Shown here piece by piece: positions 1 through 38,385 of a stretch of 38,385 nucleotides of DNA. Within the stretch, counting starts at the first letter, position 1. Every line of letters starts with the position of its first letter. This stretch comes from a virus (taxonomy: Duplodnaviria > Caudoviricetes). The stretch spans positions 1 through 38,385 of IMG/VR virus record IMGVR_UViG_3300033434_000395. One strand, given 5' to 3'. A program made the position numbers and the translations under genes. The notes under the pieces are model-generated. The model saw nothing but the letters and a program-made list of their open reading frames with translations. It did not search any database and was not told where the DNA came from.

Positions 1-322
1 TCAGCCATGCGGCGGCGCCGTTTCCTGCGCCAGCCATTCCAGATATTTCGGCAAACCGGCATTGATCGGCAGCGCGATGATTTCCGGCACCTCATAAGGA
101 TGCAGTTCGCCAACCACCGCCTCGACCGCCGCATAGCAGGCGCGCCGCGTCTTGATCAGCAAGCTGATTTCCTGCGCCTGCTCAACCTTCCCCTGCCAGC
201 GGTAGACCGACTGCACGCCCGGCAGAATGTTCACGCACGCCGCCAGTTGCCGGCCGACCAGCGCCTGCGCAATCTTTTGCGCCGTTTCTGTGTCCGGCAC
301 ATTGCTGATGATGATGAAAGGG
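1..322 (-). pseudogene. cutA: Host CutA divalent-cation tolerance protein, 5' end truncated by prophage insertion
   Basis: CutA motifs LAACVNILPGVQSVYRWQG and LHPYEVPEII. The frame continues upstream of the GTG at 300 as P-F-I-I-I-S-N (first beta-strand), then enters prophage-end sequence and meets a stop with no start codon. A shortened product from GTG 300 is possible. Confidence 0.8.
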
Positions 323-386
323 TGTGAGATAAATATACAGGAAGGTGCGAGATAAACGGGATGAACCGGGAAGGGGCGGGAAGAAT
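323..386 (+). repeat. Prophage left end with putative transposase-binding repeats
   Basis: TGTGAGATAAAT (323-334) and TGCGAGATAAAC (346-357), then 10-bp periodic CGGGATGAAC / CGGGAAGGGG / CGGGAAGAAT (357-386). Begins with the TG dinucleotide typical of Mu-family ends. Confidence 0.7.
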
Positions 387-465
387 TTGGACGGCCCCGC
401 TAAAAATCCTTTGCAGCGTCTGAAAATGGAATCGGCCCTCGAAAACGCGGCGAGACCGGTTCGAA

Positions 466-990
466 TTATATCCCGGCGCCGCGCCTCAAATGTTGCAATG
501 CCGCTTCCAGTACCGGCTCACTGGCTTCCGGCTGCAAGCTGCCGTCGGCCAGTACCGGAAGGAACGGGCGGGCCGGGATGTCTGAGCCGGGGTGATTGAC
601 CGATTTTGCAAATCGGCCGCCAAATGCCAGCACCTTCTTTTTCACAGGTCGAATCGTGTGCGCCTTCGTTTTGCCGCCGAACTGGTGAATGGCCGCATAC
701 ACCTTATTCGTACCAATTACCGCCTCGGTAGCTGATGCACTAGTTGTAATAGACGCCGCCAGTTGCCCGCTATCCTGCAGGATCATGCCACCCTTGCGCT
801 TCTCGGACGGATTTTTGAGCGCCTTCCACCCCGGTCTGCCCTGCGCTGCAAAATTTCGTTCCGTCTGATTTGCCAGCACCTGTGCAATATCCCGCATCGC
901 CGGTTTCATATTGCCAAGATTGAGCTGCATCTGGCGCAATGCCGCCTTCAAAGCAGAGTCAACAATCCGAATACCGACCAACTCACTCAT
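466..990 (-). CDS. Mu gpG-like virion morphogenesis protein
   Basis: Motifs ILQDSGQL, GTNKVYAAIHQFGG and IPARPFL. ATG 990 overlaps the gpF stop (ATGA). Confidence 0.9.
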   Translation of the reverse strand: MSELVGIRIVDSALKAALRQMQLNLGNMKPAMRDIAQVLANQTERNFAAQGRPGWKALKNPSEKRKGGMILQDSGQLAASITTSASATEAVIGTNKVYAAIHQFGGKTKAHTIRPVKKKVLAFGGRFAKSVNHPGSDIPARPFLPVLADGSLQPEASEPVLEAALQHLRRGAGI

Positions 991-1829
991 TGCAGCTCCC
1001 TCTTTGCCAATTCGGTCAGGTTGCCGGTATAGCGCGCCGTCTCCGGTTTCCACGCCGCGCCCGGATTGTGGCTCCAGCCCACATCCGGCGATACGATCAG
1101 CCGCCGCTTGCCGGATGGGTCATCAGGGTGCCTGGCCGAGTACGTTGCCACTTCGCGCAGCTCGCCGGTTTTTTTCGACACCAATTTTTGCGTACTGCCC
1201 AGCATGCCATCCGACCGCGACGGCTTGACGCGATCACGAGTCAAATCGCCGCCTGACAGTGTGGTCACGCGACAGCGGCAATTCCAGCCATTCGGTGGAT
1301 AAAACGACTGCCAGAATGGATCATCAAACCGAAATGCCAGACCATGCAGCGCACGATGCGCAGGCCGAGTGCGTCCATCCATCACGGCGATGTACTGCCA
1401 AAACGGTCGGTTATCGACGTTTTCTATCTGCTCGGCATAGCGCCCGGCCATGTACGCGGTTTGCGTGTTGGCCCGGTAAATGGTTTCCAGCCGCCACGGG
1501 CTTCCAAGCTGCACCTGTTCAAGCTCGCCGGTATCTGGGTTGCGCTGCTCTTGCTCGCCCCACCAGCCCTTGGCTTTCAATACGGGCGTCAATTCTTTCT
1601 CGAACCAGGCTGCCGTTTGCCCTTCGGTCAAGGCATGCTGCAATACGTCACGAATGTCTTGCAGGATATCCAGCTTGGCCACCTTGGCCACGGTAAACGC
1701 TTTCGCGTGCGCCTGTTGCCACAAATCTTCCCAATCCCAGGTGATCGCGTAGCCCTTGCCGGTCAGGTAAGCAATCGCCTCCTTCGGCGGCAGTTTCATG
1801 CAATACGCCAGGTCAACAGGTTCAGGCAT
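987..1829 (-). CDS. Mu gpF-like head morphogenesis (minor head) protein
   Basis: AFTVAK, RLETIYRAN, DGRTRPAH and YPPNGWNCRC motifs; follows the portal gene. Confidence 0.93.
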   Translation of the reverse strand: MPEPVDLAYCMKLPPKEAIAYLTGKGYAITWDWEDLWQQAHAKAFTVAKVAKLDILQDIRDVLQHALTEGQTAAWFEKELTPVLKAKGWWGEQEQRNPDTGELEQVQLGSPWRLETIYRANTQTAYMAGRYAEQIENVDNRPFWQYIAVMDGRTRPAHRALHGLAFRFDDPFWQSFYPPNGWNCRCRVTTLSGGDLTRDRVKPSRSDGMLGSTQKLVSKKTGELREVATYSARHPDDPSGKRRLIVSPDVGWSHNPGAAWKPETARYTGNLTELAKRELQ

Positions 1830-3300
1830 GCAACCGCCCCCACAAATCTGCCACGAATATCACGCGTGCCAACCGCTCCTGCAGCCCGTCGGCATCCATA
1901 CCTGGATACAGATCAGCCAATTCACCCAGCAATTCATCCGGTGGAACGCCTGCGGCCACCCGCTTGAAAAGCGGCGTCAACATCGTTTTGGCATCCTGGT
2001 TCAAATCTTCCAGCGAAAGTTCCTCCAGCGCTGCATCGAGCGCTTCCTGATCCGGGAAACCGTTTTCACTCTCTGCAAATTCAGCAGTTGAAGCAGTGGC
2101 AGCAGATTCAGCCACTTCAACCAGATCGCCATCCTGCAAGCCGTATGCCCGCCGGAAATAAGCCGGGGTAAATTGTGCACCGGAATCAGTCAACAGCTTG
2201 TCGCGCTTGGCCAGTACCTCATCGACTTCTTCCTGCTCCCACATCTGGAATTTCGGCAGTACGCCATCGCCAAAATTAAGATCGTGAATCCAGCCAATCA
2301 ATTCATTGAGCGTATCCTCCACCAGCAACTTATCCGCATCGCGAATATCGCGCGTAACCTGAAAACCTGCTTGCGCGCTGGCATTGGTACTGTTCGCCTC
2401 GCTGGTCTGGTTCTGGCCAAGCAGCGCGATGTTCACCTCAGAGCGGCAGAACATCAGCAGCCGTTCGAACACGCCCGCCGAGCCACCTTTACCTTGCGCC
2501 TCGACAATTTCCACGCTGGAATCATCCGGAATCACCGCCACCGCATCCTGCACCATATCCGCCAGCTGTTCCAGAAAGGCATCCGTTTCACTGGGCGGCG
2601 TATTACGCGGGTGCTTGCCGACCAGCCACGGCGAGCCATATTTCTCCGAAAACTGAACCCAGAATGTCAGCCCGCCTTTCTTGAAAGCGGTCGGCCAGAA
2701 GCACATCGACAAATCCGCAAAACCATACGGATTATCGTAACTGGCATCCTGCCGTGGCAACAGGAACTTGCGCTCCGGCAGCAGCTCGCCATCGATGGGC
2801 GATTGCCGCGTTTTCAGGCGCAGCTGGTTTTCAAGGTCGAAGTGGAACCACTCCGCAGGTTTGCCAATCAAATCCACTGGCACGATATAACCGCCAACCT
2901 TCCCCCAGACCACCTCAATCGGCTGATAGCCATACAGCGATGCATCCAGAATCTCGGAAATGATGCGGTTCATCGGCAGGCGAGCAAACACACTCTCAAT
3001 CAACGCCGCAGCTCTGCTTTTCGCCTTGCCTCGGTCAATGCCGTGCTCCAGCGCCAGCACAGCGCCCTTGCGACGGCGGATATTGCCGCCAACCTGCGGC
3101 TCGGTGCGCAGATCACGGTACACCTGAATATCCTTGCCCAGCTTTTTGAGCACCGGATCAGGGTTCGGCAGCAGCATGCTCCAGTCATTAAAATCAGGTC
3201 GGTTATTACGCGTGGCCAGCTGCACGCCAAGCTGGCGCCGGTTGCCGCCAAACTGGACGAATTCAGTCGGGCTGACGTAAATCCCGTTCTTGCTTGTCAT
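1822..3300 (-). CDS. Portal protein (Mu gp29 / DUF935-like)
   Basis: LPNPDPVLK and FSEKYGSP motifs; 492 aa; lies between terminase and gpF. Confidence 0.92.
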   Translation of the reverse strand: MTSKNGIYVSPTEFVQFGGNRRQLGVQLATRNNRPDFNDWSMLLPNPDPVLKKLGKDIQVYRDLRTEPQVGGNIRRRKGAVLALEHGIDRGKAKSRAAALIESVFARLPMNRIISEILDASLYGYQPIEVVWGKVGGYIVPVDLIGKPAEWFHFDLENQLRLKTRQSPIDGELLPERKFLLPRQDASYDNPYGFADLSMCFWPTAFKKGGLTFWVQFSEKYGSPWLVGKHPRNTPPSETDAFLEQLADMVQDAVAVIPDDSSVEIVEAQGKGGSAGVFERLLMFCRSEVNIALLGQNQTSEANSTNASAQAGFQVTRDIRDADKLLVEDTLNELIGWIHDLNFGDGVLPKFQMWEQEEVDEVLAKRDKLLTDSGAQFTPAYFRRAYGLQDGDLVEVAESAATASTAEFAESENGFPDQEALDAALEELSLEDLNQDAKTMLTPLFKRVAAGVPPDELLGELADLYPGMDADGLQERLARVIFVADLWGRLHA

Positions 3301-4820
3301 CGGTAGCCCTTGGTAAGTGATTGAGATTTGCGGCGACCGCGCGATTTAACTGTCACCGGCCCCTTGTTGATTTCTCGGCTGGCGAAATACGCCAGCGCCA
3401 CCGCCACCGCCGCATCGCCGTGGCGCTGCCCTTTATCGTCGCCGGTGGTGCGCGTCTCCGGCACACGCGGCACGCCCTTGACGATCTGCACAGCGCGTAA
3501 ATCTGCCAGCACGTCTGCATCCTTCGGCAAATCGACCAGCGTGCCATCTTCCAGCGCGGCCTTCACCGGCGGCATGTGTTCCCGATACCAGCTTTCTGTC
3601 AGCATCACTTGCTGAATGCGGGTGGCGCCGTAGCGCTGCATGGCAAACTCGGCCAGGAACTGACCATTGCCGCGCGCATCGAACGCACCGCCAGTAAAAC
3701 GCGGCAGGCGGTCGAGCAGGTAAAACGCCACCTGTTCCTGCTGGCGAAACGGCACATTGCGCAATTCAAGGATGAACGGCACCTTGCGCGTCAGGTTATG
3801 CAACTGAATCAGCGGCACATGCACGGTCAGATCGCCGCTGCGGCCGAAATCTTCGCCGTTGAATGAAATCGCATCCTCTGGCAATGCCGCCAGCAACGGT
3901 GCCAGATTTTCTTCCAGCCAGTCGCGGCACTCGGCAGCGCGAATATGATCCGGGAGCAGCTCGAACCCCTGTTTGCACTCCCAGCGCAGCACCGGCGTAT
4001 CCGCCGACATGCGTGATTCGATCAGCGCCCGCGACAACCAGGCACCACCGCCGTTGGACGGCACGCAATCCAACTCTTCCTCCGCGCCAGAACCATAGAA
4101 CGCATACACGCTGGCCATCCACGCCGCCTCATCCTCGGCGCACCAATCCTTGCCGAGACGCATGCAGACGCGGCGATACAGCCCATCGGCCACCGCTTCC
4201 TGGAACGCCACGCGATGCACTACACCGGCGCGCTTGCCTGCGCGAATATCTTCGACCAGCTCATTGAACGGGTTGTCCGAACCGTTGTGCGTCGAAATCA
4301 CCCGCACCTTGCCGCCCCAGATCAGCATCGCCAGCGCGGCCTTCAGCAGTTCGTCCAGCTTGTCATGGAAAGCCGCTTCATCGATCACGATCACGCCCTG
4401 CCTGCCGCGCAGGTTGGACGGCCGCGAACTCAGCGCAACAATACGAAAACCCGATGCCGGAAAGCGGATCGTGAAAGTCTTGATGTGCTTGTCTTCCTCA
4501 TCGCCATCCCAGAAACCTTCTTCGATTTCACCCGCTGCATAATTGAACACCCGCGCCCACATGCCGCATGCCTGGATGTATTCAATCGTCATATCCTGGT
4601 TGTAGGCGATGTAATACACGTTCTGGCCACCGGCATTTCGTGCCGAAGCCGCTGTCAGCACATCGTCCGCCGCCTCGCCCCATGTCAGGCCGGTGCGGCG
4701 GCTTTTTTCGATCACCTTCAATGGAGAAGCATCCGCCACCCAGCGCTGCTGATAGCCCATCAGCACGGCTGGTGCATCAACCGTGGCGGTATTCGGCAGA
4801 TTTGCCGGAACGGCTGTCAC
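3297..4820 (-). CDS. Terminase large subunit (Mu gp28-like)
   Basis: EKSRRTGLTW Walker A-like, IVIDEAAFH Walker B, GEDFGRSGD and HGDAA nuclease motifs. Confidence 0.95.
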   Translation of the reverse strand: MTAVPANLPNTATVDAPAVLMGYQQRWVADASPLKVIEKSRRTGLTWGEAADDVLTAASARNAGGQNVYYIAYNQDMTIEYIQACGMWARVFNYAAGEIEEGFWDGDEEDKHIKTFTIRFPASGFRIVALSSRPSNLRGRQGVIVIDEAAFHDKLDELLKAALAMLIWGGKVRVISTHNGSDNPFNELVEDIRAGKRAGVVHRVAFQEAVADGLYRRVCMRLGKDWCAEDEAAWMASVYAFYGSGAEEELDCVPSNGGGAWLSRALIESRMSADTPVLRWECKQGFELLPDHIRAAECRDWLEENLAPLLAALPEDAISFNGEDFGRSGDLTVHVPLIQLHNLTRKVPFILELRNVPFRQQEQVAFYLLDRLPRFTGGAFDARGNGQFLAEFAMQRYGATRIQQVMLTESWYREHMPPVKAALEDGTLVDLPKDADVLADLRAVQIVKGVPRVPETRTTGDDKGQRHGDAAVAVALAYFASREINKGPVTVKSRGRRKSQSLTKGYR

Positions 4821-5362
4821 TGCGCAATCCCCAAAATCTCGCGCCGCAACTGGCTGACCGACTCCGCCGACAGCCCGCCCTTTTTGGCGATTTTTTCGAC
4901 GTTTTCTGCTGCGGCTTGCGCACGTGCCTGCACCTCCTGCCGGAATTTCTTCTGGTTCACACTGGCGCGCGCCAGCGTTGCGATGTTCTTGGCGGCGCTC
5001 GAAAGCAGCCCTATGCGTTCTGCCGGGTCAATATCCTCTTCGGTGGCTTCCTGCAAATTCACGATGGATTCAAACATTTCGGTCTGCACCAGCGCAATCA
5101 CCGCTTCCGAGCGCGCATCCTGATCATCTGCCGCGCCTTCGGTCAATAGCCGTGCCGCTTCGGTGCTGGCCTTGATGGCGGCCAGCCGACGCTCAATTTT
5201 CTGGCCATAGCGGTGGATGGACGATTTGCTGATGGCAAACCCCTTGGCGCGCAGCGCTTCCTCCAGCGCCACATAATCACCAAAATTGGCATTCAACAGT
5301 GCCTTGTCCAGCCAGTCTCGGACTTCCGCCGGCAGTTGACCGACCTTGTTGCGCGGTGCCAT
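4817..5362 (-). CDS. Putative terminase small subunit (Mu gp27 / DUF3486-like)
   Basis: ISKSSIHRYG motif, C-terminal GGLSAESVSQLRREILGI, and position directly upstream of terL. Confidence 0.85.
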   Translation of the reverse strand: MAPRNKVGQLPAEVRDWLDKALLNANFGDYVALEEALRAKGFAISKSSIHRYGQKIERRLAAIKASTEAARLLTEGAADDQDARSEAVIALVQTEMFESIVNLQEATEEDIDPAERIGLLSSAAKNIATLARASVNQKKFRQEVQARAQAAAENVEKIAKKGGLSAESVSQLRREILGIAQ

Positions 5363-5363
5363 G

Positions 5364-5675
5364 TCAGCCCCAGTACTTCGCCGGGCGGGCAATGCCTGGA
5401 TCGCACGCGATGGTGTATTCGGCGATATCGACGCCGTATCGCGTCAAATCTGCCCACCAGCGGCCACTTGGTTCCTTGCGCAGCTTGACCAGTTCACGAT
5501 CGGCCAGATAATCCAGCTCCTTGCGCACCTCAATCGGCGTCACGTCGGGGTAGATGGATTGCATCGTCTGCTGAATCACATCCTCGACCAGTTCATTAGG
5601 GCGTGCATTGTTCAATGCCAAAATCAAATACCACCGCAGGCTTTCGCGTCGGATTTTCGCCGGGTCAATATTCAT
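5364..5675 (-). CDS. Mu gp26-like winged-helix protein
   Basis: RRESLRWYLIL, ELDYLADRELV, LTRYGVD and PGIARP motifs; position in the packaging block. Confidence 0.8.
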   Translation of the reverse strand: MNIDPAKIRRESLRWYLILALNNARPNELVEDVIQQTMQSIYPDVTPIEVRKELDYLADRELVKLRKEPSGRWWADLTRYGVDIAEYTIACDPGIARPAKYWG

Positions 5676-5989
5676 TTTTGGCCTTTCAGCTGGAGGGTTT
5701 CAATTTTTATCGCCAGCGCATCAAGCTTCGCTTCAATCACCGTCTGATTGCGCACGAAATCTTCGCGGCGCACGTATTGCAGTGGCAGCGCGGCCTGGAA
5801 TTTCAGAAAATCCCGCTCCAGCCCAGACCAGCCCTGCAGTTCCTTTTCCATTACCTCGAAGCGCTCATTGAGCCGACGGTCAATCTGGGAGAGCAACATG
5901 CGCCCGGCGCCAAAAGCAAACCCTAAAAAGGCAAGCATCAGGCTGACCACCAGTGATATCAGCTGCCACAATTCAACCTGCACCGTCAT
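5672..5989 (-). CDS. Mu gp25-position membrane-anchored coiled-coil protein
   Basis: N-terminal TM helix then LPLQYVRREDF coiled coil; start and stop overlap its neighbours. Confidence 0.7.
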   Translation of the reverse strand: MTVQVELWQLISLVVSLMLAFLGFAFGAGRMLLSQIDRRLNERFEVMEKELQGWSGLERDFLKFQAALPLQYVRREDFVRNQTVIEAKLDALAIKIETLQLKGQK

Positions 5990-6207
5990 TTGCGTAATCT
6001 CCTTTTTTGCTCAATTTCTGATTGACATCCAACGCACAAGCGCACGCCTGGCAATGCCACCCGGCGAGCGGCTGGTATTTCCTCCCCGCACTCTTCGCAA
6101 TGGCTCAATGACGAACCGCCCATGACGGCACGCTGCCGCTGCGCCGCCAATGCATTCGCGCGATCAAGTTCTTCGCGTTCGGTGGCTTTGTCTGAAATAT
6201 CCGTCAT
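5986..6207 (-). CDS. TraR/DksA family C4 zinc-finger protein
   Basis: N-terminal DISDKA (DxxDxA) and CEECGEEIP...RR...PGVRLCVGC. Confidence 0.9.
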   Translation of the reverse strand: MTDISDKATEREELDRANALAAQRQRAVMGGSSLSHCEECGEEIPAARRVALPGVRLCVGCQSEIEQKRRLRK

Positions 6208-6848
6208 GGGCTGCCTTTACCTTCATGCAGATCCAGTAGCCCATTGACCTGCGCTGCTAGCCCCTGGCACCGTTCGCCGTAATCGGCAACGTGGGCAAGG
6301 ATGTCCGCCTGGCTGATTCCGCTGTCGAGTAGCCCGGCGTCAGCGGTTGCGCCGGTTGCGGGCGTGTCGCCAGCGCCGCCGGCAGCGGCGGGCGTTTGGT
6401 TTCCGGGCACACCAATGGCGGCGTTGTAGAACTGCACGAAGCCAGCAGTGAACACAGCGCGAGGCAAGGCAACAGGCACAGCGCCAGGCGCTGGCTGGTA
6501 AACGGTCGTGACATCGTTGATTCTCCTGAGAAGTGATTTGCGCTCTGCCGCAAATTGCTGTTTTGCCGCCACCAGTGCGCGTTCTGCCTTGTTGCCGCGC
6601 TCGGTTTCGACCTGGTATTCGCGGCGTGCGGTGTCATGCGCCTGCGCCAGCGCAGTGGCGTGCCGGGTTTTGAGCGTTTCGACCTCGGCCTTGCCTTTTG
6701 AGTGGCCATAGTCATAGCCCAGCCAGGCACCACCTGCGCCGCCGATGATGGCGGCCATCACAGCGATGGCAATGGCATAAATGATGAGTTTTCCGGTAGA
6801 GAGCACACGCGCTGCGCCCCATGCAGTGGAAATGTCAGATAGATTCAT
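6204..6848 (-). CDS. i-spanin (Rz-like)
   Basis: N-terminal TM and Ala-rich coiled coil; follows the endolysin (ATGA overlap) and contains an embedded lipoprotein ORF. Confidence 0.8.
   Translation of the reverse strand: MNLSDISTAWGAARVLSTGKLIIYAIAIAVMAAIIGGAGGAWLGYDYGHSKGKAEVETLKTRHATALAQAHDTARREYQVETERGNKAERALVAAKQQFAAERKSLLRRINDVTTVYQPAPGAVPVALPRAVFTAGFVQFYNAAIGVPGNQTPAAAGGAGDTPATGATADAGLLDSGISQADILAHVADYGERCQGLAAQVNGLLDLHEGKGSP
6257..6514 (-). CDS. o-spanin (Rz1-like) lipoprotein embedded in Rz
   Basis: SD AGGAG before ATG 6514; signal peptide with lipobox LASC; Pro-rich mature part; alternate frame inside Rz. Confidence 0.8.
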   Translation of the reverse strand: MSRPFTSQRLALCLLPCLALCSLLASCSSTTPPLVCPETKRPPLPAALATRPQPAQPLTPGYSTAESARRTSLPTLPITANGARG

Positions 6849-7438
6849 GGCGCGACTCCGTCGCCCCACGACGCATACAGTGGTTGCAAATCCACCAGGA
6901 TGCGCTTGGGGTAGTTGAGGTTTTCCCGGCAATGGGATTTGTGCCGTTTGGCCGTGCCGCAAGCGGCGTCGACATCTTCACGCCGAGCCGATTTGGCGTT
7001 TTTGGCTTCTGCCAGCCAGTGGCCTAGACCACCGTTGTATGAGCGCAACGCGGCCCAGAAAAGCGCATATACGCCGTCAGTTCGTTCTGGCGGGATGTGT
7101 TGAATCAAATAGTCGTCGTAGCGGATAAGCGCGCGCATCGCCCATACCGGATTCGTTGCGCCGCCATCTGCCAAGCCAGGCAATGCCTGTTTTGCCCAGC
7201 GCTCGGTGGCTGGCATGAATTGCGCCATGCCGCGTGCGCCAACCCGGCTGATTGCGTCCGGATTCCACCGACTCTCCTGATGGATTTGCCCCGCGAACAC
7301 CGCAACAGGCGCATCAATACCCCACGCCTGCCTTGCCTCTCGTACCAGTGTGCTACGCCAGCGCAGCGCCTCGCGCGGAGTGTCAGCCGCCTGCGCCGCC
7401 AGCGGCAACAATGATAGTAGAAGCGCAAAAATGCGCAT
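6845..7438 (-). CDS. Endolysin, SLT-family lytic transglycosylase with N-terminal signal peptide
   Basis: QIHQESRWNPDA, GARGMAQFMPAT and YNGGLG motifs; MRIFALLLSLLPLAAQA signal sequence. Confidence 0.9.
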   Translation of the reverse strand: MRIFALLLSLLPLAAQAADTPREALRWRSTLVREARQAWGIDAPVAVFAGQIHQESRWNPDAISRVGARGMAQFMPATERWAKQALPGLADGGATNPVWAMRALIRYDDYLIQHIPPERTDGVYALFWAALRSYNGGLGHWLAEAKNAKSARREDVDAACGTAKRHKSHCRENLNYPKRILVDLQPLYASWGDGVAP

Positions 7439-7749
7439 CACGCCCCCAGCGCCACGCCGATCATGGCTGCGGAAATGATGAGGGCGCGGCGGATCATGGC
7501 AGATGCATAAAGCAGCTGTTGCGTATCCATCGTGAAACCGTCTGGCCGCGCATACGGAAACAGGCCGCGGTCGATCCAGTACGCCACCCAAGCCGCAGTC
7601 GTGATCAGGCTCAGCTTGTAGAGCGACACCGGCAGCAGCCGGGGCGCGGTAACCGCAATGGACGCAAGCAGCAAAACGCTGACGATGAGCCAAAGCGACA
7701 TGCGCGCACGTGCAGCACCGACGAGATTCGTGAAAAGGGATTTCAGCAT
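7438..7749 (-). CDS. Putative holin (3 TM)
   Basis: SD GGAGG; hydrophobic segments; LYKLSL, YWIDRGLFPYARP and RRALII motifs; directly upstream of the endolysin. Confidence 0.85.
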   Translation of the reverse strand: MLKSLFTNLVGAARARMSLWLIVSVLLLASIAVTAPRLLPVSLYKLSLITTAAWVAYWIDRGLFPYARPDGFTMDTQQLLYASAMIRRALIISAAMIGVALGA

Positions 7750-7958
7750 GAAGCCTCCTTGATGGGATTGATCGGGAAAAATTTGGATGGCAGCGCGCAC
7801 GACGAATTGGCATGAAAAAACCGCCAGCGCTCCAGATGAGCACAGACGAACCAGCCAAGGTCGGCCATCTTGTGGGTATTGGAATCAGCAGAGGGGGCAA
7901 GCTTGCGCACAAGGTGTACGCAGTTGCCGCAGGTGGGTTTGATCGTGGGCGCAGTCAT
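7743..7958 (-). CDS. Small Cys-rich (CxxC...C...C) protein, first gene of the lysis operon
   Basis: ATG lies 6 nt after the -10 box of a conserved late promoter; 3' end overlaps the holin start. Confidence 0.65.
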   Translation of the reverse strand: MTAPTIKPTCGNCVHLVRKLAPSADSNTHKMADLGWFVCAHLERWRFFHANSSCALPSKFFPINPIKEASC

Positions 7959-8010
7959 GCACCCACGTTACGCGCGCGTGATTGGCGCGTCTTTTAAATT
8001 GGATTAAAAC
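7959..8010 (-). promoter_or_regulatory. Late promoter 1 (lysis/packaging operon) with putative Mor-type activator box
   Basis: GTTTTAATCCAATTTAAAAGA-N19-TAACGT-N6-ATG; same architecture as three other sites. Confidence 0.8.
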
Positions 8011-8372
8011 TATTCAATGGGGAAAAGCGCGGACTGCCGCCGCGCGGTATCCTCCGCACGCATGGTTTTCACGATTTTGTAAATCCATTGCAGCGAAACA
8101 CCATATTTACGCGCAAGATCGCTATGGTTGTTGCCGTTGAAATCGTTCCAGATCGACACATCACGTGCAGACAATTTCATGGCCGTGCCGATCGGGAAAT
8201 ACACCAGCTGCCCGCCCCAGTGCGTTGCCATGCGGTTGGCCACTTCAAGGCCAACATGCTCGGCAAGCGGCTTGTCCAGCTCGATCAGTTCAACCAGCGC
8301 CACAGAAACTTTATCGGCCAGATCATTGAGCAGCTCCGGCCCCTTGCTGCGGCATCGATCACGTTCATTCAT
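8010..8372 (-). CDS. mor: Mor/C family transcriptional activator
   Basis: HWGGQLVYFP, RDVSIWNDFNG.N..DLARKYGVSLQWIYKIV motifs. Confidence 0.93.
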   Translation of the reverse strand: MNERDRCRSKGPELLNDLADKVSVALVELIELDKPLAEHVGLEVANRMATHWGGQLVYFPIGTAMKLSARDVSIWNDFNGNNHSDLARKYGVSLQWIYKIVKTMRAEDTARRQSALFPIE

Positions 8373-8790
8373 GCGCGCTCCTGTCGGTTCGTTCAGACCA
8401 TTTTTTCAGCATTTCGATGACTTCACTGGACTGCTTTGATGACAACCATTGCAATGCGGCCACGCCCGTCATGCGTTTGACGAACGCCGCCAGCGCCGCT
8501 TCGGAGGCATTGCGCACCGCTCCTTTCGCGTGCAGATCAAGCCACAGTGCGCGAATCTTCGATGATTGTTCATCATCCGCCAGCGCCCGCGTGCCGCCCT
8601 TGGAACGCACCTTGAACCCGCATCGTTTCAGGTGTTCCAAAACGCGTTCCAGCTCTGGAATCGTCAGATCGGCCGATGAGGTTTTGCCAGCAATCGTCAT
8701 CAGCGCGGCACGATAGCTGTCATCGGCCATGCCCAGATCGCGCCGGCCGACGTGGATCAGGCGAATCAGGCGCTGGCGTTTTTCATTCAC
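8365..8790 (-). CDS. gemA: GemA / Mu gp16 family protein
   Basis: LIHVGRRDLGM.DDSYR...GKTSS.DL...ELERVL..LK..GF and KIRALW motifs; GTG start overlaps the upstream stop. Confidence 0.9.
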   Translation of the reverse strand: MNEKRQRLIRLIHVGRRDLGMADDSYRAALMTIAGKTSSADLTIPELERVLEHLKRCGFKVRSKGGTRALADDEQSSKIRALWLDLHAKGAVRNASEAALAAFVKRMTGVAALQWLSSKQSSEVIEMLKKWSERTDRSAHE

Positions 8791-9065
8791 GCGGCATCCT
8801 TTCGCTGCATGCGTTGGAGCGCCACATCCAACGCTGCAGTCAAGTCTATCTCCGGCAGCCACCAGAAAACCGCATGCTGAACTGGCTCGCGCGTATTTTC
8901 ATTCCACCACTCGCCCTTTGAATTGCCCGCATAAATGTATGGCAACAACATAAAACCATCGTCATCCTCGCCTTCAGCGCATAGCGGCACGGCGATCAAG
9001 GCCGTGGTAATGCGGCCAGTGGGCTTTTCAGTATTTGGCCGCCAGCGCGCGGTGACGGTAATCAT
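8787..9065 (-). CDS. Hypothetical early protein
   Basis: 92-aa ORF with start/stop overlaps on both sides within the early operon. Confidence 0.7.
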   Translation of the reverse strand: MITVTARWRPNTEKPTGRITTALIAVPLCAEGEDDDGFMLLPYIYAGNSKGEWWNENTREPVQHAVFWWLPEIDLTAALDVALQRMQRKDAA

Positions 9066-9598
9066 GCCGCCACCTTGTCAACCCGCCCCTGCAATTCCAC
9101 CAGCCGCTCCAGCCACATGCCCTGTGCGCGCACGGAATGCACGGCATGCACCTTCATGGACAGCGGCTTGATGTCGTCCGGCAAAGGGAAGCTAGTGCCC
9201 TGCGGCATCAAATCCCGATATGCCGCCGCCAGCACCATTTTGTTGGCAATCTCAACCAGTCCGCTTTGCGTACGCGGCAAGCCGAAGCGCTCACGAATGG
9301 CGGTGTCCATGCCGCGCACGATTTCGGTGTAATCCGGCAGCAGGAATTTCAACCCGGCAGTCAAATCGCCGCAGTAAGCCTTGGCCGCGCCCCACAGCAA
9401 TGCTTCCAGCGCGTGCTCCGCCGAAACCAGCCTGCTCATCAGCACGCAATGCTGCGCCACCGAGTAATACATCTGCGATTGCCCCGAAAAACGCGCCGTA
9501 TTGGCCATGCCACGCGCAATATCGGCCACGTCGAACTGGTGTGGTTGCGGGTTCAAGTAATCGACCTCACGGCCGGTTCCGGTCATATCTTTTGCCAT
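9062..9598 (-). CDS. HD-fold (YfdR/YfbR-like) protein with degenerate active site
   Basis: DIARGMAN.ARFSG...YSVAQHCVL...ALLWGAAKAYCGDL...LK matches the family pattern, but the HD dyad reads WG. Confidence 0.8.
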   Translation of the reverse strand: MAKDMTGTGREVDYLNPQPHQFDVADIARGMANTARFSGQSQMYYSVAQHCVLMSRLVSAEHALEALLWGAAKAYCGDLTAGLKFLLPDYTEIVRGMDTAIRERFGLPRTQSGLVEIANKMVLAAAYRDLMPQGTSFPLPDDIKPLSMKVHAVHSVRAQGMWLERLVELQGRVDKVAA

Positions 9599-9607
9599 GG
9601 TTTCACC

Positions 9608-10126
9608 TCATTGCGTTTGCTGTTCGAACGGTTCGATCACGAAATCCTCAACGCCGCTCACGACGGTGATGCCTGGTATCGCGCGCACGGCATCCGGCTC
9701 ATTGAGCATGGCTTCCTTGTTGGGTTCTTCCTTGGTGCGGATGAACCGACCAAGCCCCATTTTGCGCAGCAGCTCGAGCACGGCATCCACCCCGCGGATA
9801 ACCACCGATGGCGGGCGCTGCCGCCACAGCACGTTGCCCGTGATCAGGTTCGCCGTCTTGGTTTTGCCGCCTTGCGTCAATTCTGCACGGTGCGCTTCGC
9901 ACCAAACCTGCACGCCAGACTGTATCGATGCCATCCGCGCCTTGAGCGCATCAATCTGCGGCTGGAACTTTTCCGTGATGGCGGCAATCTCATCGTTCAT
10001 GTTTGCCGTCAGGCGATCAGATTCGCGCTTGATGTCGCCAATCTGCTTGATGGCCGCCGCCACTTCATCGCGCGATTGCGCCACCCAGATTTCTGCTGTC
10101 GCCTTGATTCGTTGCCTGCTAGCCAT
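9608..10126 (-). CDS. gam: Host-nuclease inhibitor Gam
   Basis: WCEAHRAELT.GGKTKTANL.TG.V.WR.RPPSV and IRTKEEPNKEA motifs; SD GGAG. Confidence 0.93.
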   Translation of the reverse strand: MASRQRIKATAEIWVAQSRDEVAAAIKQIGDIKRESDRLTANMNDEIAAITEKFQPQIDALKARMASIQSGVQVWCEAHRAELTQGGKTKTANLITGNVLWRQRPPSVVIRGVDAVLELLRKMGLGRFIRTKEEPNKEAMLNEPDAVRAIPGITVVSGVEDFVIEPFEQQTQ

Positions 10127-10466
10127 GCTCGGCTTCTCCTTCAACGGTTTGTGATTTATGTTGTGCCTGTTCATCATCTAAAATGACATGCACATCCTTG
10201 AACAACACTTTTCTCGGCGCCTGTATCTGGCCACCGCCATCCAATAGCGCCGCAATCGATTGTCCTGCGCCAAGGCGCAGCTTGATGACGGGTCGCGCCC
10301 CGCCTGCGTTCAGATCCTGATACGCCGCTGCGTAGCCCAACGCACGCAAACCTCGCATGGCTACATTGAGTGCCGCCAGGCGCGCAATCAGCGGTTCGGA
10401 AAACACAACGCCAAAATGGTTTGGCGGCGCGGTATGGTTTTTCAGCGGATGAACATTCGTCTGCAT
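10119..10466 (-). CDS. Hypothetical early protein
   Basis: 115-aa ORF filling the gap between the ATPase and gam. Confidence 0.65.
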   Translation of the reverse strand: MQTNVHPLKNHTAPPNHFGVVFSEPLIARLAALNVAMRGLRALGYAAAYQDLNAGGARPVIKLRLGAGQSIAALLDGGGQIQAPRKVLFKDVHVILDDEQAQHKSQTVEGEAEHG

Positions 10467-10467
10467 G

Positions 10468-11634
10468 TCACACCCCCTTGACCACGTCTGCGGTCACCAG
10501 TGGCGAGCCGATTTCTGCCGCCAGATTCATGGACGCAGCCAGCAGATTGCCAATGGCCAGGGGATACAGCAGGCTGACCGAATCCGAACGGTCGCGGCGC
10601 GTGCTGGCCACCGTGAGCCTCGACTGCAAAGCATCAATGCCGCTAGCATCAATCACTTCGACCAGCGGTTTTTCCAGCCGGTCGAACTTGAATTTCAGGT
10701 ATTCTTCAAGACGCCCTGGCTCAATGGGGGCGAGTTCCACAATCTCGCAGCGCTGCACCACTTCGCGCACGTCTGCGTTGCGCTCGGACAGCTTGACCTT
10801 CAACTCCGGCTGCCCGATGAGGATGATGGACAGCAGTTTCTTGAACCCCATCTCCAGCTCGAAGAAACGCTTCAGGTGCTTGATGGTCGGGATCGGAAGC
10901 GAGTGCGCTTCATCAATCACCAGCACATGCCGATAGCCGGCGGTGTGAGATTCCTTGAGCGCCTTGTGCAGTTGGGCAAAGCGCGCTTCCGGGCTGGATT
11001 TCCGCTTTTCCAATGGCGCAACCGCCGCCATGATGGCCTCGGCAATGTGCGACGATTTCAGCGTTTTGCCCTTCTGGTCGTTATCTTCCGCCGCCAGCAC
11101 ATAGGGGCGAATCATCAGAATCGGCTGGTTCTCGCGCTCAATGCGGTCTTCCAAATCGCGCATCAGCGTGGTTTTGCCCGCGCCTGATTCCGCAATCACT
11201 GCCAGCATGCCGCCATGACGGGCAACGGCAAACATCGCTTCGCGCACATAGCGAATTTCCGGGTTGACGTACATATCTGCATGCGACTGCACATCGTTGG
11301 CAAACGGATCAAGAAACATCCCGAAATGCTTGCGTGTTGACTGCAACAAAGTTTGTTTTCTGAGTAACATCGTCTCCTCCTGTTTCGTTTCGATTGCTGC
11401 CGATTTTTCCTGTTCCTGCCCTTCAAATACGTCCTTCAAATCTGCTTCCACCGCGCCGTTTGACTGCAAAAAATCAACGATGCGCACCTTGATGTCTTCC
11501 TGGTCAATGCTTTTTGGCCATATGCCGTGGTTCACGATCTGCGCCACGGTGGCCGTTGAAAGCGCCAGATGGGATGCCAGTGCCGCCTGTTTGATGCCTA
11601 GTGCCTGTAATATGGTTTTCAGTTTCAGTTTCAC
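10468..11634 (-). CDS. Transposition ATPase (ExeA-type AAA+, MuB analogue) with N-terminal HTH
   Basis: Walker A AESGAGKT, Walker B VLVIDEAH, ILIGQPEL; XRE-like N-terminus; follows the transposase. Confidence 0.9.
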   Translation of the reverse strand: MKLKLKTILQALGIKQAALASHLALSTATVAQIVNHGIWPKSIDQEDIKVRIVDFLQSNGAVEADLKDVFEGQEQEKSAAIETKQEETMLLRKQTLLQSTRKHFGMFLDPFANDVQSHADMYVNPEIRYVREAMFAVARHGGMLAVIAESGAGKTTLMRDLEDRIERENQPILMIRPYVLAAEDNDQKGKTLKSSHIAEAIMAAVAPLEKRKSSPEARFAQLHKALKESHTAGYRHVLVIDEAHSLPIPTIKHLKRFFELEMGFKKLLSIILIGQPELKVKLSERNADVREVVQRCEIVELAPIEPGRLEEYLKFKFDRLEKPLVEVIDASGIDALQSRLTVASTRRDRSDSVSLLYPLAIGNLLAASMNLAAEIGSPLVTADVVKGV

Positions 11635-11654
11635 GATTGCCTCCGGTTATCAAA

Positions 11655-13445
11655 TCACTTCATGCCTCCTGCCACCCGCAACAGCGGGGTTTGTTTGCCC
11701 GAGCGCGGGCCTGTCAGCTCGGCAACGATGCTGTCGAGCTGGTCTTGTGGAACACTGTCTGGGTAACGCTGGCGCAGCCAGGCAAAGGTTTCGGCCGACC
11801 ACGTGGCGCCATCGGCTTCAATGCGCTGCTTGATCTGTTTTGCCGCCTCCACATGCGACAGCGGCGGGAATTCGACGCGTGGTGCGGCCAAATCATGCGC
11901 GGTGCCGCGACGTGGCAAATATGTCGGCAACTGCGTTTCGTCGATATGTTTGTATGGGTCGATGCGCCCGCCAAACGGCAGCGATTTAGCCTTGCGCGCC
12001 GCCTCGGCCTCTGCCTGTGTGCTGGTTCCGGTCACCAGCTGTTCGATTTCCTTCTTCGCCGCCTGCGCTGGCGTATCCGCATGGCGGCGGAACCCTTCGC
12101 CGATGACAATCGCCTCAGTGCTGAAACCGAATTCGTTTTTCTCGATTTCTTTGACGACGTGGTAAACCTCGCGCCCGTCTTCGCCAACCAGCACAATCTG
12201 CGCCGCATCGTCGCGCCACGGGTTGCGTGTGACCATCAGTTTTTCGCCCACCATCACACCAGGCACCGTGGCCACGTCATACTCGCGCCCACGGAAAGAC
12301 ACGGACAGTTTTGGCGAAACTTTGCGGCTCTCCGGCGCGGCCACTGCCAGCTCGCGGCACACATCAACAGACGGCACCGTAACCAGCTGCTCCGCCGTGA
12401 TCTGCATCCAGACTGCCGAGCGCGTCTGGCCGTGGCGTGAATGCACCGCCGTGGCATTGAAATGCGCCCGCCACTTCTTCGCCAGCGCGTTCAGTTCGTC
12501 GAGGCTATTCACCGGCTGGAATTTCAGCCCTGGTTCGAACTTGCGCTCAATGATGTTGCGCGCATTCTCGACCTGCCCCGTCACGCGCGCATTGCCCGGC
12601 TTATGCACGATCATTTCAATACCGAGCGACTTGCACAGATTGAGCGTCATCGCCGCCGTGTTGGCCGAGCCTGGATCGAGCATCAGCTTGGCCGGGCTAC
12701 CGTGCATCATGTCTGCACCGCCGCGATCCTGCATAGCGTTAATCAGCACTGAACACAGGTTTTCACCACTTTCCGCGCCCATCACGTATTCGGCGTAAAT
12801 CCAACCGGATGTGTGGTCTGTGATTTCATACGACCACACGCGATCGGCAGCGACACGCGCCAGATTCTTCGGCTTGTTTTTGTAGAATTCCGTGTGGTCC
12901 ATCACGCGCAAGCCATTGGCACGTGCATCGGCCGAAGGCTTGAGGTAATACAGCACGCACAGGCTGGCATCAATCTGCCACACGTGATTCGGGTGCAGGC
13001 TGGCCAGCTCTGTCACCGGTTCCGGTGCAAGCAACTGCTCAGGATGCAGGTTGTAGCCACGCAATGCGCGAATTATCGTCGTTTCAGATAACGGCCTGAC
13101 TTCGCCGGTTGAAGCATCGAGAAACTCGGCGCGCACCAACCCATTGGCGCGTAGCGTCTGCACCGCATCGCTGATGGAGTACAGCCGCTTGCCGTTCTTG
13201 CGCGTTGATTCCATCAGCAGCGCCGATATCACCATTGCTTCATCACGTGGCAGCGATGTCTGCCCGGCATCCGAGCGGCGTTTGCGCTTGTCCGTCACTG
13301 TCACCTCCTTCAGTTTGCGCTGCAGCGTGGCGTAAGACATGCACAGTTCACGGCACGCCGCATCGTAAATCTCCCTTTTGCCACCATGACCCGCACGCCG
13401 GGCGGCATGGGCGACCGCGACCAATCGTTCGGTAATGGCGGCCAT
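11655..13445 (-). CDS. DDE transposase (rve/integrase-like, BcepMu/B3-type)
   Basis: RKRRSDAG motif; catalytic triad in VWQIDAS, LMLDPGS and GQVENARN; 596 aa. Confidence 0.93.
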   Translation of the reverse strand: MAAITERLVAVAHAARRAGHGGKREIYDAACRELCMSYATLQRKLKEVTVTDKRKRRSDAGQTSLPRDEAMVISALLMESTRKNGKRLYSISDAVQTLRANGLVRAEFLDASTGEVRPLSETTIIRALRGYNLHPEQLLAPEPVTELASLHPNHVWQIDASLCVLYYLKPSADARANGLRVMDHTEFYKNKPKNLARVAADRVWSYEITDHTSGWIYAEYVMGAESGENLCSVLINAMQDRGGADMMHGSPAKLMLDPGSANTAAMTLNLCKSLGIEMIVHKPGNARVTGQVENARNIIERKFEPGLKFQPVNSLDELNALAKKWRAHFNATAVHSRHGQTRSAVWMQITAEQLVTVPSVDVCRELAVAAPESRKVSPKLSVSFRGREYDVATVPGVMVGEKLMVTRNPWRDDAAQIVLVGEDGREVYHVVKEIEKNEFGFSTEAIVIGEGFRRHADTPAQAAKKEIEQLVTGTSTQAEAEAARKAKSLPFGGRIDPYKHIDETQLPTYLPRRGTAHDLAAPRVEFPPLSHVEAAKQIKQRIEADGATWSAETFAWLRQRYPDSVPQDQLDSIVAELTGPRSGKQTPLLRVAGGMK

Positions 13446-13447
13446 GC

Positions 13448-14380
13448 TTAATCCTGCGCGACCGCTGTATCTGATCCGGTTTGGCGCATCCACGCGGGGA
13501 TGTCATCGCCATCGGGCGCGTCCTTGATGCCGAACTCGCCGCGCAACTGGCGCAGCGCATGCTCGATCTGGCAGGCTAGGCCGGCCATGAATTCGTCGTG
13601 TGGAATTCCGGTTTTTTCACTGTGGTCGGCCAGCGTCTGGAATGCATTGCGCAAGTTGCCGCGCAGCTCTGCTTCTGCCGCGAAGGCAATCTGGCTGGCC
13701 TCTTTCCGGATTTCGTTGCCTTCCTCTTCCGGCGGCACGGTCTTTACGCGCTTTTTGGCCAGCGATGCGTCCAGTTCGTCGATTTTTTCGTTTCTGGCCT
13801 GAAGTACCCGGGCACTTGCCTCTGCGTTTTCCCGCGCCTCGCGCAGTTTGGCGCGCAGTTCCTTGACCGACATGGTGGCGATGTCATCAAGCGCCAGTTC
13901 GCCGGTTTGACCAAACTCTGCCAATTCGTCTATTTGCTCATCATCCAGAACCAGCATTTCGAAAAGCTTGGTCTGATTGCCAATGGCTTTCAAAAGCGGC
14001 GTTGACGCCGCATTTGAAAATTTCACCGCAGACGCAATGAATTTCTGCGCAACCCGCGTTTCTATGCCAAGCACATCGAGGCGCTCAAGAAATTTCCCAT
14101 GGCCGCAAGCCGCTTTCAGCACCGCCAACCCGCGCCCAACCTCCAGACACGCCTCCACGCTGCGGCGCATGTTGGCGGCAATATCGCGCTGAATCAGATC
14201 CGGATCAGTGCAGTCTGCCGGCAGCATGTAGCCAAGCAATTTCGCGGTTGCGCGCGCCGATTCATCCTTTTCGCTGTTCATCAACGCCAGTGCGTTGACC
14301 GCCTGCATATCGGCGCTAATCTGCTCAACGTTCACATCAGGCTCAATAACTTGCGGAAGTTGTTTGGAATTTCTTGCCAC
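13448..14380 (-). CDS. DUF3102-like phage protein with C-terminal coiled coil
   Basis: LEVGRGL..LK....HGKF motif and DDIATMSVKELRAKLRE; SD AGGAG before GTG 14380. Confidence 0.75.
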   Translation of the reverse strand: MARNSKQLPQVIEPDVNVEQISADMQAVNALALMNSEKDESARATAKLLGYMLPADCTDPDLIQRDIAANMRRSVEACLEVGRGLAVLKAACGHGKFLERLDVLGIETRVAQKFIASAVKFSNAASTPLLKAIGNQTKLFEMLVLDDEQIDELAEFGQTGELALDDIATMSVKELRAKLREARENAEASARVLQARNEKIDELDASLAKKRVKTVPPEEEGNEIRKEASQIAFAAEAELRGNLRNAFQTLADHSEKTGIPHDEFMAGLACQIEHALRQLRGEFGIKDAPDGDDIPAWMRQTGSDTAVAQD

Positions 14381-14393
14381 GTTCAATCTCCTG

Positions 14394-14702
14394 TTAGGTG
14401 GTGCGCGTGTAACGCTGACGGGTTTCATCCACCCGGCGCGCCGCACGATCTATGTTGGTCAAAATTGCCATTGCCTTTTGCCCGAGCATTGGGGAAAGGC
14501 GGTAGTTGTCGTTGTGGGGAACCCTCTCGGCAATGCCTGCTTCGATCAGGTTTGCTAGATCGCGTGTGGCATTGCTGGGGCTGCTGCCAACCAGCTTTGA
14601 CACCTGCCCAGGTGCGAGGCCATCGATTTCATGCCCGAACATCACCAGCATGGTTTTGAGGATGCGCTGCTGGCTGTCGCTGGTGTAATCGGTTTTGCTC
14701 AT
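14394..14702 (-). CDS. IclR-type winged-helix DNA-binding protein
   Basis: SPSNATRDLANLIEAGIAERVP...YRLSP motif. Confidence 0.8.
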   Translation of the reverse strand: MSKTDYTSDSQQRILKTMLVMFGHEIDGLAPGQVSKLVGSSPSNATRDLANLIEAGIAERVPHNDNYRLSPMLGQKAMAILTNIDRAARRVDETRQRYTRTT

Positions 14703-15181
14703 CCGGCGTCACCTCCCAGATCAAGTTCCGGTTCAGCGTGTTTTTTGACGTTAGCGCGGTGAAATGCCAGCCCTTCCATCGCGTTCTGAATCGTTGCCAA
14801 CGTTTCATCCGCCTCAGCCTTGCCGCCGTAGAACTGAATCAATGTGCCAACTGCCGCATGGAGCGATTCCTGCAGCGCCTGCACGCCTTCTGTATTGACT
14901 GTGCGCCCCGAAGGAATTTCGATCAGCAGATGATTGCTGCTCGCGGCCAACCAGCGAGTGAGATAGTTGATGCCACATGCAGCCTCGTATGGGCGAATCA
15001 TGTTTGCCGGGATTCGACCGCTTTGAATCCACTTGTAAACGGTCCAGTGATCGGTCAGCCCCATCTGTTCAGCGATGCGCTCAACTGACAGGTTGCGCCT
15101 GGCCTTGGCAAAGTCTTTGCACAACTCCAGCGCGTTACGCAACGAGGAAGGCTGAATGCGGTTCCAATTCCGGCGGCTCAT
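14699..15181 (-). CDS. HTH-containing early regulatory protein
   Basis: SD GGAGG; LSVERIAEQMG...WTVYKW helix-turn-helix. Confidence 0.75.
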   Translation of the reverse strand: MSRRNWNRIQPSSLRNALELCKDFAKARRNLSVERIAEQMGLTDHWTVYKWIQSGRIPANMIRPYEAACGINYLTRWLAASSNHLLIEIPSGRTVNTEGVQALQESLHAAVGTLIQFYGGKAEADETLATIQNAMEGLAFHRANVKKHAEPELDLGGDAG

Positions 15182-15292
15182 TGGAATTGCCCTCCAAATC
15201 CCGCTTCCAAACAAATTTCCTTTTTGCGCGTAGCAAAAAAGGTTTGCAGTGGATACGATGAAAGGGTGATAATTCTTGATGCGAGGTAAGTC

Positions 15293-15652
15293 ATGGCTGA
15301 ACTATCCCGTGATGAAGCGTTGTTTGGGTTGACCCAGGCCTTCCTTGTGATGGCCGGAATGTTGCAGCGGCATGGCCTGCTTGATGAACAACTGCTGCAA
15401 GCAATGCTGAGGCGACAAGCTGAAATTGCGCCGGTTGGCAGCCAGATGCTTGAAAAGCTGGCTGGCCAGCTGCTGGCAGATTATCGACATGAGCAATCTC
15501 ATACCGGCCTCACGCAGCAAGGCGGCTGTCAATCGACTTCGGATCGGCGATTTCGCCCTGCTTCAAGCCAAGCAAAACCGCGATTTTGTGCGACTGGCCG
15601 CGCAAGCATTTCTTGCGCTCGGCAAGAACTTCAAAAACGAGGTTTGGAGTAA
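15293..15652 (+). CDS. Possible antisense-oriented small protein in the early region
   Basis: SD GAGG; possible TTGCAG-N18-GATAAT promoter; helical N-terminal 70 aa. The 3' 143 nt overlap the Ner-like gene. Confidence 0.4.
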   Translation: MAELSRDEALFGLTQAFLVMAGMLQRHGLLDEQLLQAMLRRQAEIAPVGSQMLEKLAGQLLADYRHEQSHTGLTQQGGCQSTSDRRFRPASSQAKPRFCATGRASISCARQELQKRGLE

Positions 15653-15737
15653 AACCGTGGCTGATGGCCCACGATGTGATCGAAATCCCCTTGCGAAGGA
15701 ATTCGGCACGTACATCATCAGGGGTGCGAGTCGCCAT
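15510..15737 (-). CDS. Ner/Cro-like DNA-binding protein (BcepMu gp16-like)
   Basis: RTPDDVRAEFLRKGISITSWA...RGQSHKIAVLLGLK; first gene of the early operon, divergent from the repressor. Confidence 0.88.
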   Translation of the reverse strand: MATRTPDDVRAEFLRKGISITSWAISHGFTPNLVFEVLAERKKCLRGQSHKIAVLLGLKQGEIADPKSIDSRLAA

Positions 15738-15794
15738 TTTTTGCGCTCCTGTTAGTGTTGGTTTAAAACGCTTTGGGGGCGTTAGTGTGAGTTA

Positions 15795-15823
15795 ATTATG
15801 GGACATAAATGTCCCTATGTAAA
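15795..15823 (-). promoter_or_regulatory. Early promoter Pe with palindromic operator in its spacer
   Basis: Minus strand TTTACA-N17-CATAAT; perfect palindrome GGGACAT-AA-ATGTCCC at 15800-15815; degenerate copy GGGGTTTTTGTGTCCC at 15824-15839. Confidence 0.82.
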
Positions 15824-15832
15824 GGGGTTTTT

Positions 15833-16273
15833 GTGTCCCAAACGACAGGTGACCGAATTAAATTACTCCGAGCCACGCGCGGAGTCGCTGAATTTGCCGA
15901 GACGCTTGGAGTAAATAGAAAGACTGTGACGCGTTGGGAGGCGAACGAGGCTCTTCCTGACGGCGCGTCCCTGTTAATTCTCAGAGAAAAATTCGGCGCC
16001 GATCCAGGGTGGCTACTTACAGGCATCGGCGAGACCCCAAGCAGCACAACCCTTACAGCAGATGAGCTGCAGTTGCTTGAACTCTTTCGGGCGGCACCAC
16101 TCGCCGGCAAGATGGCAGCCGTTGGCGCCCTGCAAGGTGTTCAAGGAATAAGCGCGATGCAAAAGCCGGTCAAACAAGTTATCAAGGGGGGCGTTAGCGG
16201 CGCGCTGACACAGACAGGCAACATTACGTATACGAACGCTTCTGATAGCAAAAGCGGTAAAGGAAAATCGTGA
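15833..16273 (+). CDS. Prophage repressor (XRE HTH, no S24 peptidase domain)
   Basis: GDRIKLLR...AEFAETLGVNRKTVTRWEANEALPD...DPGWLLTG; divergent from Ner. Start could be GTG 15833 or ATG 15809. Confidence 0.88.
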   Translation: MSQTTGDRIKLLRATRGVAEFAETLGVNRKTVTRWEANEALPDGASLLILREKFGADPGWLLTGIGETPSSTTLTADELQLLELFRAAPLAGKMAAVGALQGVQGISAMQKPVKQVIKGGVSGALTQTGNITYTNASDSKSGKGKS

Positions 16274-16812
16274 TTACCCAGCGCATCGACACCGTCAAAA
16301 AAGGCGGCAACGTTACCCAGAATGGAGATATCATCGTTTGCCCCGGTGTTGAGGATTGCCCACTTAAAGGCAATACCCCAGAATCAGAACGCCAAAAGAA
16401 ATTCGCCAAAGATACCGGCATCTGGTGCCCACCAGAAACACGCGAAACACTTGAACGCCTGCTGTCAAACCACCGTTTCACGGCCAAAGAATTGGCTCAA
16501 GCCTGGCGAGTCAGGTCTTTAAGCTACGACCCGGACACCGGAAAACTTAAAACCTTTACCCCGAAGCTGGAGTTGTGGTTCGGCATCGTGATGCTGACCC
16601 TGTTCGCGTTTTACATAGCAATCATGGCGTCCGGCATGATCCTGGTTCGCCCTGGGGTTTACGCAAATCTGCAATTCTTTACGACCATTGCAGGATTTCT
16701 TGGCATGGCTTGGGCGGTCGTACATTTCCATCTTGCGCCACGGCGCACCGCAGTCCGGGTGCGTTCGATTTTATTAGCGAAGCATGAGGATTCCCCGGCG
16801 CAAAACTCTTAA
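16270..16812 (+). CDS. Accessory 2-TM membrane protein coupled to the repressor
   Basis: GTGA overlap with the repressor stop; two C-terminal hydrophobic helices. Confidence 0.75.
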   Translation: MITQRIDTVKKGGNVTQNGDIIVCPGVEDCPLKGNTPESERQKKFAKDTGIWCPPETRETLERLLSNHRFTAKELAQAWRVRSLSYDPDTGKLKTFTPKLELWFGIVMLTLFAFYIAIMASGMILVRPGVYANLQFFTTIAGFLGMAWAVVHFHLAPRRTAVRVRSILLAKHEDSPAQNS

Positions 16813-16829
16813 CACCAACAATAACAACA

Positions 16830-17456
16830 ATGCGTGCTAAACAAACGGTTGGATCGGATGTATCCGGTGAGATGGCAAACCGGGATATAAAGCATCACAA
16901 CCACTCACACATCAAGACCGGCCACATAACCGGCAGCCACAACATCATTGGCCATCAGGGTGCCATCCATCTGCAGATGGCCGCCAGCCCCGTCATCAAG
17001 GTCGTTATCCAACCGGGTGCTCAACACATCAGTGAAGCGCACAAGTTCGAATTACGGGAACTGGTGAATGAAATCATCCGGCTTGAAGCCACCATCAAAA
17101 AGAGTCCAAAACGGCACGCTGCCGTCTGGTCCGCACTCACGGCCAAGCTCAAGGTCACCAGTTACCACCTGATTCCGGCCGACGCATTTGAACGAGCCAA
17201 GGCCTATTTGCAAACCTGGTGCGCGAGGCTACGCGCCTCGAAGAACGCGCCGACCAAAGACCCAGACTGGCGCAACAGCCGCTACAGCTTCATCCATGCC
17301 GCTGCCGCAGAAATCGGCAGAAATGAAGACATACCGAAACTACTGGCTGAGCGTTACAGCGGCCGCTCACTGAAAGACCTGTCCAGCCTTGAGCTGGAAA
17401 ACGTATATCGCATTATCGCAAGCTGGAAGAAACAGGCGCGCCAGAATGGCGCATAG
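16830..17456 (+). CDS. Accessory protein with G/H/N-rich N-terminus and ORF6C-like helical domain
   Basis: VWSALTAKLKVTSYHLIPADAFERAKAYL resembles the ORF6C antirepressor-associated motif; A-rich leader. Confidence 0.7.
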   Translation: MRAKQTVGSDVSGEMANRDIKHHNHSHIKTGHITGSHNIIGHQGAIHLQMAASPVIKVVIQPGAQHISEAHKFELRELVNEIIRLEATIKKSPKRHAAVWSALTAKLKVTSYHLIPADAFERAKAYLQTWCARLRASKNAPTKDPDWRNSRYSFIHAAAAEIGRNEDIPKLLAERYSGRSLKDLSSLELENVYRIIASWKKQARQNGA

Positions 17457-17511
17457 GTTTTACCCCGTAGGGTGCAGGCTTTGCCTGCCGCCTGCATTAC
17501 TGGAGGTGTAC

Positions 17512-18045
17512 ATGCGGAAATATTTGGCCGCGCTTGCCACGACCGTTTTCATGATTGCCGGGTGTTCTGACGGCACGCCCAACGTTTCGATAGGCGCCCC
17601 GCTAGACCAGTACATCAAAAGCATTGCACCCAATGTAAAGGAATTGCGGCTTCACCAAATGGCGGTCGGGACAGACGGTAAATTCAAGAAGGAAGGTGGT
17701 AAGGCCACCTATAACGTCGAGCTACATATCACCCAGCCATACCAGTGGGACAGCGCCCAGGACTGGAACAGTCTGGCCGGGCGCATTCACAAGACCGCAA
17801 AGCTTGCCTTTGAGCGTGATGACGTTGACCGGCTATGGGTGCGGGTGTTCGACAAATCCGGCGCAGACTGGGCGGTGCTGACCTATCACCGCAAGGAGCT
17901 GCCGCAGAACTTCAAGGAATTGAGTTATCAGGAATCCTTCGCTTTCGCCAATGCCGTGCCAGCGATTGTGCAGAGCCAGCGGCCGCTGTGTGAGTTTTAT
18001 GCCAAATATCAGTCAGCGCGACCACTCAAGAACCATGGGTGTTAA
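17512..18045 (+). CDS. Accessory lipoprotein
   Basis: SD GGAGG; MRKYLAALATTVFMIAG-C lipobox. Confidence 0.8.
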   Translation: MRKYLAALATTVFMIAGCSDGTPNVSIGAPLDQYIKSIAPNVKELRLHQMAVGTDGKFKKEGGKATYNVELHITQPYQWDSAQDWNSLAGRIHKTAKLAFERDDVDRLWVRVFDKSGADWAVLTYHRKELPQNFKELSYQESFAFANAVPAIVQSQRPLCEFYAKYQSARPLKNHGC

Positions 18046-18075
18046 TGTAATACAAACCATTGAAAGGAATTGTTG

Positions 18076-18948
18076 ATGAGCCGAAGCAGAACCATTCTGA
18101 TTGCAGCTTTGAATATTGCCATGCACAAGCCGCACTCTCCGAAGCGTTATGTTGAAATGTTCTTTGACGCCTACAAACTTGGCGCCAAGGTCAAACTCAG
18201 CAATGTCCACTACTCCGTGCTCGGATCGGCCTACCAAGAAAACCCAGATGACGCGCTGGATCCTATCAACGGTGAGATCTGGCGATTCGTAAAAATCGAT
18301 CCTAATGAAACGTGGTTTAACACAAGCACAAAAGACGTCGCAACAGAATCCGAGTTGCGAGAAGTCAGCATTCCTGATCACCTACTAGCCCATATGCAGC
18401 GGATCCCATATGTATTCCACCCCAAAACTCACCGGCTTTATTTCATCACAAAAGACGGGAAAACCAGCATGGGAGCAGGAACGCTAAAAAAAATACTCAA
18501 CAACATTTTGGGCCGCCTTGTAGCGGAAAAACGCTACCCGGAAATCGAAGTAACGGTCGTTCCAGAAGCTGAATCCGTTGAGCGAATCTTAAGCATGCCT
18601 TATCTGCAAAAATTGCATATTGAGTTAGTTCGCCCCAATGCGGATGACGGCGTCGATGAAGAAAGGAGATTCATGGAAAAAATGGCTAATGAGCGCGCAA
18701 AAAAGTACACCCAAAGCCTGATTTCCGAGCGGAACGGAAGCCTTGCGCCAGACGAACAGACCAAATCACTTGCGCGCATGGCGGCACATAATGGTAAAGT
18801 AGTAGGCGAAGGGCGTGACGCGACGGGTGGAAAATTGATTGAATCCACAACGCAGTCCCCGATGATTCAGTCGGCACTTGTTGACCCAAATATTGAATCA
18901 ACAAGGAATGTTTTGACACGCACGGCAACTCACCTTGACGCCGCATGA
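18076..18948 (+). CDS. DUF4747-like protein
   Basis: LNIAMHKPHSP..Y, G.IWRFVKID....WFN, FHPKTHRLYF and L.IELVRPNADD pattern recognised as DUF4747-like; SD AAAGGA; AT-richer than flanking phage genes. Confidence 0.72.
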   Translation: MSRSRTILIAALNIAMHKPHSPKRYVEMFFDAYKLGAKVKLSNVHYSVLGSAYQENPDDALDPINGEIWRFVKIDPNETWFNTSTKDVATESELREVSIPDHLLAHMQRIPYVFHPKTHRLYFITKDGKTSMGAGTLKKILNNILGRLVAEKRYPEIEVTVVPEAESVERILSMPYLQKLHIELVRPNADDGVDEERRFMEKMANERAKKYTQSLISERNGSLAPDEQTKSLARMAAHNGKVVGEGRDATGGKLIESTTQSPMIQSALVDPNIESTRNVLTRTATHLDAA

Positions 18949-19529
18949 CCAATGTAGAAAAAAAGTGGTTTGATCAATACTCTGGGGCATTTGAAAACAT
19001 CAAACGTTACTGGGGTGCATATGGCGGGCGCAGTGCTGTGCTGCGCTCACCATATTTTCATGCGGCGGTGCTACTTCTTCTCGTTACCTGGAATAGCTGG
19101 TCGCAACCTAAATGGTGGGAACAAGTCATTAGTGTCATGCCAAACTTGCTTGGGTTCACCTTGGGCGGGTTTGCAATATTCATCGGATTTGGTGATGAAA
19201 AATTTCGAGCTATTCTGGCCGAGCCTGATGAGGATAAAAACAAACCAACTATTTATGTTTCGTTGTGCGCGGCATTCGTGCATTTCATCCTTATTCAGTT
19301 GGCAGCCTTAATTTACGCCATCATTGTCGGCTCATTACATTTTTATGTGCCCTGGCCGACATTCGTTGAAAAACTGATCCCTTATCTAAATCTGTTATCC
19401 GGGTCGGTCGGCTTTTGCCTATTCCTTTATGCCCTCACGTCATTGGCTGCGGTAACAATGCACGTTTTCAGAATTGCGCATTTGTATTCCGTACACCAAA
19501 GATTCCGGCAGTCAGATACGACCGACTAG
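18945..19529 (+). CDS. Multi-pass membrane protein coupled to the DUF4747-like gene
   Basis: ATGA overlap; YW.AYGG..A.L.SPY and P.LLGFTLGGFAIF motifs; about 4 hydrophobic helices. Confidence 0.8.
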   Translation: MTNVEKKWFDQYSGAFENIKRYWGAYGGRSAVLRSPYFHAAVLLLLVTWNSWSQPKWWEQVISVMPNLLGFTLGGFAIFIGFGDEKFRAILAEPDEDKNKPTIYVSLCAAFVHFILIQLAALIYAIIVGSLHFYVPWPTFVEKLIPYLNLLSGSVGFCLFLYALTSLAAVTMHVFRIAHLYSVHQRFRQSDTTD

Positions 19530-19699
19530 CCGCTTCATATGAGAGCTTTTAATTTGGGTATCTAGCGCCTCAAAATTCGCAGCCTCGCGCGTCTACCCCA
19601 TCGTTCCTTGCCAGCGTCATATAAACATTTATAAAGCTATCCCCGCGCCATTCCAGCGCGCATCCTCCCGACCAAACTCCAGCGACACCCAAGCCAAAA

Positions 19700-19751
19700 G
19701 CTTTAAACCGCATTAAAAGATCGTTTCGCGCCTGCCCGGCAATATGGCGGC
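19700..19751 (+). promoter_or_regulatory. Late promoter 2 (head operon, P_I-like)
   Basis: GCTTTAAACCGCATTAAAAGA-N19-CAATAT-N6-ATG(19752). Confidence 0.82.
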
Positions 19752-20840
19752 ATGAATGCGAACCCAATCCACATTTTCAAGCCTGGCCGCCACACCACGA
19801 TGGCTGGCGAGGCGATTGAATTCACCGAAGCAGACCTTGCGGCCACAGCCAGCGCCTACGCGCCTGGCACGCATGAAGCGCCACTGGTGATTGGCCATCC
19901 TTCGACTGACGACCCGGCCCAAGGCTGGGTGGCTTCGCTTGCTGCCAATGCGCGCGGGCTGTTTGCCGTGCCGCGCGATGTGGCCCCGGCATTTGCCGAA
20001 CAGGTTGGCCAGCGCCGCTACGGCAAGGTGTCCGCCAAATTCTACCGTCCTGATTCACCCAACAACCCCGTGCCAGGCGTCTGGTATCTGCGCCACGTTG
20101 GTTTTCTTGGCGCACAGCCGCCCGGCGTGAAGGGGCTGGACGATCCCGCCTTTTCCGATGGCGACGATTGCGTGGCCTTTCAGGAGCCGGTTGCATTTGC
20201 CGATGCGCCCGCCTGGCCGGTGGCCGGTGCGTTGCGCCGCCTGCGTGACTGGCTGCTGGCGAAGTTTGGCGCTGAGGATGCCGACCAGGCATTGCCCGGC
20301 TGGTACGTCGAAGACGTTGAGGCGGCCGCTCGCAAAGACGATTTATCCCAACCGGCATTTGCCGAACCATTACGAAAAGCGACGGCGGACGCGAAAGGGA
20401 ATCCCGCCCAATCACCTGAGGAGAGCCATGAAGTGACCCCGGAACAGAAAGCCGCGCTGGAGGCAGAAAACGCCCAGCTGAAACAACAGATCGATGCGCT
20501 GCGCGCTGCACAGGCGAAGAAAGCAGCCGACGCGCGCCATGAAGATAACGCTGCATTTGCCGAGCAGCTGGTGGGCGAAGGCAGGCTGGCGCCGAAGCAC
20601 AAGGCTGCGCTGGTGGCCGCGCTGGACCAGGTCGGCGCGCCAGGCAGCGACGGCAAGGAAGTCGAGTTCGGCGAATGTGAAGACCGGCAGCCGCTTGGCA
20701 AAGCCTTGCGCGCCATGTTTGCCGACGCCCCGCCGGTGGTCGAATTCGGCGAATCAGCCACCAAGGAGCGCACTGCCACGCAATCGAAAACCAATCCGCT
20801 GCTGGCCGATGCTGAATCGCGTGCAGCGGCGCAACGATAG
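19752..20840 (+). CDS. Mu gpI-like prohead protease/scaffold
   Basis: IHIFKPG.H, APLVIGHP, YGKVSAKFY and YLRHVGFLGAQPP.VKGL motifs. Confidence 0.92.
   Translation: MNANPIHIFKPGRHTTMAGEAIEFTEADLAATASAYAPGTHEAPLVIGHPSTDDPAQGWVASLAANARGLFAVPRDVAPAFAEQVGQRRYGKVSAKFYRPDSPNNPVPGVWYLRHVGFLGAQPPGVKGLDDPAFSDGDDCVAFQEPVAFADAPAWPVAGALRRLRDWLLAKFGAEDADQALPGWYVEDVEAAARKDDLSQPAFAEPLRKATADAKGNPAQSPEESHEVTPEQKAALEAENAQLKQQIDALRAAQAKKAADARHEDNAAFAEQLVGEGRLAPKHKAALVAALDQVGAPGSDGKEVEFGECEDRQPLGKALRAMFADAPPVVEFGESATKERTATQSKTNPLLADAESRAAAQR
20433..20840 (+). CDS. In-frame scaffold protein (Mu gpZ-like) from an internal start
   Basis: SD GAGGAG (20418-20423) before in-frame GTG 20433; coiled coil VTPEQKAALEAENAQLK. 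Confidence 0.65.
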   Translation: MTPEQKAALEAENAQLKQQIDALRAAQAKKAADARHEDNAAFAEQLVGEGRLAPKHKAALVAALDQVGAPGSDGKEVEFGECEDRQPLGKALRAMFADAPPVVEFGESATKERTATQSKTNPLLADAESRAAAQR

Positions 20841-20849
20841 GAGCAAACG

Positions 20850-21218
20850 ATGGCGACATTTGAACAGCCCAAAACCATCAGCGATCTGCTGCTGACCGAA
20901 GTCAAGCCGGGATGGACGAAAGACAAGGCCGATTTTGCCGCCGGTGCGGAATACCCGCTCGGCACCGTACTGGCCAAGGTGTCCGGCAAGTACCAGGCGC
21001 TTAATCCGGCCGGCGAAGGCGACGCCAAGGTGGCGCATGCCGTGGCGGCTGAAGACGTGGACGCGCTGACTGCCATCACGAAAGGCACCGTCATCGCTCG
21101 CGGTGCCGCAGTCGAATCGACGGCGCTGGTCTGGCCGGCCGGCGCGACCGACGCGCAGAAAGCAGCGGCAATTGATGAACTGAACGCGCGCGGCATCGTT
21201 GTGCGCGCTGCCCTGTAA
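20850..21218 (+). CDS. Head decoration protein (lambda gpD-like)
   Basis: GTVLAKV..GKY, VIARGA.V....LVWP and L.ARGIVVR motifs; directly upstream of the capsid gene. Confidence 0.85.
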   Translation: MATFEQPKTISDLLLTEVKPGWTKDKADFAAGAEYPLGTVLAKVSGKYQALNPAGEGDAKVAHAVAAEDVDALTAITKGTVIARGAAVESTALVWPAGATDAQKAAAIDELNARGIVVRAAL

Positions 21219-21233
21219 CCAAAGGAGAACTGC

Positions 21234-22214
21234 ATGAATCTGGAAGACCTTTTCACAGTTGCCACGCTCACGGCAGCCATCAACAAGCTGCCCGCCGTGC
21301 CAGGCAAAATCGGGGCAACCGGCTTGTTCCAGGAGCGAGGCATTGCCACCACGACGGTTGTCATCGACGAACGCGAAGGCCGCCTGGTTTTGGTGCCGAA
21401 TACCTCGCGCAGCGACGACCCGGCGCCGGTCAAGGGTGATAAGCGCAAGCGACGCACATTCGAGACGCTGCATTTGCCGCTCTCTGCGCAACTGCTACCA
21501 TCGGATCTGCAAAATCTTGCGCCATTTGGCCAGGAAGGCGTGCAAAACCAGCAAGCCACGGTCATCAATGACAAGCTGCAAGGCCTGAAGAACAGCATTG
21601 AGGCCACGCGCGAATTCCAGCGTGTCGGCGCGTTGCGCGGCGAACTGCTCGATGCAGATGGCAAGGTGATTTACAACTTGTTCGATGAATTTGGCGTCAC
21701 GAAAAAGAGCATCAACATCGCGTTCGGCACGAATGCGACCGATGTGCGCAAGCTCTGCCTGGATGCCAAGCGGCACGCGGAAAAAAAGCTCAACGGAGTA
21801 ATGGTGACCGGCTTCCGAGCCTACTGCGGCTCGGATTTCTTCGATAAGCTGACTAGTCACGAAACCGTGAAAGCCGCCTATGCTGGCTATCAGGAAGCGC
21901 AAGATCGGCTTGGCGGCGACATGCGCAAAGGTTTCCGCTATGGTGACATCGAGTTCATTGAGTACGATGCCGAGGTGTCTGGCCAGAAGTTCATTCCGGC
22001 CGACGTTGCACAGGTGTTCCCGGTTGCCACGGGTGTGTTCCAGATGGTCAACGCTCCGGCGAACTACAACGAAACGGTCAACACCCTCGGTCAGGCGTAT
22101 TACGCCAAAGCCGAGCCGCGCAAGATGGGCAAAGGCTGGGATCTGGAAGCGCAGGCCAACCCGCTGGCGTTGTGTCTGTACCCGGAAGCGCTGGTTGAGC
22201 TGAAGGCGGCATAA
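21234..22214 (+). CDS. Major capsid protein (lambda gpE-type)
   Basis: LTAAINKLP, IEATREFQRVGALRG, APANYNETVNTLG and QANPLALC..PEALV motifs. Confidence 0.9.
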   Translation: MNLEDLFTVATLTAAINKLPAVPGKIGATGLFQERGIATTTVVIDEREGRLVLVPNTSRSDDPAPVKGDKRKRRTFETLHLPLSAQLLPSDLQNLAPFGQEGVQNQQATVINDKLQGLKNSIEATREFQRVGALRGELLDADGKVIYNLFDEFGVTKKSINIAFGTNATDVRKLCLDAKRHAEKKLNGVMVTGFRAYCGSDFFDKLTSHETVKAAYAGYQEAQDRLGGDMRKGFRYGDIEFIEYDAEVSGQKFIPADVAQVFPVATGVFQMVNAPANYNETVNTLGQAYYAKAEPRKMGKGWDLEAQANPLALCLYPEALVELKAA

Positions 22215-22219
22215 CGGCC

Positions 22220-22654
22220 ATGCGCTACTGCACCCTCGCCGACCTGCAGTTGGCCATCCCGGCACAAACGCTGGTGTGGCTGTCGAATGACGATTCCGAA
22301 GCCGCCGCAATCAACGAAGCTGTGGTATCGGAAGCCGTCACACAGGCCGAGGAACTGGTGGATGCGCACCTGCGTGGGCGCTACAACCTGCCGCTGGAGC
22401 CAGTGCCATCTGCCGTGAAAAACATGACGGTCAATCTGGCTCGGCACTGGCTGTATGCACGCAGGCCAGAAGGCAGCGACCTGCCGGATGCCGTCACCCG
22501 CACCTACAAATCAGCCATGCAGATGCTGGAATCCATCCGCGACGGCAAGCTGACCATTGGCGCGCCGACCGGAGAAGCAACACCAGAGCCGGGCGAAATG
22601 AAGATGCGCGCAAACCAGCGCGTTTTCTCGACCAAGCTGCTGGAGCGTTACTGA
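22220..22654 (+). CDS. Mu gp36-like head-tail adaptor (DUF1320)
   Basis: YCTLADL, VDAHLRGRYNLPL and LARHWLYARR motifs. Confidence 0.88.
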   Translation: MRYCTLADLQLAIPAQTLVWLSNDDSEAAAINEAVVSEAVTQAEELVDAHLRGRYNLPLEPVPSAVKNMTVNLARHWLYARRPEGSDLPDAVTRTYKSAMQMLESIRDGKLTIGAPTGEATPEPGEMKMRANQRVFSTKLLERY

Positions 22655-23118
22655 TGGCCACCACTCTGCAAATGATTGAGGCCGTGGTGCAGCGCCTGAA
22701 GGCGAAATTTCCGGCACTAGCGGTCGAGTACTTCCCGGACAAACCGGATGAATACCGGCTGAACCATCCGAAGGGCGCGCTGCTGGTGAGCTATTCCGGC
22801 GGAAAATTTGGCGAATCGATTGATGTGACCTACATCGCGCAACCGCGTGATGTGGAAATCACCATCACGGTCGTCATGCGACAGTTGAACGGGCGCGGCG
22901 GTGCGGTGGACGTACTGGATCTGGTGCGCACTGCACTGCTGGGTTTTCGCATGCCAGATTGCCGAAAAATGCGCGCCACCGATGAAAAATTCCTGGGCGA
23001 AACCGCTGGCCTGTGGCAGTACGTTGTGGATTTTTCTGCCGAAGCCATGCTGGTGGAAGACGCCGAAGGCGATGGCGGGCCGCTTTTGACAACAGTTAAT
23101 TATGAGGAGGCATCTTAA
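22654..23118 (+). CDS. Gp37-like tail completion/terminator protein
   Basis: VEYFPDKPDEYRL.HPKGALLVSY.G and GLWQY motifs; position. Confidence 0.8.
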   Translation: MATTLQMIEAVVQRLKAKFPALAVEYFPDKPDEYRLNHPKGALLVSYSGGKFGESIDVTYIAQPRDVEITITVVMRQLNGRGGAVDVLDLVRTALLGFRMPDCRKMRATDEKFLGETAGLWQYVVDFSAEAMLVEDAEGDGGPLLTTVNYEEAS

Positions 23119-23331
23119 ATGGCTAAATATCTGTACAGCGGCCCAACATCCGGCGTTACGCTGAATGTTAGCGGCAAGCCGCAGGAAGTGATGTTGCACA
23201 CCGGCAAGGAAGTGGAACTGCCGGAGGACAATGGGTACGTCGGCACGCTGCTGGCGCTTGGGCACCTGACCATCGTTGCAGCAAAACCGGCGGCAACCAC
23301 CGCAACCAATAAACCGGCCAAGGAGGCATAA
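23119..23331 (+). CDS. Small conserved protein before the sheath gene
   Basis: SD GAGGAGG; YLYSGPTSGVTL...LPED..YV.TL.A.GHL. Confidence 0.75.
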   Translation: MAKYLYSGPTSGVTLNVSGKPQEVMLHTGKEVELPEDNGYVGTLLALGHLTIVAAKPAATTATNKPAKEA

Positions 23332-24765
23332 ATGGCTGCAAACTATTTGCACGGCGTTGAAACGATCGAAATCGAGAACGGGCCACGGCCGGTCAAGACC
23401 GTCAAATCGGCGGTCATCGGCCTGATCGGCACCGCACCGATGGGCGACGTGAACGTGCCGACGCTGGTGCTGTCCGAAAAAAGTGCTGCCCAGTTTGGCG
23501 ATCAGCTACCTGGCTTCACCATTCCGCAGGCGCTGGACGCCATCTATGATCACGGCGCTGGAACGGTGATCGTGATCAACGTACTCGACCCGGATGTGCA
23601 CAAAACCAGTGTGCCGGATGAGTCCGTTACTTTCGACGCCAGCACCGGCATCGCATATCTGGAAAACGGTGCGGCGGCCAATCTGGTGCTGAAAAGTGCC
23701 GACGGCAGCAAGACATATGCGAAGGACACCGATTACACCTTCACGCCGCTCACCAGCAAGATTGTGCGCCTTGGTAGCGGCACAATCCCTGCAGGCGCAA
23801 CGGTCGGTAAAGCGACCTACGATTATGCTGACCCGACCAAGGTGACGGCGGCTGACATCATCGGCGCGGTGAATGCCGCTGGCAACCGCACCGGCATGAA
23901 GGCGCTGAGCGACACCTATAACCGGTACGGCCTGTTTGCCAAGATTTTGATCGCCCCGGCGTTTTGCACGCAGAATTCGGTCGCGGTCGAGTTGATTGCG
24001 ACGGCCGAAAAGCTGGGCGCCATGACATACATCGACGCACCGATCGGCACTACGTTTGCACAGGCGATTGCCGGTCGTGGCCCCGCCGGCACAATCAATT
24101 TCAACACCAGTAGCGACCGCGTGCGCCTGTGCTTCCCGCACGTGAAAGTTTACGATGCGAAGACGGGCGCAGACCGGCTTGAACCGCTATCTCAGCGCGC
24201 CGCTGGCCTGCGCGCCAAGGTGGACATCGAAAAAGGCTTCTGGTGGTCCAGCTCGAACCAGGAGCTGCTTGGCATCACTGGCGTCGAACGCCAGCTGTCG
24301 GCGATGATCGACGATCCGCAATCCGAGGTGAACATGCTCAACGAAGTGGGCATCACTACGGTATTTAACAGCTACGGCAGCGGCTACCGGCTATGGGGCA
24401 ATCGTAGCGCCGCTTGGCCAACCGTCACCCACATGCGCAATTTCGAGAACGTGCGCCGCACTGGTGACATGATCAATGAATCGATACGATACAACAGCTT
24501 GCAGTACACCGACATGCCGATCAACCAGGCGCTGATCGATGCGCTAGTTGAATCTGAAAATAGCTACGGCCGCAAGCTGATCGGCGACGGGGCGCTGCTT
24601 GGCTTCAAGGCATGGTTCGACCCGGCGCGGAATGAAGAAACAGAACTCGCGGCGGGCCACCTGCTGATCAGCTACAGGTACACCGTCCCGCCGCCGATGG
24701 AACGGCTGACACAAGAGACCGAAATCACCTCGGAATACCTGACCACGCTGAAAGGGACTAAATAA
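23332..24765 (+). CDS. Tail sheath protein (P2 FI-like)
   Basis: YLHGVETIE, SAVIGLIGTAP, ILIAP and GYRLWGNRS motifs. Confidence 0.95.
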   Translation: MAANYLHGVETIEIENGPRPVKTVKSAVIGLIGTAPMGDVNVPTLVLSEKSAAQFGDQLPGFTIPQALDAIYDHGAGTVIVINVLDPDVHKTSVPDESVTFDASTGIAYLENGAAANLVLKSADGSKTYAKDTDYTFTPLTSKIVRLGSGTIPAGATVGKATYDYADPTKVTAADIIGAVNAAGNRTGMKALSDTYNRYGLFAKILIAPAFCTQNSVAVELIATAEKLGAMTYIDAPIGTTFAQAIAGRGPAGTINFNTSSDRVRLCFPHVKVYDAKTGADRLEPLSQRAAGLRAKVDIEKGFWWSSSNQELLGITGVERQLSAMIDDPQSEVNMLNEVGITTVFNSYGSGYRLWGNRSAAWPTVTHMRNFENVRRTGDMINESIRYNSLQYTDMPINQALIDALVESENSYGRKLIGDGALLGFKAWFDPARNEETELAAGHLLISYRYTVPPPMERLTQETEITSEYLTTLKGTK

Positions 24766-25289
24766 TGGCTGGCAAAATTGGTATCAACCGCATCACGAAT
24801 GCCAACATTTATATTGACGGCAATTCGATGCTCGGGCGCGCCGAGGAAATCAAGCTGCCGGATATTACCGTGATGATGGCAGAGCACAAGGCACTGGGCA
24901 TGGTCGGCAAGATCGAATTACCCTCCGGCTTCGACAAGCTCGAGGGCGAGATCAAGTGGAACTCGCTGTATCGCGAAGTGGCGGCGAAAGTGGCCAACCC
25001 GTACAAGGCCGTGCAGCTGCAATGCCGATCGAACGTTGAAACCTATGGCTCGCAGGGGCGCGTGGAAGAAGTCAGCCTGGTCACGCACCTGACGGTGATG
25101 TTCAAGAAAAACCCGATGGGAACTTTCAAGCAGCATGACAACGCTGAGTTCCCCAGTCAGTTCGTCGCCACGTACATCAAGCAGCAAATCAACGGCGAAG
25201 ACATCCTTGAATTGGATTACATGGCGAATATTTTCATCGTGGGCGGTGAAGATCAGCTGGCCAGCTATCGCGCAAGCATCGGCGGATAG
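24765..25289 (+). CDS. Tail tube protein (P2 FII-like)
   Basis: NANIYIDG...LGRAEEIKLP, ELDYMANIFIVGGEDQLA.YR..IGG motifs. Confidence 0.93.
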   Translation: MAGKIGINRITNANIYIDGNSMLGRAEEIKLPDITVMMAEHKALGMVGKIELPSGFDKLEGEIKWNSLYREVAAKVANPYKAVQLQCRSNVETYGSQGRVEEVSLVTHLTVMFKKNPMGTFKQHDNAEFPSQFVATYIKQQINGEDILELDYMANIFIVGGEDQLASYRASIGG

Positions 25290-25314
25290 CCGAGGCTATC
25301 ATCTCCTACTCCAC

Positions 25315-25344
25315 AAAGCCGCCCTCCGGGGCGGTTTTTGTTTT
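25315..25344 (+). terminator. Rho-independent terminator after the tube gene
   Basis: AAAG-CCGCCC-TCCG-GGGCGG-TTTTTGTTTT. Confidence 0.85.
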
Positions 25345-25392
25345 AAAGACGGTTAAAAGACTTCATTGCCTTACGCTGCGAAACTGGCTTCA
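25340..25392 (+). promoter_or_regulatory. Late promoter 3 (tail chaperone/tape-measure operon)
   Basis: GTTTTAAAGACGGTTAAAAGA-N19-GAAACT, followed by a leader with SD AAGGAGG; overlaps the terminator T-tract. Confidence 0.8.
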
Positions 25393-25410
25393 GTCAACCA
25401 AGGAGGCCAT

Positions 25411-25749
25411 ATGGGCAACACAAATTACGCAGCAAAAATTGACCTTGATTACCCGCTGAACACACCATCCGGCGCGGTATCAACGATTACGCTCAGGCGC
25501 GGCAAGGCAAAAGATGTTTCCGCAGCGCAGCGAATCGAACCGAACGACCCGGCCCGGCGCGAACTGGTGCTTATTTCCCTGCTCACGCAAGAAAAACTGA
25601 CCGTTGAAGACATCGAGGAACTGGATTTGGCCGATCTGGCTGAAGTCCAGTCCAAATTTCAGGGATTGTTCGTGCGAGGCGCTCGACAGCAAAACGCTGT
25701 GGGAAATGAAGGCGCTGCTGGCCCGGTGGTTCCGGTTCCAACCGTCTGA
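25411..25749 (+). CDS. Tail assembly chaperone (P2 gpE / FluMu gp41-like)
   Basis: LDYPL...ITLRRGKAKD...EDIEELDLAD; located between tube and tape measure. Confidence 0.85.
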   Translation: MGNTNYAAKIDLDYPLNTPSGAVSTITLRRGKAKDVSAAQRIEPNDPARRELVLISLLTQEKLTVEDIEELDLADLAEVQSKFQGLFVRGARQQNAVGNEGAAGPVVPVPTV

Positions 25750-25831
25750 GATTGACGAACTGGATTGCCAGGATATGGTGCAGTGGTGCGAAATTGCAGT
25801 AGAGCAAATCAAGCAACAGGCTGCCACGTAA
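25658..25831 (+). CDS. Chaperone extension (gpE'-like), probably reached by frameshift
   Basis: Overlapping +1 frame encodes LLARWFRFQPSEIDELD...W, typical of gpE' C-terminal segments; 5' boundary uncertain. Confidence 0.7.
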   Translation, partial: FRDCSCEALDSKTLWEMKALLARWFRFQPSEIDELDCQDMVQWCEIAVEQIKQQAAT

Positions 25832-26084
25832 CCCCAAGTTTACGCGCCGCCCACGCATATGGTTCCGGGAAAAAGCGCATGACCAAGTGTGACAACGGGC
25901 TGGCTAACAGCCCCGCCAGCGAGTAGAACACGGCTGCACCGATCGGGTTATCAATAATGCTGTGCGGATCATTGACGCATACAGCCACAAGAATTACCAG
26001 CGTCGTGGCCAGCCAATGCCAGCCATGACGCAACTCCCCGGCATCTTTCAGGGAGCGATCATAATCTTTGCGGGATTCGTCCAT
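25809..26084 (-). CDS. Small antisense membrane protein (moron-like)
   Basis: 91-aa ORF with two hydrophobic segments, exactly filling the gap between chaperone and tape measure. Confidence 0.55.
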   Translation of the reverse strand: MDESRKDYDRSLKDAGELRHGWHWLATTLVILVAVCVNDPHSIIDNPIGAAVFYSLAGLLASPLSHLVMRFFPEPYAWAARKLGVTWQPVA

Positions 26085-28389
26085 GTCTAAAACCCTTTCG
26101 CTTGGCATCGTTCTTACCGCGTTGGGCGCCGGCTCGGTAATGGGCGTCATCGGTGGCGTTAGCGACCGCATATCCAGTATAGGCCGGACCGTCGAAAAAC
26201 TGCAAGGGCAGCAAAAAACAGCCCTTGCGGCGATGGATCGCGAATGGGTTTGGGGCGGAAACTCAGTCAAAAAATACCTCGACCAGGTCGAAAAGCTCGA
26301 CCGTAAAATCGAGACTCTTAGCCAGCGAAAAATCAAGCTGGAGGCGCTTGGCGCGGCACATGCTGCAAACCGCGCCGACTTGAATTCAAGGATGGGCGAC
26401 GTCGCCGCGGCTTACGGCATCGGCAAAATGATGGGCACCCCAATCGGCGCGTTCGTCCGTCAGGATGACGCGCTGAACTCGCTTGAAGTCGCCATGATGG
26501 AGCGCGGCGGAAAAATTGACGCCACATATGGCAAGCTGAGATCGCAGATTGTCGAACTCGGTAATAAATTGCCTGGCACCACCGCCGACTACGCCAACCT
26601 GACCACTACAATGCTCAGCCTCGGCATCCCGGCCAAAAACCTGCTGGGCGGAGCACTGGACGCTGCTGCAAACCTGCGCGTTGTGTTGAAAATGACGTCT
26701 GAATCTGCCGGTGAAACGGTGGTCAAGCTGCGCGAGGCATACAACCTGACGGACGCTGAGCTGGCAAAAACGGCCGACATCACCCAGCGCGCCAAGTTCG
26801 CCTTCGGCATGAAGCCCGAAGATTTGCGTGTGGCCGCATCGTACCAGGCGGCACAGTTGAACATTCTGCACCTCTCCGGCGCGGAGAACATGAAGAAAAT
26901 GCTGGTCATGCAAGGCATGGCCAACTTGAAAGGCCTGGACGGATCTAGCTTTGGCACGAACATGAGCATGATGCTGACCAGGCTTGCGCTCGGCCCCAAA
27001 ATGCTGGAAATGGCAAAGCGCGGCATGAAAGGCGTCGGCAAGGACATTCTTTCCGACCTGAAGATCACGTTCGATTTTTTCGATAAAAAAGGAAACTTTC
27101 GCGGCCTCGACGCGATGATCAAAGAGTTTGAGAAATTCAAGCTCATCGAGGCGAAATACGGGCAGAAAGGCGTTTCCATTGTCAGCAACGCGTTGTTCGG
27201 CATTGAAGCCGCCCGGCCAGCGATGATTCTGGCCGAATACGGCTCAAAAGGATATGCCGAGGCGCAAAAACGGTTTGATGAACAAGCCAGCTTGCAAGAG
27301 CGCATCGGGAAAACATTGCAAAGCAGCAGAAATACATGGGAAGCACTCACCGGCTCGGTTGAGAACTTCGCTGCTGCAGCGGTCGGCCCGGCAGTCCAAT
27401 CACTTCACCCCTTGATCAACGGGCTGAATACACTAGCCGGGAATTTGACCGATTTCGCGGAAGCCAACCCGAAACTGGCGAAGTATCTGGGCCTGACCAT
27501 TGCGACAGTAGCCGCCGGAACGGTCGCATTTCTTGGCCTTGGCGTGGCCATGTCGTTTTTCCGTTTCGCCGTGACCGGGGCGCAGCTCATCCCCGGCGTA
27601 CTTTCACTGGGCCGTGGGCTGACCTGGCTTGTTGGCATCGTGCGCGGCGGCGCGCTGCTGAGCGGGTTGCGCGCCATTGGCCTTGGTTTCCTGTTCATGG
27701 GCAAGATGATGCTGCTCAGCCCGGTAACTTGGATTCTTGGCGCCGTGGCGTTAATTGCTGGCGGTGCCTACCTGATTTACCGGAACTGGGACAGGATCGG
27801 CCCATTGTTTGGCCGGGTGTGGAACACGGTGAAATCATGGACGAACAGCGCCATCAGCTGGTTCACCAGCCTGCCGGAGCGGTTCTATGAGTTCGGCACG
27901 AATATTGTTACCGGCCTAATCAACGGCATCACATCCAAGTTCGCAGCGCTGAAAAAATCGGTCGTCGCAATGGGCGCATCGGTCGCAGAAACGTACCAGG
28001 CGCATCTCGGCATTCATTCCCCTTCACGTGTGTTCATCGGATTCGGTCAGAACATTGGCGAAGGCGCTGCGATCGGCATCAGTAGCTCATCGCGCCGCGC
28101 GCGCGCCGCCGCCGCCGGCATGGCGTTGGCAACTGCCGCCGCATGGGGCCAGCCGCAATTGGCTGCCGATTTTTCAAGCCGAGTAGGCAAAGCTAACGCG
28201 AGCCTGAATAGTGGCGGCAATAGCATGGCGATCACGTTCGCGCCGCAGATAACCGTTCAAGGCGGCGACCCTGCCGCGATGCGTGGCCAGGTGAACCAGG
28301 CCATGCAGATGTCGTTTGAGGAATTCGAGCGTTTTATGCGGCGCTATCAGAAAGAAGGTGGCAGAACGGCATACGGGAGGAACGCCTGA
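26083..28389 (+). CDS. Tail tape measure protein
   Basis: 768 aa, Ala/Gly-rich; LGNKLPGTTAD, LIYRNWDRI and LGIHSPSRVF motifs. Confidence 0.93.
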   Translation: MSKTLSLGIVLTALGAGSVMGVIGGVSDRISSIGRTVEKLQGQQKTALAAMDREWVWGGNSVKKYLDQVEKLDRKIETLSQRKIKLEALGAAHAANRADLNSRMGDVAAAYGIGKMMGTPIGAFVRQDDALNSLEVAMMERGGKIDATYGKLRSQIVELGNKLPGTTADYANLTTTMLSLGIPAKNLLGGALDAAANLRVVLKMTSESAGETVVKLREAYNLTDAELAKTADITQRAKFAFGMKPEDLRVAASYQAAQLNILHLSGAENMKKMLVMQGMANLKGLDGSSFGTNMSMMLTRLALGPKMLEMAKRGMKGVGKDILSDLKITFDFFDKKGNFRGLDAMIKEFEKFKLIEAKYGQKGVSIVSNALFGIEAARPAMILAEYGSKGYAEAQKRFDEQASLQERIGKTLQSSRNTWEALTGSVENFAAAAVGPAVQSLHPLINGLNTLAGNLTDFAEANPKLAKYLGLTIATVAAGTVAFLGLGVAMSFFRFAVTGAQLIPGVLSLGRGLTWLVGIVRGGALLSGLRAIGLGFLFMGKMMLLSPVTWILGAVALIAGGAYLIYRNWDRIGPLFGRVWNTVKSWTNSAISWFTSLPERFYEFGTNIVTGLINGITSKFAALKKSVVAMGASVAETYQAHLGIHSPSRVFIGFGQNIGEGAAIGISSSSRRARAAAAGMALATAAAWGQPQLAADFSSRVGKANASLNSGGNSMAITFAPQITVQGGDPAAMRGQVNQAMQMSFEEFERFMRRYQKEGGRTAYGRNA

Positions 28390-29291
28390 TGTTTGCCGTG
28401 CTTGGCCCAGTCGAATTTGACATGATTCCAGGGCTTGAAGAAATGGAGCAGCAATTCGGCATGGAGTATGCCGAGCACGCGCTCTTCGGCCGCAAACCTC
28501 GACTGCAATTTGTCGGCGAAAAGCTGGACGAAGTGCGTCTGACGATGCTGTTTCATTTCTCGTTCTGCGATCCGGAAGCGGAGCTTGAGGAGCTGAAGGA
28601 CGCAATGACGGCGCGCGAAGTGTTGCCGCTGGTTTTCGGCGCCGGCGATTATGCCGGCAGATTCGTGCTGACATCGCTGACAGTCACCGCGAAGCACAAC
28701 GCGCCGGATGGCACACCGTTGATAATCGGCGTGCAGGCATCCCTGCGCGAGTTCACGGGTGACCCGGCGCAGTCGCCACCGCCAGCCGTTATCCAGGCTG
28801 GCGGCGCCATGCCGGCGTCCGGCCGGTTGATCGCGTCCATGCCGACTGCAGCAATGTCACCATTGGCCAGCCTCGGGAAAGCAGTCACAGCCGCAAAATG
28901 CGCGCTGGTGCTTGCAGCAAATGCCGCCGTTGCCGTGAGGTCCATTCGCGCTATTGCATCGCATGATCCAGTCGCCGCGTTGGCACGCTTGCCGGCTGCA
29001 ATGCGGCTGGCAGGAGCCGCCTGGCCAGCATTAGGCTCAGCGTCGTACCTTACCGGTCGACAAACATTTTCAGGAATTTCCGCAGACACAGCGATTGTTT
29101 CCAGTAACACCGGGCTGATGCGATCTGACATGCGCATGCTTTCCGTTGGGCTGTCTGGCGTTACCTCGGCCAATTTGCTTTCCAGCCTAGCCGCAGCCGA
29201 CGCAATCGTGAACCGGTCTGATTCATTGCGCCAATCCACCACGCTGCCGCTGGCGCGAATGGCCGCCCGCTCGGCGATCCGGATGACGTGA
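28389..29291 (+). CDS. P2 gpU-like tail protein with Ala-rich C-terminal extension
   Basis: MFAVLG.VEF, YAEHALFGRKPRLQFVG.KLDE and SLREF motifs in the first ~130 aa. Confidence 0.85.
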   Translation: MFAVLGPVEFDMIPGLEEMEQQFGMEYAEHALFGRKPRLQFVGEKLDEVRLTMLFHFSFCDPEAELEELKDAMTAREVLPLVFGAGDYAGRFVLTSLTVTAKHNAPDGTPLIIGVQASLREFTGDPAQSPPPAVIQAGGAMPASGRLIASMPTAAMSPLASLGKAVTAAKCALVLAANAAVAVRSIRAIASHDPVAALARLPAAMRLAGAAWPALGSASYLTGRQTFSGISADTAIVSSNTGLMRSDMRMLSVGLSGVTSANLLSSLAAADAIVNRSDSLRQSTTLPLARMAARSAIRMT

Positions 29292-29297
29292 GGCGAT

Positions 29298-29510
29298 ATG
29301 TACATTGAGCATATAACGACTGAAGGTGACCGCTGGGATTTGCTCGCATGGCGGTATTACCGCGATGTGGCCCAGATCCAGAAGCTGATCGAGGCCAACC
29401 CTACCGCGCCGATTAGCGAAACGTTGCCAAGCGGGCTGACGTTGCTGATTCCTGTCATTGAGCAGGCGGAAACACAAAGCATCGAGGAGCTGCCACCGTG
29501 GAAGCGCTGA
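29298..29510 (+). CDS. Tail protein X (LysM-like)
   Basis: TTEGDRWDLLAWRYY...IEANP...LPPWKR. Confidence 0.9.
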   Translation: MYIEHITTEGDRWDLLAWRYYRDVAQIQKLIEANPTAPISETLPSGLTLLIPVIEQAETQSIEELPPWKR

Positions 29511-30550
29511 ATACCGTGCCCGAGCCGAAATTCGAGCTGTCCTATAACGGCAAGAACATTACGGCAGATATTTCACCGTATGTGGCCAGTGTTACCTATA
29601 TCGATCATCTTGAGGGTGAGGCGGACAGCATTGATATTGATCTGGAAGACTCCGACGGCCGCTGGCTTGATGCCTGGTATCCGGAAAAAGGCGCATCGCT
29701 GGCTTACAAATTCGGTTACGCGCACCAAAAACTTGCATCCGCGGGCAGTTTCGATTTGGACGAACTGGAGATTACGGGAACGACATCAGCGGTGCGCATC
29801 AAGGCACTGTCCGCCGGGGTACAAAAAGCGGTGCGCACACGTCGTGGGAAAGCCTACGAAAAGACGACGCTGGCGGCAATCGCGCAGCGCATTGCGAAGC
29901 GCAACAAAATGAAGCTGTCAGGCAAAATTGACCGAATTCAGATTGACCGGGTTACGCAGTATCAGGAAAGTGATCTGGCATTCCTGCACCGTCTCGCCGG
30001 TCAATACGGCTACGCATTCAAGGTGACTGATAACAATAAAAAAATGGTGTTTTGGAAAAGCACTGATTTGTTAGGCCAGAAGCCGATCCGCACATACACG
30101 CCCAACGATCTCCTGCCAGGCTGGCGCATTCGCGACAAAGTGTCTGACGTGCCTAACGCTGTCGTAATGAAGCACCACAACCGCAGAACCAGAAAAACCG
30201 TATCCGCCAAGGTTACGGCTGAACGTGCCGCGTCCGCCGGCACAAGCGGCACCGGCGCTACCAGCAGCGCGGATACCGTCAAGATTAATAGGCGTGTCAC
30301 TAGCAAGGCGAATGCTGAGGTGCAAGCACAGGCCGAACTGGATCGCCGGCACCTTGATCGCACTAGCGGAGAAATCATCGTGACCGGCGATCAGGCGCTC
30401 GCGGCCGGCGTGAATATCGAGCTAAAGGGGTTCGGCAAACTGTCCGGCATCTATACGATCCACCGCGCAACGCACACACATCGGCGCCACGGCGGTTATA
30501 CATCAATGATGGAAATCAAGCGGTCAGCACCTGCGGCCAACCAAAAATGA
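29498..30550 (+). CDS. Baseplate hub / late control gpD-like protein
   Basis: YIDHLEGEADSIDIDLED.DGRW and QYQESDLAFLHRLA..YG motifs. Confidence 0.9.
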   Translation: MEALNTVPEPKFELSYNGKNITADISPYVASVTYIDHLEGEADSIDIDLEDSDGRWLDAWYPEKGASLAYKFGYAHQKLASAGSFDLDELEITGTTSAVRIKALSAGVQKAVRTRRGKAYEKTTLAAIAQRIAKRNKMKLSGKIDRIQIDRVTQYQESDLAFLHRLAGQYGYAFKVTDNNKKMVFWKSTDLLGQKPIRTYTPNDLLPGWRIRDKVSDVPNAVVMKHHNRRTRKTVSAKVTAERAASAGTSGTGATSSADTVKINRRVTSKANAEVQAQAELDRRHLDRTSGEIIVTGDQALAAGVNIELKGFGKLSGIYTIHRATHTHRRHGGYTSMMEIKRSAPAANQK

Positions 30551-30975
30551 GCGATGACACATTCACCGAATCCGCGCCAACGCTGAAATTTGGCACTGTA
30601 TCCGCCGTCGATGAAGAAACCATGCGGGTGCGGGTGCGCCTGCCGGATCTCGATAATCTGCGCACGGACTGGCTCCCGGTTGGCGTTCGTAAAAGCAAGG
30701 ACGACAAGGATTATTGGCTGCCGGACATTGGCGAGCATGTGGCCGTGCTGCTGGACGGGAACGGTGAAGATGGCGTCGTTTTGTGTGCGATTTATTCAGA
30801 GGCGGACGCAGTTCCTGTAAAAAGCCGTGACAAATGGCACCGGCGGTTCAAGGACGGGACCACCATTGAGTACGACCGGTCAACCCACAAGCTGAGTATT
30901 TCGTGTGTGGGCGATATTGAACTTGCATCAGCGACGCATATCAGTTTGAAGGCGCCGCGCATTGATTTGAACTGA
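30547..30975 (+). CDS. Baseplate spike gpV (short)
   Basis: RVRVRLPD...TDWL, WLPDIGEHV.VL, GVVL.AIYS and FKDGT.IEYDR motifs. Confidence 0.9.
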   Translation: MSDDTFTESAPTLKFGTVSAVDEETMRVRVRLPDLDNLRTDWLPVGVRKSKDDKDYWLPDIGEHVAVLLDGNGEDGVVLCAIYSEADAVPVKSRDKWHRRFKDGTTIEYDRSTHKLSISCVGDIELASATHISLKAPRIDLN

Positions 30976-30976
30976 C

Positions 30977-31243
30977 ATGCCAGGGATATCGCGCATTGGA
31001 GTTGATTCTGCCGGTAGCACTATTGCTGGCGCACTGGTGCCAAGCGTGCTGGTCGATGGCGCGCCGGTTGCTGTCATCGGGGCCGCCGTGTCAGGCCACG
31101 GGCTGCCCCCGCACGCCGGGCCTGTAATGTCGACCGGGAGCGGGTCTGTGTTTGCGGGCGGCATTGGCGTTTGCAGGGCTGGCGATGCCGCAAGCTGCGG
31201 CCACGCCGCTTCTGGAAGCAGCGGCGTTTTTGCTGGCGGATAG
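30977..31243 (+). CDS. PAAR-family spike tip protein
   Basis: ISRIG.D / PVAVIG..V..H / GSGSVFAGGIGVCRAGD...CGH repeats with His/Cys ligands. Confidence 0.85.
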   Translation: MPGISRIGVDSAGSTIAGALVPSVLVDGAPVAVIGAAVSGHGLPPHAGPVMSTGSGSVFAGGIGVCRAGDAASCGHAASGSSGVFAGG

Positions 31244-31253
31244 CAGGCCGCCG

Positions 31254-31306
31254 CTTTTAAACTTGTTTAATAGATAGTTCATCCCCATTGCGGCAACATT
31301 GTCCGC
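31254..31306 (+). promoter_or_regulatory. Late promoter 4 (baseplate wedge/fibre operon)
   Basis: CTTTTAAACTTGTTTAATAGA-N19-CAACAT-N7-ATG(31307). Confidence 0.8.
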
Positions 31307-31666
31307 ATGACCCGGATCGCAGACATTCATTCCCTTCACTGGCAACCCGCGCTTGGCAGCGATGGCGTTGTTGAGAACGCGGACGATATCCACCAGGCAA
31401 TTCGCATCATTCTGCGAACGGTGAAAGGCAGTGACCCGCTGCGGCCTGAATTCGGTTCGAACCTTCACCTGTATATCGACTACCCGGTAAACCGGGCCAA
31501 ACCGCACGTCGTGCGCGAATGCGTTGACGCGATCAAACGCTGGGAGCCGCGCATTACCGTCGATAAGGTCGAATTTTATCTGGCCGGAGAATCCCGCGCA
31601 GTCGTCAAGGTGTATTGGAGTTACCTCAGCGGCGGCGCCAAAAACAGTACGGAGGTGCGACTGTGA
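31307..31666 (+). CDS. Baseplate gpW/gp25-like protein
   Basis: DIHQAIRIILRT.KGSDPLRPEFGS and AIKRWEPRI motifs. Confidence 0.92.
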   Translation: MTRIADIHSLHWQPALGSDGVVENADDIHQAIRIILRTVKGSDPLRPEFGSNLHLYIDYPVNRAKPHVVRECVDAIKRWEPRITVDKVEFYLAGESRAVVKVYWSYLSGGAKNSTEVRL

Positions 31667-32766
31667 GCACCTTACCCCAGTTTGTTTCGGAAGACAGCCA
31701 GGCCATTACGCAGGAGCTGATTACCGCTTACGAGGCGATGACCGGCAAAACGCTTTACCCGGCGCAGGTTGAGCGGCTGCTGATTGACCTGATGGCGTAC
31801 CGTGAAACGCTGGTTCGCGCTGCTATCAACGACACGGCGCGCCAGAATCTGGTGTCATTTTCCCGCGCGGCGATTCTTGATTATCTTGGCGAACTGGTCG
31901 GCGTGACACGCCTGGCAGCGAAATATGCCTCCACTACGGTACGGCTGACCTTTGCCGACGCACTGGATACTACCCTCACTATCGCCGCCGGAACGCGCGT
32001 TGAAACTGCAGGCGGGATTCAATTCCAGACCGAATCCGAAACAATCGTGGCCATTGGTGCCGTAACGGCTGATTTATCCGTGTCCGCGGTTGAGGCAGGA
32101 ACGTCCGGTAACGGGTATCTTGCCGGCCAAGTGAATGCGCTGGTCGACGATTTTGGCGTTGATGTCGAGGCTGTTGCCAACCTGTCTGTCACCAGCGGCG
32201 GCGCGGACGAAGAAAGCGATGATCGGCTGCGCGAACGGATCAAGCTGGCTCCGGAGGCATATTCGACTGCAGGATCGGTCCTGGCGTACCGCTTTCACGC
32301 CATGAGCGCTCATCAGAATATCGTCGACGTGGCCGTACTGTCATCTACGCCTGGCACGGTGCAACTGTACCCGCTGACGTCCGATGGCCTGCCCAGTGAA
32401 GCGATTATTTCCGCAGTCGATGAAATTTGCTCGAGCGAGAAAAAGCGACCGCTTTCCGATAACGTCGACGTGCTGCAACCTATTGAATCGGCATACACGA
32501 TATCGGCCAGATTGACCGTGTACCGTTCATATGACTCAGCGACCGTGCTGGCCAACGCACAGGCGCAGGCTGCATCATTCGTGGCCACCCAATCAGCCGC
32601 ACTTGGCCGCGACGTGGTGCCGAGCCAGATCAGCGCGGCGCTTTCCGTTGCCGGCGTTTACGAGGTCGTGCTGTTGTCGCCATCCGCAACGCTTCCTGTC
32701 GCCGAAAACGGCTGGGCGCATTGCACTGCAATCGACATCCAACTGGCGGGAGGGAATGATGGCTGA
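31663..32766 (+). CDS. Baseplate gpJ
   Basis: SD GGAGG before GTG; LDYLGELVGVTRL, GGADEESDDRLRER, STAGS..AY.FHA and RPLSDNV motifs. Confidence 0.93.
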   Translation: MSTLPQFVSEDSQAITQELITAYEAMTGKTLYPAQVERLLIDLMAYRETLVRAAINDTARQNLVSFSRAAILDYLGELVGVTRLAAKYASTTVRLTFADALDTTLTIAAGTRVETAGGIQFQTESETIVAIGAVTADLSVSAVEAGTSGNGYLAGQVNALVDDFGVDVEAVANLSVTSGGADEESDDRLRERIKLAPEAYSTAGSVLAYRFHAMSAHQNIVDVAVLSSTPGTVQLYPLTSDGLPSEAIISAVDEICSSEKKRPLSDNVDVLQPIESAYTISARLTVYRSYDSATVLANAQAQAASFVATQSAALGRDVVPSQISAALSVAGVYEVVLLSPSATLPVAENGWAHCTAIDIQLAGGNDG

Positions 32767-33310
32767 TGACGCCGTTCCTTCGGTTCTGGCTACGGATGAG
32801 CGATTTGGGCCGCTGGCAACCCTGTCCGGCCGCCTTCTGGAACTCGACCTGTCGCCGTTGCTGGTTTACCTGATTGATCTGGTCGACGCCGACGCCCTGC
32901 CATATTTGGCGGAGCAATTCCACGTCATGGGCAATGAAGGATGGGATTTTGCGGCTGACGACACCACACGGCGCGCGTTAATCAAATCCTCGATAGAGCT
33001 GCACCGCTACAAAGGTACGCCTTGGGCTATCAAACAGGCGCTGACTCGCCTTGGCCTGGAGCAGGTTTCTCTTGATGAAAAGCCTGAAGGCGCGCACTGG
33101 GCAGAATTCGACGCAAATATTACCGTGGTTGATCGCCCGTTAACAGAGTCCGTCTACCCACAAATCACAAGAATGATCGACGCCTACAAGCCGGCCAGGT
33201 CGCATTTGCGCCGCCTGATCGTATCCGCAGCATGCAAAGGTGTTTTTTTCGCTGGAATCGCATCCATCGCAGGCGATACGGTCACTGTTAAGCCACAAGG
33301 AGCGGCATGA
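32759..33310 (+). CDS. Baseplate/tail gpI (P2 I-like)
   Basis: LPYLAEQFHV, ELHRYKGTPWAIK and YKPARSHL motifs. Confidence 0.9.
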   Translation: MADDAVPSVLATDERFGPLATLSGRLLELDLSPLLVYLIDLVDADALPYLAEQFHVMGNEGWDFAADDTTRRALIKSSIELHRYKGTPWAIKQALTRLGLEQVSLDEKPEGAHWAEFDANITVVDRPLTESVYPQITRMIDAYKPARSHLRRLIVSAACKGVFFAGIASIAGDTVTVKPQGAA

Positions 33311-34041
33311 GCTACTACACCATACTGACGGCAATCGGCAGCGAAGAATTCGCCTATGCAGAGGCCAACCAGACAAAAATTCCATTTACGCATCTTGTGC
33401 TTGGCGATGGGAACGGCGCGGCTGTAACACCCGATGATTCGATGACGGCGCTCACAAACGAGGTCTACCGTATCGCCATCACCCGGTTGGCAGTCGATAG
33501 TGAGAACCCTAAGTGGATGATCATCGAGGCCGCCATTCCGGCAGATGTCGGCGGCTGGACGGTTCGGGAAATCGGGTTGATTGGCGGTCACAACGGCGGG
33601 ACGCTGTTGGCGGTGGGGAATTTCCCGGAAACCTACAAACCATTGCCAAACGAAGGCAGCGCCCGTGATCTTGTAGTGCGCATGATTGTGCAAGTTAGCA
33701 ATGCTTCCGTGGCGCAGCTGGTCATTGACCCGTCTGTCGCGCTGGCGTCCGCGCAGTTCGTAAATCATGCAATTACGGCACACGAGGCAAAGGCTGACCC
33801 GCACCCGCAATACATCGAAGTAGCAGAAAAAGCCGCCGCGAGTGGCGTGGCGCCGCTGGATGAGAACCGACGGGTACCGCTTGAACACCTGCCACCGGCC
33901 ATCGCAACAGATGAGGAGCTTGCCGCTTCTCTATACGCCCACGTTGATCCTGCAACCGACCCGCACCCGCAATACCTCACCAAGACCAGAGGCGATGAGC
34001 TTTATGGCCAGACGATTTCATATTTCATGGGGCAACTCTAA
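33307..34041 (+). CDS. Short tail fibre/collar protein (P2 gpH N-terminal type)
   Basis: YYTILT..G, LGDGNG, IPADVGGWTVREIGL and PETYKP...EGS motifs; two DPHPQY repeats; only 244 aa. Confidence 0.88.
   Translation: MSYYTILTAIGSEEFAYAEANQTKIPFTHLVLGDGNGAAVTPDDSMTALTNEVYRIAITRLAVDSENPKWMIIEAAIPADVGGWTVREIGLIGGHNGGTLLAVGNFPETYKPLPNEGSARDLVVRMIVQVSNASVAQLVIDPSVALASAQFVNHAITAHEAKADPHPQYIEVAEKAAASGVAPLDENRRVPLEHLPPAIATDEELAASLYAHVDPATDPHPQYLTKTRGDELYGQTISYFMGQL
33796..33975 (+). repeat. 18-bp direct repeat GACCCGCACCCGCAATAC (DPHPQY)
   Basis: Identical copies at 33796-33813 and 33958-33975. Confidence 0.9.
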
Positions 34042-34361
34042 TGGCCGGACTACTCGGAAAAAAGGCTCTCGCCGCAGACATCTATGAAACCGTTGCTATC
34101 AATGGTGACAAGGTTAAAACGGTCAATATTCGACTTATAAATCGTGACCTTGTCAAAGCTGTTTCCATCGTGCTGGCAATTTGCCCACCCACATATGTGG
34201 ATGGTGATGCGCCTGCAGATGAAGACCATTACGAGCCACCTGGCGTGACGGTTTTGCGTGGCGGCGGGGTTGAAAACACAGCCGTTGCGCTCTCGCCAGG
34301 AGAAAAAGTCGTGGCGCGTGCAAGCGCCGCTTGCGTCACCGTGCGCGTTCACGGAATGTAG
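34041..34361 (+). CDS. Fibre-cassette small beta-rich protein
   Basis: Start overlaps the upstream stop; C-terminal LSPGEKVVARAS...VTVRVHG. Confidence 0.75.
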   Translation: MAGLLGKKALAADIYETVAINGDKVKTVNIRLINRDLVKAVSIVLAICPPTYVDGDAPADEDHYEPPGVTVLRGGGVENTAVALSPGEKVVARASAACVTVRVHGM

Positions 34362-34371
34362 GGAGAAACAC

Positions 34372-36018
34372 ATGGGTCGAATTTATATTGGAGAAGCCAA
34401 TGCGAATAGCTCTTCGTCAGCGCCGATCATCGAGACGGTCGTAACGGCTGGAGAAGCTATTCAAAACGGAGATTTGCTTGTCTTGGCCAAAGACGCCAAG
34501 GTGTATTGGTCTGATGACCCAAGTACTGGTCGTGCCGCACGAGCACTGCGACCGTTCAATGTGCCATCCGTGCTGCGCTCGTCATTAATTGAATCAGTGA
34601 ACACGCTTTCGTCGGCATCAAACGGCACTGCATCGAACGTTGGCATTGGCCACGCACAACTATCAGACGGTAATGTCATCGTAGCGTGGTTCGCCAAAGC
34701 CTCACCATATTCGTTGACGTTCAATATTTACTCCCCGTTCGGTGAGCTTGTTTCTGGGCCAATCATTGTTGGTGATGGGGCAGCGTCTGGACAAGCAGAT
34801 ATTCAAGTTCTGACGCTGACAAATGGGAACATTGCATTTGTTTATCCGACCATGAATGGGGCACGCTTTCGGTTTGCAATTTACACACCGTCAGGAGCCA
34901 AAGTCGTTGCACCAACGGACATTGGGACTTTGTCAACCGAACCGGTGTCATTTAGTGCCGCCACGTTGGCGGGCGGCGGATTTGCCGTTGGCTATTTTGA
35001 TGGTTCTGGGAAGATTTTCCGCTATGCGGTTTACAGTGACAGCGGCAATATAGTCAAGGCTCCGGCAACAGCATTATCTGTCTCAACCGTGTCAAATTAT
35101 GCCCGCAGCACATCAATCATCCCACTAGCAAACGGACAGTTTGTTTTCGTGGCGGGCGCATCAGGAACAGTCTACTTCTACCGTTACGACGCGACTGGAA
35201 CCCTGCTGGGAGCGCAAACCACTGTCGGGGGAGCAGCATCCAGCGGAGCTTTCGTTTACGGTGCCGCTTTAAGCAACGGGGGCTTCGCGATCGGTTGGTA
35301 CGCAAGCGGCGCATATTACATAAGCGTCTGGACGCCATCTGGGGATCAAGTTGGTTCCACGGTGACCATCAGCGCAACCGGCGCGGGGAGCTATCCTGAC
35401 GACATGGCGCTAGTGCCGACTGCCACCGGCAATGTTGCAGTTGCAATCGGTGGCGGCGCCGCCGCTTCACCCAGTGTGGCCGTGTATAGTGGAACCACAG
35501 GAGCTGCAGTATCGGGCATTCTTGCCAGCGCAGCGCCTGTGGCATCTGGCGGCGTTACGATTGGTGCTCTTTCTAACGGAGACATTCTTGTGACCTCCGT
35601 TGGAACATCCGGCAAGTTGTACCAGATGGATGGGGCATGCAACCTGTTGGCAACAACAACAATCACTCAACTTGCTACTGCCGCAAAATCACGACTGCTC
35701 ACATATACAAATTCCTACCGGCCATCTATTCCGCTGTTTAGTCTCGCCACCAACGATGGTAGCGGAAACATCCACCAAGGATCATTTATCGGGTACATGC
35801 AACAGTGTTCGCCAATAGGCGTTTCAACCGCAAGTGCCGGCGAGAATGGCGCCGCACCTGTACAGGTCACCGGTGTGGCCACTTTGCGCCAAAGCTTTGG
35901 GTGGCCGTATTCAATCGATGCCAATAGTTCTGCCGTACCTGGCCAACGTATGTGCATCGTCGGCAATCATGCAATTATGCAAGGTTTGCAACCTGACGCA
36001 GCCCGCAATATCAACTAG
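34372..36018 (+). CDS. Putative receptor-binding protein with about 7 propeller-like repeats
   Basis: SD GGAG; repeats LSDGNVIVAW, LTNGNIAFVY, LAGGGFAVGY, LANGQFVFVA, LSNGGFAIGW, TATGNVAVAI, LSNGDILVTS. Confidence 0.7.
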   Translation: MGRIYIGEANANSSSSAPIIETVVTAGEAIQNGDLLVLAKDAKVYWSDDPSTGRAARALRPFNVPSVLRSSLIESVNTLSSASNGTASNVGIGHAQLSDGNVIVAWFAKASPYSLTFNIYSPFGELVSGPIIVGDGAASGQADIQVLTLTNGNIAFVYPTMNGARFRFAIYTPSGAKVVAPTDIGTLSTEPVSFSAATLAGGGFAVGYFDGSGKIFRYAVYSDSGNIVKAPATALSVSTVSNYARSTSIIPLANGQFVFVAGASGTVYFYRYDATGTLLGAQTTVGGAASSGAFVYGAALSNGGFAIGWYASGAYYISVWTPSGDQVGSTVTISATGAGSYPDDMALVPTATGNVAVAIGGGAAASPSVAVYSGTTGAAVSGILASAAPVASGGVTIGALSNGDILVTSVGTSGKLYQMDGACNLLATTTITQLATAAKSRLLTYTNSYRPSIPLFSLATNDGSGNIHQGSFIGYMQQCSPIGVSTASAGENGAAPVQVTGVATLRQSFGWPYSIDANSSAVPGQRMCIVGNHAIMQGLQPDAARNIN

Positions 36019-36030
36019 TGGAGAGGGATT

Positions 36031-36264
36031 ATGGCTACTGGAATACTAGGCGTCTTGGCGTCCGGCGGCTCGCTGACATACACGCCGATGCGGGACGCAA
36101 AACTGAAAGTTAGCGCAACAGGCACATTTACTATCAATAGCGCATCTTTCACCGCGCCGGGAACCGCAAATACCGTTAACAGTGTCGAAGTGTTCATCGG
36201 CGCGAATCAAACCGTAACCGTTAGCTCCGGTGCGGTGACAGTTGTTTCCACATTGGAGGGCTAA
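36031..36264 (+). CDS. Fibre-cassette small beta-rich protein
   Basis: SD GAGAGGG; 77 aa, T/S/V-rich. Confidence 0.7.
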   Translation: MATGILGVLASGGSLTYTPMRDAKLKVSATGTFTINSASFTAPGTANTVNSVEVFIGANQTVTVSSGAVTVVSTLEG

Positions 36265-36267
36265 GCC

Positions 36268-36717
36268 ATGAAAACCCTATTTCTATTGGACGGCAAGGTC
36301 GTGAGCTGGGGCGTTGCACATCAGCCTGGTGTGGAAATTTCATCAACTGAATCCGGTTCGGTAAGACATGATGTCAATGACGATTCACCAATCGACGTCG
36401 GGTGGAACTACACGGTTTCCGACGGAGTGTATGCATTCACCGAACCTGACAACGCATATCCGGTTGTTGGACCGATCGGGTTCCAAATGCTGTTCACGAT
36501 GGACGAAACGGTAGCAGCAACCACTCTACGCGAAACTGACAAAAGGATAGAGGCATTCTGGAAACTCATCGACGACCCACGCACAGACGTGGTTGACTTG
36601 AATCTTGAGACGGTTCAGGGAGCTATTGAGTACACGCTCACTGCAGTGAAATCTGCCGGTGTCGAATTGGATGTCGCAGCGCGCAAAGCCGAAATCCTGA
36701 CAGGAATCGTGAAATGA
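36268..36717 (+). CDS. Putative tail fibre assembly/chaperone-like protein
   Basis: SD GGAGG; IDVGWNY...G...F.EP, FQMLFT..E and RKAEIL motifs; last gene of the fibre cassette. Confidence 0.6.
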   Translation: MKTLFLLDGKVVSWGVAHQPGVEISSTESGSVRHDVNDDSPIDVGWNYTVSDGVYAFTEPDNAYPVVGPIGFQMLFTMDETVAATTLRETDKRIEAFWKLIDDPRTDVVDLNLETVQGAIEYTLTAVKSAGVELDVAARKAEILTGIVK

Positions 36718-36784
36718 AACGATACATCACTAGCAAACAGCGAATCTAGCGTCGCAGAAGACGAAGGAGAAAAATCCTAGAAAA

Positions 36785-36927
36785 GAGAGGAGCGGACACC
36801 GGGTGCGGGAACACCCGATGAACCCGCAGCATGCAGCTGTAACTGCAAGCCTTGGCAAAGACTCCCCTCACCTGTACAGGCAAAGGGAAGTCTATTGGTA
36901 TTTACAAGATACGAAAAGGCTTTGCAT
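36785..36927 (+). ncRNA. Structured cis-regulatory RNA leader of com
   Basis: Hairpins CGGGTG/CACCCG (36800-36817) and TGCAG/CTGCA (36832-36847); competing pairings 36785-92/36862-69 versus 36859-36893; anti-SD pairing 36844-53/36916-26. Confidence 0.6.
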
Positions 36928-37185
36928 ATGTCGCAAACAGAAATCCGCTGTGGTAATTGCAGCAAAAAACTGGCAGTCGGTAGTTATATCGAGCTGCAAA
37001 TCAAATGCCCCAGGTGTGGGGCGCTCAATTGTCTGAAGGCCGCCGAGCCTCCAACCAGTGCGCCTGGAGCGCCTGACACCAAGGAGGCAAACCATGCAGC
37101 AAGACAAGGAAAGGCAGGTAAAAACGCCCGGCCGGAACGGATTCACGTACCGGGAACTGTTCGGAATCATCGTCCTGTGCGATAA
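36928..37185 (+). CDS. com: Com family zinc-finger translational regulator
   Basis: EIRCGNCSKKLA....ELQIKCPRCGALN; located near the right end as in Mu. Confidence 0.92.
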   Translation: MSQTEIRCGNCSKKLAVGSYIELQIKCPRCGALNCLKAAEPPTSAPGAPDTKEANHAARQGKAGKNARPERIHVPGTVRNHRPVR

Positions 37186-37258
37186 CGCCAGGCAACAGGA
37201 ATCGTTCTATAACAAGCTGAAATCGGAGGGCTATCGCGTCAAGGTGGTGGCCGTATGA
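37094..37258 (+). CDS. Small protein between com and ABC-GNAT
   Basis: SD AAGGAGG at 37081; GIIVLCDNARQQESFYNKLKSEGYRVKVV; stop overlaps the next ATG (ATGA). Confidence 0.75.
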   Translation: MQQDKERQVKTPGRNGFTYRELFGIIVLCDNARQQESFYNKLKSEGYRVKVVAV

Positions 37259-38385
37259 AAATCGAAATCCGACACCAATGCGCGGACTTTGACAGCTACC
37301 GCGCCGCTCGTGTGAAATCCCTGTTCAACGTCGATACAGGAGCCAATTTCGCGCTCAATGCCGACCTTCCGATCGAAGATAACGCTTGGCAGATTGGCGT
37401 CATCGTCGGGCCGTCCGGCAGCGGCAAAAGCAGCCTCGGTTCACGACTTGGCCGTTTCTATCAGCCACGCTGGCCAAAGGAAAAGCCGATCATCGACGCC
37501 ATCGGCCAGAATAGCGACTTCAACGCCGCCACGGCCGCACTGGCCGCCGTCGGGCTCGGAAGCGTGCCGGCGTGGCTCAGGCCATACCAGGTGCTTTCTA
37601 ATGGTGAGCGCTTCCGGGCAACGCTGGCCAGACTGGTTTGTGACGCGCCGGCATTCGCTGTCGTCGACGAATTTTCATCTGTCGTCGACCGGCAAATCGC
37701 CCAAGTTGGCGCGGGAGCGTTTGCCAAAGCATGGAAACGCACAGGCGGCCAAGTCGTGCTACTGTCCTGCCACTATGACATTCTCGATTGGCTGGAGCCT
37801 GACTGGATTTTCGACACGGCCACCGGCCACTTTGACCGGAGGCGTCTTCGACGACGCCCAATGTTCGAACTGTCTATCCATCAGACAAACTGGCAATATT
37901 GGCCCCTGTTTGAGCCGCATCACTATCTGAAGGTGCCACACATGATTGCTGCCGGTTGCTATGTTGGCGCAATCGATGGCCAGCCAGTAGCACACGTGGC
38001 ATTCAGCACGCGCCCCGGCCTTGTTGAAGCACGTGCCTGCCGCTTGGTCGTTCTGCCGGAATGGCAGGGAGCCGGCATCGGCATGAGGTTCCTGAACGCG
38101 GTCTGTGACGCTTGGCTGCGTGGCGAGAACCGCTACGGCAGGCAGATGCCTACCCTATTCCATACATCGCATCCGGGGCTGGCCAGCGCACTCCGGCGCG
38201 ATTCTAACTGGACGCAGGTATCAGCCAGGCTGCACGGTGAACATCGCGGCAGAAGCCGTGAATCGGTGGCGCAGAGCGCCATTCGAGCCGGCAAAGAACC
38301 GCTTGGCAACGCAGGCCACGGTGGCCACTTCCGAGCAATTCAGGGGTTCCGGTATTTGGGCAATCCGGCCAATCCCGAACCATAA
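37255..38385 (+). CDS. ABC-type ATPase fused to GNAT acetyltransferase (mom position; putative DNA-modifying enzyme)
   Basis: Walker A GPSGSGKS, signature LSNGERFR, Walker B AVVDEF, switch SCHYD; GNAT motif A RLVVLPEWQGAGIG. Confidence 0.88.
   Translation: MKIEIRHQCADFDSYRAARVKSLFNVDTGANFALNADLPIEDNAWQIGVIVGPSGSGKSSLGSRLGRFYQPRWPKEKPIIDAIGQNSDFNAATAALAAVGLGSVPAWLRPYQVLSNGERFRATLARLVCDAPAFAVVDEFSSVVDRQIAQVGAGAFAKAWKRTGGQVVLLSCHYDILDWLEPDWIFDTATGHFDRRRLRRRPMFELSIHQTNWQYWPLFEPHHYLKVPHMIAAGCYVGAIDGQPVAHVAFSTRPGLVEARACRLVVLPEWQGAGIGMRFLNAVCDAWLRGENRYGRQMPTLFHTSHPGLASALRRDSNWTQVSARLHGEHRGRSRESVAQSAIRAGKEPLGNAGHGGHFRAIQGFRYLGNPANPEP

What the first reader, a model, noticed from the sequence alone, without database searches (positions are those of the whole stretch)
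15833..17456. Repressor and two downstream proteins share a short amyloid-like motif: candidate homotypic signalling switch for lysogeny
Seen: the repressor ends in KQVIKGGVSGALTQTGNITY (16172-16231). The translationally coupled 2-TM protein starts with TQRIDTVKKGGNVTQNGDIIV, sharing G-x-[LV]-T-Q-x-G-[ND]-I with different codons. The next protein starts KQTVGSDVSGEMANRDI...ITGSHNIIG, sharing KQ-x5-VSG with the repressor, before an ORF6C-like domain. The repressor lacks an S24 autocleavage domain. Established: RHIM/HET-s/BASS-type amyloid signalling pairs place one G/Q/N-rich beta-arch motif at the C-terminus of one protein and the N-terminus of an adjacent gene's product. Inference: a membrane sensor and an antirepressor-like partner co-polymerise with or sequester the repressor, giving SOS-independent induction or repressor-triggered abortive infection. 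I know of no description of this for phage repressors, but the motifs are short.
Basis: partly seen in the sequence, partly recalled or inferred. Interest (0 to 1): 0.85.

Follow-up and report, generated by a model that had tools for sequence, protein, structure and literature searches.

The report
Repressor tail matches two partners' heads
In this dormant bacterial virus the master repressor ends in a short glycine/asparagine/glutamine-rich peptide that also begins the next two proteins, and in many related phages tail and head change in step, which suggests the proteins likely stack together through this peptide as an untested, amyloid-like switch that would control when the virus wakes.

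Summary
Taken alone, the window's matches are weak (shuffle p 0.12 and 0.013), but the pattern is general. Among 67 phage repressors picked without the motif, tail and next-gene head occur together (11 both, 51 neither, 5 discordant; Fisher p 2e-8). A phylogeny-corrected version of this presence test was underpowered. Tails resemble their own partner's head more than other heads (42.0 vs 26.4, p<1e-5), beyond body similarity (partial r 0.37). Synonymous sites show no recent DNA copying (0.43 vs 0.41). Unrelated partner families carry the same head. Some phages fuse HTH, motif-like linker and the third protein's domain. That domain is ORF6C/Flk_N-like, not a shown antirepressor. B3 and BcepMu have such pairs. 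Composition and layout match amyloid signalling motifs, but there is no NLR or Bell domain and no Pfam RHIM hit. Best reading: partners are likely sensors that co-stack with the repressor tail and would switch repression. My searches found no description in print. This scan found the pattern before in other genomes (8 notes seen).

The parts
15510..15737 (-). Ner/Cro-like small HTH gene, divergent from the repressor; first early gene
   Evidence: phrog_925 E 1.8e-24; same position in BcepMu and B3
15795..15823 (-). Sigma-70-like promoter consensus pointing to the early genes; inferred target of repression
   Evidence: 10 of 12 match, the only site found, while shuffles average 3.7, so it is not above chance
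15833..16273 (+). XRE/HTH_3 immunity repressor, 146 aa (the open frame also allows ATG 15809): HTH, helical domain, flexible tail; no S24 domain
   Evidence: SD-like sequence before GTG 15833; relatives found with a related repressor as query include BcepMu gp17 and B3 ORF18
16172..16231 (+). Repressor C-terminal motif (G/N/Q/V/I-rich, predicted beta-arch), followed by a basic end
16270..16812 (+). Membrane partner, 180 aa: motif head, small helical domain (PES..F..TGIWC), beta-hairpin, helical hairpin with one clear and one weaker TM helix; 4-nt overlap with the repressor
   Evidence: 109 proteins (itself included); AF2 mean pLDDT 87, head under 70; no Pfam, PHROG, PADLOC or NCBIfam hit
16276..16338 (+). 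N-terminal motif of the membrane partner (TQxG[ND]I variant)
16830..17456 (+). Soluble partner, 208 aa: two motif repeats, ORF6C/Flk_N-like three-helix bundle, GemA-like helical end
16839..16892 (+). First motif repeat of the soluble partner (family consensus KQxFxxxVxGxVAGRDI)
16908..16976 (+). Second repeat; 16 of 42 family members carry [IV]Q[IVL]G in the first 65 residues, the window's copy does not

Best explanation
The repressor's tail and the heads of the two co-encoded proteins carry one co-varying short motif that likely lets them stack into a shared beta-arch (amyloid-like) assembly, so the membrane protein and the ORF6C/Flk_N protein would act as plug-in sensors whose clustering would pull the repressor off its operators and induce the prophage without RecA cleavage. 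Shown: shared motif, operon layout, co-occurrence, co-variation, protein-level selection, fusion forms, no S24 domain. Inferred: direct binding (about 0.8); beta-stacking as the binding mode (about 0.65); partners as sensors and repressor as the switched component (about 0.55). The last step rests on three points: in BASS pairs the N-terminal motif sits on the receptor and the C-terminal motif on the effector; several unrelated partners converge on one repressor; and the largest partner family has a receptor-like layout (motif, helical domain, often a TM helix, C-terminal Cys-containing domain). The signals are unknown: envelope stress or superinfection for the membrane protein, and replication or ssDNA stress for the soluble one, are guesses.
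For: Presence coupling in a motif-independent sample: 11 both, 2 tail only, 3 head only, 51 neither of 67, Fisher p 2e-8; 12/5/4/46 at 3 bits and 8/3/4/52 at 8 bits; control ends 0 of 67 at 5 bits. Cognate vs non-cognate score 42.0 vs 26.4 over 42 clusters, top-3 rank in 23 of 42, p<1e-5. Partial Mantel 0.37, p 2e-4, n 38; tail~repressor body 0.14, head~partner body 0.10. Within the window's membrane family: 48.6 vs 30.4, p 2e-5, window pair rank 2 of 17. Identical codons at identical residues 149 of 348 (0.43) against 0.41 expected. The two window partner bodies show no detectable homology (hhalign prob 0.1%). Fused HTH-linker-ORF6C repressors: Gregale, L208, L209. Motif relocated to a C-terminus in P0017 and on a 71-aa protein between a tail-less repressor and a head-bearing membrane protein in L277. 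Cores enriched in G 2.3x, N 3.6x, Q 1.8x, V 1.7x, I 1.6x and depleted in P and L, as reported for BASS. G-phi-Q-phi-G in the tails of L062 and L094 with [IV]Q[IV]G heads. Heads are low-confidence in monomer models. 16 of 38 partners overlap the repressor stop.
Against: No binding, fibril or phenotype data. The window's own pair is weak: rank 9 of 42 overall, shuffle p 0.12, and its own head ranks 22 of 108 family heads against its tail. Orphan tails exist (L070, L164, L170; L007 doubtful; in L009 only the second gene has a head). The presence test is not phylogenetically independent: the tail label is clustered on the tree (10 changes vs 17.4 shuffled) and only 2 independent pairs exist on well-supported branches, p 0.5. 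0 of 20 motif peptides hit Pfam RHIM, HET-s or PP models. K is not depleted (1.02), unlike BASS. Fused repressors keep a motif-like linker, which also fits a plain oligomerisation role. Partners are probably made throughout lysogeny, so a trigger is needed and none is identified.
Confidence: 0.45

Rival explanations
1. Constitutive, finite co-repressor complex: the motif is a small beta-solenoid oligomerisation domain that replaces the CI C-terminal domain. It builds the active repressor oligomer and docks the ORF6C/GemA-like protein and a membrane tether; there is no switch-like polymerisation.
For: Fused HTH-linker-ORF6C repressors keep the linker; translational coupling in 16 of 38 loci suggests fixed stoichiometry; a GemA-like end in 5 of 42 members at E<=0.05.
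Against: Most sampled repressors of this HTH family have no tail (51-54 of 67) and some tails have no partner; several unrelated partners are exchangeable; heads are unstructured in monomer models.
Confidence: 0.22
2. Abortive infection or exclusion module: the repressor tail (own repressor released from DNA, or a matching incoming phage's repressor) templates the membrane protein, which then damages the membrane, as in Bab/Agp.
For: Bab/Agp is a prophage-encoded amyloid Abi pair; 24 of 38 partners have a hydrophobic TM-like segment; the genes sit in an accessory slot next to a lipoprotein and a low-GC gene pair.
Against: No Bell/HeLo, NLR, TIR or convincing PADLOC hit; the motif polarity would make the repressor the effector; 14 of 38 partners score under the TM threshold (some truncated); the fold search of the membrane protein gave only generic helical hairpins.
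Confidence: 0.18
3. The tail is a protease-control element as in phage Mu Rep (ClpX motif exposed on a signal), and the partner heads are decoys or adaptors for the same third-party binder rather than binding the repressor.
For: Mu repressor is described as degraded by ClpXP through a hidden C-terminal motif (PMC10584840, passages); the tails end in basic, flexible residues.
Against: A conserved host binder would hold the motif constant across loci, yet it varies locus by locus in step; the motif works at either terminus or internally.
Confidence: 0.08
4. Non-functional by-product: heads arise by local duplication of the repressor's 3' end, serving as recombination joints for cassette shuffling, plus low-complexity convergence.
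For: The window's pair alone is not significant; a few loci show 75-78% nucleotide identity over the aligned core (L010, L037, L175).
Against: Synonymous identity overall equals codon-usage expectation, 0.43 vs 0.41, non-cognate 0.39-0.40; a folded-state-free head is retained in most of 109 divergent membrane-family proteins (read by eye).
Confidence: 0.07

Closest known systems
Bacterial amyloid signalling sequences BASS1-10 in Bell/NLR gene pairs (bioRxiv 10.1101/2020.01.06.895854; passages and section 9 read)
   Same: About 20-25 residue motif at the C-terminus of one protein and the N-terminus of the adjacent gene's product; G/N/Q/V/I enrichment; pseudo-repeats; 4-bp gene overlap in the type example; split and all-in-one architectures.
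   Different: No NLR or Bell domain; the carrier is a phage XRE repressor and the partners are ORF6C/Flk_N or small membrane proteins; hosts are Proteobacteria where named; up to three genes share the motif; amyloid formation untested. 'phage', 'HTH' and 'repressor' have 0 occurrences in that paper's main text.
Bab/Agp (BASS11) antiphage Abi system of E. coli (bioRxiv 10.1101/2024.11.07.622273; abstract, sections 4 and 10 read)
   Same: Prophage-encoded adjacent genes sharing a short glycine-kinked motif; one component linked to the membrane.
   Different: Agp is a 1094-aa TPR-GreA/B-PIN sensor and Bab a Bell-like killer; neither domain is here, and the output here is inferred to be transcriptional. 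I did not align the BASS11 sequence itself; extended data and supplementary tables were not seen.
RHIM / PP / BASS3 core G-phi-Q-phi-G
   Same: Present in the tails of L062 and L094 with [IV]Q[IV]G heads, and as [IV]Q[IVL]G in 16 of 42 members of the soluble partner family.
   Different: Absent from all three window proteins; 3 of 113 sampled tails and 1 of 109 membrane-family heads; no Pfam RHIM hit.
Flk (Fluke) flagellar regulator, Pfam Flk_N PF27202, and ORF6C PF10552
   Same: The soluble partner's helical domain is homologous to the cytoplasmic domain of the BcepMu gp18-like partner family (hhalign 96.6%, E 5e-10); 4 members hit Flk residues about 24-170 at E 2e-13 to 2e-15; Atlas neighbours carry ORF6C and Flk_N. 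[quoted passage not shown]
   Different: The window protein hits Flk only at E 0.039, has no anchor and is far below the equivalog cut-off; Flk acts on flagellar export.
B3/BcepMu-type transposable phage immunity region; Mu Rep tail control
   Same: Same gene order (divergent Ner-like gene, XRE repressor, accessory genes); B3 ORF18/ORF20 and BcepMu gp17/gp18 carry matched tail and head.
   Different: Those partners are annotated only as hypothetical or membrane proteins; Mu Rep control is by ClpXP, and no partner sharing its tail is mentioned in the passage read.

Membership tests
BASS amyloid signalling pair | Shared short motif at the C-terminus of one protein and the N-terminus of the adjacent gene's product | tested here: met
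BASS amyloid signalling pair | Composition enriched in Q, N, G, V, I and depleted in K, P, L | tested here: met
   met for 7 of 8 residues; K is neutral at 1.02
BASS amyloid signalling pair | One partner is an NLR (NB-ARC/NACHT) or TPR-GreA/B-PIN receptor | tested here: not met
   all three proteins are 146-208 aa and have no such Pfam or NCBIfam hit
BASS amyloid signalling pair | Effector is a Bell/HeLo-like or other cell-death domain | tested here: not met
   the C-terminal-motif protein is an XRE HTH repressor; no convincing defence-family hit
BASS amyloid signalling pair | Motif forms cross-beta fibrils and cross-seeds | not testable with these tools
   needs bench work; ArchCandy is not available; no complex model was obtained
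RHIM/PP/BASS3 | G-phi-Q-phi-G core or Pfam RHIM match in the window's proteins | tested here: not met
   present in some relatives only
LexA/lambda CI-type repressor | C-terminal S24 autopeptidase domain | tested here: not met
   146 aa with about 45 flexible C-terminal residues
XRE-family immunity repressor of B3/BcepMu-like transposable phages | HTH_3 gene divergent from a Ner-like gene and the transposase operon in a Mu-like prophage | tested here: met
XRE-family immunity repressor of B3/BcepMu-like transposable phages | Binds operators and confers immunity | not testable with these tools
   inferred from position and family
ORF6C-domain protein | Pfam PF10552 above the curated cut-off | tested here: met
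   24.6 bits against 22, partial coverage; 40 of 42 members at E<=0.05
Flk equivalog | NF007987 above 353 bits with a C-terminal anchor | tested here: not met
   13.2 bits, no anchor; domain-level relative only
Sak/Red-beta C-terminal SSB-binding bundle | Structural match standing clear of generic helical bundles, with SSB-tail binding | tested here: inconclusive
   8qe9_1A Z 8.9, rmsd 1.6 over 66 residues; Red-beta CTD Z 5.9; the tool warns that Z under about 13 can be generic for bundles; no sequence match; chain identity inferred

The most novel reading that the evidence does not exclude
Many Mu-like and P2-like proteobacterial prophages decide between lysogeny and lysis with an amyloid-type switch: interchangeable membrane and cytoplasmic sensors, each keyed to their own repressor by a co-evolving 20-residue code, template the repressor into a cross-beta polymer and so induce the prophage independently of SOS. 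It would be amyloid signalling with a transcription factor as effector, already present in the laboratory phages B3 and BcepMu.
Probability: 0.35. Interest if true: 0.92.

Novelty: new variant of a known kind. Interest (0 to 1): 0.75.

Why it matters
How repressors without an autocleavage domain are switched off, as in Mu-like and P2-like prophages, is largely open; the one paper passage I read on Mu says the precise mechanism is unknown. A co-evolving peptide shared by repressor and partners points to a specific contact that can be tested cheaply with synthetic peptides, E. coli GFP-foci assays and phage B3. If it is amyloid, bacterial amyloid signalling extends from cell death to gene regulation. 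If it is a finite beta-stack, it is still an unannotated repressor-partner docking code found in roughly a fifth of the sampled repressors of this family (13 of 67 tails at 5 bits, 17 at 3 bits), and it gives a role to several families of hypothetical phage proteins, including Flk-related ones.

Tried and rejected
No sequencing run was listed for the locus, which is no evidence on expression. The word-index search found no relative of the membrane protein; the full HMMER search found 108 others. Genome samples gave few loci: class 4 of 399 scored and family 4 of 300, all weak and dropped except G006. The body pattern gave many chance matches (60 loci without a profile hit listed). A scan for the TQxG variant gave 7 loci, none a repressor cassette, so no second TQxG tail/head locus was found; 14 of 109 heads have T[QK]xG but only this locus's tail among 183 tail entries has T[QK]xG[ND]. 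A motif-first scan (GQVAGRDI) gave 8 loci: 4 phage cassettes, 4 apparent chance frames, none on a defence enzyme. Fold searches: Foldseek PDB and viral gave nothing at E<=0.001; the membrane protein matched only generic hairpins, and its small soluble domain was barely tested. The independent-pairs test was underpowered and used a quick tree because the careful one did not finish. Recent DNA duplication was rejected. Homology between the two partner bodies was not detected. Literature searches with no description of the pattern in the listings; term searches inside PMC12261475 (0 hits for phage, HTH, repressor) and the 2026 review PMC13506858 (no phage repressor among the 12 of 20 passages shown). 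The library lacks most subscription papers, and bioRxiv supplements (BASS tables, BASS11 domain lists) were not seen and could list HTH-linked pairs.

Full report
Context. The window is a Mu-like myovirus prophage with the B3/BcepMu layout: DDE transposase, AAA B protein, Gam, Mor, Mu portal, capsid and contractile-tail genes. A Ner-like gene at 15510-15737 (-) faces away from an XRE repressor at 15833-16273 (+). The repressor is followed by a 180-aa membrane protein overlapping its stop by 4 nt (16270-16812) and a 208-aa protein (16830-17456).

Observation. Every quoted motif is present at the stated place, and no S24 domain is detected. Alone, the matches are weak: tail vs membrane head scores 26 (shuffle p 0.12) and tail vs third-protein head 34 (p 0.013). 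A profile trained only on heads of 148 partner-family proteins puts the two heads and the repressor tail at ranks 1, 2 and 4 of 14,572 ORF ends of the genome. That profile includes residues next to the membrane protein's body, which helps its rank 1. A second profile recovered only the third protein's head.

Families. The membrane protein has 108 relatives in the 50% representatives; most begin with a variant of the motif (GQVAGRDI, GQITQNGD, QAAGRDI, GQVADSI and others), and a few lack it (read by eye). The soluble protein has 41 relatives with consensus head KQxFxxxVxGxVAGRDI and a second repeat; in P0017 the motif has moved to the C-terminus (where one row in two was shown). Its body is ORF6C-like (40 of 42 members) with a weak GemA-like end (5 of 42). 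It is homologous to the cytoplasmic domain of a larger partner family that includes BcepMu gp18, and 4 members of that family hit the Flk N-terminal region at E 2e-13 to 2e-15 (Flk_N). The membrane protein's body shows no homology to either. AlphaFold2 leaves residues 1-45 of the soluble protein under pLDDT 50 and the membrane protein's first 30 residues at 47-64, with confident helical bodies. The ORF6C bundle's best structural match is 8qe9_1A 139-204 (Z 8.9, rmsd 1.6, 66 aligned). I infer this chain is the Sak C-terminal bundle, which works with the SSB tail according to PMC11846896 (passages); at this Z it is a lead only.

Co-occurrence. A DNA pattern for the HTH body, independent of the motif, returned 120 viral loci out of about 1,600 estimated. 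113 were distinct and complete; 80 had flanks and 67 of these could be scored (13 dropped: truncated, duplicate, short or no next gene called). At 5 bits, 11 had tail and head, 2 tail only, 3 head only and 51 neither (Fisher p 2e-8); C-terminal ends of the next genes scored 0 of 67. One tail-only case, L175, was a missed short gene that has the head. Relatives are not independent: the tail label needs 10 changes on a quick tree against 17.4 when shuffled, and the independent-pairs test had 2 pairs and is inconclusive.

Co-variation. From all loci, 69 motif-positive ones (68 by score, 1 added by hand) collapsed to 59 distinct pairs and 42 clusters, including 4 orphan or miscalled cases. Cognate scores average 42.0 against 26.4 +/- 9.4; the own partner ranks first in 10 and in the top three in 23 of 42; permutation p<1e-5; the window's pair ranks 9. 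With those 4 removed (n 38), tail similarity tracks head similarity (rho 0.38) more than repressor body (0.14), and the partial correlation is 0.37 (p 2e-4). In the largest partner family (n 14; the script's label 'TGIWC' there is wrong, it is the gp18/Flk_N-like family) the scores are 43.1 vs 27.7, partial 0.26, p 0.033. In the window's own membrane family (17 loci) they are 48.6 vs 30.4, p 2e-5, and the window's pair ranks 2. Examples: B3 ISVTGDGNRTAGRDFHE / IEVTGSNNIVAGRDFIE; L184 FKMGDVAQIISGG / YKVGDVAQLITGG; L062 GGVQVGHAGG / CAIQVGRADG; L010 GQNTNTGKII / GQSTNGGDII. Repressors with an HTH close to the window's carry different tails or none (L001, L038, P0154, P0159).

Not a recent copy. 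At identical residues of cognate pairs 149 of 348 codons are identical (0.43), against 0.41 from each locus's codon usage and 0.39-0.40 for non-cognate pairs. The likeness is therefore kept at protein level.

Modularity. Pseudomonas phage Gregale's annotated CI-like repressor and loci L208 and L209 fuse HTH, a motif-like linker (L209: KQVIQGNVSGVG) and the ORF6C domain. Three-gene chains with the motif occur in L036, L037, L039, L043-L045, L075 and L167. In L277 a tail-less repressor is followed by a 71-aa protein ending in the motif and then a head-bearing membrane protein. Counter-examples: orphan tails in L070, L164 and L170.

Mechanism. Shown: a shared, co-varying, protein-level-selected motif at facing termini of co-encoded proteins, with BASS-like composition. 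Inferred: such locus-specific matching is what a homotypic contact produces, and the G/N/Q-rich strand-turn pattern with a disordered monomer suggests beta-arch stacking. By BASS polarity the head-bearing proteins are receptors and the tail-bearing repressor is the effector, which fits several exchangeable partners per repressor. I therefore favour triggered co-assembly that removes the repressor from DNA (0.45), over a constitutive co-repressor complex (0.22), an Abi module (0.18), a protease-related tail (0.08) and a by-product (0.07). No binding model could be obtained and no expression data were listed.

Comparison and novelty. It works like a BASS or Bab/Agp motif pair but is not a member: no NLR, Bell or TGP component, and no RHIM core or Pfam RHIM match in the window. 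Seven literature searches and term searches in three papers showed no description for phage repressors; subscription papers and bioRxiv supplements were out of reach. Eight earlier notes of this scan report the same pattern in other genomes; I count them as repeats, not support. What this locus adds is a three-gene case with two unrelated partners, the fusion and adaptor forms, and the Flk_N link. Verdict: real feature, new variant of a known kind, interest 0.75.

Noticed in passing
window 18070-19529 (+): DUF4747 gene (Pfam E 2e-75) overlapping a 194-aa membrane-protein gene (phrog_20580), GC about 0.46 against 0.52-0.63 around; a similar DUF4747-like gene lies a few genes behind the repressor in L062/L111. 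Possible accessory defence pair; no PADLOC hit.
   Followed up: partly
window 17512-18045 (+): Predicted lipoprotein (signal ending IAGC, read by eye) right after the cassette, with no convincing family hit; lipoprotein-like genes often fill this slot in related loci, possibly exclusion factors.
   Followed up: no
L277 520-1274, L185, L166, L163, L034 (RS138), proteins P0017, P0031, P0033: Repressors with a helical C-terminal end and no tail (ending in e.g. ANVIRLVRTAA) are followed by proteins that start with a short charged helix before the motif, suggesting a second, helix-based way to couple repressor and partner.
   Followed up: partly
L147, L182, L204, L222 (gene after the repressor): Partners homologous to the N-terminal half of the flagellar regulator Flk (E 2e-13 to 2e-15); Flk may be a domesticated phage partner protein, or these partners may contact the flagellar export gate.
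   Followed up: partly
window 16270-16400 and its TQxG-type relatives: Two cysteines (C24, C30) directly after the motif and C53 are invariant in the 10-protein alignment A4; possible metal or redox control of the head.
   Followed up: no
window 15293-15652 (+): Small ORF (phrog_37333) on the repressor strand inside the early region, overlapping the end of the Ner-like gene; BcepMu gp14 lies in the same position.
   Followed up: no
L149 and L073, just after the repressor: The partner gene appears frameshifted (L149) or cut short to 55 aa (L073) while the motif head is still readable.
   Followed up: no

What the first reader, a model, noticed from the sequence alone, without database searches (positions are those of the whole stretch)
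18076..19529. DUF4747-like protein plus 4-TM membrane protein: candidate two-gene anti-phage system
Seen: two translationally coupled genes (ATGA overlap), visibly AT-richer than the phage backbone, in the central accessory island just upstream of the protease promoter. No catalytic motif is obvious. Established: prophage accessory hot spots are rich in defence genes, and a soluble-plus-multi-TM pair is the layout of Kiwa (KwaA/KwaB) and several abortive systems. Inference: an uncharacterised sensor/membrane-effector defence module protecting the lysogen.
Basis: partly seen in the sequence, partly recalled or inferred. Interest (0 to 1): 0.82.

Follow-up and report, generated by a model that had tools for sequence, protein, structure and literature searches.

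The report
RexAB-like exclusion pair in Mu-like prophage
A Mu-like prophage carries two overlapping, AT-rich genes, a DUF4747 protein predicted to fold like phage lambda's RexA and a predicted four-helix membrane partner that travels with it, which likely form an untested relative of the classic RexAB phage-exclusion system rather than a new kind of defence.

Summary
Gene A (18076-18948, 290 aa, Pfam DUF4747, E 1.7e-75) and gene B (18945-19529, 194 aa, four hydrophobic segments) overlap by ATGA and are 47% GC in a 57% GC transposable prophage. The lead is RexAB, not Kiwa: A's model best matches lambda RexA (8TWQ, Foldseek E 1.7e-6), then RdgC. Papers already link DUF4747 to RexA, CarolAnn and Sbash, and one lists a 'DUF4747/CarolAnn' immune operon. 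In 99 of 104 loci found with B, DUF4747 lies directly upstream. Relatives sit in prophages or beside Gabija, Lamassu, Druantia and restriction genes. The pair shares no significant sequence with any tested Rex system, so its function is inferred. Less ordinary: in 16 of 85 clusters (12 Mu-like, this one included) the pair follows a phage repressor on the same strand, as in lambda's cI-rexA-rexB. Most likely, A senses an invading phage and activates B, which damages the membrane and aborts infection (about 0.6). This scan reported DUF4747 RexAB-like pairs three times before on other genomes. Verdict: new member of a known kind.

The parts
18076..18948 (+). Gene A: DUF4747 (PF15931) protein, 290 aa, predicted RexA/RdgC-type fold (split globular domain about 1-161 plus 263-290; inserted four-strand domain about 167-257)
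18945..19529 (+). Gene B: 194-aa predicted four-helix membrane protein with an amphipathic N-terminus; conserved P66-x-LLGFTLGGFA segment in TM2, FGD loop, H113/Q118 in TM3, R176
18063..18068 (+). Likely ribosome-binding site AAAGGA, 7 nt before ATG 18076
18945..18948 (+). ATGA stop/start overlap (translational coupling inferred)
15809..16273 (+). Context: prophage repressor-like HTH gene that heads the same-strand run ending in the pair
15510..15737 (-). Context: divergent small HTH gene, read as Ner-like from position (Pfam HTH_35 only E 0.098; label recalled from Mu-type switches)
16270..18045 (+). Context: three other cargo genes between repressor and pair (membrane protein, phrog_17822/ORF6C-like protein, lipoprotein-like protein)
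19530..19751 (+). Context: gap before the head protease gene (19752-20840), with elements near 19620-19720 conserved in related phages (likely late promoter)

Best explanation
These two genes are a co-inherited DUF4747/membrane-protein pair that likely works as a RexAB-type abortive-infection system protecting the lysogen. Shown: the genes, their overlap, low GC, DUF4747 identity, strict pairing across relatives and the position behind the repressor. Predicted: A has the RexA/RdgC fold, and B is a four-helix membrane protein. Inferred by analogy with lambda RexAB, CarolAnn 44/43, Sbash 30/31 and P. putida RexABpp: (1) both genes are expressed in the lysogen from the repressor's transcript; (2) A dimerises into a clamp that binds DNA non-specifically or recognises a protein of an invading phage; (3) activated A switches on oligomeric B; (4) B damages or depolarises the inner membrane, growth stops and the infection aborts. 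The lytic genes of the prophage itself would have to escape this, for example by shut-off of the repressor operon.
For: A's model (pLDDT 89.5): Foldseek top hits are lambda RexA 8TWQ (E 1.7e-6 and 3.8e-5), then RdgC (E about 2e-4), the only 5 rows at E<=0.001. VIA ranks 8TWQ first (Z 7.4, rmsd 4.3, 132 aligned, residues 7-290), with CENP-N/Chl4, Iml3 and RdgC below, the fold set named in PMC11077077. Strand order matches the published RexA split topology. The ESM Atlas gives a 0.93 feature neighbour cluster with 14% RexA and 34% DUF6731 members. PMC6426606, PMC6426596 and PMC7542560 report a DUF4747 motif in RexA, CarolAnn gp44 and Sbash gp30, each paired with a 4-TM protein. PMC13373217 lists 17 'DUF4747/CarolAnn' operons behind capKS immune regulators. 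99 of 104 B-anchored loci have DUF4747 directly upstream; 3 of the other 5 end at the contig edge. A and B distances correlate (Spearman 0.74 against at most 0.24 in 999 shuffles, 70 pairs). 16 of 85 clusters follow a phage repressor on the same strand, 3 of them with no called gene between (L040, L080, L077). 9 of 22 non-Mu, non-viral-collection clusters with at least 4 kb of flank have a known defence gene within 4.5 kb, against 2 of 18 arbitrary chromosomal stretches. Related phages with the same layout lack the pair in this slot (L123, L128).
Against: No significant sequence similarity to any tested system: lambda RexA/RexB and CarolAnn gp44/gp43 (HMM and hhalign E>=0.09), or P. putida RexApp/RexBpp (hhalign E 0.28 and 0.025-0.17, reversed control 0.027). 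CarolAnn gp44 and RexApp do not hit PF15931 at E<=10, so the published DUF4747 link is a weak HHpred match. The fold match is modest: TM-score about 0.3, Z 7.4 within 1 of KA1 and CENP-N rows. A is less basic than RexA and RexApp (pI 7.9, family median 6.9, against 8.6 and 9.2). B matches no solved structure beyond generic helical bundles. The defence-neighbour excess is weak (Fisher one-sided 0.038, two-sided 0.073; control not matched), and several loci sit among housekeeping genes (for example L045, L096, L103). In the literature RexA DNA binding does not track exclusion, and RexApp-RexBpp binding was not seen by two-hybrid.
Confidence: 0.6

Rival explanations
1. Butters-type reversed polarity: cytoplasmic A is the antiviral (toxic) effector, and membrane B tethers or neutralises it until infection releases it.
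For: Butters gp30/gp31 has the same DUF4747-like plus 4-TM anatomy and works this way (PMC7542560). In decayed relatives B stays whole while A is cut down (L016 cluster, L025, L098), and the one A without B away from a contig edge is itself truncated (L003).
Against: Four of the five described Rex-like systems use the membrane protein as effector (PMC12894663). B is more conserved than A (median pairwise identity 37% against 31%), with conserved glycines and polar residues in its helices. The decay pattern also fits an inactive B waiting for A, and the sample is biased because 104 loci were found with B and only 12 with A.
Confidence: 0.15
2. Works like Kiwa without being Kiwa: B anchors A at the membrane, and A grips injected phage DNA and stalls its replication without killing the cell.
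For: Same anatomy (4-TM plus DNA-binding dimer). The RdgC-type clamp suits DNA capture, and RexBpp activation gave no depolarisation.
Against: No DUF4868 or Kwa model hit. The fold is RexA-type, and tested RexA-fold pairs cause growth arrest or membrane damage.
Confidence: 0.1
3. Not defence: a toxin-antitoxin-like maintenance module or neutral cargo on mobile DNA.
For: Strict coupling and mobile contexts (integrases, IS elements). Decayed copies exist.
Against: Neighbours include GajAB, LmuABC, DruE, type I/II restriction genes, McrBC and PD-T7-5. capKS-regulated copies are listed among immune operons.
Confidence: 0.08
4. Mainly a tuner of the prophage's own lysis-lysogeny switch or transposition, as lambda RexA biases the switch, with exclusion a by-product.
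For: 16 of 85 clusters lie behind a repressor, 12 in Mu-like phages. PMC11077077 raises this as an open possibility.
Against: Most clusters have no repressor nearby, and close relatives of the phage copies sit in defence islands (quick tree). rexABpp deletion did not change its repressor promoter.
Confidence: 0.07

Closest known systems
Phage lambda RexA/RexB (PF15969/PF15968; RexA structure 8TWQ; PMC11077077)
   Same: Predicted RexA fold as top structural match, A-then-B order, four-helix membrane partner, position behind the repressor.
   Different: No sequence similarity. B is 194 aa against 144. Three cargo genes separate the pair from the repressor. The carrier is a transposable phage.
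P. putida prophage P1 RexABpp (PP_5643/PP_5644; PMC12894663), which hits PADLOC PDC-M53A/B
   Same: RexA-fold protein plus a 188-aa 4-TM protein, behind a repressor with cargo genes between. B shows a similar P-x-L-x-GF...F-x-FG stretch in TM2.
   Different: RexApp is not PF15931. The pair does not hit PDC-M53. The B-RexBpp likeness is not significant.
Gordonia phage CarolAnn gp44/gp43 and mycobacteriophage Sbash gp30/gp31 (PMC6426606, PMC6426596); 'DUF4747/CarolAnn' operons of PMC13373217
   Same: Soluble protein with a reported DUF4747 motif plus a 4-TM protein; CarolAnn's pair is co-transcribed with its repressor.
   Different: CarolAnn gp44 and gp43 show no similarity to profiles of A and B, and gp44 does not hit PF15931. 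Sbash proteins were not fetched.
Mycobacteriophage Butters gp30/gp31 (PMC7542560)
   Same: Same two-gene anatomy, with a weak DUF4747 match.
   Different: The soluble protein is the effector there. Not compared by sequence here.
Kiwa KwaA/KwaB (10.1101/2023.02.26.530102)
   Same: 4-TM protein plus soluble DNA-binding partner.
   Different: KwaB is Rossmann-like plus DUF4868; A is DUF4747 with a RexA fold. No Kwa model hit. Kiwa's gene order (membrane gene first) is recalled, not checked.

Membership tests
DUF4747 (PF15931) | Score above Pfam's gathering cut-off over the whole profile | tested here: met
   254 bits against 27, profile 1-254 of 257
RexAB-type systems (functional class) | Cytoplasmic component with the RexA/RdgC split fold | tested here: met
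   Foldseek top hit 8TWQ, E 1.7e-6; VIA Z 7.4, rank 1 but within 1 of other rows; predicted model
RexAB-type systems (functional class) | Four-helix membrane protein encoded directly downstream | tested here: met
   Four family hydropathy peaks; 99 of 104 loci paired; TM1 weak in this protein
RexAB-type systems (functional class) | Expressed in the lysogen, often with the repressor | tested here: inconclusive
   Same-strand run from the repressor with gaps of 55 bp or less; no transcript data
RexAB-type systems (functional class) | Soluble component dimerises and binds DNA non-specifically | not testable with these tools
RexAB-type systems (functional class) | Both genes needed for phage exclusion, with membrane damage | not testable with these tools
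   Needs a phage challenge
Lambda RexA/RexB families (PF15969/PF15968, PADLOC RexA/RexB) | Match to the family profiles | tested here: not met
   No hit, while the lambda proteins hit them strongly
RexABpp / PADLOC PDC-M53 | Match to PDC-M53A/B models | tested here: not met
   No PADLOC hit at E<=1, while RexApp/RexBpp hit at 8e-157 and 3e-72
RexABpp / PADLOC PDC-M53 | Remote homology of the membrane proteins | tested here: inconclusive
   Shared TM2/loop motif, hhalign E 0.17 against reversed control 0.027; cross-HMM median 3.3 bits against -3.0 for reversed
CarolAnn gp44/gp43 | Sequence homology to gp44 and gp43 | tested here: not met
   HMM and hhalign E 0.09-0.33
Kiwa | KwaB with DUF4868; match to KwaA/KwaB models | tested here: not met
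   Only DUF4747 in Pfam; no PADLOC hit; definition
Kiwa | Structural match to solved KwaA/KwaB | tested here: inconclusive
   Not among the listed rows; an unlisted family is not excluded

The most novel reading that the evidence does not exclude
DUF4747 pairs are the Rex system of transposable phages. They were recruited repeatedly to the end of the Mu-type repressor operon, where the RexA-fold clamp reads replicative-transposition or Gam-bound DNA intermediates, both excluding competing phages and tuning the prophage's own lysis-lysogeny switch. That would extend lambda's dual Rex role to a second, unrelated phage switch.
Probability: 0.12. Interest if true: 0.68.

Novelty: new member of a known kind. 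Interest (0 to 1): 0.33.

Why it matters
Only five RexAB-like systems are described (PMC12894663), and their trigger and pore are still unresolved after 70 years. DUF4747 is a large branch (1,202 representatives at 50% identity) that the PADLOC 2.0 and NCBIfam models do not recognise. No tested member turned up in my searches. A proteobacterial pair is easy to clone and test. Its repeated position behind Mu-type repressors gives a direct test of whether Rex proteins generally modulate lysis-lysogeny switches, which PMC11077077 leaves open.

Tried and rejected
PADLOC and NCBIfam: no hit for either gene. PDB sequence search with both alignments: 0 hits at E<=10. tblastn of A against 50,697 phage records: no match; plasmids: 3 distant matches. 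Fold search of B: generic bundles only; the ESM Atlas gave only unnamed clusters for B. Kiwa structures did not appear in any listed fold-search row. Homology of B to RexBpp was suspected by eye but did not beat a reversed control. The genome-contig scan used one narrow pattern and gave 2 loci, so it says nothing on range. PF15931 was found in 1 of 399 other class-level genomes (one further genome not scored) and 1 of 100 relatives, none of 6 in the same genus. Sequencing runs: none was listed, which is no evidence on expression. The promoter scan found 1 site against 3.8 expected by chance, and none for the pair. The tree is the quick version only, since the careful search did not finish; it omits 15 of 85 clusters with partial genes. 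For the neighbour tally, Pfam covered 300 of 321 called neighbours of non-Mu loci, and PADLOC a hand-picked 94 proteins against all 137 control proteins; HipA, HigBA, HNH and NERD-UvrD neighbours were not counted as defence. Paper searches: DUF4747 (8 papers, 6 listed), PF15931 (0), RexA-like plus anti-phage, transposable phage plus exclusion, Mu-like plus RexA, DUF6731/PDC-M53. I saw no report of a tested PF15931 pair or of Rex-like pairs in Mu-type repressor operons, mostly judged from listings; subscription papers and bioRxiv supplements were not visible.

Full report
Setting. The window is a transposable (Mu-like) prophage: transposase and transposition protein, Gam, a late activator, lysis genes, terminase, portal and gpF on the minus strand, and protease, capsid and contractile tail on the plus strand. 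Its protease is closest to BcepMu-type phages (53%). In the middle, a repressor-like HTH gene (15809-16273) faces away from a small Ner-like gene and heads six same-strand genes; the last two are the finding.

Observation. Gene A (18076-18948, 290 aa) is a full DUF4747 member (E 1.7e-75). Gene B (18945-19529, 194 aa) overlaps it by ATGA and has four family-level hydrophobic segments (three by a strict single-sequence cut-off). The pair is 47.2% GC against 56.8% for the window, at the lowest-GC stretch of the window. Neither gene hits PADLOC or NCBIfam.

What A is. The AlphaFold2 model (33 sequences, pLDDT 89.5) has a split globular domain with an inserted four-strand domain, matching the published RexA topology. 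Foldseek gives 5 rows at E<=0.001: lambda RexA twice (1.7e-6, 3.8e-5) and RdgC three times. VIA over 48,161 chains ranks RexA first (Z 7.4, rmsd 4.3, 132 residues), with KA1 and CENP-N/Chl4 within 1 Z unit and Iml3 and RdgC lower. [quoted passage not shown] No catalytic motif is apparent; conserved residues are H20, Y25, W80, P100, H119, R-P-N-x-D (186-190) and N239-G240.

What B is. The model is all-helical (pLDDT 93.5) and matches only generic bundles. The family conserves a glycine-rich TM2 (P66, G70, F71, G74, G75), an FGD loop, H113 and Q118 in TM3, and R176, which would suit a packing or pore helix (inference).

The pair travels as a unit. Searching with B gave 104 loci (one, L042, is identical to the window). 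DUF4747 lies directly upstream in 99: 83 full length, 9 cut by the contig edge, 7 partial internally. Of the other 5, three have 62 bp or less upstream and two (L086, L102) lack it. Of 12 loci found with A (L002-L012, L117), 10 have B; L007 ends at the contig edge and L003 is truncated. All loci collapse to 85 clusters at 90% identity of B. A and B distances correlate (0.74, shuffles at most 0.24). The family is large (1,202 representatives) but patchy (1 of 399 and 1 of 100 other genomes).

Where relatives sit. 19 of 85 clusters are in Mu-like phages; 12 of the 63 clusters with a member from the metagenome scan are. In 12, this one included, the pair lies on the repressor strand behind a Ner/repressor switch, after 0-3 varying cargo genes and before lysis or head genes. 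In 4 more it follows a P2-like or lambdoid repressor (L008, L015, L040, L080). Others lie between gpF/gpG and the protease (L027, L033, L078). Two phages with this window's layout lack the pair in the slot (L123, L128), so it is exchangeable cargo. On the quick tree the phage copies are interleaved with island copies. Among 22 non-Mu, non-viral-collection clusters with at least 4 kb of flank, 9 have a known defence gene within 4.5 kb: L048 AbiEii, L057 and L100 type II R-M, L059 GajAB, L061 McrBC, L064 LmuABC, L070 and L105 type I R-M, L094 DruE. The control gave 2 of 18 arbitrary stretches (one-sided p 0.038, two-sided 0.073, unmatched). Several copies have only housekeeping neighbours.

Literature. 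PMC6426606, PMC6426596 and PMC7542560 (passages) report a DUF4747 motif, by weak HHpred match, in RexA, CarolAnn gp44, Sbash gp30 and Butters gp30, each with a 4-TM partner. PMC13373217 (passages and two supplement rows; two supplement files not searched) counts 17 'DUF4747/CarolAnn' operons behind capKS. PMC12894663 (parts 1-5 of 9 and supplement part 2) shows P. putida RexABpp: both genes needed, A a DNA-binding dimer, B causing membrane leak without measured depolarisation, no A-B two-hybrid signal. PMC11077077 (abstract, passages, two sections) gives the RexA structure. PMC11181664 (passages) only lists a DUF4747 gene. Kiwa preprint: passages. PMC9936078: abstract, exclusion genes in a transposable phage's repressor transcript.

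Direct comparisons. Profiles of A and B show no significant similarity to lambda RexA/RexB, CarolAnn gp44/gp43 or RexApp/RexBpp. gp44 and RexApp do not hit PF15931. So the pair is not a member of any tested sequence family; it is placed with them by fold, anatomy and gene position. It is not Kiwa.

Mechanism. Most likely (0.6), lysogenic expression from the repressor operon, sensing by an A dimer, activation of oligomeric B, membrane damage and abortive infection; every step after gene anatomy is inferred. Rivals: A as effector held by B (0.15), Kiwa-like DNA capture (0.1), non-defence cargo (0.08), switch tuning (0.07).

Verdict. A real, well-formed candidate, but a new member of a known kind: the class is described, the DUF4747 link is in print, and this scan noted such pairs three times before (notes, not evidence). 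What adds some interest is that no PF15931 pair was tested in the papers found, and that it recurs behind Mu-type repressors. Interest 0.33.

Noticed in passing
L120:2998-3987 and 3993-4556: The published P. putida RexApp/RexBpp proteins hit PADLOC candidate PDC-M53A/B (E 8e-157, 3e-72), so PDC-M53 appears to be a RexAB-type system. The one paper found with 'PDC-M53' (listing only) is a Salmonella comparison.
   Followed up: partly
L016:5523-5981 (same in L017, L062, L063): In a Mu-like repressor operon, A is reduced to its C-terminal domain joined to the start of an unrelated small gene, while B is whole; probably a deletion remnant.
   Followed up: partly
window 466-5392 and 19752-22214: Head genes are split: terminase, portal, gpF and gpG on the minus-strand arm, protease and capsid on the plus-strand arm, unlike BcepMu where they are contiguous. 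L004, L044, L123 and L128 likewise have the protease directly after the repressor operon.
   Followed up: partly
window 19620-19720: AT-rich elements before the protease gene are conserved in 5 related phages, a likely late-promoter signature.
   Followed up: partly
window 16270-18045: Three further cargo genes in the repressor operon (membrane protein, phrog_17822-like protein, lipoprotein-like protein) are unnamed; a lipoprotein homologue fills the slot alone in L128. They could be exclusion genes themselves.
   Followed up: no
window 34372-36015, 36268-36717, 37255-38385: A 548-aa ORF in the tail-fibre position and a 149-aa ORF have no PHROG or PADLOC match; the last gene is phrog_11143 with ATPase and acetyltransferase similarity.
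   Followed up: no
L003:431-6774: A truncated DUF4747 gene without partner lies beside a CBASS-type cyclase and a Lamassu LmuB gene in Comamonas phosphati.
   Followed up: no
   Followed up: no
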